64,000 nucleotides of DNA. Source: Camelus ferus (lineage: Eukaryota). This document shows, piece by piece, positions 1 through 64,000 of this stretch. Made by a program: the position numbers and the translations under genes. Numbering within the stretch: the stretch's first letter is position 1; each line of letters opens with the position of its first letter. The notes below the pieces were generated by a model that made no database searches, had not been told where the DNA came from, and saw only the letters and a list, made by a program, of their open reading frames with translations. The DNA lies in the NCBI RefSeq assembly GCF_009834535.1, contig NC_045696.1, positions 53,880,001 through 53,944,000 on the forward strand, read 5' to 3'.

Positions 1-32
1 TGAATCAGGGTTGGAAAGTGGAAAGAAGTTTC

Positions 33-53
33 AGAGAGAGAGAGAGAGAGAGA
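33..53. repeat. (AG)10 microsatellite
   Basis: Perfect AG dinucleotide run. Confidence 0.95.
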
Positions 54-986
54 ACTCTTGATGGGCTGAATTTTCTGTTCTTCTCTCATCTGCATCCCTG
101 GATTCTTTTTCCCCCCTGCAATTCTTCCTCCTTGTCTCTAATTCACACAGTTTTCTACCTGGACAAAGCTCTGGAACAATCATGAGGAAGAAAAATCCCT
201 AAGACTCACTCATTGTTACCTCAGGACATTTCTGTAAAATTTACCAGGCACTCTTTATGACAGAGGGAGTCAAGGACATGCACAAAGGGGCCAAACATGA
301 CCAAGCATTTCAGGGACAAGAGCTGTCAATCAATCAAGGGATCACCTCTAAGCAAAGGTATAAGAGAAAGGGGAGACAAAAACCACTGCTTTTCCTCCCT
401 TGGATCAGCCTGCCTCCCGTTCTTGAAGGTGCACTTCCCTTTTTTAAATAAATCTTTTAAAATCTTTCACTTCGCAATGCACTATCTCCTGACTTTTCAG
501 GTATGACAAGAACTGGGATCTTTACGTTTTGGAGTAACACTTCCATTAAGAAGCTATTCAGTATCTGCTGTCTTGTTTCCTAAAATGCTGAACTCTTGAG
601 AGCAGAATCCGTTTCTTATTAGCCCTGAATTATCTTCATCTATATCTTATTATCAACACATGGTAAATAAACTTTTGACAGCAGGTGGTTTATATTCTTT
701 GTACATATTTATGTTATGATCAGCATGTAGAAACTTGACTATGTATTAGAAAATTAGAAATTACTGAGCATTGTATTGCCAACTCTGCAGGAAGTTTTAA
801 GACATTTTATTGTTTCCAAAAAAGCCAGTTGTAAATACTTACTCAGTATATGAATGATTTATTTTAGGTAGAAAAAGAAAGGTTATTTTAAAAGAAAATT
901 CTGGAGGGAACTCTCATCAACTAACTAACAACTCATCAAATCAGATTTTGAGTTGAAAATAGAAAGAATGCCTTAGTTTGGGGGTA

Positions 987-1666
987 TGGATTGGGTCTTT
1001 GAACCAACTGAGCCTGACCTGTCAGGAATTTCTTGGGTATACAACCCCCCAACCCCAGTATCCTCCATCTCTTGAAGCAAAAGGCTTTGCTTTAGTCCCA
1101 TAGGCCTCTCTTCAGGCTCAGAAAGGCTGGGTCAAGAGTTAATGACTGGAAGAATGTGAACATGTACTAACAAAGATTAACAGCTGGTCCAGAACTGGTA
1201 ACAATTCAAACAGTAAATCAACCATATAGCAGAGTCACAGAACCTTTAACTCTTACCTGAAGAATACATATAACAATGTCTGACACACATCCATAAGCTG
1301 TTTTCTAGAAACCAGACTCCCACCAGATGGAAACTGCTGATCACAAGCACATAGAGTCCAGATCCATTAGAACCAGAAAGATGATGATTGAGATTCCTGA
1401 AACATCACTCTATTACTTCACCAACAACCAATCAGAGAACTGTGCATGAGCTGATCACATACCCTAAGACACTCTCCCTCACCCTGTCTTTAAAAAACCC
1501 TCCCCTGAAAGCTATCAGGGAGTTTGGGTATTTTGACCATGAGCTGCCAGTTCTCCTTGCTTGGTGCCTTGCAATAAATGCTTTACTTTCCTTCATCACA
1601 ACCCGGGTACAATAGATTGGCTTTGCTGCACTTTTGGGGAGTAGAACCAAGTTCAGTTTGGTAACA
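987..1666 (+). mobile_element. Solo LTR, probably ERV1 class (about 680 bp)
   Basis: TG...CA termini (ends GTTTGGTAACA); near 4-bp TSD GGTA(983-986)/AGTA(1667-1670); CCAAT near 1429, TTTAAAA TATA-like near 1490, AATAAA 1573-1578 in U3-R-U5 order. Confidence 0.8.
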
Positions 1667-1682
1667 AGTATTTAGCAAATTA

Positions 1683-2012
1683 TAGTCAGCCCTCCATATC
1701 CATGGGTTTTGCACCTGCAGATTCAACCAATCATGGATCAACACTATTTTTAAAAACCCAGAAAGTTCCAAAAAGCAAAATTTGAATTTGCCACACACCA
1801 GCAACTATTTATATAGCATTTACATTGTATTAGGTAATATAAGCAATCTAAAGATGGTTTAATGTATAAAGAAGGATCTATCTAGGTTATATGCAAATAC
1901 TATGCCATTTTATATAAAGGACTTGAGTATCATCAGATTTTGGTATCTGCAGTGCGGCTGGGGAGAGGGGGTGTCTTGGAACCAAACATCCGTGAATACC
2001 AAGGGACAAATA
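1683..2012 (-). mobile_element. MER2/MER2B-like TcMar-Tigger MITE
   Basis: Degenerate TIRs (TAGTCAGCCCTCC...CCAAGGGACAAATA) flanked by TA; internal GAAAGTTCCAAAAAGCAAAA..TGAATTTGCC and TTATATGCAAATACTATGCCATTTTATATAA typical of the MER2 family. Confidence 0.85.
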
Positions 2013-2720
2013 TATGTTTCTAAAATCTGCTGTAATAATATAATCTTATAAACTTCTCTTTATATTTAGATGTTTCTGATTCCCTTGCTTCTCTCCTCAC
2101 ATGAAGTGTTTTCAGACCTCATACTACAAATTGGAGTTGTATATATGTTGAGGTTTTGTAAATTCAACTTTTTGTCAGTCACCAGTTCTCAAGGAGCTAG
2201 TTAGGTGACGAAGATTGTATCACCACTAAAAATCTGTAGTACATTTCAACTGTCTTATCAATTAGACTGGAAATCTCACAGACTATAAGCATGTTTTAAA
2301 CAGATAATGCTGCCATTAACATAAAAAAATAAGGCACTTCATAGTTAAGAGGAAGAGACAAGAAAACAGTTACAAATATACATATATATACACATACACA
2401 CATATGTAAGGTACATATTTCTTATACTATACTAAATTATATATGTCTGTTGTTGTCAGATCTATTTAGAATGACATTTCAATTTGAAGCAATTTATATA
2501 TAAGGAGATTTCTGTGGAGGATGGGCTGTAGAAGCTTTGGATTTGGCTCTGAGTGGCTCTCAAACACAGAGAGATAATTATGCTCAATCTGCACCGACCT
2601 TGAGGTTTAAGCCCTTTCAAGTTATAGTGAAACAAACAGGTGTAACCACACAAGAGAAAACAATAGCTTTGCTGGGCATGTGAGACCCTTCGTGTGTGTA
2701 CAGAACAGCTGAAATATTAC

Positions 2721-2840
2721 CATTTCAAGGATCCCTGCCTTCCTTTTTCTTCTAGGAAAACACTGCCACCTTCACAGTTTCTGCAGAACACTTCAGAAAA
2801 TATCTTTCACTTACCTAAAAGAAAGAACAACAAAAAAAGC
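2721..2840 (-). other. Candidate recursive splice site (3'ss abutting 5'ss) with putative 94-nt RS-exon
   Basis: Minus strand reads GCTTTTTTTGTTGTTCTTTCTTTTAG|GTAAGTG (junction 2815/2814); alternative donor ATG|GTAATA at 2721/2720. Confidence 0.55.
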
Positions 2841-3139
2841 ATTTAAACATCATTTCATGGTGAATTTGTTTTGCAATTTTAATTTAAAAATCCGTGCGTT
2901 CTTCAATAGACGTGTTTCTGAAACCCTGTCTATGCATTGAGGTTTGGTAAATTAAATCCTGATTTCCCCTTGTCCTGACATTCTAGCTTTAGAATATTTT
3001 TGAAAATTTGATAGTTTATTGGTCATCATTCCTGGTAAAATCATTTAAATATCTTGCATAGACCAGATTTTCTTGTACTTCTTGTACAAGAAAGCCATGT
3101 CTCAATCAAATGCAGAAGGTAGACATTGCCTGGTCTCTT

Positions 3140-3280
3140 CATTATTTAATCATTTGATCAGTCTTTCAGTCCTTCATTTATTTAACAAATATATATTGAC
3201 CTTATTGTATGCTGGCCACTTTGCCAGGCCTGGAGGTGACCAAAACACTCACCCTGACCTTAAATGTCCTACACTTCTTA
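3140..3280 (-). mobile_element. L2 3'-end fragment
   Basis: TTCATTTATTTAACAAATATATATTGACC...TGCCAGGC...CCCTGACCTT matches an antisense L2 tail. Confidence 0.65.
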
Positions 3281-4865
3281 CAGGTAAGCTGTACATCTGT
3301 TAAGAAGGACTAGACTCAGAAGCCCCCTTCCCCTTGACCCCTGGGGATACTCAAAAGTGTAACACAGAAAAGCTGTATCTTTCTTTGGTCCTCAGTTTTA
3401 TGCTCAGTTTGCAACATCATTGCAAAGACATGTTTTTTAGCCAGTCAAACATGGTCCATACGCAAGAGGAAAACTCAGGGACACGGTAGTAAACAGCATA
3501 TTAGCAGTCTGACAGATCATCAGGAGGGACTTTTGCTGTCTAGAAAATAGATGTCCATAGCCAGCTCCTACTAGCCCCCAGCAGCAGCACCACTGCAGAT
3601 GGCACTTCCCTCTGGCACATTTTATGATGTACTGAGACTGCTCAGAGGTCCTTGGCTTAACTGAACTCTGACTCCCGTTCCTCCACATGAGAACACCTTC
3701 AATTACCAGCCCCAGTTCTTATGTCTTTTATGCTACAAACCAGATGAGGCAAACCCAGTCCCTGGAGGAAAAAGAATCACTTTCTGCTTTAGATGAAAGC
3801 TGTGTTTGTCCTGTTGGGGATTTACACTCTGGAATTTCCTATCTGCCACTGGATGTTGCTGATTTATATTCTGTCTTAACATCCACAATGAGCACTGGAA
3901 GCTCTTGGCTTTCATCCCACCCAATCTGAAAACAAGGAATGAGTTCCCTTCAGTGGGCATGTGACAAATGAAGCTGTTATCAACATGCCATAGAAGCGAC
4001 TAGAGCTATCACGAGGGTTGTGAGCCACGCCCTGCACCACAGCTCCGGCGTGTAGCTGCAGTTTTGTCCCAGGCTGAGTCCGCCGCACTCTACTAAGTGG
4101 AAATGATTAGATGGAAACTGGTGAGCAAGGGAGCTGCTAGTGTGGCTGCATGTAGGAAGGCAGCTAGGACAGCAAGAACAACTTTCTGGATTCTTAGGGG
4201 CTACTTGACTTGAGTGGAAGACATCCGTCTTCTTCAATTAAGCATTTCAAGGTGTTTATCTGACTCATTTGATTTTGAAGTGAATACAGAGCTTTAAAAA
4301 TGCAGGTTCCTGAAAGGTATCAAACTGTAAGATTCTTTTATAACACCCCTAGTTATTAAATGCATATGAGTATATCTCCAGAAAGTTCTAAAGCACTGTG
4401 AAAATATAAAGTGCTTTCCCACACACTATTACACTTGTCCTCATGTTACCAAGAGTCGATGGATAAACTTCAACAAATCCCTATACAAAATAGGCATGCC
4501 TATCTAAACCTATGTACTAGCATTAAAACAGGATTACATTATATTATAAATTTCCACACTCAGACTTGTGAGGAAGAAAAATGAGGTGCTGAATGCTTAT
4601 GTTATGTGGCTGCTCCTGCCTTTGAATACTGATTTGTCTTAGTCAAAAATCTATAGATTAAGTAAAGCAATCAGACATACTCTATGATACCCAAGCCTAA
4701 TATACCATAATTGTATTTCTTGGCCGAAATATTGACCATGTGATGCATAGTGAACTCGAGGCTAGCGTATTCTTATTTAGTGTAAGGGACCATAACGAAG
4801 CTAGGAAAAAAATAATAGTGAAGCTCGATAACTACTTTCATGTTCACAAGGCCTTAAGTTCTTTT

Positions 4866-4917
4866 AAAACCAGTAACAATTCTTAAAAATGAAAACCAGT
4901 AACAACTCATAAAAATG
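4866..4917. repeat. 26-bp tandem duplication (2 copies, 2 mismatches)
   Basis: AAAACCAGTAACAATTCTTAAAAATG / AAAACCAGTAACAACTCATAAAAATG. Confidence 0.85.
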
Positions 4918-4984
4918 ATAGGTAGAGGCTGCTGACCATGATGTGGGTGGAGTTAGAAGGAGAAGCAATTTGATATTCTGAAGG

Positions 4985-5167
4985 CAGTACAGGGGAGTGA
5001 TTAAATGAGTGTACTCGGGAGTCACAATTCCTGGGTTTGAAAGGTTACTTAAACTATATAATCCTCAATTTCTTCATCTGTAACATGGTAATAATCCTTG
5101 CACCGACTTCATGATGGTGCCCAGCCTGTGTCTGCTCACAGGAGCCCAGCACATGTTAGCTATTTTT
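4985..5167 (+). mobile_element. MIR SINE (internally deleted)
   Basis: CCTGGGTTTGAA, CCTCAATTTCTTCATCTGTAACATGG core, ATGTTAGCTATT tail. Confidence 0.75.
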
Positions 5168-8100
5168 CTTATTTTCCCTTGGATAATCTCAGCTGCATCT
5201 TCTTTGCTTTGTTGTGCAGAAGGTGAGTTCGAGGTAGAAAAGGAAGAGGGGACTACATGTATAAAATTTTCCTTTACGGCTGGGCACAGAACAGGCTGAT
5301 TAACCGTCTCTTTGGCAATGACTTTGGGAAGTAGCTGCCGAAGGGAGGTGCTACTGAGAGATGAGAATGAACATGATGCATTTTAGTGGTGTGTCCTGCT
5401 GGACTGCCTCCTGAACATTTCATAGGCAGGCTCTCAATGGCTTCCTATGATGAGCTTGGAAAAGGGGTGCAGTGAGGGCATGGAGGAAAGCATGGTGGAA
5501 GCTCATGTAGAATGTCTTAGTTCACAGGTAGACACGGCATCCTGTGTCTTGGTGTGGCTGGGAGGGTTATTAGTAAAACTTTCAGCACAGTACTCTAGCC
5601 AGGAAGTAAACAGAACGGCTTTTTTTTTCAGGTTGTCACTGGAGTGAAATGATAAAGTTTTAATAGTGTTGCAGCGCTTAGATTATTTTCAACAAAAAGA
5701 GAAAGAAGTGTTAGGAGAAAGTATGATCCCATGGCAGGTCAGCCTTTGTTCCCACAGCCTGAGGCAAGACAACAAATAGAGGTGTGCATGCCTTATGTTG
5801 AAATATTTGACAGTTATAAAGAAAGATAACAAACTGATAATAAAATATATTTTATCCTCCCATCTTGACAACATATCTTCATAAGGACCTATAAGGCCAA
5901 GTTAAAATTTACAATTCGAAGACCACTTGGAGTTCTGTACCAGAACGTGGTGCCGCAAAGAGAACTGGCCCCAACCGTGACCTCTGACCCATGGGCTTCC
6001 TCTGATTGCTTTCCACCCCTGGCTCAGTCAATGCTGTAAAGAGACTCACATCCACGTGGACACCCCCAGGCTACACATCCAAGCTTTATATACACCCTAT
6101 GCAAACAACTGCAATCATGGCTACCTCTCTAGCCTAGACATTTGTACAATCATGGGATAGTCTGTCCTTGGAAGAACCAATCCTGGGAAGAGTTCCTTCC
6201 AGACCCTGGAAGCAGGCTCAGGGCTACTTGGGCAGGGAAGTTTGGAGTCCTCTGACCGTGGATCATAGCCTAGAAGGGGTGGCACAGGCCCCAGGTAGGC
6301 ATACATGTATCTTTCATGCCCAAAGACCTCTCACTCCCCAAGGAGGAGTGTAGCTGATGGAGGGGAGGACGCTCTAAAGCAGGAGGCTCGTGGAGGGATC
6401 CTTCTCACCCAGTGCTACTCCTCCATGGAGTGCTGAGTAACATCCACAAGGGAGGAGAAAATAAGGTTTTCTAAGTTTAACCAAGGTCATCATTGCCTTC
6501 CAAGTGAACACTGAACATCAGCCGTAAAAGACTCACTACTATACACTCTAATTGCATCCCTATGGCCTCTCTCGTTGTCACTGTTTTTGTTTTTTGCCCC
6601 CTTCCGACGCTGTAATTCTCTCTCCGTTTTCACTAGGAATTTTACCACATGGAGAGTATAATGAGGCAGCTGCTTAACAGCTGCAGCTAAACAAGAACAA
6701 GACAATTGAGCCCAAAATGTCTTCTCCAAGGGACCTTGGGAAAACGAAGAAAAAGTACTCAAACTGGAATTTGGCCAGGCACTGAAACCAACCCTGCCAC
6801 CCTCTCAGATGTGTCATGGGATCCTTAACCACTGCCTATGATCAAGCATTAGGTTTTAAGTCTCCTCTGAAGGATGTAGCTACAAGAACCCAAGACCACA
6901 GTGTGAGAAGCGAACAGTTCAGTGCTGATTCATGAACACCATCGTTGCAAGGTATAGTTTTCACAAGAAGGCTCCCACTGGAAGCTCCATATAAATCAAA
7001 ATCATAAATAAATAATACTGTGTAAGTACTAAATGGACCTAGCATCCCTAAGATAGTTTAATCAAAGCTTTGGGCATTCTAAAATCAGATTTGTTTTGAT
7101 TTTCTTCAGGCTTCATTTTTTACTTCATGATAATGAAACAAAAGCTTTTCTAAAAACAGACAAAAATGAATCACTGCTACCTGAGGTAAATGCCATACCC
7201 ATTTCCTAAAACAGTCACCTTGTGCACTTAATATAATCAAAACAACAGCAGGGAAGTTCTAAACTCTTGTTAAGTAACCATTAATTATTTATCCAGAGTC
7301 CATCGCTTATGAGCAGATGTAATTCTTGGCCCAGAGGAAAAAACAAACAGCCAACAATGATTTTTTTTGCTGTTGAGGCTGTTGAGGTATAATTGAAAAT
7401 TTTTATCAAAGGCACTCCAGAGAAGTGGTGTGAAAAGGCAGAATTTGGCCTATATTATCTATATGAATGGATTATGTTGCCTACATGAATACTGTTAGAC
7501 TGAATGATAACAGAACTAATGCAACCCTGCACTTAGGCAATGTCCACATTGACTGATTAGGAATTCACGTAGCTGCAACCGCAGAAATGAATGGATAAGC
7601 ATATTAAGATTAGCACAAATACTCTAAGAGATTGTAAGTATAATGGGGATAGTCTTATACTTAAATGACTCTTTATAATTAAAAAAAAATTTTTGACCAT
7701 GTATCTCATTTAATCCACCAGACAACCAGGTGCAGTTCTGTGTCAAGGAAATGCTCTCACCCAACATCTGTTTTGTGGAGTTTTCTGTTACATCTCTAAA
7801 GCATAAATGGAGAATCACCTCCATTGATAAAGGAAGGAACACACAGAGCCAAGACTCTTATTCTTTCCACTAAGCTTCATTTTCTCCAAGAGCAACCTCA
7901 GAAGATTACACATGGAGGTAAACATTTTGCACAACCTAAATCACATTTCTTTACCTGGAAACTTCTTCATACCCCTTTCTCCCCAAATCAAAAGAAGGAA
8001 CATTTGCTTGGCCAGTTAGGAAAACAAACTCGTCTCAGGAAACTTTCCCTTCCTTCTGTTTCATCTTTGTGTTATCTTCATTTCCATCTTCTTTCTCAAG

Positions 8101-8546
8101 TTTCTCTGACTGACTTAATAAAATTATTCTTGTGTTCTAATTCCCTCATATTATTTATGTATGAATTTAGTTATTTTAATTCATTAGGCCCGTCAAAAGG
8201 TCAGATGACAAATTCCTTATTATCTTTACTGCACTATACATATTTTCTATTTCTGGTTCTTTAGGAAGTTGGGACAAGCCAAAATAAGCACAAAAGTTAG
8301 TGTCGAGGATTTAAACTACATCAACAATGGTATTTAGTCAAATTTTGTCATATTTTTGTGTGAATATAGCATGATTTATATCAAAATCTTGACTTAATTC
8401 TGATTGTTCTTTCTAAATTTCATCTTCCTCTTCTCAACAAATTCATACCAAACTATTTATTTTGCTCTCTTTGACACTCGTTGCTTTAGAGCCAATTGAT
8501 TTGCTTCTATTCTTTTCCGGTCATCATTTAAAACATTTTTACTTTC

Positions 8547-8634
8547 GGGGGAAACAGTATATAGCTCAGCAGTAGAGTGTGTGCTTAGCATGCACGAGGT
8601 CCTGGGTTCAGTTCCCCGGTACTTCCATTAAAAA
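8547..8634 (+). mobile_element. tRNA-Ala-derived camelid SINE (vic-1 type), head only
   Basis: TATAGCTCAGCAGTAGAG A-box, GCTTAGCATGCACGAGGTCCTGGGTTC tRNA-Ala(AGC)-like anticodon arm and B-box. Confidence 0.85.
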
Positions 8635-8870
8635 GGGTGGGGAGGGGTTGGGGATTAACAGACACACGTTACTATATATAAAGTAAACAACAAGGACCTC
8701 CTGTATAGAACAGGGAACTATATTCAATTTCTTGTAATAACAAATAATGGAAAAGAATCTGAAAAGAAAATATACATACATATGTATATGTATAACTGAA
8801 TCATTTTGCTGTACACCTGAAACTAATATTATAAATCAACTTCACTTCAATCAAAAATTTAAATAAATAA
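8635..8870 (+). mobile_element. L1 3' UTR end (artiodactyl type), directly abutting the SINE head
   Basis: CAACAAGGACCTCCTGTATAGAACAGGGAACTATATTCAA...GCTGTACACCTGAAACTAA...A-rich tail. Confidence 0.85.
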
Positions 8871-11299
8871 ACAATAAAACCCTCCTATAGGGGAAGCTAA
8901 AAGAAATTAAGAAACTTTACTGAGGTCATACGCCTAGTAATTGATGCAAAAGACCTGCCTGCCTCCTCACCACCCTGCACTTCCGACTCTAGAAACATCC
9001 TCACTCCACGCCATCTGCCTTCTACATTGTTTTCTTCATTCCATCTATATAAACCACAAATGGGAAAAAGGCTATGAAGCATAAAGCAGTGAAAGGAATG
9101 GGGATTTATGAGTATTTTCTCCAATACTATTGCAATTGGTATGTGTGTAATAGAGCGAGGCAGCTCGTGGGCTTGTCCCTGGTGTTCTCCACCAGCGATT
9201 CTGATTTTGCACATGCCACGGATCAGGCCCCACGATCAAGGTCTTTTCTCACACATCCATGTATCTATTATCTAGGAACCGTCCCAAGTTTAATTTCGCT
9301 GAAATGCTATTCTGATCACACCCAGATATTACAGGTAACTAACCTGGCTTCATTTGCTGCCACCCCTGAGAGCCCAAGACGCTGCGAGAGTTGTCCCTTT
9401 AGCAGCTACATCATCTCCATAACTGCTGTGCTTCATCGTTCGCATTCCCTGCTCCCCCTCAACTCCCACCCCCACCCTCTTTCCAGGAGAGATGAAAGAG
9501 TAAATTACATATATTCCTCTGCTCCATAAACTCTGTCAATTTCTGTAGAAACGATATTAAATATGCTAATTTTCCCTTTCTTTTTCTTAATCCATTACAT
9601 TCTGCAACCTCACTCACACCGACCGTTGAAAGAAAACAACCGCAAAGGCATCTTGGTAACGTCATTATGCAAATTTGCTGGTGCTAATCTCTAGAAATCA
9701 AGAAGTGGCTATTAGAGTGGGGAATCTCTGGAAAGAAAGCATGGTACTTCTCCCCTGAGTCCTCCCCTGTGCCTAAAGTCCACCAGCAGTGGAACTCAGT
9801 CTTTGTTGTTTGGAGACTGAGACCTGACCCCTGCAGCTCCCTCACCTCAGGAAGTCACAGGCAGGGTTAGGCTTGATCTAAACTCAGCCTAGAACACAGA
9901 AGAAAGAGAACCCTACTAGGCAGTCGGGCCCCTCTCTGGGAGCGGTGCTCACCAGATGGTCTGAGAGCAATTATGGGGACCATATTTCACAAAATGGGCA
10001 AGGAGGTAGCATTTCTTCTAACCTACAGTAGGGATCTGTAGAGCAGGGGGAGTTTAATACAGCAGCAATAACACAACGAAAAGCTGAGTAATGAGGCTGC
10101 CATGTTAATTTCTCTTACCCACCCTGCTGAGAGGCTTTCCCATTTGTGCTTTGGTTGACCTCTCCGAGCTGTTTTATCTGCCCTCAGGTGGTATCAATGC
10201 TCAGTCCAGGATCCTCTAGAAGCCACCAGGAACCACACCATCACTTAGTGGAAAGAGACACTAGAAAGCATTAAATCTTTCTCTGTGAGATTAGTCTTAC
10301 TCTCCGTTCCAAAATGAAAGAAGGCAGAGCTGGCCACACAGAGCACCTTCCTGTCTCTCTGGTGGTGGAACTGACCTTATGTTTTTGAGAGGAAGGGCAG
10401 TGATGAAACACTGATGCCTAAATATTCTTTGATCTCCTAAACTTGTTTTCACTTACTGCACTGTCTAAATGGGTCTAGAAGAAAGGACTTGTGTATAATT
10501 TCAAATCTATGGTAATGTTCCTACAGAATCCTATTTATTTTAGAAATGACAATCTCATGTATTCTAATTGGAATTAGGTATAAATAAATAACTCTAATCT
10601 GTCTCAAATTCAGGCATACTGCTCAGCTTGAAATTTGCCTAATAATTAGAGCCAAAATAAAAAAGCAAACCATGCCCAGTGATGTTTTGTTTTGATATAG
10701 CCTCTCAATTTTTCTGGAGTTATAAATGTGTTGAATCAATCTACATTCTCCCACATATACTTTGGCAAAATCGCTGCATTGTGACAGCAGACATGCATTA
10801 ATTATCTAAATGTTGCTTCCCACTAAAGCACTTTTATACAATGTGGAAGGACAGAAGAGGTTTTGCATATTGTTAATTCATGTGTGACATTAGTGGGCTA
10901 AGAGGAGTCGGAGGCACATGTGTCTGAGGGTTAAGTGTGGAGTCTCCGAACACCCGTGTCTATTTCTCGTTCTAACACTGAACACTGAAGGAACTTTATT
11001 CCATGGCGGGTTTCTGGTTGTTGTTGTTCATTTGTTTGACATTTCTGAATCTAGAAAATGAGCCAGTTTGTTGTGGGTAACTGTATCATTCAGCATCAGA
11101 GTTCTGTTAAGAGTAGGAGAGAGGATTATAAATGCACTAGGAGTAGAAAGTAATAGAAAGTGAGATTTAGATGAAACTTTGTTGAAAAGAACGCTAGCAT
11201 AAAACCAGAGAATGGTACAGTTGTTAGCCATTAAATACATTGGGGCACAGTGAGGGTAGCATCCACCTCTGGGGCAGCCCAAGAATGATCTGAGTTGAT

Positions 11300-12020
11300 G
11301 GAGGACTCCCATTACCTTCTGGTTCCCAGCACCACTGCTCCACTTCAGACCCTCCTCCGTCCTTCTCAGGGACAGACTGCTGCATCACCCACCCTCCCCA
11401 AATGCATCCAGGGCACCTCTCTCTCACCCAGTTTCCAGAAGCTTCAGACTTCCCCCTACAACATTCATCTAATAACACCAGTTCAGTGAGAAACACTCGT
11501 ATGGAACCCAATACCTTCACAATAAATGGAAACTCCTTTGCATGCTGTTCAAGATCTTTCACAATCAAACCACACCCCTCCTGCTGGACTTCCTGGACAG
11601 CCTCATCTATGCAGTTCTCACTAGAGCCACAGAAGACCACTGCTAGGCTTCATCAACTTCCTCACATCCATGTCTCTCTTCCTGAAGTTCCTTCTTCACA
11701 TAATGTTGGGATCTCTTTGTAAGCCTGTCAAAATCCTGTCCATCCTGCCAGTTTCTGTCCAGATGTCCTAGGATGCTGTCTCTGATGCCTCTCTCCTGGC
11801 CTAATTTCCATCTCAGACGTTTGTTTCCCACCCAGTACACTCATAGCATCTGTGAGATTAACCACCATGTCCCACTCTGTCTTGCCACCCCTTTCTTCCT
11901 CCACTAGATGGCAAGGTCCTGAAGGGCAGAAAAGGTAACTAAATGATTCTGGATGTTCTGATTCCCAGAATAGTGCCTTGTACCTACCAAGTGCTGAATT
12001 AATATTTGCAGATTCAACTT
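11300..12020 (+). mobile_element. L2 LINE 3' portion
   Basis: Pyrimidine-rich L2 body ending CCACTAGATGGCAAGGTCCTGAAGGGCAG...TAGTGCCTTGTACC..AATATTTG. Confidence 0.7.
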
Positions 12021-13549
12021 CATTAAATTCCATTCAAAGAAACAATCAAAGTGATTCCATTCTACCTATTCTGCAGCACTCCAAGGATAACAGTAGGGAT
12101 CACTCTTCGCCCGTACATTTGGCACGTTATAATTCCCTGAACACAGTGGCAGAACACAAGAAAGAAAGGAATATGCTGAAATGTCAGTGCCTTGAAGGCA
12201 GAGCTTTGACAGCTCTTGAAGCTGCTTGGGGAACTTATCTGTTGTCTCTCAACAGGAACAGTAACAGTAGGCTTTGGTAAGAGAGAGAAAGCTAGAACGT
12301 CTCTAATTTTCCTGTTCCTAAAGCTTCTCTTGCTTGGCAGAACCTCTCGGTATGTGGGAAGACCTTTGGGACAACTCTCTCCACGGCTGCCAGGTAGCTG
12401 CCTTCGCTGTGTCTGATGTGGCTCCTGTCAGACGTCCTGCATCCCCTCCACCCGCCTGGTTACATAAGGATGAATCGACATTACAATGTAAAAATAGCAG
12501 AGGTTAGATGTGAGACCCAGGTGCTTCAATAAGTGAGCACATTCAGCCCAGTCCCGGTGGGCGGAAAACCAATAAAGATATTGACAAGCAGAACCGATGT
12601 TATCTTTATAAGACATTCCTAAAGCATCTCGAAAAACAATTCCCACAATAGCATTTTCCTTTTCCTTTTCTATCTTGAGTACCCCCTTCTGACCACCCAG
12701 TCTCCAAGCCGAATGCAATAACAACAGTGGATCCAGAAGAGTAAACAAGGAGACAGAGGAGATAAAATCCTTGCCCTTCCAGGATAGTGTTTTGTGTTAA
12801 GCATTCAGCTGAATGGCTTAGGCAGCGAGAATCCGCTTCCATGCGGCTAGGGGGAGCCCGAACACAGTGAACACTCTGGTAAACTGAACTCATTAAAATT
12901 TTCTGTCCTGCAGCTTCAGAGTGTCTTTTGAAAGTATCCCCTTTCATTGGTCAGGGAAGAATCTAAGCGTCTCTGATTGGAGGATGGAAAAGTAGAAGCA
13001 GCAGAATCCCCTAGATACATACTAAGGTGTTCTGTTTTGTTTTGTTTTTTGGTATGGTGTCCGCATTCCTGGGTAGGATGGGACTGTTTCCTGCAGTTGT
13101 ACACAGCCACAGCAGGAGAAACCAGGAAGGTCATTGTAAATTTTCAGATGGAGATAGTTTGCAACTGGCTTGTTTTCTCCATATACCCACCTGTTCTATT
13201 TTTAATTTGATGCCTTCCATAATAGCACTTTTTTACCTTTTTCACCTTTTTCAGTTGAGGACTGGGTTTCATGCTTCATATGTATATATACAGCCTTTTG
13301 GCTTCAAATGCAGTAGTCAGATGAAAGCGAGCTTGTGACATGTAAATCAATAACAACACCACTAAGAAAAGCAGGCTAGAGCCAGTTCCTAGTTTATCAG
13401 CAGGTAGTTTGCATCTGGTTGTCTGGAAGTTTACCACCATCCCCTAGAAATGTTAAATTCCTGAAAGCACTTAAAAATTGCTTTAATACCCAATATACTT
13501 GATCATTAGTGCACAATATACTTGATCCTAACCTGAGAAACAAAATAAT

Positions 13550-13840
13550 ATAGTAGAGTTACTTTATTAATTGGGTAAATTTCAGCAAGCTATTTAACTT
13601 GACTGATCACAGCTCCTTACTTTAAAGTGAGGATACTTTGGGTTATTTTGAGGTTTAAGCAAGAAGATGGTTGAAAAGTGTTTAACATATTGCTTGGCAC
13701 ACATAAATGCCTACATCCTTAGTTATCCAGAACCTGACATGGAGCTTGGGACAAAATAAATACTCAAAAAACATTTGTTGAGAAAAAGAAGAAGAAGAAT
13801 GAATGAATGAACAAATCAATGAATGAAAATGAATGAACAA
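13550..13840 (+). mobile_element. MIR fragment followed by L2 3' tail
   Basis: GCAAGCTATTTAAC..GTGTTTAACATATTGCTTGGCACACATAA then AAATACTCAAAAAACATTTGTTGA..(GAAT)n. Confidence 0.6.
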
Positions 13841-14631
13841 GTTAAGGGAATTCCGCATACAATATCTTCATGGAAAATATACAGGATTGCATTTTCCTGA
13901 CTACCTTCCCCCATCCCCTGTTCTTTTGCTACACCGGGTAGAAGACCCCTCTCCTTTACTCTTCTTTGAATAGTAATGAGGAATTCTCCAACTCTACTCC
14001 ATTTGCAGCTCCAAGACCCAATAAGAATGAGGACTATGGGTGGAAATGAGAGGGTTAGCATTGTGGAGCTGTCCAAGGTAGAAAAAGGAGTATAAATACT
14101 AGCTTTGAGTCCCTCAAGCTATAATGGAAGGAAAAAAGGCTCAGATTAGGGATACAGGAACAGCAACCTTGGCAGGGAGAGAACAGCATGAAGAACTTCA
14201 GAGGGGAGAGAATCATGTGTGTAATAATTAAAAAGGCAGGAGTTCCAGGAATGCAGGGGAAGGACTGATGACAAGGCTGAGGGGAGAAGGGAAATGCTGA
14301 GATGAGGGTCTGTAATAGGATGAAGGCAGGGATGGGGTACAATAGGATGACATACATCAAGGTAGCAAGCAAAGTGTAAGAAAATCTCTTTGTAGTCAGG
14401 CCTACTGAGACTGAGTGTTCAGTTTCACTGAATTGAAAGTGATAGGAACTGTTCAATTTTACAAGCAAGACAAACAGTGAGGCAGAAACCAAGCTTGGTC
14501 AGGACATGTGTGTGCTGATGGTTCAGGAAGGGTGATTTTATTACTCATGCCCAAAAGGTCTCAGCCCCTGTGAGTGGGAAGGAGTCAGTGTTTCTGCTCA
14601 GGCAGGAGAAGTTAAAAAGACACCAGGTCAG

Positions 14632-15164
14632 ATGGATAAAGAAGCTGTGGTATATTTATACAATGGAATACTACTAAGCCATAAAAAAGAATAAAATAAT
14701 GCCATTTGCAGCAACATGGATGGACCTGGAGATTGTCATTCAAAATGAAGTAAGCCAGAAAGAGAAAGGAAAATATAATATCATATGATATCACTCATAT
14801 ATAGACTGTAAAAAAAAAAGAAAGAAAGAAAAAATAAGACACTAATGAACTTATCTACAAAAACAGAAACAGACTCACAGACACAGTAAACAACCTTATG
14901 GCTACTAGAGGGAAGAGGGTAAGAAGGGATACATTAGGAGTTTGAGATTTGTGAATATTAACTAGTATATATAAAATAGATAAACAACAACTTTCTTCTG
15001 TATAGCACAGGGAACTATATTCAATATCTTGTAGTAACCTATAATGAAAAAGAATATAAAAATGAATATATATATATATATATATGCATATGTAAGACTG
15101 AACTATTATGCTGTACACTAGGAATTGACACATTGTCAACTGACTGTACTTCAATTAAAAAAAA
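14632..15164 (+). mobile_element. 5'-truncated young L1 (ORF2 end plus 3' UTR) with 18-bp TSD
   Basis: TSD AAAAAGACACCAGGTCAG (14614-14631) / AAAAAGACATCAGGTCAG (15165-15182); TT|AAAA target; poly-A tail; encodes a WIKKLWYIYTMEYY remnant. Confidence 0.93.
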
Positions 15165-18124
15165 AAAAAGACATCAGGTCAGGGACAAAGCTGGGAAACA
15201 GGCTATATCACAGGCAACTGCAGAACAGAGGAGGGCAGAGTCCCAGTTGGAAGATGGTACCACCAACAAAAGTCAGTGAGACAGGTTCTTCAGCCACCAA
15301 ACTGGAGGAAGGTCCCTTCTGGGGCTGTAACTGCCTTGGCCCATTCAACTTACTGCCTCTTTGGGTCCTGGAGATCGGGCCTGATGTTTCTGATCTGGCT
15401 TCACACCATTGTTGCTGTACTACGTGAAGTGTCTAAAGACACATTTACCTCACTTGGGCGGATCGTATTCTCCCTCAGTCCTGTGAGTAAGGCCTCCCTA
15501 GAGTCTTTTTCTCCATTTGTCTTCTTCTAGAAATTCATATTCCCCTGGAGTAGAGACTAGATTTCAGCATGAAGCCAGTGCTCAGCTTTGGTGGTCCCCA
15601 GTGTCGGCTTCTGTGACAAGGCATGAAGGCTGGACCTATTTATTTCAGAGACAAAGGACCCCCCTTAATAGAGGTATTTGCCCAGTGAAGATTTCCTGGT
15701 AAGAGTTTTAATTGCTGAGCATTTTAATTGTAGGTCTATTAACTTAATAGAAAATAGAGAAAAATGCTACCAGCATGTATATACTTAAAATTAAGAAAGA
15801 TGATTGGACATTCTTTGCTTAACACAAAGAAAAACTTTTCTGGATTAGTTCCCATGTATTTGTAAGTAAGTAAAATCTGTCTGATTTTGACTCTGTGGCA
15901 TTACTTGTCTTCATAAAGGTAGGATGCACACTAGTGCCTGGAATAGCACCTGCAGGTGCTAACGCGGGCAAAGCAGGTGATGGGTTCTCACACTTTACAC
16001 ACGATGCGTGGCTCAATTTGTCATCTTGAAACAAAAACAGCAACAAACAAATTTTACCAACACTTTTACTGTTACGATTTTTAAAAGCTAGTGAAAATTA
16101 CTGAGATATATGATTTCTCTGAGGGAGGTTACTAGTTCCAGAATTGCCTGCTTAAATAATATGCCCCTCAGTATTCTGAAGATTTTTCCAAGACACAGAA
16201 ATATTCAGTTCACTGAACACCTCACTGTGTCTGAGGTTTTTTCTTTATAAAATGAAAACTGCTATTCAAACTCACAGAGGTGCTGAAAGAACTAATAAAA
16301 TGCCAAAGACAAAAAAAAAATTAAAAACCTCATGCTTAGATGGATACATGTATGTGAATGATTATATATACACACACACATATATATATATTCTTATATA
16401 AATGTAATATATAGGTAACAGGTTTCTTTTAACTTATCAGGGGTATAAAATCAGTTTGTATGTGGCAGTGGAACTAAGCTGGGTTTTCATTTGACATGTC
16501 ATTGCTGTGTGACCTTGGTTCGGTTATTAACCTTTTTTGAACATCAGTTCCCATGAGGCCTTGATGTGACAATTCATATGAACATACTGTGTGAACCGCA
16601 AAGTATTTTATAAATGTATGTTTTGCTGGAATCTAAATGGAGGCAGGAGCATAAATACATACAGTTTAAAGGCATTAAGCCACAGGGGGATTTCTTTGTA
16701 GCACACAAATGCCTAAATTTAGATTCCAAAGATTAGAACATAGAGGTATTCCAAGTAAATAGTGTTAGGCCTTCTGTAGCAAATAAGAACAAAAATTATA
16801 TGTTAGAAAAATGTTAAGTATTTCCTCCTTCCACCCAAAGAACAAGCCAGGACTTAAGTACTTTTAAATTCAGGGGGAAAACAAAAGAGAGAGAGAGTGG
16901 AAAGACAAGGCTACCAATAATGCACATTATGAAGCGTATTCTTACAGTAATACATTTTCTAGAGGCAAAAAGGGAACAGGCAGCATGGATGATGTTTGAT
17001 ATGGACTGGAGGTGCCGCTGTTTGGTTTCCATTTTCTTGTTTTAGTAGAGCCCCTGGCCTCAGACTCTGCCATGTACCCTTGGTACACAGTCCCCTGCTA
17101 CCACCTCTTCCCTCTCACATCTCCCTTCCTTTTGGCTCTAGCTCTTTCTACTGCCTTTGAAAGGGTGAAAGCTATGACTGGTGTAAGCACATGAAGAGGC
17201 CCTGTAATTTCTGGAGTCATACACCCATTTGGCCTGTGTGCAGCTTCTCCAGCACTTCTGATAATCCCAAGAGGTTCAAAAGAGTCAAGAGCTTTACTTA
17301 AGATGACCCAGCTGATGAGAGACCCAGGGTTGATACTCAGACCTGGCTGGCTTCAGTGACTGTATACGCTTTCCCAAAGAGCTGAGAAGGAGAGTTCTCC
17401 TCCTCAGGTGTGGAGTTTGACATGGGGCAGGAAGGCCCGAGGAGACAACCAAGGAAACGGTAGGAGACCAGCACCACTCCCTTCCCCACATTAATTGCTG
17501 TTCTGGAATGCCAGCTCAGGCAATACAAGGAAAATGGCAGCCTCACACGAGAACTCATTGGGCCGACAGGCAGTGCTACTGGGAAAATGATGAAAGCTAC
17601 TCTGTGGACGCAGAGTCAGTATCAAAGGCCTGCTTCTGACTAGACAAAGTCTGATCTGCCCCTGGAACCAGGCGGGAAGGAACGAGCTGCCCCAGCCCCA
17701 CAACCCACCCGTGACAGCTGCAGCAGGCACACCATCTGCCTTCATGGTGCCACTGATCTCAGGGCTAGATTTTCATCGTCACCTTGCTGCACTCAGGAGA
17801 ACTTTGTACCCTTTTAGCATTCTTTGGAATGTCCTTTTTACATTTATACTAAAGAAAAAGCCATAATCCACGCCCTGGTCACTTTTAGAGTGTACTACTG
17901 TCATCACCCCCTTCCCTTTCTCCATGCATGTCCCAACTGCAGGACATCATTCTTCTTTCTTGCTCCCTCCCTCCCTCCTTTCTTTTGCTCCTTCTCAAAT
18001 GTTAATTGAGCCTCTTCTATAGGCACTGTGGTAGACACTGGAGATGTTCTGCTGGACCTATAGTTCCCATGGGCCTGGAATTTCTACTCTTCTCCTGCAG
18101 TTTTTCTTTTATACATGATTTTTA

Positions 18125-18269
18125 TTTTGTTTTGTAGTTGTTATTGTTTTAGGGAGAGGTAATTACGTTTACTTATTATTCATTCATTTTAATGGCAGTA
18201 CTGGGGATTGAACTCAGGACCTTGTACACGCTAAGCACGCACTTTACCACTGAGTTATACCCTCCCCCC
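18125..18269 (-). mobile_element. Full-length vic-1-type SINE with 14-bp TSD
   Basis: Perfect TSD ATACATGATTTTTA at 18111-18124 and 18270-18283; reverse complement GGGGGAGGGTATAACTCAGTGGTAAAGTGCGTGCTTAGCG... Confidence 0.92.
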
Positions 18270-18417
18270 ATACATGATTTTTAATAAATCCTTTTGGCCA
18301 AATGCTAGAATCAGATTCTTTCTCTCATTGTCTTCGAAAGTCACCCATCTACTTCTTTAAATACAAGCTCTTCCAGCAAGTCAAATGAGATTGTGTATCC
18401 AAGAAAGGGTGTTTTTC

Positions 18418-18599
18418 AGGAGTTCTTAACATGACCATGGTTCATTAAGGAATTTATAGATGGACTTCATTTATTCTATCACCTCCTTGAAACTGTAAGG
18501 AAAATTTTGTTTATGTAGGTGTAGGTGGTTTTTTTCTGAAAATAGTTTGCACTGGATTTTCAAAGGGGTCTATAACCTAAAACTGGATAAGAACAACTG
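18418..18599. mobile_element. hAT-Charlie MITE (old)
   Basis: TIR-like CAGGAGTTCTTAAC...ATAAGAACAACTG with internal GATTTTCAAAGGGGTC. Confidence 0.6.
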
Positions 18600-19617
18600 A
18601 GGTATTTGAAGGTAATGGTGGTAAAATTTCTAAAATCTGTTCTCTGTATGTGTTAACATTAGGCTGTTTCTCATACATCATTTGATTTCATGATGATCAC
18701 GACCTTGAGGGACACAAATGAAGACTCATATCAGTGAGGATAATTTGATGGTACATTTTAAAGTTTGGTTTGTCTCAAAATGATATGAAAAGAATCAGGA
18801 TTACTCACAAGAAGGGACCAATGTAAGATTTAATTTATAATATATGTTCCAATTCAAATGAATATATTATAAACTATTTTCAATATAAAGTATTTTGATG
18901 CATTCACACAGCAATAAAATACAGCTTTATGGGACTATGTGGTGAAACTATGTGTTTCCAAAGAATGAAAATTAGCGATATTTTTAGTTTGTTTTGCTTA
19001 GTGCAGCCCTATGTACATGGTTCATAGAGGAAATGGACTCATGCACAACAGTATCTGATTTGGAGTTGATCATACCATACACAGTGATAATTCAGTGATA
19101 CCTTCTGTTATAATGTGTCCAAATAGTCCTTCTTTCTGTATCTATACACAGATATGAGAGATTTACAGGTTATTCTTGCCTTGTCTATACAGTTGTGTAT
19201 AAGAAGCCTCCAGGGTTTATTATCTGGTGGAATTAGCTGGCCACATCGTAGGAGGAAACTTTGAAAGTGAGACAAACTAGAGCTTGCCAGCTCCTCACGC
19301 TTCTACCATAGGGAGGTCAGAACCCCTCAGCCCAAATGAGGAAGAAAAAGGATTAAGAGTTCTGTGTCTTTGAAGTTCTATAAATAAAAATTAAACCCCT
19401 CAACAAATCATTCTCACACTTGAAGTTTCAGGTGGAAATACTATATTAATGATCCTAGAAACCAGACTGGGATGAAAAAATGGGTATTGGAAACACCCGC
19501 CTCACACCACTGATGGCATATGGAGGAAACTCTGAGTAGCTTATAGAAAACATACAAAGAAAAATCATCGTATCAGTCAATTCATTCATTAATTCATTCA
19601 ACAAAAATCTATGTGGC

Positions 19618-20019
19618 CGACTCCAAGGTATGTATCCAAGTGAAAGGAAAATCTATGTTCACACAAAAACCTTTACCCTAATGTTTATCCAGCTTTATCT
19701 ATAACCACCCCAAGCAAGAAATACCCACCAATGTCCTTCTACTTGGGCATGGATAAACAAACAGTGGTATACCCATATGATGGAACACTAAGCTAAAAAA
19801 AAGTGAATGAAGTACTGATACATGCTACAACATGAGTGGATCTCAGCTGCGTTGTTCAAATTAAAATAAGCCAGCCTCAAAGGCGACATACTGTATAATT
19901 CCATTTTTGTGACAATCTGGCAAAGGCAAACTAACTACAGGGACAGAGAACAGATTAGTCACTGCCAGAGGTAAAAGAGTAGGGAAGCATTAACTACAAA
20001 GGATTAGTACAAAAATGTG

Positions 20020-20062
<43 letters not shown>

Positions 20063-20205
20063 ATGTGTGTGTGGTGGGTGGTGGGGAGGAATGGAGCCAT
20101 TTCGTATCTAGATTGTAGTGGTGTTACACAACTCTGCATCTGTTCAAACACAGAAATGTACACCAAAAGGAGTGGATCTCACTGCATAAAAATTGAAAAA
20201 CAAAT
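19618..20205 (+). mobile_element. Old L1M (L1MB-MD type) 3' end
   Basis: TATGTTCACACAAAAACCT, GGATAAACAAA..TGGTATA, CATACTGTATAATTCCATTT, GGGACAGAGAACAGATTAGT. Confidence 0.85.
20024..20060. repeat. (TG)n microsatellite, about 18 units
   Basis: Perfect TG run inside the L1. Confidence 0.95.
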
Positions 20206-20529
20206 TTGAGAAAAAGGATGGTAAGAAGATAGTCCAAGTTCAAAAGCAATTTTATTCAATATTAAAAAAAAAAAATTTCCTGGACTCTGTAAGGAGTTCA
20301 GAGATGGAAACAACACAACCAAAATACAAAATCCTTTTCCTTGACCTTAAACATCACAAACTAATGAGCCAAGCAAGCTTGTCAGGAGGAACAGAAAAAG
20401 CTTTGGTAGCTACAGGAGAGGTCTGCACCATCTAAAGGATGAGGAAAAGCTATTGTTACTGGAATAGATTTTCTCTGGTCACTTTTGTCAGAAATGTAAC
20501 CTCATAGCTGTGACTTCTGCTACAAAAAC

Positions 20530-21620
20530 AAGGCACCATGCCTCCGCCCCTCCCTTCTGCCCATCACCTCAACTGCTGTTGCTCAGCAGAACGTAGCCTG
20601 CCATCCTCCCTCTTTCCCTACAGCTGTAATGATTCCACCATAGGAAAGACATTCTCCTCCAAAGAGCTCCTGGTTTTGGGGGTGTCAGTGGGCTCAGCTG
20701 ACATAAACAGCTTTTAGGGCTCGCAGAAAGGGCAAGGTTTATTTCTTCATCTCTGATGGATATATAGATTTGATAATTTAAAAGACAGCTAAACTGCACT
20801 TCTTGTGGGCTTTTTACTTTTTTTTTTCTTTTCCGTTTTCTTCATCCCCTGGGAGCCTACTGAGCAGCTCTCTCCCCGCCTTATCTCACCGACTACAGTA
20901 ATGAGCTCCAGGGGGACCTCGAGACCGCCTTTGAAGTAACACGTTTCTCTGAATACACTTTGAAATGTCTCTCGTCCATTGTTTGTTTCTTGTTTGCTCT
21001 GACTGTTTCCTTGTAGGGGGGCCTGACAGCTGTTGGGGGGAGGGGCGGTCCAGTGTGACAGTTCTGCAGTGTGTAAACTGAACAACAGCAACAAAACTAC
21101 AAACAAAATAAGACAGAAAGAAAGAAGAAGAAGAAAACAAAGAACCAAAAAAACAAAACAGAACAAAACCCTTCCAACCACAGCCAGAGTGGGAACGTGG
21201 GAGCGTAAGCCCCTCGGCTGGAGTTGCTGCAGCATCCTGCTGGCAGCGGGCAGAGGAAGACCACCAGGATAGACACAGCTGGGAGGCCTGACAACTGTCA
21301 CAGAGGAGATGGTCTGCTGGAGACAGGTCCTCTGGCGAGAGCTCAGAGACAGCCCAGGGGAGGGGCAGACAGGCAGAGGAGCCCTCCCCTCCTTTCCTTG
21401 GGATGTAAGTGCACACAGATCCTGCATCTGAAATAGGTGAGGAGCCCGCACACCGAGCAGGAAGACACACAGCACATGCATTTTAACCTTTACACCTTCT
21501 TCACTGGAAAGACCTCAAACACATTTTGGAGATTCAGGGAATAAGATTCGATTTAGCATTTAGGAGGCAGGAAGGAAAAAGGATATAAAAGGTGAGGAGA
21601 AACCTAGCCTAGATGCTCCA
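20530..21620. promoter_or_regulatory. CpG-enriched, probably bidirectional promoter region
   Basis: Repeat-free; about 14 CpG in 20860-21460 versus a depleted background; GC boxes near 20542, 20874 and 21043; forkhead motifs (ATAAACA 20703, TGTTTGT 20980, TGTTTGC 20991); TATAAAAG at 21584-21591. Confidence 0.6.
20890..21060 (-). other. PDE4D: Candidate non-coding first exon (5' end uncertain), possibly PDE4D long-isoform (PDE4D7) exon 1
   Basis: Strong donor TCG|GTGAGA at 20890/20889 within the promoter-like block; gene identity is from recollection of the human PDE4D/PART1 arrangement and is not verified by alignment. Confidence 0.4.
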
Positions 21621-22070
21621 TTTAGCCCTGCACTCACATTCAGGACAAAAGAATTAAATTTCAATTGACAGAATTTATCAGCCACTGTTTCCAGCCAACT
21701 GGATTGAAACTTGATGGAGAAAAGTAGTAGGGATAGAAAGAAAACCAGATTGCAATAGTCCTGGAAATACGAAGAGGGCTGTCCTCTGCCTAGAAATTCA
21801 GTAGAGAATGGAAAACCAGGCTGACAATGTCAATTCGGTACAACTGGGCTTTCTTTTTATGAAAATACTTGAGAAGACCATGAGACTGGGAAGTCTGGAC
21901 CAGAGGACATGCACATTCAAGGAAACTTGTTTTGCTTCAGCAGAATAGCAGAAGGCCCGCAGAGTGAGATAGAGGACCCTGGAAGCTTTCAGTGTGGTCT
22001 CACTTCTGCTTCCCTGGGTTCCTTCTGAACACAGGCCTGGGGTTTTGAAATCACAACTCAAATTCATACT
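21017..22070 (+). ncRNA. PART1: Possible antisense lncRNA region (PART1 orthologue-like); boundaries uncertain
   Basis: Plus-strand acceptor CTGACTGTTTCCTTGTAG|G (21016/21017), donors GAT|GTAAGT (21404/5) and TAG|GTGAGG (21436/7), TATA at 21584; 21830-22070 resembles my recollection of human PART1 (unverified). Confidence 0.33.
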
Positions 22071-22600
22071 TGAACATGGACTTGTAATCTCCTTGACACC
22101 CTTGCCTTACATACTTACTTAAATTAGAGTCATCTCTGTTTGACTCCTGTGACTTCTCTTTCCTGTCCTCCTGGCCTAGTCAGTCCCCAGGCCGTGTTTA
22201 TTCTTTTGGGAGGTATTTTCTCTTAGTGCACACCTCCTTCTCTCTCACACAAGCACCTATCATCGCCGAGCTAAACTCTGAAAGCACCCCTTACATGGTC
22301 TCCTTGGCTCTCTCCCATCCTTTGCCCTCCTTAAACTTCAGCTTAGTTTCCTTACAACACCGCTTTAGCGTCTACTTACAGATAAGAAACCCTCAAAATG
22401 TCTTACTTTTATGAAATAAAGACAGCATTCTTCAATTCCAAAGTAAAGGCAGAGAGCAATTACCAAGTCAGCTCCTAGGCTAACCTGGACATAAACCAGT
22501 AGGACTGCCTCATTCTCACCTCCAGGCCTTTATCAAAACATCATCTCATCCTTTTATTCCTTTGTGTGTGGTGCTCATAGCATCAAACACATGTAACCCC
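22060..22600 (+). mobile_element. L2 fragments
   Basis: Pyrimidine-rich degenerate L2 motifs (AGAGTCATC..TGACTCCT..TTCTCT). Confidence 0.5.
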
Positions 22601-23630
22601 TTTCCTTCCTTCTTTGGGTAAGCATTACCTAACGTGCACACGGCTTGTAGTTTGAGATGCCTTCACTCTAAGTACAACCACTCAGTTTAAATAGCCATGG
22701 ACACTGACAAGCTGGAGAATTAACAGAGGCTACTGATTCCATCCCAAAAGACAACGCTGGAGATGTCACAGGAATGAGAAGGAGGGCTATGAATGAAGGA
22801 AACCCCAGAGAGAGAAAGAAGTCAAGGATCTCCTGAGGGTGACAGCGTTCTCTGGACTGGGATGCTGAGGGAGCATTGTCAGTTCTACCCTTTGCTTCCT
22901 CCTCTTCTCCCCTTCCCTCTTTTGAAGGGCGGATCCTTCTTCCCCTGCTTTTTTACTGGTCCAGGGATCCCAGATTAGAGCTGAGAGCTGCTACAGCCTC
23001 ATTGGTGGAAAAAGGAGAACAAAAACAGATTCCCTTTCAGTTTAGATGGAATACTCACAAAAGTTAAATCTGCACCAGTCCAGAGACAAAGGCTTGATCA
23101 ATTCCAATGATTCAACATCTGACTATGTTATCTACCATACTGCAATAAAATTAGAAAAGAAAAATTAAGAAAGCCCAAAGATATTTCCTATGTCTTAAGA
23201 GTAAAATGCTTGCTATTAAATTACCCATGGGCTAATGCAGAAATCATCAGGGAAATTATGAAATACTTACAAGTGAATGACAATATCACTGCCTGTGAAA
23301 GCTGGCAGGGCACAGCTAAAGCAGAACTTGAGGAATATGCATAGTTTTAAAAACATTTATTAGAAAGGAAGAAAAAGATTGAAATAAAATGAGCCACGAT
23401 TCCACTGGATTCATTGGAAAAGGAGGGGCAGACAAAATTGAAATAAGGAGATAATTATTGAAGAAAAAGGCAGAAATCAAGAAACATAGAACAACAACAA
23501 CAAAAAACAGTAAACACTGCTCAAATCTAAATCTAGTTCTTTTAAGACTAGTTAGACAAACCTCTGATAAGATTTATTAAAGGAAAAAGGAAATATTTTC
23601 AAATGAACAAAACACAGAATACAAAGTTGG

Positions 23631-23738
23631 CTTTAGTGAGGGGGTATAGTTCAGTGGTAGAACATATGCTTAGCATGCACAAGGTCATGGGTTCAATCTC
23701 CAGTAATTCCATTAAAAGATGCATTAAAAATGCATAAT
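23631..23738 (+). mobile_element. vic-1-type SINE with 12-bp TSD
   Basis: TSD ATACAAAGTTGG at 23619-23630 and 23739-23750; GGGGTATAGTTCAGTGGTAGAAC..GCTTAGCATGCACAAGGTCATGGGTTCAATC. Confidence 0.9.
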
Positions 23739-23863
23739 ATACAAAGTTGGACATAGCCAAAGACAAAACAGCAATTAACAAAAAGAACAACTACTACAAC
23801 CAACCACCCACTAATACATATGAAAATAGATGAGAGCTCCATCTGAACAAGTGTGCAAATTAC

Positions 23864-24376
23864 TGTGGCAGATTGTATTTTTCATAAATGTCCACCCGTA
23901 CTTCCAGAATCCTGCCACTTTCTCATCAGAGTGAAGTCCAGTCCCCCTCCCTTTGAACCTGGGCAGACACCTGACTGCGCTGACCTGTAGACTGTGGCTC
24001 CCTGAACAGTTGTGTGACTTCCAATGCTACATCTTTCTCTCACTCTGGGAAAGCCAGTCACCAAGGTGAAAACCCAAATAAGCTGGCATGGGAAGATGAC
24101 ATGGTGAGACCAGATGAAGAGGCCCACGGGGAATGGACCTGAGGCCTGCATAGAAAGCTGGCAGCAACAGTTAGATAAGTGAATAAATGAGCTTTCAGGT
24201 GATTTTAGCCCCTAAACTTCAGTTCTTCCAGGTGAGGAACAAGATCACTCAGTAACAAGCCACCCCCCTATAGTCCTGTCTGAATTCCTGACCTTCAGAA
24301 TCTATGAGGATAAAAACTATTATTTTCACCCCTGAGTTTCAAGGTAATTTGTTACACAGCCATAGCAATTGAAACA
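23864..24376 (+). mobile_element. MaLR solo LTR (MLT1H-like)
   Basis: Starts TGTGGCAGATTGTATTTT, ends GGTAATTTGTTACACAGCCATAGCAATTGAAACA; CTGAATTCCTGACC..CAGAATC motif. Confidence 0.85.
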
Positions 24377-27300
24377 ACTGGCAAACTTGGAAAAAAAAAT
24401 TAGAAACTTGATCAATAACCACTTAAAAATTTGAAATGGCAATTAGAGGCACCCTGCTACCTCTAAGCAGAAAGTTGCATAAGAAGATCAAAATCTGGAA
24501 GAAAAGATAATTCCTATCTTAAACAAATTGCTCAAGAAAATAGAAAAAAAAAAAAAAACCACTATGATTCTAAAGATTCTAAAATTAGTAAGGACAATTC
24601 AAAAACATTAACAATTTTATTTAGGAGCATAGAGAAAACCCTAAATAAGAATTATCTAACCAAATTCAACAGACTATTAAAAAAATAAATTTACCAAGCA
24701 AAATAGTCTTTATCTATCAATATAAGGTACCTATTCACTAATTTTCTTCTAAAGGAGAAAAGAGTCATCCAGTTTTTCTAAAGGTAGAAGAATAAACTTT
24801 TGATAAAGTTATATATACGTGTGTATATGTATGTATATGTATATATATATATAGAGAGAGAGTGAGTATTAACAAAATGAAACAAACCAGTAAACAAACA
24901 AAATCTCTCAGAATACCTGGAATAGTAAAGTGCTTCTGGAACTTTATAAAGATTATTTATCAAATCTATAGTAAGCATCCCACTAAAAGGCACTCCTCAC
25001 AGATCTGGAAAAAAGACAAAGATGTCTATTATTACTGTTGCCATTCGATATGGTATTAGACGTTCTGACCAATGCAAAAGCACATGAAAAAGAAATAAGA
25101 ACTACAAGGACTGAAAGAATTACAACAAAGCTATAACTATTTGCAGATAGTATCACCATTTACATAGAAAAATCAACAGATTTTTCATATAAACTATTAG
25201 AACTCAAAATAAAATAATTATAAGTAAGATCAACTTGCACAAACCAGTGTCATTCATCTATTTTGCGTGAACAAATATATCCATCTATCTAATACCAGAA
25301 ATAGCCAATTGAAGATATAAGAGATAGTAAGTGCCATTTATAACTACAAAAGATAGAAAGTATCTGGAAATTACCTTGGTCAAAGTACACAAAGTCTTTA
25401 CAGAGAAAATTTTAAAAGTCTATTATAACTTATAAAAGTACAATTAAATAAAAAGGGATTGATACCACGTTCACAGGTGAGATAACATTGTAAAGATGTG
25501 TATTATCTATAGATTAATCTAAAGGTTAAATGCAACTCCCAATCAACATACTCAGCAGAGTTATTTTAAAGAAATTCAACAAATTTATTCTAAAATGTAT
25601 ACAAAAAAATAAAAATTATAGATCACTAAATCCACTTTAAAAGGGTGGATCACAGAAAACCTTACAAGCACTAAGATACATTATAAAGCTATGGTAATGA
25701 AAATATAATAAAGTTGCCACAGAAATAAATAAATAGACCAAATGAGACAGAATAAAGAGTGTATAAATGGATCTATGCATATATAGGGACTATATAAATG
25801 ATAAAATAGTAATACAGATCTATAAAGGAAATTATGTAAAAAAAATTTGGGTAAAAATAGGTTCATTAAATGGAGAATGATAAAGTTGAACCTCTACATT
25901 ATAGTTAGATACAAAGATGAATTCCAAACAGATTTATAATCTCTGTGAAAAGTAAAATAATAATGATAATAGGAGAAATTAAGTAAATATATTTGTCACC
26001 TTAGGGGTGGGAACGTAATTTTTAAACAAGACTCAGAAAGCACACACTATAAAGCAAATAGTAAGATAATCATTGGCTTTGACTACGCTGGAAATTAAAT
26101 ATTTATGTTCCTTGCAGGTTATTGTTGATAAAAATTGAAAGATGACTCACTTGAGAGGCTATTTAAAGTCTTAAAAGGATTAATATCAAGAACATGCAAG
26201 AAATTCTTGAAAATCACCTAGACCAAAGCAAAAAACTCAATAGAAAATGAGTTGAGAATTCAAAAATACAGTTCACAGAAAGAAAAAAAATATGCAGAGA
26301 AAAACTACAATTAATCAGAAAAATATAAATTAAAACTACCTTGAGATACCAATTTACACCCATCTAATAGGCAAAAAAATTAAAGTTGGATCATAACAAA
26401 TGTTAACAAGAATATAAGGAAACAAGATTTTATTGGTAGGAATGCATAAAATGGTTTAGCCAAACTAAAGAACTGTCTGGCAGAACTTAATACAATTATG
26501 CATGTGTTAAACTGAGGAAGTTTGTTCATCCCACTACTGGAAATGTACTTATTGCACAACAGCCTTCAGAATGAAGTGCCTCTGAAGGTACTCAAAAACT
26601 ACACAAGGAGGTATGCCAGCACAAATAATTCCAAGTGAATCTGTTTTCTGATCCTCAAATTCCTTGTAGTCTTAAATTCATCTGCCAATTTTCTTCTTTC
26701 CCACTATTTCTCTGATTACTGCTCTTCTTCCACTCTGAGAAGGAAGGCTTACCTCTCCCCCATCCAGAGGCTTATTATGGGACATTTCCTCAGGAGGAAT
26801 CTTGATTCACCCTGAATCTCTGATTCAAACGGACAATGTGAAATCTGTAGGGTGATGTGTTAAATTAGAAGCAGGGCATTTTGGTCAATGTGGGATATTC
26901 TGAACTCACAGATATCAAAGAATATGGCAGAGGAGTGAAGACATTGTTCACTACTTCATTTTTTCCAACCTCGACTACTGTCAAAGAAAGCAGGGGTCCC
27001 AAGGAAGAGGCCCATGGCAGAGGAAAGCCAATGAAGTGCTGCTAAAGAAGCTGATGATGCATCATGCCATCCAGGTAAATACAGTACTCAAAGAATGAGT
27101 CCGTGTCTTTTCTAAAATTATAAGATTCAAATCTGTAGGAAGTCTGATGGACAATAGTAATCTGTTATGAAAGGCTCTCTCTCTGCCTTCCTTTTATTTT
27201 TATGAGAAAGGCCCAGGGAGATCGTTTCATTCACCCTGTGTGGTTCTCTGCCTCGGTTGCATACCTTGCATGATTCAAAGAAAAAGGGAGGAAATTTTCC

Positions 27301-27729
27301 ATCTTTATTTCTCATAGATTAACATTAAATGTTTAAATTAAAAAGAAAAAAAAAACTTACGTAAGAGTTTTTTATATGTCTTGAACATTTATTTAGATCC
27401 TTAGGAGGAACACTTTAATGAAATTTTAGGAGAATTTTATATAGTATATTAAAGCATTTAAGACTTAAAGACCTGTCATGGCAAAGAATTAAGAAAAAAT
27501 TTACATTTTAATTCCTGTATAATTTTTGTTGCAGAGTGTTATAATAGGATGATTAATATATTTTCAAATGTGAAAACAAAATTTCGCTAGAATAAAATTA
27601 TGTGAGAGAAGTGGAATGGGAATTCAAGGTCAAGGAGAAAAAGAAACAATACAAAGTTGTTGACATTTAAAGGTTTTGATTAGGTATTTTTACCCTTTTT
27701 AGAATGATGGTTAATATCAAGATTTTATG

Positions 27730-30280
27730 GTATGTCCAGACTGTTTGCTCTAAGTACCATTTATGTATTGACTAAAAACAAAACAAAATAATGACAAAAA
27801 AAAAATGGTCTTTTGAAAAATGGCTGATTCTACATCTGGAGCAGGGCACTTATGTCTTGCCACAACTGAAAGAAACAATAGGAAAGACTACAAGGGTCAT
27901 ATCAAAAGGACACAAATGCCAGCTTAAAGAGCTTCCACAGCCAAAACTGGGAACTTCTGAGCAACAAATAAATAAAATAATAATAATGACTGCAATAAAT
28001 TAAAAGATATATAAAGGAAAGGGGCTTTATTGGTAGGAATGTATACAATGATATATAAAAGTCCAGAAGTTCACAACGATTAAAAAAAATCCTCATTCCT
28101 AACTGTTAAAGGTTGCTAGGGCAATATCTCATTATTTTGAAAACTGATAAAGGGAAAAGATCAAGTGTTTGTCTTGTCTTTCCCACAGAAGCTATTTTTC
28201 AGAGTAACCAAATAGTTGATAAGGAAAATGTCCTCTTTGTAGGGAACCACAGATAATAAATACAGAAAGAATGATGGAATAACAAAGGCAGAATTTTGTA
28301 ACTTCAGTAAAATACTGGGTATAATGATCTCAGGCAGCTTCTAAAACTATCTGACTGGCTTACGATGAATTTTAAATGGATGGATCAGGCTGGCCACACT
28401 TGAGGCCACTGATGACTTTTAGCCTCACTAACAGTAGGACAACGTGCAATGATGTGCCTCCTGAAATTAACAATGCTTAATTTCATTCAACTGCTAGGTC
28501 CAACTTTCAGTTTCTAGGAGATGTGGAGGAAATGGCATATTTAAACAATACTATGAAGACGCAATTGTGAAGACACATTAATCATATCAAGAGTATGGAA
28601 CTTCTATAAGATCAAAAAAAATGCAGTTTCTTCAATAAATAAATGGCATGGAAACTTCTAAACATAAAATAAACAAATACAGAATAAATATGATTTTAAA
28701 AACATTTTTAACAGGAAATATATTTGGAAAGAGACTCAAAGGAAATATGTCAAAGGCATTGTGTGAACTGATTCAAATAAGCAGAACGAGTAATTTTTAA
28801 ACAAACAGGGAAAATTAAGCACATACTGAGTATTAGGCACTATTAAGAGATTATTGTAGACTTCTGAATGATGACCATTCTGACTAATGTCAGGTGATAC
28901 CTCACTGTAGTTTTGATTTGCATTTCTCTGATAATTACTGACACTGAGCATTTTTTCATGTGCCTATTGATCATTTGTATTTCTTCCTTGGAGAATTGCT
29001 TGTTTAAGTCTTCTGCCCATTTTTGGATTGGGTTATTTGTTTTTTTCTTATTAAGTCATATGAGCTGCTTAAATATTCTGGAGATCAAATCTTTGTTGGT
29101 TTCATCGTTTGCAAAAATTTTCTCCCATTCCACAGGTTGTCATTTTGTTTTACTTATGGTTTCCTTTGCTGTGCAGAAGCTTGTAAGTTTAATTAGGTCC
29201 CATTTGTTTATTCTTGCCTCTGTTTCTATTGCTTATGACAAATGCTGGAGAGGCTGCGGAGAAAAGGAACCCTCCTACACTGCTGGTGGGAATGTAGTTT
29301 GGTGCAGCCACTGTGGAAAACAGTATGGGGATTCCTCAAAAGACTAGGAATAGACTTGCCATATGACCCAGGAATCCCGCTCCTGGGCATATATCCAGAA
29401 GGAATCCTACTTCAAAAAGACACCTGCACCCCAATGCTCGCAGCAGCACTATTTACAATAGCCAACACATGGAAACAGCTTAAATGTCCATCAACAGATG
29501 ACTGGATAAAGAAGAGGTGGTATATTTATACAATGGAATACTATTCAGCCATAAAAAATGACAACATAATGCCATTAGCAGCAACATGGATGTCCCTGGA
29601 GAATGTCATTCTAAGTGAAGTAAGCCAGAAAGAAAGAAAAATACCATGTGAGATTGCTCATATGTGGAATCTTAAAAAAAAAAAAAAAAAAAGAACATAA
29701 ATACAAAACAGAAACAGACTCATAGACATAGAATACAAACTTGTGGTTGCCAAGGGGTGGGGGTAGGAAGGGACAGATTGGGTGTTCAAAATTTGTAGAT
29801 ACTGACAGGCATATGCAGAACAGATAAACAAGATTATACTGTATAGCACAGACAAATATACACAAGATCTTATGGCAGCTCACAATGAAAAAAATGTGAC
29901 AATGAATATATGTATGTTCACGTATAACTGAAAAATCATGCACTACACTGGAATTTGACTCAACATTGTAAAATGACTATAACGCAATAAAAAATGTAAA
30001 AAAAAGATTATTGTAAAGTGTGCTGGTTGGGGTATAAAGGTATTATGATTTTTGTGTGTCAGATATGCATTTTACAATATTTGTGAGTAAAATTATATGG
30101 TGTCTGTCATTTGCTTTGAAATACTCCAACAAACAGAAAAAAATATATTGGGAGGATATATAAGCAGCAGGAATGAAGAGATGTTCATTTTGTTGGAGTT
30201 AGGTGATAGGTACATAGAGGTTCATTGTACTTGTCTATTTTTTATGTTTTTAAATTACCATAATAAAGATTTTTTTAAAA
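27730..30280 (+). mobile_element. L1MC4/L1ME-type 3' UTR, split by a younger L1 at 28859-30001
   Basis: AAAATGGCTGATTC..GGAGCAGGG, TCAAAAGGACACA..GCCAGCTT; resumes after 30015 and ends GGTACATAGAGGTTCATTGTACT..CATAATAAAG. Confidence 0.75.
28859..30001 (+). mobile_element. Young L1 with 5' inversion (28859-29234 antisense; 29235-30001 sense)
   Basis: TSD AAGAGATTATTGTA (28845-28858) / AAAAGATTATTGTA (30002-30015); ORF 29242-29700 is the L1 ORF2 C-terminal Cys-rich region ([40 protein letters not shown]). Confidence 0.93.
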
Positions 30281-30499
30281 CGTGTTGTATTCAGATTCCA
30301 TAGGATGCATTTAAAGAGTAATGTAGCGTCTGTAATTTAAACATTTACTAATGTTGCAAATCATACGTTTTATAATTATTTAGATTTGTAATGAAATAGG
30401 TTTTGCTGTGCAATTAATAATGTGCAAGGAAATAGATCATTTTTCAAATTACTTTCATGGGTACAGGAGCATAAAACTTTGAAAACATCAGAGAAATTA

Positions 30500-31232
30500 T
30501 TTTCCAGATATCTGACCCTTCTTCCCTACTATCTGAGTTGGTAAGTCACAATAGAGATTTAAGAAAACATATACTCACTCTCTTAGCCTCTCTTATATCT
30601 GAGTCTAGTCATGTGCCCCAATACTGACCAGTAAAATGAAGAGCTAGTTTTGCTGGGGCATTCTGGGAAATATTTTCTTTCATAACAAAATGAGATCAAG
30701 TGCTCCCCTGATGCCCTGACTCCTACGCCCTTGTCCGTGTGACTTTTGTAAGAGTGTCATACAAGAATGTGATATTAGAAACTTCTGCAGCCATCTAGTG
30801 AAAAGTGAAGAGACATCATCTGAGGGTGACAGAAAAAGTTGGAGATTGTGCTCTGCAGACGCAAAACTAAGACAATGTTTAGGGACCAGAATCTGTGAAA
30901 GGAAATTGGAAGAAGCCACAACTGGCAGAGGAAGGCACCAAGCTCCAATGCAGGTCCACTAAAGTCTCAGCTGAAACACACTGAGCTCTTGAACAAAGTA
31001 TTTCCAGAAGGCCCGGTGGGACAAACCTTTAAAGCCAAACCTCAGCCTTGCTCAGTCACCAGAGGCAAGCTTCCTTGGGAAGAGGTGTCAGAGGCGAGGT
31101 GGCTCACTAGAGCTGAGGCTGACCTTGAAGGAGCTGACTTTGACAGTGGCTGTCTGCTTAATGCAGACTGCATCTACCATAGAACCCTAATTCTTGATGT
31201 TATTGTTGAGCCTCTAAACAAATCCTGGGACA
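30500..31232. mobile_element. Old ERVL/MaLR LTR (LTR33/MLT1K-like) with an LTR16-like LTR nested at about 30847-31180
   Basis: TTCTGGGAAATATTTTC, CTTCTGCAGCCATCT, GTTGAGCC..AAACAAATCCTGG; nested part has GCTGAGGCTGACCTTGAAGGAGCTGAC and CCTTGCTCAGTCA. Confidence 0.55.
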
Positions 31233-31237
31233 TCTTC

Positions 31238-31422
31238 TTTCTTTCTTTTTTTTTTTTTTTATTATTTTTAGTAAAGTGTAGTCAATTTACAATGTTAGTT
31301 TCATATGTATAGCAAAGCGATTCAGTTACATGTATAACTGAATACATATATATTTTTTTCAGATTCTTTTTCATTACAGCTCATTGAGAGAAACTGAATA
31401 TATTTCCCTGTGTCATACAGGA
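31238..31422 (-). mobile_element. Short L1 3' end (artiodactyl type)
   Basis: Poly-T then AAGTGTAGTCAATTTACAATGTTAGTTTC..GATTCAGTTA..CCCTGTGTCATACAG; degenerate TSD CTGGGACATCT/CTGGAACACCT. Confidence 0.85.
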
Positions 31423-32059
31423 GGCTGGAACACCTATTTCTGATGTTAGCCAATCAAGAGAGGTTCAGTGAGGGTAGATGAGGTTTGAGAAACAGGAACA
31501 ACCTTACTCTGCCTGGAGCATCTTCTCCAGGACAGGTGTGGTCAGATAGAAGAGTAAAAGGTAAACAGGTCCTAATTCCAAAGGGCCTTCTCTATATTTA
31601 TTTGCTAAGTGGTTCAAATCATATCCTAAGTTGTTAAGATCAAAGGGGATCAATGAAAATTTTAAGTCGGAGAGTCAGAACAGATTTTCAGTTTTGATAA
31701 CACTTTGCCTGCACAAGCTTTGAGTGATCCAAGGTTTGGGGCAGGTAGAACAGGCAAGAGATAGGGTAGCATGCCTTGAATAGTGGCACCGAGAATGGAA
31801 ATTAATCAACACAGCTTCAGCCACGTGTATGTTTTACACAGTAACTGAACAAGGGTGCAGACAGAATGGGGTAAGATTTGCCAGAAGACAAATATGAGGA
31901 GTTGGTGGTGAGCCTGAGACACAGTCCTTCAAACAGAAAATCTAGTCAGGGGGGTTCCTGGATCAAGAGATCATCAGGATGACTTCTGCCTATTCAATAC
32001 TCTAGAAAAATTATATGAAGATATAAATGCATCTATGCACTTATAATAAGGGCTTTCAA

Positions 32060-32250
32060 TGGGTTGGGCTGAGCCTAAGTTTAAAATCAACTTGGTTGCT
32101 TGCAAGCTGCTTACCTGAGAAAACTTGCTCACTTCTCTTCTCCTCAGTACCTATCTCAGAGGTTTGTTGGAGGGTTAAGTGAGAAACAGTGACATAAAAT
32201 TCCTGATATATAATAAACCCTAAACAAATAGAAGCTGTTTTTATTACTTA
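32060..32250 (+). mobile_element. MIR
   Basis: TACCTATCTCAGAGGTTTGTTGGAGGGTTAAGTGAGA..CCTGATATATAATAA. Confidence 0.65.
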
Positions 32251-32889
32251 TGTCATCCAGGAAAGATGAAAATAAAACTTTTAAAAAGATAAATAAATTG
32301 GTTCTATAAGAAGGAGAAGGCTATCAACAATTAAAAGCATAGCAAAAAAAGAAAGGAAAATAAAAAGATTTAGGACGAGTAATAAATACAAAAATGCCCC
32401 ATTACTTATAAAGAATGGGTGACTCCAAAATTCATAAATCTGAATAAAGTATGCACATGAACCTTCCAAATATGTTGTAAGAAGTGATTTGTGTGTACAG
32501 TGCCATGCAAACTTAATATGCTAATTATATCATTCCATTATGTCCAATTAAATTCTATTATCTCTTTATTTTCACACCAGACCTTTTTGTTTGTTTTCAT
32601 GACAAATATGTGTTTTAGGAAACTTGTTTGCTAAGGACAATTTAAGTTTAAAGTACAGCTATTTATTTGCAAACTTCAGTCTGTGTATAAAATTGATAAG
32701 ATAGGAAAGTGATATACCGGGCTTCAAACAGGAAAAATAGGTCCCTGACATAATGACTAGAGCATGCATTGCCACCGCTTGCCAAAAAGAATGAACCGTG
32801 CATTCTTTTTTCTACCTCCCTATGTCAGCCTCGAGCAAGAGCCTCCGGAATGCAAATCTTGGGTTCATATATTCTCCCTATTATTCTAA

Positions 32890-33150
32890 TTAGATTAATA
32901 TTTTATACCAATGTACAGAAAAAGGGCCAATCACATTTATAGATGACACAAGATAGAAGGGGGAGACCATCATATAGGATTCAAAAAGATTTTGACAGGC
33001 TGAAACATGGGCGCAAACTAACAAGATGTGATTAAAGTATGGATTAATGTAAAATTCTGCCTTAAGGTTTAAGACATACATGATGGAGAAAACTTGATTT
33101 AATATATTTTCTTAGAGGAAAAAGAAGGCTGATTTTATTGACTATACAAA
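32890..33150 (+). mobile_element. CR1/L3 LINE reverse-transcriptase fragment
   Basis: Translates in pieces to FIDDTR (32936-32953; cf. FADDTK) and IQKDFDRLK (from 32979; cf. IQKDLDRLE), followed by NKM and CKIL remnants. Confidence 0.75.
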
Positions 33151-34207
33151 AAAAGGGGGAGGGCGAATAATAGTACTGTATTGTACTATAGCCTATATAT
33201 CAGTACTGCTTAAAAAAAAAAACTATTATCTTTTTATAATACTTTCATATAGTAATGCACTAAATCCACCAAATGTATTCTCTATTATGTGCCTGGCATT
33301 GGGAAAATCTCTGTGAGAAATTCAGAGACTTTGTAGGAGGCCTTAAGATTTACCAAATCAAGAGATAAATTGGTCCCACTGTATATGGTCCTTCATATAA
33401 TTATTGAAGCCCTACTATGGATAAAGCATGGGAATTGCTATGAGGTAGCAACAGATAAAAGATAGTCACTGCTTATAAAAGTCTGTAATTTATTACAGAT
33501 CATAAGATGGGGAGATATTCTTCTTAAATTCTGAGATTTCAGACTTACTACAAAGTACTACTCAAAGAAACCCAATATTCAGTGGATGAATTAATCATAT
33601 ACTCACATACCCATCCACAGATACATTCCTGTACAGAGTTCATAGGTAAATATTCAGAGGGTTTACATCTGGTCATGGCGAAGGGGGTGGCAGCCTCACC
33701 TTGGTATCAATGTGGATGAAATTCTATTTACAGGTCTTGGTAGGTCTCAGTTCCTCCACCATTCTAGCCTCTTTGATTTCCCCAGATCTTTTTTCTTTTC
33801 TTTTTTAACTATTAGTTCCTATTTAATAAAGCTGATTTCTGGATTGCTTGATTTAGAAAAGAGAGATGTTAATCAATTAATCTGGTAATCTATCTGATTT
33901 GTTGACAAGCCAAAGGCCTAGGAAGTAAGACAACTCCCCTCATCCTACAAGGTCAGCTGAATTTTGGCAGCTCCATTTTAATCTTGGTTTGATACACATC
34001 ATCAATTCTGCTTTCTTAGAACCTTGTTTTCAGGCAGCTCAATATCCATGTGGACCCACTGTATAATCACTCTCTATACGATTCTCTTTCTCCTTTCACT
34101 TTTTATCTACATAGATTTACTGATAGCCCAATGATACCATCATGCTTTACTTATAACACTGTACAACCATCTCTACAACTACTTATCCATGATTTTTTAG
34201 CAACTGT

Positions 34208-34370
34208 AAATAATAATGGCCAACATTTACATAGTGATTATGCTTCTTATGTACCTGGAAGTCTTGTAAGTTCTCTACATACAATAACTCATTTAATCCT
34301 TCAAACAGGTCTATGATGTAGTCACTATTATTATCTCCAAATGCTATTAAGACAGTCTCGGTAATATTTT
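34208..34370 (-). mobile_element. MIR
   Basis: AATAATGGCCAACATTTACATAGTG..TATGTACC..AACTCATTTAATCCTTCAAAC..TATTATTATCTCCA. Confidence 0.8.
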
Positions 34371-35589
34371 GATCCATAGATCCTCACACAACACAATTTG
34401 ATTAGAAAACCTAAGAGAAAGATTGTTTTCTACTAAGGGCATTATGTAGGAAGATACCATATGATTTGATGGATGTCAAAAATTTTCATGAAAGAGAATA
34501 AACAAGGTAGGGACTTAATGGGGACGTGAAACGCACATTTCAGGAACAGGTATGAATAAAGCACCAAGGTAAGGAGGTACAAGGTATGTTAGGAAGACAC
34601 CTAGACAGCAGGCTAGAAAGCAATCACAAAGGCTCTGAATGCCATGTTGAGGATTTGGGGCTTTATTCTGTGTAAAACAAACAAACAAATTATTTCAGAA
34701 ATAGAATGATTTCTCTCCTCATACATTAAAAAGAAAAAGAAAAAGAAAGAATATGCTTTACTGATCAGCATCTCACAGATAGCAAATTATACCCATCCTT
34801 CCTGGAGGAGTCTGGGCTGGGCCTCCCAAGAGTTCCCAAGAAAATGCTACAGTTTGAAGATGTAAAAACCTTTTGACCTTCAAGCTGTTTCATCTTTCAG
34901 TGACCCCTGAGCAGTACTACAGCTGAATTCCACCAACACAAGCACACCTAATACACCTATCAATATGCTGAATACCCCAAGGCACAGTTATCATCAATAT
35001 TTTTCCTGGTCTACTATACAAAGTTTATACAAACTCTGTATGTGAAGTGTGACTAAGAGTATAAGAAAATGAGTATTTTCACAGCCACACTAGAACTTAT
35101 ACACCCATGTGAGTGCTTCACTCCGTGGGTATGAACTTGCCCTTTACTGCTGATGCCATTGTCAAAAACCTGCAGGGAATGACTTTCAAACCCAGGTCCT
35201 AAGCCCCATGAGAAAGGCAGTTTTCTTATTTTACTTATACATTTTGTTATTGAGGCCAGATGGAATTAAAATTGGAATTACCCACACTACTCACCCTTCT
35301 TAGCTTAAAAATAACTTTTGGCTCTTTGCAAAAAGGAAATTCATACTCAAAGCAAGGAGATTCACTATCAGCTTAGGAACAATAGCTACCATTTTTCAGC
35401 ACTTAACATGTTCTGGAAACTGTGGTGGTAAAAGTGATAGAGGTGTATGATCTATTATGTGTGTTAAGCCATGATGTAACTTGGATATAGTTGAGTTAAA
35501 TATTAATAACAAAGTCACACAGTTAGATATAATTAAGTATGAAAAAACCAAACTGGAACATGGTATGAAGAGTATATAGAATGAATATT

Positions 35590-35770
35590 TCTGCAGTACA
35601 GTGAGTGGTTAAGAGTTGATGACATAGATGAAGGTATCTGGATTTTAAATCTTGGCTCCAACACTTGATGTCTGGTCTTGGGATGATTATTTGTAACTTC
35701 CCTTGATTTCTTCATCTTTAAAATTACAGAAAAATGCACAGTATGTACACTGTACTTAACAAAGTAGTTG
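35590..35770 (+). mobile_element. MIR
   Basis: GAGTGGTTAAGAG..AATCTTGGCTCCAACACTT..TTTCTTCATCTTTAAAAT. Confidence 0.7.
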
Positions 35771-36070
35771 GTGCAGGCTCTTGGCTGGTTGGTTTTGGGA
35801 GCTTCAGCTTGGAAGGCTTGTCTCTGTTCCACGTGGCCTTCCCATCCTTCAACAGGCCAGGCTTCTTCATATGGTGGTTTCCAGACTGAACTTCAAAAGG
35901 ATGAAAACAGAAGCTCCAAGGCCTCTCGACGCCTAGGCTCAGGACTCCTATATCATTCCACCACATCCTTTTGGTCCAAGCATCTCACATGTTCTACTCA
36001 GATTCAAGGGGTAGAGAAATAGACTCAACTGCCTGATGAGAAGAGCAGCAGTCACATGACTAAGAAGTCT
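35770..36070 (-). mobile_element. MaLR LTR fragment (MLT1)
   Basis: AGAAGCTCCAAGGCCTCT..GCCTAGGCTC..CCACATCCTTTTGGTC..CAGATTCAAGGGGTAGAGAAATAGACTC. Confidence 0.75.
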
Positions 36071-36109
36071 GCAAATGCATATGGGATAGAAGGAGTTTAG
36101 GGCAAAGAG

Positions 36110-36370
36110 GAACTTCTGAAGGACTTTGAGAGGAATATCTAGAAGATCAAATTTGCTTTTAAATGATTATCTGTCTACTGTGTGGAGAATGGATGGAGAG
36201 AAAAGACTAGAAACAGAGAATCTAGCTGGGGTGCAATTACAGTAACCCACTTCAGAAATGATGGTGACCTGTAACAGGCAGTGGCAGTAAGATAGATGGA
36301 AGTGGACAAATGGAGAAGCTATTACAAGATACAGAATCAAAAGACTTGGCAAATACGACTGGCTTTGGAA
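36110..36370 (-). mobile_element. L2 fragment
   Basis: CTACTGTGTGGAGAATGGATGG..AATGATGGTGACCTG..GGCAGTGGCAGT..AGAATCAAAAGACTTGG. Confidence 0.7.
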
Positions 36371-39300
36371 TAATAAGACTTGTTAACTTGCCCTCTTTCA
36401 CATCATATGAGTTAAGGAAATCTACAGCCAAACTAAAGAAAGCCAAGGTACTGCAAGCGATGGGTTTAAAAGAAATACAAAAGAAACAAATTAAAGTTTG
36501 CTGCAAGTGGAAAGATTCAGCTGCTGGTGGCACTTATTTTTGTTCAAGTGTCCAGTGATACTGTGGATTGGTGGAAAATCTATTAAGAATTACTTGATAG
36601 CATCTTTTACGATGTCATTTTCAATAGGACTTCAATTTACATTTTATAAATTATGCAATATTTTATAAAGTAAGTAAAATCTGTTAGTATTCTAAAGTGT
36701 AACACTATATATTTGGCAGCTTAGAGTTTTGAACATATAAATTCACATTCCCTGATTCAGTAATAAGCTTTCCAAAAGGTGAGACCTGTGGAAATGTTGA
36801 AATGAGTTATTCCACCTCCCTGTCAATTTTTTTAAAAAGTAATTTCCACATTAAGTACTATTCACATAAAAACCATAATGGGAATATCTCATATACCCAA
36901 AGCAAATGCTTAAAGTAAGTTAACACTTAATCAGAAATGTTTGTTTTAATCCTTATAGAGATATGAAAGGTAAACTTTCCAATGGCAATTGAAGTGGATT
37001 CTCTCTATTTGTCAGAAGAGTGTACTTTAAGTCTGGGAAAAGGAAGAGGTCCCTTCTAAATACCTCATTAAAACACACTGAGACTCGGTAGGTGGTACCT
37101 TTCCAAACAAGAATAACACAGCCCCTGTGGGATTCGTGTAGGCTTGATGTGGGCTACTATGACACGAACAGTAGAATTTAATTACTTACATGGCAGATGA
37201 CCACTTCCAAGAAGCAGTGAAGTCACTGTTTTGAAGTATTGAAGCCACAGTATTGGATCAAGTTAGCACAGAGAAGATTCTTCACACAATTGGCACTTCA
37301 AAATACCAGACGCTAAGTGGATGCTGTACTCTGATCGGTGCAGAGCAGTCTTCTACTGCATATGTAGACAAAGGGCTTACAGCCTTATTTCTATATTTCA
37401 GTGCATTTCCAATGGTCTCCAGAGATACCTGACTATTCTTAATTCATAAAATATTTCAATTCATTTAAAATGCACCATATGGCTTTTTAAAAAAGATACA
37501 GAGTGAGTGAAACGGGTGAAAGAAATCAACTGTATGGTGACAACTGGTAACAAGACTTGTGGAAATAATCACTTTTAGGAAACAAAATTATACGAAGTAT
37601 GCAATAATAAAGTCATGCATCTTTGAGAACTTTGTTCTTGATTGCATAGAGTATATTGAGAGTAGAGGAAGGGAAAGTTATTAATTACACATAAAAATTC
37701 TACTTCATCCAAACTGCATTTTATGTAGGTTGAGAAAGAGAGAGAGACACTTGTAAGTGGCAAGATAAGGCGCTGGTCCATAGGGTCCTTCCTCATTTTA
37801 ATGGTTGGAAGAGACTTCATGAATAAGGTGAGGAGAGATTTTTAGAATAACTCTAATCAAAAACAAACAAACAAACAAAAAACTATTTAAAGTCATTATT
37901 AAAAATAAGAGAGCTTTTTTTTTTAAACCATGGCAGAAGTTAGTCATGACAAGGAAAGTTGTCATAAAAGACAGCTAATGGAACAGGAGAGGAAAAGAAA
38001 GAAGATACAATGGGCTAGAGACAAAAACGATTTAAAGACACTTTGCAAGGGCTTGTAGGATTTTGGAGGGGATTGTATTTCAGTGGGCCCTTGATGTGTT
38101 ACGGTTGGAAAACACTCCTAAGGCCAACGGGACAGAACTCATTCGCAACAAGCCAAGGGGTGAAAGGGCGCTCTTCAACTTGACTTTGCTCTCCTTTACC
38201 TCAAATGCGTTGATGAAGCCATTGGACCTTAGCGCCTGATTTCCCTCTTGATGTAACAGTCTTTGCTCAGTGTTCAAAGAGAGGGATTGTTAGAGTTCAA
38301 GGAGCAGGAACAAAACAGACAAAATGAGAATAATTTAAAAGGAGAAGCAAAGCCAATCTGATGCTAGTTCATCTTCTCATTTATGCTCTTCTCTCCTTTT
38401 AAACTTTTAAGGCACCCAGCTTTGTCCCAGACTTTTTCTACAGCTTCAAAAAGCAGCTATGAAAAAAAAAAAAAACAAAAAAACTTCTTTCCTAAGGCTC
38501 CTTTATCCTCCCTCCTCTGCCATCAGAATGTGGTCTGAATCCTATCATAAAAGAGAAGTCATATTTAATGAGAAAGTAGGAAGAAGACAGAGATGAAGCA
38601 GGAATCACAGTGGCACAAAAACAGAAAAGGACACTTCTTTCCTTAATAAATATTTATTGCAAGTGTCTGCCAATTACCTTTTAAAGATTTTTTTATACAG
38701 GCCCTATGTCTTTCATCTTTTCCATGTCACAGTTTATTCAAGCCGTGAAAAGTGCATGTGTCAGGTAAATGTTAATTTACATGCAAATTGTATTTGCTAA
38801 CCTTGCCTTTATGTGAAAAAAAAAAAAAGTTCAGAAATTTATTATTTCTCTCATTAATTCCTATTTTTTACAGAATTCAAATACTCAGTATCAGTTGTAA
38901 GTAGAAAAGAGTTTGTTTGGCTTTTGTTTGGCACTTTTACCCCTCCCTGTGCCTTCTAGAAATCTGATTGACTGAAATCAACAAGAGCAATGTCTTCTTT
39001 GGTTGTTTTTCACATGCTCTTTCTGTTTACAGCTGGACCCTGAAAGGATCAACTTCCAGTCCAAATTCATTTGTTTGGTTTACACTTACCTTCGAGGGGT
39101 CCTACTAAATGATCCTGGGAGAAGACCTCTCCAAAGGGTGGGCTGGGACAGGAAAAAGCCAAAGGAGGGAAGAGTAGGAAGGAGGAAGGATCTAATGACA
39201 AAACTAATCATCTAATGATGACTTCAAAACCCATGGTTAAAAACTAGTTTATGTCCCGTTTTCCTTCTAGTAGGAACCTTTGTGTCTACTCCAGTGTGAG

Positions 39301-39874
39301 GAATATCTTCACCTAGACCGAAGTTGAGAACAATTGCTAAGATTAAGGAAGAAATTGTTTAATCAACAAAATATTTTGTCTTCATTTAAGATTTTCAACA
39401 AGAGGAGAAAAATACTACTAATCAGAGACAGATGTGAATTTAGATTTTCCAGAAAATTCTGGCCAGCTGGGGGTTTCTAACCCTTGTTCCCTCCTCCTCA
39501 ATACCTTTCACCCCAAATATGTCATTTCAGAAGATTTAGTTAGTTCTATAAGTAAGAACCAGGCAATTTCATTAAGTTATTGATTTGAAAAGAGAAGAAG
39601 AAATCTTTTCCGGCTACAGAGCAAAGGGAAGGAGCCCAGGAGGGGCTGCCAAGTAAGAGACACTGAAGTGCCCAGGGCTCAGGAACAAAGGAATGATTCC
39701 CAGGGAATGATTCAGGGATTCCCATGAAAATATGGGATTACTATAAATAAGCATAGCAACACATATGGGGTAGCTAGAAAGTAATGATAGTATTTTGAGG
39801 TTGAGAACCAGAGAGTTGCTTGTTTTCATTTCATAAAGGTAAACATGTGCTGCAAAATGCCCAGATCTTATCTT

Positions 39875-40215
39875 TTGCTGATTTATCTGAACGCTGATAA
39901 AACTTAAGCTTCCAAGCTCCTCCCTAGCATAGACTCTGATGAGTGCTGGGAGTTGTGAGATGTTTTCAAGTGACTGAGGAGGTGAAGGAAGGCCAAGTTG
40001 TAAACAGGAGGTGTTTCTCAATGAGTTTTTGGAGAAAATGCCCATAGGGATTTCATGCCTACAGGGATCTCCAAGCCTTCAATAATTTGTGGTTATTTGA
40101 TTCCTAATTCGAGATAAATATTCCCTTTCACAAATGATTTTGAATATGTAATTTTGTATTCTTAAGAGCTCCCCTCAATTTTATAAGCTTCAGGAGTCAA
40201 AAAATCTGAATGACT
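39875..40215 (+). mobile_element. hAT-Tip100 element (MamTip2-like)
   Basis: CTTAAGCTTC..CTGGGAGTTGT..ATCTCCAAGCCTTCAATAATTTGT..GTAATTTTGTATTCTT..TATAAGCTTCAGG. Confidence 0.55.
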
Positions 40216-40949
40216 CACAATATTATGAGTTAATTCTACTTCATGAGTTCAAACTGATTTAAGAACTGATTTTCACTTTTGATGATTGCTTAAAATATTT
40301 TCGGTTTATCCATTTCAATGAAAGAACTATGTTTGTTAAGATGCAGCCATATATGGTTTCAGGGGTAAAAAAAGATTATAGCGTTTATACTGTAATCATG
40401 TTTCCTTAAAACCACCTGGTGGCAGTATCCCTGAAATACAGAATGTAAACAAATGGTTTTATTTGCTTCAAGTGTTAAAACAATGTTTACAAAAGATGAG
40501 GAGAGAAGGCAGAGAAAGCCTTGCGTATATAAAAATAGTAATAAATTGTGTTTTCCTTGTTTATATTGTGATGGTCCTCTACTAAATCAGTCATGAACTT
40601 GATAGAATAAAACCCTGGTTGTATTTCTTACTTTTCCAGGCAATACATGTGGCCTTTTTATATTAAGTATTCAGATTATTTTAAAAGAGATGAAAATAAA
40701 TTCTAGGCAATGAGAAATACTATACTTGGTGCTCATCAATTCTCCACAACTTAAGGGAGGAAGCAGGGATGAACTTTATCTCTCAGGCTATGCACACTCT
40801 TCAGTGCCTCGTGCTTTTAAAGAAAACATGAAAAAATACCAAACGTGATCAGTGATTTCATTATTGCTAGGATTATAAGGTTTTCTTTATCCATTGAAAT
40901 ATCTAGAATTACATTAAAACTTGAAGCTATTAAAAAGCATGCTAATCCT

Positions 40950-41334
40950 GGAGGGTATTATGCTTAGTGAAATAAGTCAGACAGAGAAAGACAAATACTG
41001 TATTATATCACTTATAAGTGGAATCTAAGAAATACAGCAAACTAGTGAATAGAGCAAAAAAGAAACAGACTCATTGATACAGACAACTGGTGGTTACCAG
41101 TGGGGAGAGGGAAGTTGGGGAGCATGATGGGGGTAGAGGATTAAGAGGTGCCAAACTACTATGTATAAAATAAATAAGCTATAAGGATATACTGTACTGT
41201 ACAGGGAATAGAGCCAATATTTTATAATCATAAGTGGAGTATAAGCTTTAAAAATTGTGAATCACTATGTCGTACACCTAAAACTTCTATCATATTATAA
41301 ATCAACTATATCTCAATAGAAAAACAAATGGGGG
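40950..41334 (+). mobile_element. 5'-truncated L1 3' end with about 18-bp TSD
   Basis: TSD AAAAAGCATGCTAATCCT (40932-40949) / AAAAGGCATGTTAATCCT (41335-41352); AGTGAAATAAGTCAGACAGAGAAAGACAAATAC. Confidence 0.9.
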
Positions 41335-42019
41335 AAAAGGCATGTTAATCCTACTCCTTATAATAAATTAATAGTATAATTTGGGAGAAAAAATTATTTC
41401 AGGCTTTTGTCAGTTTCTAGTGATTTCTGTCTCCCATTTTGTGGCAAGCTGGATAACTCTGTGGGGCTTTTACATTGATCCACTAGACTTTCTTGAGCAA
41501 AAAAAGAAGCTCACAGATTCTCTGTGTGCTAAACAGACCGTTGGCAATAGCTAAACAGCTGTTGGCTGTATGATACATATTTGGCTAAAAACAAACCCAT
41601 CTGTATTTAATGCATTATTGCCAAAGTGTAGTAACATGCTGTTTCCAGTCTGAAAACACTGGTACCCTCATGTGAGACGATCAAATTGAAAATCTCACAA
41701 CATGGTTCTTGCACTTCTTGGCCATGCAAGCGGAAAGCCTAGGAGTACGCCCGCGAATGGCAAAATTTGTTTCCAGAGGCTTCAGTTTGGGAGACAAGGA
41801 GGATGGCAGTGGTTAGGCACAGACTAGATCATCTTTTTCTTTGATAGATTATTTTATCTTGCTTTTCAAAAGATTTCCTTAGCATCTGGTGCCTCTTTGT
41901 AAGCGTACTGTAATCTTTATTTGTACTAATCTAAAAAGTGCTATATTCATAATAGAAAAGTTAGAAAATATAAAGAAGGGAAAAAAATCACGCTTTATCC
42001 TGTCACAGCGTTTACTTGG

Positions 42020-42255
42020 ATGTGCCACTTATGAATTAAGTTATTATTTAATGATGCAGGTGCTTACTGTGACTCAATCAATCCATTTCCTGGGATCGTT
42101 GTGGTCTGATGGCAAGTGAGAAAACAGACTGAGAGGTCAGGTAATTTTCTAAGGCTGTTTATCTTTTAAACACTCAAGCAAGGATTGGAACCCTGGTTTG
42201 CATTATTTAGAGCTGAGCACTGGGGCTTTCTCAACTATGTAGCACACTGCCTCTC
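42020..42255 (-). mobile_element. MIR
   Basis: GAGAAAACAGACTGAGAGGTCAGGTAATTTTCTAAGG..GGATTGGAACCC. Confidence 0.6.
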
Positions 42256-43279
42256 ATGAAAATGCACCATCAAAAAAGATGTCCCCAGAGGTCAGTGGAA
42301 TGTAGACAGCTGGTTTTATGATAATTTAATCCACCTGAGATTTAAAAAATTAGACTATACAATAACTACAACTAGAAGCAACAGCTTAGTTTGGTTATGA
42401 GTGAAATACTCACAAATGTACTAAACTGTATCTCTAAACAATTAAATCTGAGATTTCCTAATATCTTTCATTTAAAGAAAAAAATGTGTTAGCTAATGAA
42501 TTTTTTTAAGTTAATTAGTGTAATGGAATTTTCCTCTAAATACTAGCACTTATTTTATTTGACAAAACACTGAACAATTTGGGGGAATTCTTGTAGTTTT
42601 TTCATGATTTGAATAATGCATAGCTTTTTCTCATAATAGGCAAATGTTCAAATCAACCTCAAAGAAATCTTCACCTGCAAAGCTCTAGCTAAATGAGCAT
42701 TTTTCTCTGCCTACCACTAGCACCAGCTTCCACAGTAAACAGTCAACAGCTGGAGTGGTAACAATTCTCAGTGCAGCTAATGAGAGCCCCGTATTTCACA
42801 GCTCAAAGGCTGTAAAATACTTTTCTTTAAAAAAAAATGGATTTACAAAAATCTCACTTCTTTGAGTGTAGACCCAGGGAATGGTTGCTTTTAAAGGAAT
42901 AAAACTCTTTGCACTAATAATCAAGTTCATTGAGCTGTAAAATATAAATGAAGATAATTTATAAAGTGATTGGTTTTGTTATAGGCAATGTCACAATCCC
43001 ATCAAAACAACCAAGATATGTCTGGAGTATGATTACATATAACAATGACTATTTTTAAAACACTATTTCCCCTACTTCTCAAAGGAAAGAAAGAAGGGAT
43101 GGCAACATGATCTATGGAAATGTTCAACTAAATGCTATAAAAATGCATGATAAGGAGAATATATTAGTTCCCAATACACTAGACCATCCTTGAATATATA
43201 TTTTTAAATATGTTGACAAAATGCCGCTTCCCCAGGAAGACATTCTAAATAATTCAAATTAACTCAGAAAAAATGTTTG

Positions 43280-43640
43280 CTGAGTCTTTTGTTTAATTCA
43301 AGTTTCTCTCTTGCTCTCAACTGGTATTTGGTTTTGCTTAAAAATATTTAGGAGAAATACTGCAGGCAACTTTCAGCTTACTCCTAAGGAAGCTCTGGGG
43401 ACGAGTGGAAAGGAGAGCCAGACACAAGGTCATATTAGAGCAGAGTTCAAGTACTCAAAGAGAAAGAGGCAGATGGAAACGGAGAACGACATGGAAGAGG
43501 GACTTGAGGGCAAGAAAGTGAGCAGCAGTGAGGGAGTTGAGGGAGGGCTGAAAGATCAGACCTTCAGAAAGGTAGACTCAGAAGGAGGAAGAGAAAATAG
43601 CAGAGAGGTTGGTAATGTTCCAGAGAGAGGAAAAGGTGGG
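43280..43640 (-). mobile_element. L2 fragment
   Basis: Purine-rich degenerate L2; ORF 43311-43688 is a by-product. Confidence 0.45.
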
Positions 43641-44270
43641 AGAAGAATAAGGTGCAATTCTAGGTGCTATATCCCTTCAGTTCATTAGTCCTCAAAACAA
43701 GAGTCATTGGCATTTATGGTGCAGCATCGTGGGAAGACGGATGCTGCGTCACACTAAGCACTTACCAATTGTGTGACCTTGAAGATGGATCTCAGAGAAG
43801 TTGCCTCAAAGGTAAAACAGGAATTTCTGAGCTTTAAGCTGTGTGAGCTGGCATATGTAGCAGCATCTAATATACTTTATACCTTTTTGATTAATAGTTG
43901 TTTGATTAGTGATAATTAGGCTTCACTTTACAAATACTGGTCTTGAGAGAGGTTCAAGGGTTCCAGCTTGGAAACACTCATCTTGTTTGTTTGCTTTTAA
44001 GGGTGTATAAAACATCTCTACCACAGCCCTAGCCTATTGTGGGTTCTCACTAACTGGTGGCTGTCATTACTATCCTGCACTTTGCTCCAGGATTTGACCG
44101 GGACTCCATCTCTTCTCATCATTCAGAAGTCACCCTAGCATCATCTGATGAGAATTAAGGGAAGTGGTGCTGTGAAAGTCTATCCTTTCTTAGAACATAA
44201 AAAATAGTTTGCTACAAATCAAGGTAACCTATGAATACTGCATACTAGATTTCAAAAAGATATATTAATA

Positions 44271-44725
44271 AAAAAGAAGGAAATAATGCCATTTGCAGTG
44301 ACATGGATAGACCTAAATAATCATCATAGTAAGTGAAGTAAGTCAGACAATGACAAATATTATATAATATCACTTATATGTGGAATCTTTTAAAAAATGA
44401 TACAAATGAGCTTATTTACAGAACAGAAACAGACTCACAGACATACAAAATAAACTTATGGTTACCAAAGGGGAAAGGGAGAGAGGGCAGTAATAAATTA
44501 GGGGTTGACAGATACACACTACAATATATAAAACAGATAAAGAAGAAGGACCTACTGTATAGCACAGAGAGCTTTATTCAGTATCTTGTAATAACCTATA
44601 ATGGACAAGAATCTGAAAAAGAATATATATACATATATATACACACATATCTATAACTGAATCACTTTACTGTACACCCGAAACTAACACATTATAAATC
44701 ACCTATACCTCAACAAAAAAAAATT
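44271..44725 (+). mobile_element. 5'-truncated L1 3' end with about 15-bp TSD
   Basis: TSD AAAGATATATTAATA (44256-44270) / AAAGATACATTCATA (44726-44740); GAAATAATGCCATTTGCAG, GGACCTACTGTATAGCACAG. Confidence 0.9.
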
Positions 44726-44810
44726 AAAGATACATTCATATGGTATTTGAGAGACATTTTCTAATGAACTGTTAAGATGAACTCAAATACAGATGATTAT
44801 GGGTTTGAAA

Positions 44811-45160
44811 CAGCCCTGGCCAACAGAAATGTAATGCGAACTACTCAAGTAATTTTCAATTTCCTAGTAACCACTTTTTTTAATGTTAAAAGAAGCAGGT
44901 GAAATTAATTTGATAATCTGTTTTATTTAAGTAAATGTATCTAAAACATTATCATTTCAATACATAATCAATAGAAAAATTATTGTGATATTTTACCTTT
45001 AAAAAAAATTGTACCAAGCCTTCAAAATCCGGTGTGTATTTTACACCTACAGCACATCTTAATTTGGACAAATCCCATTCCAAGGGCTCAATAGCCACAT
45101 GTTTTGTTGTATATATAAAAGAAATAAGGAGAGCAATAATATAATGAACCAGTGTAGACA
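44811..45160. mobile_element. MER33-like hAT-Charlie element
   Basis: CCAACAGAAATGTAATGCGA..AGGTGAAATTAATTT..AAAATCCGGTGTGTATTTTACAC..CAGCACATCT..GCTCAATAGCCACATG. Confidence 0.85.
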
Positions 45161-45604
45161 TTCAACTTTTTTTTCCCCCAAGTAAGCTAACTAGAGAAGC
45201 AAACTCTCTAAACTTAAAAACCTCTTCATCAAATATTTACTCAAGCCTGGGGCATTTTGTGGCTTGGCTCTTCTGAGAAGAAATCAAAGTCACAAAGTAT
45301 AAACTTCCTTGCCTTCCTCCTCTTTTTCTCAAAATATCTCTGTAACCATATCCTCTTCCCAACTTCTAAACAGCCGAGGGCTTTACCAATTCTCTTTCCT
45401 CATTTCAGTCTCAGAAGAAAAAGTGTTTTCCTTCATTCTAAGACTTAAAGCCCCAACTCCTCTTCCCTCCGCCTGCTTTTTTCATTGCCTCAGTCCATCA
45501 AATTCCGCCTTGTACATCTTCAGACTCACTTGCTACAACGCGAAGTACATGTGACTTCCCTCTCTGCTTTCTTAAACAAACAAGGGCTGTACATACAGAT
45601 AAAC

Positions 45605-48065
45605 CCAAAGCAATTTTAGATCCACAGCAACATTAAGTGGAAGGTACCGACATTTCCTATATACTTCCTACCCCTACATCAGTTATCAACCACATCAACA
45701 TCCCACACCAAAGTGCTACATTTGTTACAATTGATGAACCACAGTGACATGTCATTATCACCCAAAGTGTGCAGCTTACATTAGGGTTCACTCGTGTGAT
45801 TATTCATTCTATGGGTTTTGACAAATGTACACTGACATGTAACCACCACTACTGTATCATACAGAATTGTTTGACTGCCCTATTTAGTGAGTCCTCCCTG
45901 CTCTACCTAGTCATTCTCCCCACCCCTTTTAGTCCCTGGCAACTGCTGATCATTTTACTGTCTCCACAGATTTGCCTTTTCCAGACTGTTATGCAGTTGA
46001 AATTATACAGTATGTAGCCTTTTCAGATTGCCTTCCTTCACTTACTAATATGCATTTAAAGAAGCAAGAATATACAATGGGGAAAAGACAGTCTCTTCAA
46101 TAAATAGTGTTGGGAAAACAGGACCATTTTCTTACACAATATGCAAAAACAAACTCAAAATGAATTAAAGACTTAAATGTAGGACCTGAAACCATAAAAC
46201 TCCCAGGAGCATGCTCTTTAACATCAGTCGATACTTTGTAGCAATATTTTTTTTGGATTTGGCTCCTCAGGCAGGGGCAACAAAAGCTAAAATATACGAA
46301 TGGAATTACATCAAACTAAAAAGCTTTTGCACAGTGAAGGAAACTCATCAACAAAACAAAAAGGCCACCTACTGAATTGAAGAAAATATTTGCAAGCGAT
46401 ATATTCAATAAGGGGAACATTCATATCATGATTTGAATATTAACACAACTCAAACAATCAGATTAAAAGCTGGGCAGAGGACCTGAATATACATTTCTCC
46501 AAGAAGACATACAAATGGCCAACAGACAGATGAAAGGATATTAATATTACTCATCTGGGAAATGTTAATGAAAGCCACAATAAGGTATCACCTTACAGCT
46601 GTCAGAATGGCTACCATCAAAAAGACAACAAATAACAAGTGCTAGTGAGGATTTGGAGAAGAGGGAAACCTCATGCACTGTGGTGAGAATATAAATTGGT
46701 GCAGCCACTATGAAAAACAAAATGGAAGTGCCTCAAAAAATTAAAAATAGAACTACCATACGATCTAGCAATCCTACTTCTGGGTATTTGTCTAAAGAAA
46801 ACAAAAACACTTTAAAAAAAAGTCACACACCCCTATGTTCACTGCAGCATTATTTACAATAGCCAAGATATGGAAGCAATCTAAATGTCTAGTGATATAT
46901 GAATGGATAAAGATATGGGTTATACACACACACATACATATAGAATGGAATATCACTTGGCCACAAAAAGAATGAAATCTTGCCATTTGTCACACAATGG
47001 ATGGGGCTAGACGGTATTATACTAAGTGAAATAAGTCAGACAGAGAAAGACAAATACCACATGATCTCACTTATATGTGGAATCTAAAAAGTGAAACAAA
47101 CAAAACAAAGCAGAAACAGACTCATAGATGCAGAGAGCAAACTGGTGGTTGCCAATAGGAAGTGGGTTGAGAAGTAAGAAATACAAACTCCCAGTTATAA
47201 AATAAGTAAGTTATGGAGATGTAATATACAGCATAAAATATTGTCACTAATATTTTAATAATTTTGCATGGTTACAGATGGTCAATCATGGTCCATCACT
47301 GGACTTGTGGTGATGGTCTTAGAATGTATTTGACTGTCAGATCACTATGTTATACATCTGCAACTAACATAATATTGTACACCAACTATACTTTAGTTAA
47401 AAAAAAAATTCATTTAAGTTTTCTCCCTGACTTTCTATGACTTGATAGCTCATTTCTTTTTAGCACTTAATAATATTCCATTGTCTGGATGTACCACAGT
47501 ATTTATTCATTCAACTACTCAGGGACATCTTGGTTGCTTCAAAATTTGGGCAGCTATGAATAAAGCTGCTACAAACATCCATGTGCAGATTTTTGTGTGG
47601 ACATAAGTTTTCAACTCATTATACCAAGGGGCATAATTGCTGGATTGTATGGTAAGACTATGTTTAGTTTTGTAAGAAACTGCCAAACTGTCTTCCAAAA
47701 TGGCTGTACCATTCTGCATTCTCATCAGCAGAGAATGAGAGTTCCTATTGCACCACATCCTTGCCAGAATTTGGTGTTGGCAATGTTTTGGATTTTTGTC
47801 ATTCTAATAGGTTTGTAGAGGTATTGCATTGCTTTAATTTGCAATTCTCTAATGACATATAATGTTGAGCATCTTTTCATATGCTTACCTGTCATTTGTA
47901 CAGCTTTTTTGGTAAAGTGTCTGCTCAGGTTTTTTGCCTATTTTTTCATCCGGTTTTTCGTTTGTTTGTTTGTTTTACTATTGAATTTTGCGTTCTTTGT
48001 TTATTTTGGATAATAGCCTTTTACTAGGTAAGTCTTTTGCAAATAATTTCTTCCAGTTTCTGGTC
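45605..48065 (-). mobile_element. L1MC1-like 3' end, split by a younger sense L1 at 46060-47405
   Basis: CATTTGTTACAATTGATGAACC..CATTATCACCCAAAG..TACATTAGGGTTCACTC; host resumes CATTTAAGTTTTCTCC at 47411. Confidence 0.85.
46060..47405 (+). mobile_element. L1 (L1MA9-like) ORF2 3' part plus 3' UTR
   Basis: AAAAGACAGTCTCTTCAATAAAT, ACATCAAACTAAAAAGCTTTTGCACAG, CAGCATTATTTACAATAGCCAAGATATGGAAGCAA, poly-A; flanking CATTTAA duplicated. Confidence 0.9.
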
Positions 48066-48290
48066 TCACTGTTTCTTAATTTTTGGATAACTGTCCCATC
48101 CCATTTATTCCCATGAAATTGCTTTTCTCAAGGTTGGCAGTAATAATCTCATTGCAAAGAAAAACTGATTGGTGAGAGTTACACAGCTGTAAATATATTT
48201 TAAAACCATTGAATCATGCACTTTAAATGTGTGAATTGCATGATCTGTGATGAGTTATAACTCAGTAAATGTGATACATATATATACATG

Positions 48291-48372
48291 TATATTATAT
48301 ATTATATTATATTATATTATATTATATTATATTATATTATATTATATTATATTATATTCATATATTATATAT
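48291..48372. repeat. (ATTAT)n pentanucleotide microsatellite
   Basis: 11 perfect ATTAT units at 48301-48355 plus degenerate flanks. Confidence 0.95.
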
Positions 48373-49169
48373 TTGTGTGTGTTTGTTGAGAGAGGAAGAA
48401 ACAAATAGATTTTCTCATCCATCTCTCCTTGACCTCACTGCTGTTTCCCGTGTGTCCTTCATCCCGCACATGTCTGAGTCACCCTCATCCCGTGGTTTCT
48501 GTTGTGCCACACTATTCTAGTTCTCCTGTCCCTCTGATTGCTTCTGCCCCACAGTCTGTGACAGAGACTTGCCACTAGCTCTTCTTCCTTCTTAACTCCA
48601 TTAAATTTGGAGACTTTAAAAAAGATCTATGTTTCCCCTCTTTTGTATATTCTGTTACCCATTATCTCCTCAATTATCATTGCTCTTTTTAATTAGACCT
48701 GTGTACATGTCTCCTATCATGATCCTACTGCTAAAACTGAAACTTGATTCTGCTCACCAGCTTTGCCAGGACATCCCTAATTACAGGTTAATGTGGCCTC
48801 TACCTGTCAGATAATTGTTCCACTGAACTTACGTCTCTTTAAGTCTCTCCTGGGGGAAGAAGATTATGGAATCAAAATTTGGGTGGATAGAGTCACACTG
48901 TTGGAACTACAGCCTCAGAAAAAGGCAGGCCTTTGAAACAATGAAAACACAATGGTTTAGACAGTAAATGGCATTTTAACCCAAACTACTGAGACTTTCA
49001 TTTTTCTTTCTCTGCAGAACTCACCTTCTTGACTTCCTAACATCCAGTTCACTCTTCAGCTCATTGAAATCTGGCTTTCACTTAAACCACTTTTCTGAAA
49101 CCATTTTGGCATCAAGATGACCTCACTGCAAAACCCACAGACAGTTCAATCCTTATCGTTTTCTTCCCT

Positions 49170-49890
49170 TCCAGTTTTATTGAGATATTATTGACATAGA
49201 GCACTGTGTAAATTTAAGGTGTACAGCACAATACATATGCTGTAAGACTTCACTTACATACATTATGAAATGGTTATCACAGCAAGTTTAGTGAACATCC
49301 ATTATCTCCTATAGATAGAAAATTAAATAAATTTGAAAATAAAAATTCCTTGTGTGAGAACCTTTGTATGTAACATAAAGCAGTTATATTATATTTGCCA
49401 TGTTGTACATTACATCCCTAGTACTTATTCATCTTATAACTGGAAGTTTGTAACTTTTTCTCTTTTTTTGGTGGGGGAGGTGATTAGGTTCACGTGTCTA
49501 CTTACTTGATGGAGGTACTGGGGATGGAACCCAGGACCTCATGAATGCTAAGCAAGTCCTCTATCACTAAGCTATACCCTCCCTCCAAAAGTTTGTAACT
49601 CTTCACTACCTTCATCCAATTACCCCTCACCTCTAGTAACCACAAATTCTGATCTCTTTTTCCATGAGTTTGTTCATTTGCTTCTGAAATATAATTGGCC
49701 TACAACACTATGTTAGTTCCTGGTACACAACATAGTGATTCAATATTTCTATACATTTCAAAATGATCACCACTATAAGGCTAGCTCTGATGTCATCAGA
49801 CAAGGATATTACCCAGTTATTGGCTATATCACCCACACTGTACATTTCATACCTGGGACTCATTTATTTTGCAACTGGAAGTTTAGCCCT
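49170..49890 (-). mobile_element. L1 3' end (Laurasiatherian type with duplicated 3' segment)
   Basis: TTTTATTGAGATA..TTTAAGGTGTACAGCA..CTTATAACTGGAAGTTTGTA..GTAACCACAAA..CAACATAGTGATTCAATATT. Confidence 0.85.
49456..49588 (-). mobile_element. vic-1-type SINE nested in L1, 12-bp TSD
   Basis: TSD AAGTTTGTAACT at 49444-49455 and 49589-49600; GGAGGTACTGGGGATGGAACCCAGGACCTC..GCTAAGC..GCTATACCCTCCC. Confidence 0.92.
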
Positions 49891-50719
49891 TGTCTTAACA
49901 GAATAGCTTCAATACTTCAACTTCTCTTAGCAATACAATTTCTTTTTGCATTCCATGAGCAAATACTTCGAGTTCTTCTCCTAGCTTTTATCCTATCTTA
50001 CTTTTCTTCACTGGTTCCTCTTCTACTCTCGCCATTAAAACTGGTGATTAGCACTTCTCCAGGATCTCTCTTTAACCCTTCCTTCAATCTACGCTCTCTC
50101 TAATGGGGAAGCCTATCTTTAACTCCCATTTATACACTGATGTATCTCGTTTCTATCTTGAGTATTTATCTCCCTTTGAGCTCAGACGCTGAATTCTTCA
50201 ACAGCAGAACATACTCAAGTGACTGTTCAACAGGCAACTCAAACCCAGGTGTCCAAACAAATCTGAGCTCTTTATCTACCCCACCTCCCTGCCAACTTGT
50301 TCCTCCTTTTGTTGTCCAAACAGTAATTGTGGAATGAATCAAAGAACAAAATAAGGGGGGAAATGGGAAGATGAGAAGGCAGAAAAGTGGAAATTACGAG
50401 TTTAGTAAGTACAATGTTAACATCCATTGGACTGTTTTGCAGTTTTTACTCACGGTCATCAAGGACTATGGTTTAAGGATTCTTTAATTCGTATTTAAGA
50501 AAACTGTTCCCCCCACACTGACATTTGTCCTTTCCCTTTGGATGTCCTTCAAACTGGGATATACTTTTAAAAGTATCTTTCAAGTATCCACTTGTCTGCA
50601 TCATCTACCTTAATCAGTTACCCAGTTTCCTCGTCGAGTCCCCAGGAATAACTAAGACATCTTCAGGGACTTAGACCTTATTCCTGATAGAAACACAATA
50701 AGGAATCAAGGCCTGTCTT

Positions 50720-51000
50720 TCTCATATTTGTTTATCAAACTGATACTGAGCACTAACCAGTTGTGTGGCATTTTCTAAGCACTCCACAGGCACGTGGATG
50801 CTCACAACCCACAGTTGTGCAAGGGAGACACTATTATTCGATTATCCTCATCCCATTTTCATGGATGGGTATCTGAGGCGTAGGACAACTAAGAAACATG
50901 CTCAGAGTCACACAAATAAGAAAAGTGCCTGAGACAGAATATAAACTCAAGCAGTCTGGCCCTAGAACCTAGGTCTTTAACTGCCAGGTCACACTTTCTC
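50720..51000 (-). mobile_element. MIR
   Basis: ACTGAGCACT..CCCATTTTCATGGATG..CTGAGG..GTCACAC..AACTCAAGCAGTCTGG. Confidence 0.75.
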
Positions 51001-52634
51001 TGGTGAGTGAATAAGTGAAGACACATTCAGTGTGATTTCATAGGTACTAGGAAGGTTCAATTTCCTTCAGTTGGTCCTCTTGTCATCTATTTGCTGAGGC
51101 CTAAAATTCCAGGTCAGATCCTAATCCCTTTAGTGAAACACAATGATTGCTATTCAAATGCAAATATAACCTTATCTGTCCTTCATACCTTAGTACAAAT
51201 TGATTTAGTAAGATAGTTTGTGACAGCAGATTTTGATAATGGGAGTGTCCAAGGAGACACTGAGACAGAGATTTTAAAGCAGGAGCCTTCTGAGAAGAGA
51301 AGGGCTTGGGGGAGGGAGCTTGAAGCTGTGCCCAGCATCTCAGGCTTATCTGGGTTGGCTATGAAGACTGAGGGAAAATTTCACTGCACTGGGAAGCAGG
51401 TGGGGACAGAGATTTATTTCATTTTTCCTTGGTGTACTGAGATTTCAATATTTCCATCTAAATAAGAAGATTAAAACAGATCCAAATTTGCCCTAGAACA
51501 AAAAAAAGGACAGAGGTCTTAACCTATAGGATAAATGCCCTAAGGAGTTGTGAAATCATTACAAGGCAATACTAAAATGTATATGCTCACCAAGCATTCC
51601 CTTTAGAGTGAATAAACAGTAGGCAGGAAAAAAAATGTATATGTATATTTCATTATCTCTCAAAATGTATAGATTCTAAATTACAAATTATTTTAGAAAT
51701 AAATACATGATCTTCTTGCCATTATAGATTTTCTCAAGCAATTTGGACTAGGGAGGGGTAAAGAGGCTGCATCTTTTGACCTCATACTTGAATTATGAAC
51801 CACTGCTATAGAGAAGAAATCTGGAGTCAAGCTGAACAAGCGTGGTGATCTTCTATGTGTCTTATTCATTTACGTTACTGATGATGCTAAAACTGAAGAT
51901 AGTATCTTTCATCAGCATCACACGTGTAGTAAATAGAAACTGTATCTAGGAAGTAAAAAGCATGGGTCTCTGGGCTAGTGCCCTGGGTAGTGCCCCTAGA
52001 GCCAGGAAGGTGTGTGTGCCCTGATGAGCGGTACTGCTACATGTAGTAACACAACCTTTTCTTGCATCCTTTTACCTTTGCCTCTTTAATTCAGCAATTA
52101 AAACACTTGTAAGGCCTAACAAATCAAGCTGTGGTTTTTCTGACAATTATCACATCTAGATAGAGTAACAAGATCAGTGAAGACACATTCATTGAAATAC
52201 CCATTGGGCCACAGACATCAGCTGCATTTGGGATCAAATCAGGCTATTAAACCACAGGCCAGAGTGTCTGTGATTTGCATGAGTAATTAGAAATGATTAA
52301 TAGAATGCCTTGCTTAATTAAACTTATCTCATAAGGGCACCTCTCGAAAACTCATAAGCTTGACAATTCATAATCACCCTCGGTATGTTGGGTGTAATAT
52401 TTTTTGGCTCTAATGAAGGATTTTTTGAGTATTTAAAATGGACATAATTTAATGGCACAAGACACAATGTCTTAGAAATTTAAGAATTCTATAGAACAGT
52501 ATAGAAAACATAAAATGATGATGTTTCAGGAAACACTATAATAAAGGAACATAGGTTGTTTCAGTGAGCCTAGCTGCTAAGTAAGATGTCTGGCTCTTTC
52601 ATATAGGAAAAGTGACATTTAAGAATAACATTAC

Positions 52635-53012
52635 TGTCTCAGTCAGTTTGGACTGCTATTAAAAAATAATACCATAAACTAGGTGGTGAAATGTTTATTT
52701 CTCATCGATCTGGAAGATCTGGAGGCTAAAGTATAAGATGAAGGTGCTGGCAGATTCATTGTCTAGTGGGAGATCGCTTTCTGATTTGTAGGCAGCTGCC
52801 CTCCAGATGTATCCTTACATAGTAGAGAGGGGGAGATCTGGTGTCCTCTCCTCTTTCTGTAAGGGCATTAATCCCATAATGGGGGCTCCATCCTCATAAC
52901 TTCACTTAAACCAAAGTATCTCTCAACGACCCACCTCTAAATACCAGCATACTGGTGATTTGGACTTCTACATGTGAATTTGACAGGAGACACAACCATG
53001 CAGTCCATAGAA
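52635..53012 (-). mobile_element. MaLR solo LTR (MLT1A-like)
   Basis: TGTCTCAGTCAGTTTGGACTGCTAT..TTTATTTCTCA..TCTGGAGGCT..AAGGTGCTGGCAGATTC..TAAGGGCATTAATCCCAT..CAGTCCATAG. Confidence 0.9.
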
Positions 53013-55014
53013 AATTAGCCAAATACTTATTTAGCTTTTAGTTCAATAGTGAAGATTAAGAATCAGACAAAATCTGTTAAGTAGCTGCTGAGTACCAAAT
53101 GACACAGTTAATGCTGCCATGAATACAAGTGAGAATAAAGACTACGTTTGAACTTAAAGGGTGTGTAATTGAATGGCAAAAATATTTCTTAAAACACACA
53201 TACGTCTGTCAACTAATTTAGCTATGGTTTTTGAAGTCAAGGAAGATGAACTTAGAGCAAAAGTGTGAGAGGTAAAAGACGCACTGAAAGCCATAAAGCT
53301 TAAATACTTATAAACTCATGCTAATTCCTAAGAGGTGCAGTATCTCATCATCATTTTTCATATTCATAGGAGGATTTTTTCTTGTCTTTCAGAGAAATCT
53401 CTTCTTAATTCTACTGTTTTCTGGAGCAGTTCTCTCTTTGTTCCCTTCATCCTGTTAGTTCACTTCTCCCCTGTTTTTAATTACCATACCTACTTCTTAT
53501 CTAGATAAATGCTTCATCCCTACCCAATTGCCAGACATTTTTGAGAGTCCCAATAATAACTGAAATTCAAAATATATGCTTAATTTTCAGTGCATAACAT
53601 ATCCATTTTAAGTTAAAAATAATAAATATTTTAAATAAATATTTCCCATAAACTATTTTTATTCAATGCGTTTTGGGGAAATCAATGGATGATCTAAGGA
53701 GAATGAGCTTAAGGAACTGGAGGGATGAGTATTGGGAGCCATTATAATCTTCTGAATTAGGCAGTGATGAGATTATTCCCACAAAATGATTTGTTTATAT
53801 GTTTAGTTGAATGCTTGAGTGCATACTCTGCTCTATGTATATTATTACATACTAGTACCAGAATCTGAGTGCTAGAAAACTTTTTTTCAGCAAACAATAA
53901 ATTATTATTCCAGCCAGTGGCAATTTAGAATCCAAGAGTAACTTTAAGACAGCCATCTGTGCCCTAACGTGACTGAACTCAACTGGTCAGCAACGGTAAA
54001 TGCATTTATTTGTCTGTCATCTGTAAGGTAGCAGCTTTTTCTTCAATTTCACAGAGGCATGCCACTTCAGGGCTTATTTTTACATAAAGAAAATAGTAAA
54101 CTAAATTATTTAGATAAGAGTGAGGTATTATTCAGATCTATGGTTTATGTTTCTAATTTAAACAACTAATGTGCTGAGAGTTGTCATTCAAATGGGTCAT
54201 AAAGTGTGTTTTCAAGAGGAGAACCCCTCTACATTGGGTTTAATTAATCTGTTTTCCTCATGAATGGTGGCAGGTTTTAGCTCTGAATCTTCCCTTTCTC
54301 TCTCACCCATGCAAATACGGTTTTAACCATGCAGTTGAACTTCACATAATATAAAAAAGCAAGTATATTTTAAACCTCTTTATGTGAAGATGGGTATGGA
54401 CAAAGCTCCTGATCTCAAGAAGTCTTAAAATTCTATTTCAGAAGATGAAACAGAACACAAAAAATTAGAAGGAGGCAGTGATAATTACTGTGAGAAGACA
54501 TTTAATCTAAAAATTGTGGTGTTTTTGTGCATTTTGCTGTGGGGTGTATATTATGGCATTGCTATAAATATTCATCTCTGTCCTATATATACAAGAAATC
54601 TGTATTTCTAAGCCTAACAGGCTTGGTGCAGATCACTAAGAAGCTCATAAAACTGCCTGAAGACTCTGAACGTGGCTTTTTGGTTTAGATTTCTTAAGGA
54701 CTAGGTCTTCCTCAGTTTGGGATTTCTTACTGTGCTACTATGAATAGGGAATCAATAAACACTTGCCCAGGGGAGTTGAGATTAGTTGGATCTAGTTGAC
54801 TGAACTAGTGTTTAGAACGAGCTATTTCTTCACTCAGTCAGAGGCATGCTGCTGCCTCCACATGCTCATGGATGTAGGTGGAAAAATGGGTCACTGGGCT
54901 CAAATGTTGAGGATCTCACTACAGAAGGATAGAGGAATAGATATAGACCACTGTTCAAAAGACCCTTGATGAATGGCTGATGATGAGCCAAGGGAGAGTT
55001 AATCGAGATCCATA

Positions 55015-55190
55015 GTAGGTAGTACAGTGGAAAGAGTATCAATCTGTTTTGATCTGGAATCTGCCAAAGATAAGTGGTGCAACTTGGATAAGTTCCTCAA
55101 CCTTTGCGAACTCCAGCATCCCCACCCATAAAAAGAAATGGGATTTGAACAAGATAATTTCTATGACCTCTTAAATCCTAAAATTCTATG
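55015..55190 (+). mobile_element. MIR (MIR3-like tail)
   Basis: GTACAGTGGAAAGAG..CTTGGATAAGTT..AACCT..ATGGGATTTGAAC.AGAT..TCT..ATTCTATGA. Confidence 0.7.
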
Positions 55191-55275
55191 ACAATATCTT
55201 CCAAAATGGGATTTGAACAAGATAATTTCTATGACCTCTTAAATCCTAAAATTCTATGACAATATCTTCCAAAAT
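55136..55275. repeat. Perfect 68-bp tandem duplication with AAAT microhomology
   Basis: 55136-55203 is identical to 55204-55271; AAAT recurs at 55272-55275. Confidence 0.95.
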
Positions 55276-55532
55276 ACATTCTAGAAGAACTTAGTAAACA
55301 TTCTGTGAGAATAGATTCTCTGACAAAATAAGTTTGCTAAAAATTTGGATTACTATGGACTTTTTTAAATAATAAGACTTTTAATGACTTGAGCATGCTA
55401 GTGCGCATTTTGTGACTCTACAATAGGATCTCCTCAAGCTTATTTGACTATGAAATTCTTTATTTTTATGTAAAGCCTATTAACAACTAAAGGGATGATC
55501 ATATTCTACAGAATGGAGTTTGGGAAAAGTAC
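55260..55532. mobile_element. Old hAT-Charlie MITE
   Basis: TIR-like CAATATCTTCCAAA...TTTGGGAAAAGT; AAATAAGTTTG, CTTATTTGAC. Confidence 0.55.
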
Positions 55533-55574
55533 TTTCACGATTGTAAAAATTCCTCGATAGCCCTTAGACAGAAC

Positions 55575-55810
55575 TCGTCACAGTAACTAACACAGCTAAT
55601 TCCATACATTCTTATTGAGTGCTTCCTCTGTGAAAAGCTCTTTTGAATATTATTGCTCTGCCCACTGTTATAACAGACTGTGGATGTAGATATTATTATA
55701 TCATTTTATAGGTGAAGGAATTGAGTCCTAAGGGATTATATGATTTGTCCTATGTGAGAAAATGAAGGAATGAAATTAGAACCCACTATGTTGACTCTAT
55801 AGTGCTGTCT
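55575..55810 (-). mobile_element. MIR
   Basis: TTATTGAGTGCTT..TATTATTATATCATTTTATAGGTGAAGGAATTGAG. Confidence 0.7.
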
Positions 55811-56109
55811 ACTTTGCCTCCCAGATTTTGACCACCTCTGAAGCTGCACTTTTACCTTGCAGTGTAGTCTGAGGTGGGCTGGCATTTCACAGGGGACCAT
55901 GACCACAGGCCACTCAGAAGAGAACAATAACTACCATTGCCGAATGATACAACGTGGAGGCCACAGCCCTGTAACATTTAATAGTTTAAATACTCAAGGA
56001 TACCTGGAGAAAAGTTTTCCAGAAATTACTCCCAATGAGTTCATACATATTATGTTCTTTTTTTATCTGTGTAGTGGAAATTATTTTTTTCATATTAGAA
56101 TTAAAATAT

Positions 56110-56300
56110 ATATTTCTTATTGAAGTATAGTTGATTTACAATGTTAGTTTCAGGTGTACCACAAAGCAATTCAGTTACATATATACATACATTTTTTTTT
56201 CAGATTTTTTTTCCATTATACGTTATCATAAGAAATTGAATATAGTTTCCTGTGTTATACAGTAGGTCTTTGTTGTTTATCTATTTTATATATAGTAACA
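56110..56300 (-). mobile_element. Short L1 3' end (artiodactyl type)
   Basis: ATTGAAGTATAGTTGATTTACAATGTTAGTTTCAGGTGTAC..TGAATATAGTTTCCTGTGTTATACAGTAGG. Confidence 0.88.
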
Positions 56301-56772
56301 AATATTATTATATTCTAATATATAATGAGTATATATTATAATATTATATTCTAAGAAAGGAGAAGTAAATATGTATATATATATATATATATTTCTCTAA
56401 ATGAAATTTTTATGGTATTTATTTGCTTCAAATGTGCGAAGTCAATGTTCTTTCAACCACTTGCTCTCCATGAACTTACAGTTCCAACACAGGCTGAACT
56501 GTTTATCTTGTTTATCTTCACAACTCTTCTTCAAGAAGAATCTCCTTCTTGTTCTATAGACAGGAAATTGGTGCACTGCAAAATGAATGACTAGAGAAAC
56601 CTTAACAACATAGTAGTTGCCCAGGATGTAAAGACAGATATCAAATTCTCTTATTTCTTACCCTGTGGCACGCAGCTCTAGAGCTTGACTGTTTTATCTC
56701 CCTGGCTTTTGGGTGGAGAGTAATATGGACCTCAATGATCATAGGTTTTTTGATAGATCAAAAAAAAATTGA

Positions 56773-56940
56773 CTTCTGTATAGCACAGGGAACTATATTT
56801 AATATAGTAGTAACCTAGAATAAAAAAGAATATGAAAACAACTATATGTATATATATGTATGACTGAAACATTATGCTGTAGACCAGAAATTGACACATT
56901 GTAACTGACTATACTTCAATACAAATTAAAAAAAAAAAAA
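56773..56940 (+). mobile_element. Short young L1 3' end
   Basis: CTTCTGTATAGCACAGGGAACTATAT..ACATTGTAACTGACTATACTTCAAT poly-A; approximate TSD AAAAAAAATTGA/AAAAGAATTTGA. Confidence 0.88.
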
Positions 56941-57734
56941 AAAAGAATTTGAGATAAAGTGGACAGAAAAAAGAAATAAGCCATAGCTAGGTAAGAAATG
57001 TTTCGACAAACAGAAGAATTACTGTGACTCAAACATATATTGAATGTACTGTTTCATAGATATCCTAAGTTTAGTCAAGAGACAAGGGAACTCCAATAAT
57101 GATTTTCCCCAAACAGAGGTTCTACTCCCAAATAAATAATTTTGAAAAAGGCACTGAACCAAAAGCTTATTTATCATCTCTTCAAAATAAGAAATTAATA
57201 CTTCTTCAAATTTTGTAACCAAATAATATGTTCAAGGCTTACATGTTGACTGCAGTGAATACCATCACCAAACATAGACAATTGGATTTAACTGGCTGTA
57301 CTATATAGTCCACCTGAATCAGTGTATTCTTCCCCCCAAAAGTTACATAACAAGAATGTGATGGAGGTAATTAGAGTATAGAAGGAAGAAAACAGCTAAT
57401 AGCGGATTCGAGCAATGTTCTATGCCTTGCTTTCCCCATTTGTAAACTAGGGATAATTATTCTTACTCATTAATGAGCTGTAATCTAGATAAACAAATTC
57501 TTCTGAATATATTGCAATTAAATGGTATATATTCCAGGTAAGTAAGTTCTTAAAGAAACGTTTGGTTTTTCCTTATCTCTGAATTTTCTGGACTGGCCCT
57601 TGATGAAAGGACTGTGAACTTGAAAACAGCCAACCCTAGCAAAGAGATCAAATGACCCTCTGTGATCACTGACTACAAAGCCCAGTCAAACACTAAGCAG
57701 TGGTTCTAACCTCGGCCAGACTTACCCAGAGAGA

Positions 57735-57950
57735 GCATCTTAGAGTTGATAGAGAAATGGACTCTAATCCAAAGTCCAGAGTCCTACTATGGACCCTTTC
57801 ACAGAGGCTATTTGTCTTTGGCAACTAACTTAACTTTTTAAGCCTGACTCCTCATCTGGGGCCATGGTTCTTACCTTGTCTGCTTCACAAAGTTGTAAAG
57901 AGGATCAAATCAAATAATATATGAGTGCTGGAAAGTGTCAAGTATTATAG
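57735..57950 (+). mobile_element. MIR
   Basis: CTTAAC..CTCCTCATCTG..CTTCACAAAGTTGTAAAGAGGATCAAAT. Confidence 0.7.
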
Positions 57951-60549
57951 AAACAGACGCAGAGAACCCCTAGTCTGTAGGATATTTGACCCCATGTCCA
58001 TCTCTGTAAAATTTGCCTTCCCCATGGTGACATCTGAGACTCTTTTATTTAAAGAAAGGCTGACTAGAATAAGACCTACACTCTGGTCAGTGACCTGCTG
58101 CACGTGTGCATGTGTGCATGTGTGCAAAAGATTACTGTAGCTATTGTCATGAGACACCCGCACTGCTTCCTCGGCCGACCTCCCAGACTCTGCACTGTTG
58201 TGAAATAAAATGCACTCAGCTCACTGGTATTCTCTGCCCTGGAGCTGTCATCTTTCAGCTTTAGTGCCTGAGTGAGCCCAATGCCATCACCTAGTGGTGA
58301 AGGCATAGAAGACACCAAAATGAGAAGTAGGAAAGTCTTTGCCACTGCAAGTGTGATGTGATGCCACTAGAAAAGGGATAAAGTCATGTAACAAATTTTC
58401 TGGTGCCAGAGTGGCTGAAGCAGCATGGATGGTCATTAAGGAACTGAACAAGATTTCATGGGAATCAGAACTTAAACATTATACATCATATCTTTATGCA
58501 CTCTAATAACATGGGCTGCCTCTTGTCCCTTTCAACATGAGGCTAGAGTCAAACAGTATCTAAGAAACACTGAAAAGACATCTCAGTTATTATTAAAATA
58601 TTTCAAGTGTTGACAAGAGAGAATCCAAAAGATGGCCAGAAGATTCTTTTCAGGATAAGAAGTCCTCCAAGCAGTTTCTCAAAACAATCCAACTAACAAA
58701 GTACGCTCCTCTCTCCTCCACACCGCAGTCTCCAGCCCTGGGTGATCAGTTTGCTGATTCGTCCCTCTCATCCTGATACTCCAGTCCCTCTTCCACAGCA
58801 CTTTAAGCTGTGATTGTTAAATCAATCTCTCCTTTTTTGGCTCTTTTTAATTCTGCTCCTTATCCTATTTCCCCATTTGAACAACAAACAAAACAAAACA
58901 AATAAACTTCAGACACCTGTGGGCTGTTGCCCCAACGACAGCCTGGAGGAGAGAGAAGAGGAAATTGTGACTATATTTCTATCATTCAGTTTATATATTT
59001 CCCAGCTACATATGAGTAGGTGGGAAAGTCTGATAGTGAAAGACAGGCTCCTATTGAAATAGAACCACATTTATAGGTATGTGGAGTTGAAATACCCTGA
59101 ACATTGATGGGTTTCCAAGACAATAGAGATATGGAGACTGAGGCTCAGAGAGTTCCTGTGTAGGCTGACAGAGCTTCACTGTGGTAGAGCAAAGAGAGAT
59201 GTACTATATCACTCTTGCTTCTCAAACCACTTATTCTTCCTCCGGGCATCAGTAACAAGAAGCTGACTAAGACAGGCACACACACGCAGGCACCCCAAAG
59301 TGTACAAGTTACAAGATATGGTTCAATGTTTGACTTTTAGAGTTACAAGAAATACAAGATGGCTGAGATAATTCAGGCTAAAGACTGTTCATTCTGGTTT
59401 GTTCTAGGGGCCATTTCTACATTTTTTTTTTTTGGCTTAATTGTTATAAGACTCCAACTTCTGTGAACCACGATACCAAAAGCTGGCATATGTAATTAAA
59501 AATAATACACACAATTAATCCAATTTTAATTCTGTGATTAAAAATATTTTCCCTTCAGGTGATTTTGGACAATATTTTATACTGTTACGCTTTTGCTTGT
59601 CTCCTCATTTTCCTTAGCAGCTAAGTTCTGGCTCCTCATGAATTGGGTCAGTAAGCAATCACCAATAAAAACACAAATCTTCATTAAAAATCATCTTCCT
59701 CCATGAATTTTTAGGACTTGAGTTTTCTTTAATCTTAGCAGCACATAGTAGCATGTCTCTGGAATGTGCTTTGCTGTCCTCTGACTAAAAGTGACATTGA
59801 CTTGGTCCCTGGGTCATGGTCTCTACTCTGGCTCATTCCAGTTAGTCAGTAGCACAATCCTGAGATACTCTGCTTCATTGATTTCTGGGAAACAGGACAG
59901 AAAACAGCTGAGTTCTTATGCAAACTGGAGCCAGACTCTGAATTAATATTTAGTAGCAATTTCTCCTTCTTCCCACTTCATCTTATCTTCACATAACAAG
60001 AGCCTACTTGGAGTTTTTGTAGGAAAAGATCTTTGAGAACTAGTTTTCCTCCAAAATATGCTGTTCACTCAGCAGTCATGATGAGGATGGTATGTTCCCA
60101 GATCGAGAATTTTTAAGTAATTTATCTGGCAAGAATCTGAGAGAACAATGTGCTGGGTTTCAGAGACCTTTAGGGCTAAGAAGATGCAGCTGGGAATTAG
60201 AAGGAAAAAAAAGACCATGATTTTTCAGAGATTTGAGGGAGGTTCAACCTAGCGTTGCATCGAGCATACAGAAAGTGTTCAATACTTGCTTGAGGAATGG
60301 AGTAATGTTATCTGGAAGTCACAAAGTAGGGGAGCAATAAAGGGCAGGAAATCTGTGTTTCAGAGCTAAGGATGGAGCCAAATGTCCTGATGGGAATTCA
60401 AGAGGGAAAGCTGAAGGCGACGTAATCACTTAGCAACTAACGCAAAACCCATGTTCTCTCCCTTAACCCACATCACTGCCAAGACACTCCTGGATCACCA
60501 AATTCAGAAATCCAGAAAGTAAACTTGAGGCCATGGCCCTGATTTAATG

Positions 60550-60960
60550 GATGAATTAGTGCTTGGGAATCTCCATGAATGGGATATGAGGAGCTCCTGT
60601 CCAGTGTTTATGCCAAGGCTCAGCGGCCAGCCAGCTGGGTCGGTTACTTTATCCTTGGAGGCCTTCAATACCTCGTCTGTGAGATGAGTGAGTTGTAGTC
60701 AATGGATCCGCGGGCCCCTTAAGCCTTAAAATTCTCTTCTGCATCTGCCGCAGGAAGTTTGTAAAAAAGCCAGCGTGCCAGAGATTGTGCTAAACTCACA
60801 GACTTCACATCACTTAATCCTACATCATCCCTATAAATTATGCATTGTCTCTCCACCTCTTTCTAAATAGGAAATCCAAAGCATACAACGGTTATAGAAC
60901 CTGTTCAAGGTCACACAGCTGGTAAATGGCAAAACTGGGAATGTAACTCAGAGCATACTT
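60550..60960. mobile_element. Two adjacent MIR fragments in opposite orientation
   Basis: Plus: CCTCGTCTGTGAGATG..AAAATTCT; minus: CACTTAATCCT..CAAGGTCACACAGCTGGTAAATGGCAAAACTGGGA. Confidence 0.65.
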
Positions 60961-61457
60961 GTTGTTGCAAATTTTATAAACAGATTAACAGGAAGCAGCC
61001 TTGGTCTCATCCTAAAAACAACAATAAAAGGATGATCATTTTCGATTGCATCCTGGTGCTTAAAATAGAACTGTGACATGAATTGTCATGAAATGATTAT
61101 TTTCTCCCTTGTGCCAAATATAAGTAAGTGGGAACTGCAGTCGAAACCTGAGAAAAATCTCTGCAGGGTTTTGAAATTATCATTGGGTATACAATGTAAT
61201 GGTACTAAAACGCCATTAACCCCTGTGCTTGCTACAATCAACCAAACTTTATTGAGACATCTAATATGGACTGAATGGTGAATGGAGAATTCTAGTCAGT
61301 TTATTTTAAAATCCTCGTAGCATGTGCAGGGAATAATATGTGTAATTTCTGTTCATGAAAATAAAAATAGGTACAGAAGAATTTTAACTTGCCTAAACTA
61401 AGTTTATAACTGAGTGTTATAAACAGACACATCCTCTTGTAAACATCTAGTTTCAGA

Positions 61458-61484
61458 ATATATATATATATATATATATATATA
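61458..61484. repeat. (TA)n microsatellite
   Basis: About 13 perfect TA units. Confidence 0.92.
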
Positions 61485-61697
61485 CACTCATATATATCTC
61501 AGAATTTATATATGTATACATATATATCCATCTATTTTTAAGATCTAAAAAATTACTGAATGTTAAATAAAAAAATGTCAGCATCAGCAAACAGATCATT
61601 TTTTTCATGTGCTAGTCCTCAGGAAATGAGAATTGGTTTGTCCAAAAGATGGAGAAGTAATTTCTGCATTGGGGTATATAGTCCCTAGTCATTTTCC

Positions 61698-61698
61698 T

Positions 61699-61728
<30 letters not shown>
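61698..61728. repeat. (GC)4(AC)11 alternating purine-pyrimidine tract
   Basis: TGCGCGCGCACACAC... Confidence 0.92.
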
Positions 61729-61730
<2 letters not shown>

Positions 61731-63129
61731 CAAATTTTAATTAAATTTTATTTGTTTGGGTTACCTAATTTCACTGAGTATGTACTAATAGTAATTATAA
61801 CTGTATATATTAAAACACATGAATGTATATGCTTAGATATGTAATACTTGTATATATGTGTACATCTGTCTATCCATCCATCAAGTAGATTTCCCACTGC
61901 ATTAAGGTGACTATAAACTAGAGAGACTGACATAAGTCCTCGGGTTTTACAGACAACCATGGAAACCTTATTTAGACCTCAAACTTCTAACATGTAAGTA
62001 ATCGATCTGTCAGCCACAGGACTGATCCGAATCATGAATGAATATGCACTGTGTGCTTAGTGCTGAGATAGGCACTCACGTGGAACAGACACAGCTACAC
62101 GGCATTCTGAAGCCTTCGCCTTAGACTAGGAAAGCGTTAGCAGCACTGGGTGAAAGGGCAGAGGAAAGGCTGACAAACTACACACTCTCTGCAGGGGCTT
62201 TGGGGTCTTGCCCAGCATTAAACTCACTAACCTCATTTTTTGTCAAACAGCAAGAATATTATGTCTACTCAACCTTCTAATACATTTTCAGAGAGAAACC
62301 ACTGCTGCCTTGAATCTAGGCTTCCCCAATGAAGAAAACACGACTCCATATGGAGTTAGGAAATGAAAGGATAGGTATTATGTAGACACAAGATGGAACA
62401 GGTTGTCACATGGCTTTGAAGCATTATATCCAGTTACTCAGCCTTGCTAAAAATCTCCTAGAAACTCCGGCTGTACCAAGGTCAGTCACTACTGGGAGAC
62501 TTGTTTTGTGCCGTTGGCTGTTGTAGTCTATTTTGTTCAGATTTTTCCTTTATCTTTTTTTTTCCTTGGCATCCTATAGGCCTGATTGTGACAACATACC
62601 TTATTACAACTTTCTACTGAAGTTTCTTTTCTAAAGATGCTGATGAATTGATCCTCATTTGATAAATATGTCGTGGACCAGAGAGATAAGCAGTAGCTCT
62701 AAGCAGGCTACTGTTTTCAGTGCTGTCCTTCATCGTGGTCCCTGGAACACAGATCCACCAACAGGCAAGGGAAGAGTCCCATTTTTTTTTTCCATTAATT
62801 CTCAGCTTTGTGGCCATTTTAATAATCTCCCTTTGCTAGAGGTTAGACCCACGGATAGGTGAGCACATTTCAGAATATAAGGCATTTTTAGATTGATGAG
62901 AAGGACCTAGGATGTCCTACCACACTGGCTGTGAAATGGTTAAATAGCAACACCTCCCATATTACTGAAAAGTGGATCTGTAATATTACTCTCTTCATCT
63001 CAGACTTCATCAAAGCAGTTTCTTTTCACCAAAGAGAATGGAGTGAGAGCCTTCCTTTGGCCAATATTAACCTAAGTCAAGGAAAGAGCATTAGGGCCAA
63101 CCAAACAGAAGCATAAAGGCATCCCTGGT

Positions 63130-63350
63130 GTGAAAATAAAGCACTGTGTATCATTTTACCCTGCAGGTTTACAGCCCAGAGTTTAAATCTTGGTTCCACT
63201 ACTTCCCATTTCCATGGAAAAACTACTTACTCTCTGTAAATTCCATTTTCCTTATTTTAAAAACTGGACGAAACAACTCACTCTGAGAATTGTTGTGAAG
63301 ACCGAACAAGAAAATTATGTAAAATTCAGCAAGGTAGGTGATAGTAACTG
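63130..63350 (+). mobile_element. MIR
   Basis: AATCTTGGTTCCACTACTT..TTTCCTTATTTTAAAA..GAATTGTTGTGAAGA. Confidence 0.7.
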
Positions 63351-63644
63351 TCAATGAATGCAACCCTTCCCCCTACTTTTGTTGCATTTGAGAGTGATGA
63401 AAACCTGTAATTTGGTAGACTTTTGCATATGAAAAGACAAAGGACATCTACGAATAACAGAGATCCTGAATGTTACTCATAATAAAACACGGGTAAGAAC
63501 TCAGTGAGACACAAAGAAGATCAGAAGAAGTGAGATGATACAAAGTGAGGACAAGTGGGTTATCTGGTTAAGGATTATCACTAGGATTACGGGAAGGAGG
63601 AAATAGGGATTGGTATTTTCCCCAGCATAGGAGTTTGTGTGGTA

Positions 63645-63890
63645 ATACTGCATAACAGTTAAGAGCATAGGGTGGGGAGCTGGACTGCCGGGTTTTGAAT
63701 CCAAGGTCTACCATGTATCAGCTATGTGATCTTGAACGAGTTGTTTTCTTTTTCTGTGCCCAACTGTAAAATGGAAATAACATTAATGGAAACTCACAGT
63801 GTGGTTTTGAGGATTACATGAGGTAATTATACGCAAAGTGCTTAGATGAGTGCCTGGGACGTGGTAAATACCACTCAACAGGGTTAGCGT
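63645..63890 (+). mobile_element. Near full-length MIR
   Basis: GTTAAGAGCAT..TGAATCC..GCTATGTGATCTTG..CTGTAAAATGG..GAGGATTACATGAG..AAAGTGCTTAGA..GTGCCTGG. Confidence 0.85.
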
Positions 63891-64000
63891 GTGTGTGCGC
63901 CCACATGCGTGCACTGAAGTTGATATCATAAATTACTTATTTTTGTCATTTCAGAGTAAGGATCAGTCATATTTGAATAAATCAATTTGCCTTTTCCATA

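Follow-up and report, generated by a model that had tools for sequence, protein, structure and literature searches.

A fused splice acceptor and donor on the minus strand of Camelus ferus contig NC_045696.1, at junction 2815/2814 of a 64,000-nt window (the whole stretch of DNA analysed here), is likely a recursive splice site of the very long first intron, between exons 1a and 1b, of the brain adhesion gene LSAMP, and likely the orthologue of the mouse recursive site Lsamp RS3. The preliminary description of this DNA had proposed that a very long intron on the minus strand contains a recursive splice site, a proposal that is supported by the anatomy of the motif, its position and a likely mouse orthologue that has itself been validated, with the intron assigned through synteny. 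The gene call is corrected, from PDE4D to LSAMP. A recursive site validated in mouse thereby likely has a counterpart in a distant mammal, and this fits a view of recursive sites as conserved stepping stones in the megabase introns of IgLON genes.

The motif itself is real and can be read directly from the DNA. As had been described, the minus strand carries an AG-free pyrimidine tract, then a TAG acceptor and then GTAAGT; at 2815/2814, the T-rich tract runs into TAG/GTAAGTGAAAG. Pyrimidines make up 18 of the 20 nt preceding the AG (16 of them T), the AG-free zone upstream of the acceptor is 84 nt long, and branch-point-like adenosines lie at -36 (2850) and -47 (2861) relative to the junction. 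By consensus counts, a strong 3' splice site directly abuts the intronic half of a consensus 5' splice site, donor strength being scored here as matches to the 9-nt consensus. The parts of the site are these:

Positions 2815 to 2900, minus strand: AG-free zone with branch-point-like adenosines (2850, 2861), polypyrimidine tract and TAG acceptor, from sequence inspection.
Positions 2809 to 2814, minus strand: GTAAGT, the intronic half of the 5' splice site predicted to be regenerated, from sequence inspection.
Positions 2721 to 2814, minus strand: putative cryptic RS-exon, which measures 94 nt if closed at a donor matching 6 of 9 consensus positions, with an uncertain 3' end, from the sequence and consensus counts.

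Such an arrangement is rare in this DNA. Over both strands (128 kb), YAG/GTRAG sites number 12, and the 2815/2814 site alone adds at least 17 pyrimidines and an AG-free zone of at least 30 nt; in local Markov models of two orders, each simulated 200 times, sites of this kind arose at rates of 0.02 and 0.015 per window, for thresholds that were chosen with the 2815/2814 site already in view. Approached from the acceptor side, the 4,088 YAG occurrences include 13 acceptors with at least 18 of 20 pyrimidines and an AG-free zone of at least 30 nt, and the one at 2815 is the only one followed by a donor hexamer. The preliminary description had called this sequence repeat-free; a BLAST search restricted to the window against itself returned one 21-nt low-complexity match. 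A weaker motif, CAG/GTAAGA, is present at 1256 on the minus strand, 1.56 kb downstream of the 2815 site, with 13 of 20 pyrimidines and an AG-free zone of 21 nt; its surroundings look by eye like an LTR-type repeat.

The downstream limit of the candidate RS-exon is less well defined. The preliminary description had closed the exon at an ATG/GTAATA donor (2721/2720), and the arithmetic behind its 94 nt is correct; that donor, which matches the consensus at 6 of 9 positions, does not rise above chance level as the exon end. A GTRA is expected by chance within nt 30-200 about 73% of the time, and possible weak exon ends after 2814 are found at 45, 76 (GC) and 94 nt, each matching 6 of 9 positions, and at 216 nt, matching 7 of 9, all likewise at chance level. 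Stops, said to occupy two of the three frames of the 94-nt exon, in fact occur in all three (nt 2, 6 and 61). Because the mouse RS3 exon measures 132 nt and the GT nearest to that length in the camel, at +128, has only 4 of 9 consensus matches, the 3' end of the RS-exon does not appear to be conserved.

The window contains no long coding frame naming a gene and no LSAMP coding exon. Its frames at 28898-29976 and 44354-44656 resemble LINE-1 3' ends, related copies of a 93-nt repeat lie at 8673 and 14970, and a perfect tandem duplication of 68 bp (2.1 copies, 100% match) occupies 55136-55275, its complete identity indicating a probably recent origin. We infer the host gene from synteny. Genes that we take to be DRD3, TMPRSS7 and PHLDB2 lie 2.42, 3.98 and 4.07 Mb before the window, what are presumably the CADM2 recursive sites lie 21.6 and 21.3 Mb before it, and a sequence that we assume to be exon 8b of GSK3B lies 2.21 Mb after it, all of these names being provisional. 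On human chromosome 3, CADM2, PHLDB2 and TMPRSS7 presumably precede DRD3, too. The order of the neighbours thus matches human chromosome 3, and since DRD3 and GSK3B bracket the window, it falls in the LSAMP interval. With hg19 anchors at 113.89 Mb (DRD3), 115.53-116.16 Mb (LSAMP) and 119.58 Mb (GSK3B), all on the minus strand, linear interpolation gives the 2815 site a position of hg19 116.81-116.83 Mb and a distance of 650-671 kb from the exon-1b donor of LSAMP, on its upstream side; this interpolation spans 5.7 Mb, has a precision of roughly +/-100 kb and depends on the unchecked neighbour names. By the same synteny, with the same dependence on names, the site shares its strand with LSAMP (minus, like DRD3 and GSK3B). 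Exon 1a of LSAMP is located 1.6 Mb upstream of exon 1b (PMC4409639), and rodents have in addition an exon 1a', whose human counterpart is dead (PMC4409639, PMC5288359). The 2815 site thus likely lies within the 1.6-Mb intron between exons 1a and 1b.

The same evidence bears on the original choice of PDE4D as host, under which the motif would belong to PDE4D and 18,075 nt, beginning where a first exon ends at 20890, would be spliced out in the first step. PDE4D does have recursive sites that share the motif class and have been validated. Its locus, however, is on human chromosome 5, whereas the provisionally named neighbours, DRD3 and GSK3B among them, are chromosome 3-type genes that mark the LSAMP interval. 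Moreover, the published distances from PDE4D sites to donors are 82-204 kb in human and 108-216 kb in mouse, against 18 kb here, and the PDE4D7 first intron, in 58 of the 113 PDE4D putative-site rows, has no strong site near 18 kb, the nearest being at 27.9 kb with a score of 6.8. Provided that the neighbour names hold, a PDE4D origin is contradicted by synteny, and it is extremely improbable overall.

Within LSAMP, the mouse provides a ready point of comparison. Mouse Lsamp has four recursive sites, three of which were validated by RT-PCR (Moon and Zhao 2022, PMC8797253). As given in the accessible parts of that study, RS3 is at mm10 chr16:40979498, its RS-exon of 132 nt spans 40979500-40979631, and it belongs to the AG/GTAAGT class and has both a saw-tooth profile and RT-PCR support. 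Upstream-junction reads number 112 and come from an exon ending at chr16:40786060, 193 kb upstream, and 3 downstream-junction reads lead to a weak donor with a MaxEnt score of 4.83 (PMC8797253). The exon ending at chr16:40786060 is taken to be the 60-bp alternative exon of Moon and Zhao, i.e., 1a'. Projection of the mouse sites was anchored by pairing mouse RS4 with the human site at hg38 116,801,301, the pairing itself being inferred, and it places RS4 356 kb, RS3 584-629 kb, RS2 908-1018 kb and RS1 1301-1490 kb upstream of exon 1b. Exon 1a projects at 1,579 kb, at a scale of 1.0, in agreement with the published 1.6 Mb. RS3 is the closest of the four projected sites to the camel site at 650-671 kb.

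Sequence comparison points the same way, to a modest degree. Seven RS-exon reverse primers from the mouse work (S5 figure, PMC8797253) were aligned to the first 135 nt past 2814, and the Lsamp RS3 primer gave the following match:

Positions 2752 to 2775, minus strand: match to the mouse Lsamp RS3 RS-exon primer (RS-exon nt 40-63), 16 identities over 22 nt, including an exact core of 8 nt, with one gap of 2 nt.

That score is reached by 34 of 2,840 window tiles, 2 of them at the site and 32 from 12 other loci, corresponding to a p-value of ~0.01, or 0.03-0.08 when 3-7 primers are allowed for. For each of the other six primers, 380-2,778 of the 2,840 tiles scored as well or better. The pyrimidine tract also resembles the RS3 row of the S3 figure (PMC8797253), by eye only and for tracts that are low in complexity. 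Pattern scans of metagenomes for the site produced 0 matches and 4 matches, the latter attributable to chance, with no homology outside the pattern, and open frames spanning the site, used as peptide queries, returned nothing at E<=1, so these searches yielded no orthologous DNA or peptide.

It is conceivable that the motif is a used recursive site of the 1a-1b intron other than RS3, either missed in mouse or lineage-specific. Such a site would account for the interpolated position, 20-90 kb beyond the projected RS3, and for an RS-exon 3' end unlike that of the mouse, and the primer match is modest enough to accommodate it. It would nonetheless call for two such strong sites within ~100 kb, and RS3 is both the nearest of the four mouse sites and the owner of the only primer among the seven to fit; a second, distinct site is accordingly quite improbable. 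We also give little credence to the idea that the motif arose by chance and goes unused, or that it marks a cryptic exon of rare inclusion. Very long introns do contain many unused AGGT sites whose acceptors are good, judging from the accessible putative-site rows of one study (PMC6110456), and true recursive sites amounted to 19 of 84 candidates having junction reads in the available portion of the mouse study (PMC8797253). Against this stand the null rate of 0.015-0.02 per window and the location: by synteny, the motif is in sense orientation in an intron for which four sites are documented, beside the expected place of RS3. An LSAMP recursive site orthologous to RS3 is the reading adopted in what follows.

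The preliminary description paired this site with an upstream donor at 20890, across a first segment of 18,075 nt. The sequence that ends there has properties of its own:

Positions 20890 to 21077, minus strand: conserved, mammal-like non-coding element ending in a TCG/GTGAGA donor-like site, a possible minor internal LSAMP first exon, from peptide homologues and interpolation.

The spacing stands, with 18,075 nt from 20889 to 2815; the splicing is unproven, the mouse RS3 junction arising from 193 kb upstream. The 20890 donor matches the consensus at 6 of 9 positions, and 21 donor-like 9-mers upstream of the 2815 site reach at least 8 of 9. A search with the 63-residue frame ending at this donor recovered, among 25 candidates, 15 unnamed proteins of 51-89% identity. 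These have the appearance of reading frames predicted from mammalian DNA, and their number overstates that of independent species, several being near-identical. Because these homologues keep just the last 25-30 codons in frame, the element is best regarded as conserved non-coding DNA. We also considered whether the 241-codon frame at 20789-21514 codes for protein and rejected this, the homologues being in frame over those last codons only. Judged from residues, a kept GT at the donor codon is compatible with 14 of the 15 homologues and incompatible with one (P0015). A peptide ending just after the donor codon, as in a spliced 20890-to-2814 form, was seen in 0 of the 15; all read through or stop like genomic DNA and are likely DNA contigs, which makes this a weak negative. 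The CpG observed/expected ratio of the element is 0.45, versus 0.19 for the window. An AACAATG word within 20890-21100 (minus strand), presumably a SOX-type site, is apparently kept in most of the homologous peptides, and acceptor-like sites lie at 21096 and 21077 on the same strand.

Interpolation places the element at hg38 chr3:117.117-117.138 Mb, and a human LSAMP model starts at 117,139,389 in the accessible part of a published table (PMC8115686), a closeness finer than the precision of the method. The element may be that annotated minor LSAMP first exon, and, if so, part of the 20890-2814 pairing would be rescued. It is a further and rather unlikely step that it acts as an internal LSAMP first exon splicing to RS3 after 18 kb, with RS3 then serving both the distant 1a promoter and a nearby internal one. 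If true, this would offer a test case for how an upstream exon determines whether the RS-exon is removed recursively or included as a poison exon, and the human catalogues lack the site concerned.

How the camel site would work is suggested by the mouse data and by the general vertebrate model, in which an RS-exon is first defined and then spliced to the exon upstream, after which the 5' splice site rebuilt at the junction competes with the donor of the RS-exon itself (PMC6224609, PMC8797253). The camel site would split the intron of the 1a transcript, a cryptic RS-exon being defined during transcription through the site by the strong acceptor together with a weak donor further downstream. The upstream exon, some 200-300 kb away and beyond the window, would then be joined to the GT at 2814; this exon could be 1a', if kept in camel, or else 1a, by way of a donor regenerated at RS2. 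The junction would rebuild a strong 5' splice site that is predicted to beat the weak RS-exon donors (45, 76, 94 or 216 nt), and the rebuilt donor would remove the next segment, to RS4 and then exon 1b''. The RS-exon would be absent from the final mRNA, with rare inclusion adding a premature stop. According to a run index, 14 RNA or possibly-RNA runs contain 0.12-0.44 of the words found in 1500-4500, with 0.44 and 0.43 in the top two. The share of 1500-4500 downstream of the site is 0.438, equal to these top two, as a saw-tooth would give; the other 12 runs are lower, and the coincidence is given no evidential weight.

In the accessible portion of a 900-sample human brain study, which covers annotated introns only, seven rows belong to LSAMP and none is near 117.1 Mb or the projected place, so the comparison with published human lists suggested at the outset yielded no match there (PMC13622621). 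Nor does that portion of the catalogue hold any chromosome 3 site with an hg38 prefix of 11700-11711 (PMC13622621), and the catalogue speaks against an abundant 20890-2814 junction. As far as the accessible parts of both sources go, the mouse Lsamp 1a-1b intron has four sites and a human counterpart seems to be listed for just one, at hg38 116,801,301 (PMC13622621 versus PMC8797253). This suggests that annotation-based human catalogues miss the LSAMP 1a-1b intron, and the lack of a matching site in the human lists consulted probably reflects poor coverage of this intron in the annotations on which they rely. Among the matches listed from literature outside subscription journals, no camelid or human report of Lsamp RS3 was found, and the mouse paper (PMC8797253) was the only relevant one on recursive splicing or saw-tooth patterns in LSAMP. 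A chicken oocyte preprint describes a coverage gradient in an LSAMP intron, with no mention of recursive splicing in its accessible part (10.1101/2024.02.05.577752).

The camel site finds its place among several known systems. Available portions of the literature describe cryptic RS-exons in the long neural genes CADM1, CADM2, ANK3, OPCML, NTM, ROBO2, HS6ST3, NCAM1 and PDE4D (PMC6224609, PMC6110456, PMC8797253). These exons share a fused acceptor and donor, exon definition, competition between the regenerated and downstream donors, and stops upon inclusion, and the camel site shares the fused acceptor and donor by its sequence and is predicted to be alike in the other respects, with no categorical difference. 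Vertebrate cryptic RS-exons in long neural genes were reportedly already described by Sibley in 2015. The human PDE4D sites RS1-3 (hg19 chr5:58981769, 58764261 and 58678237, in the accessible part of PMC6110456) have the motif class and a long minus-strand intron in common with the camel site but differ in lying, by synteny, on another chromosome and 82-204 kb from annotated donors. Much closer is mouse Lsamp RS3, which shares with the camel site the motif class, a pyrimidine-rich acceptor and a candidate weak downstream donor, as well as the predicted host gene, the strand and a similar location within the 1a-1b intron. The two differ in that the mouse exon has its donor at 132 nt, whereas the camel site, known from its sequence alone, has no notable GT donor at +132. 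Taken together, the camel site is likely a well-formed recursive site of an ordinary kind, and likely a copy of the one already known in mouse.
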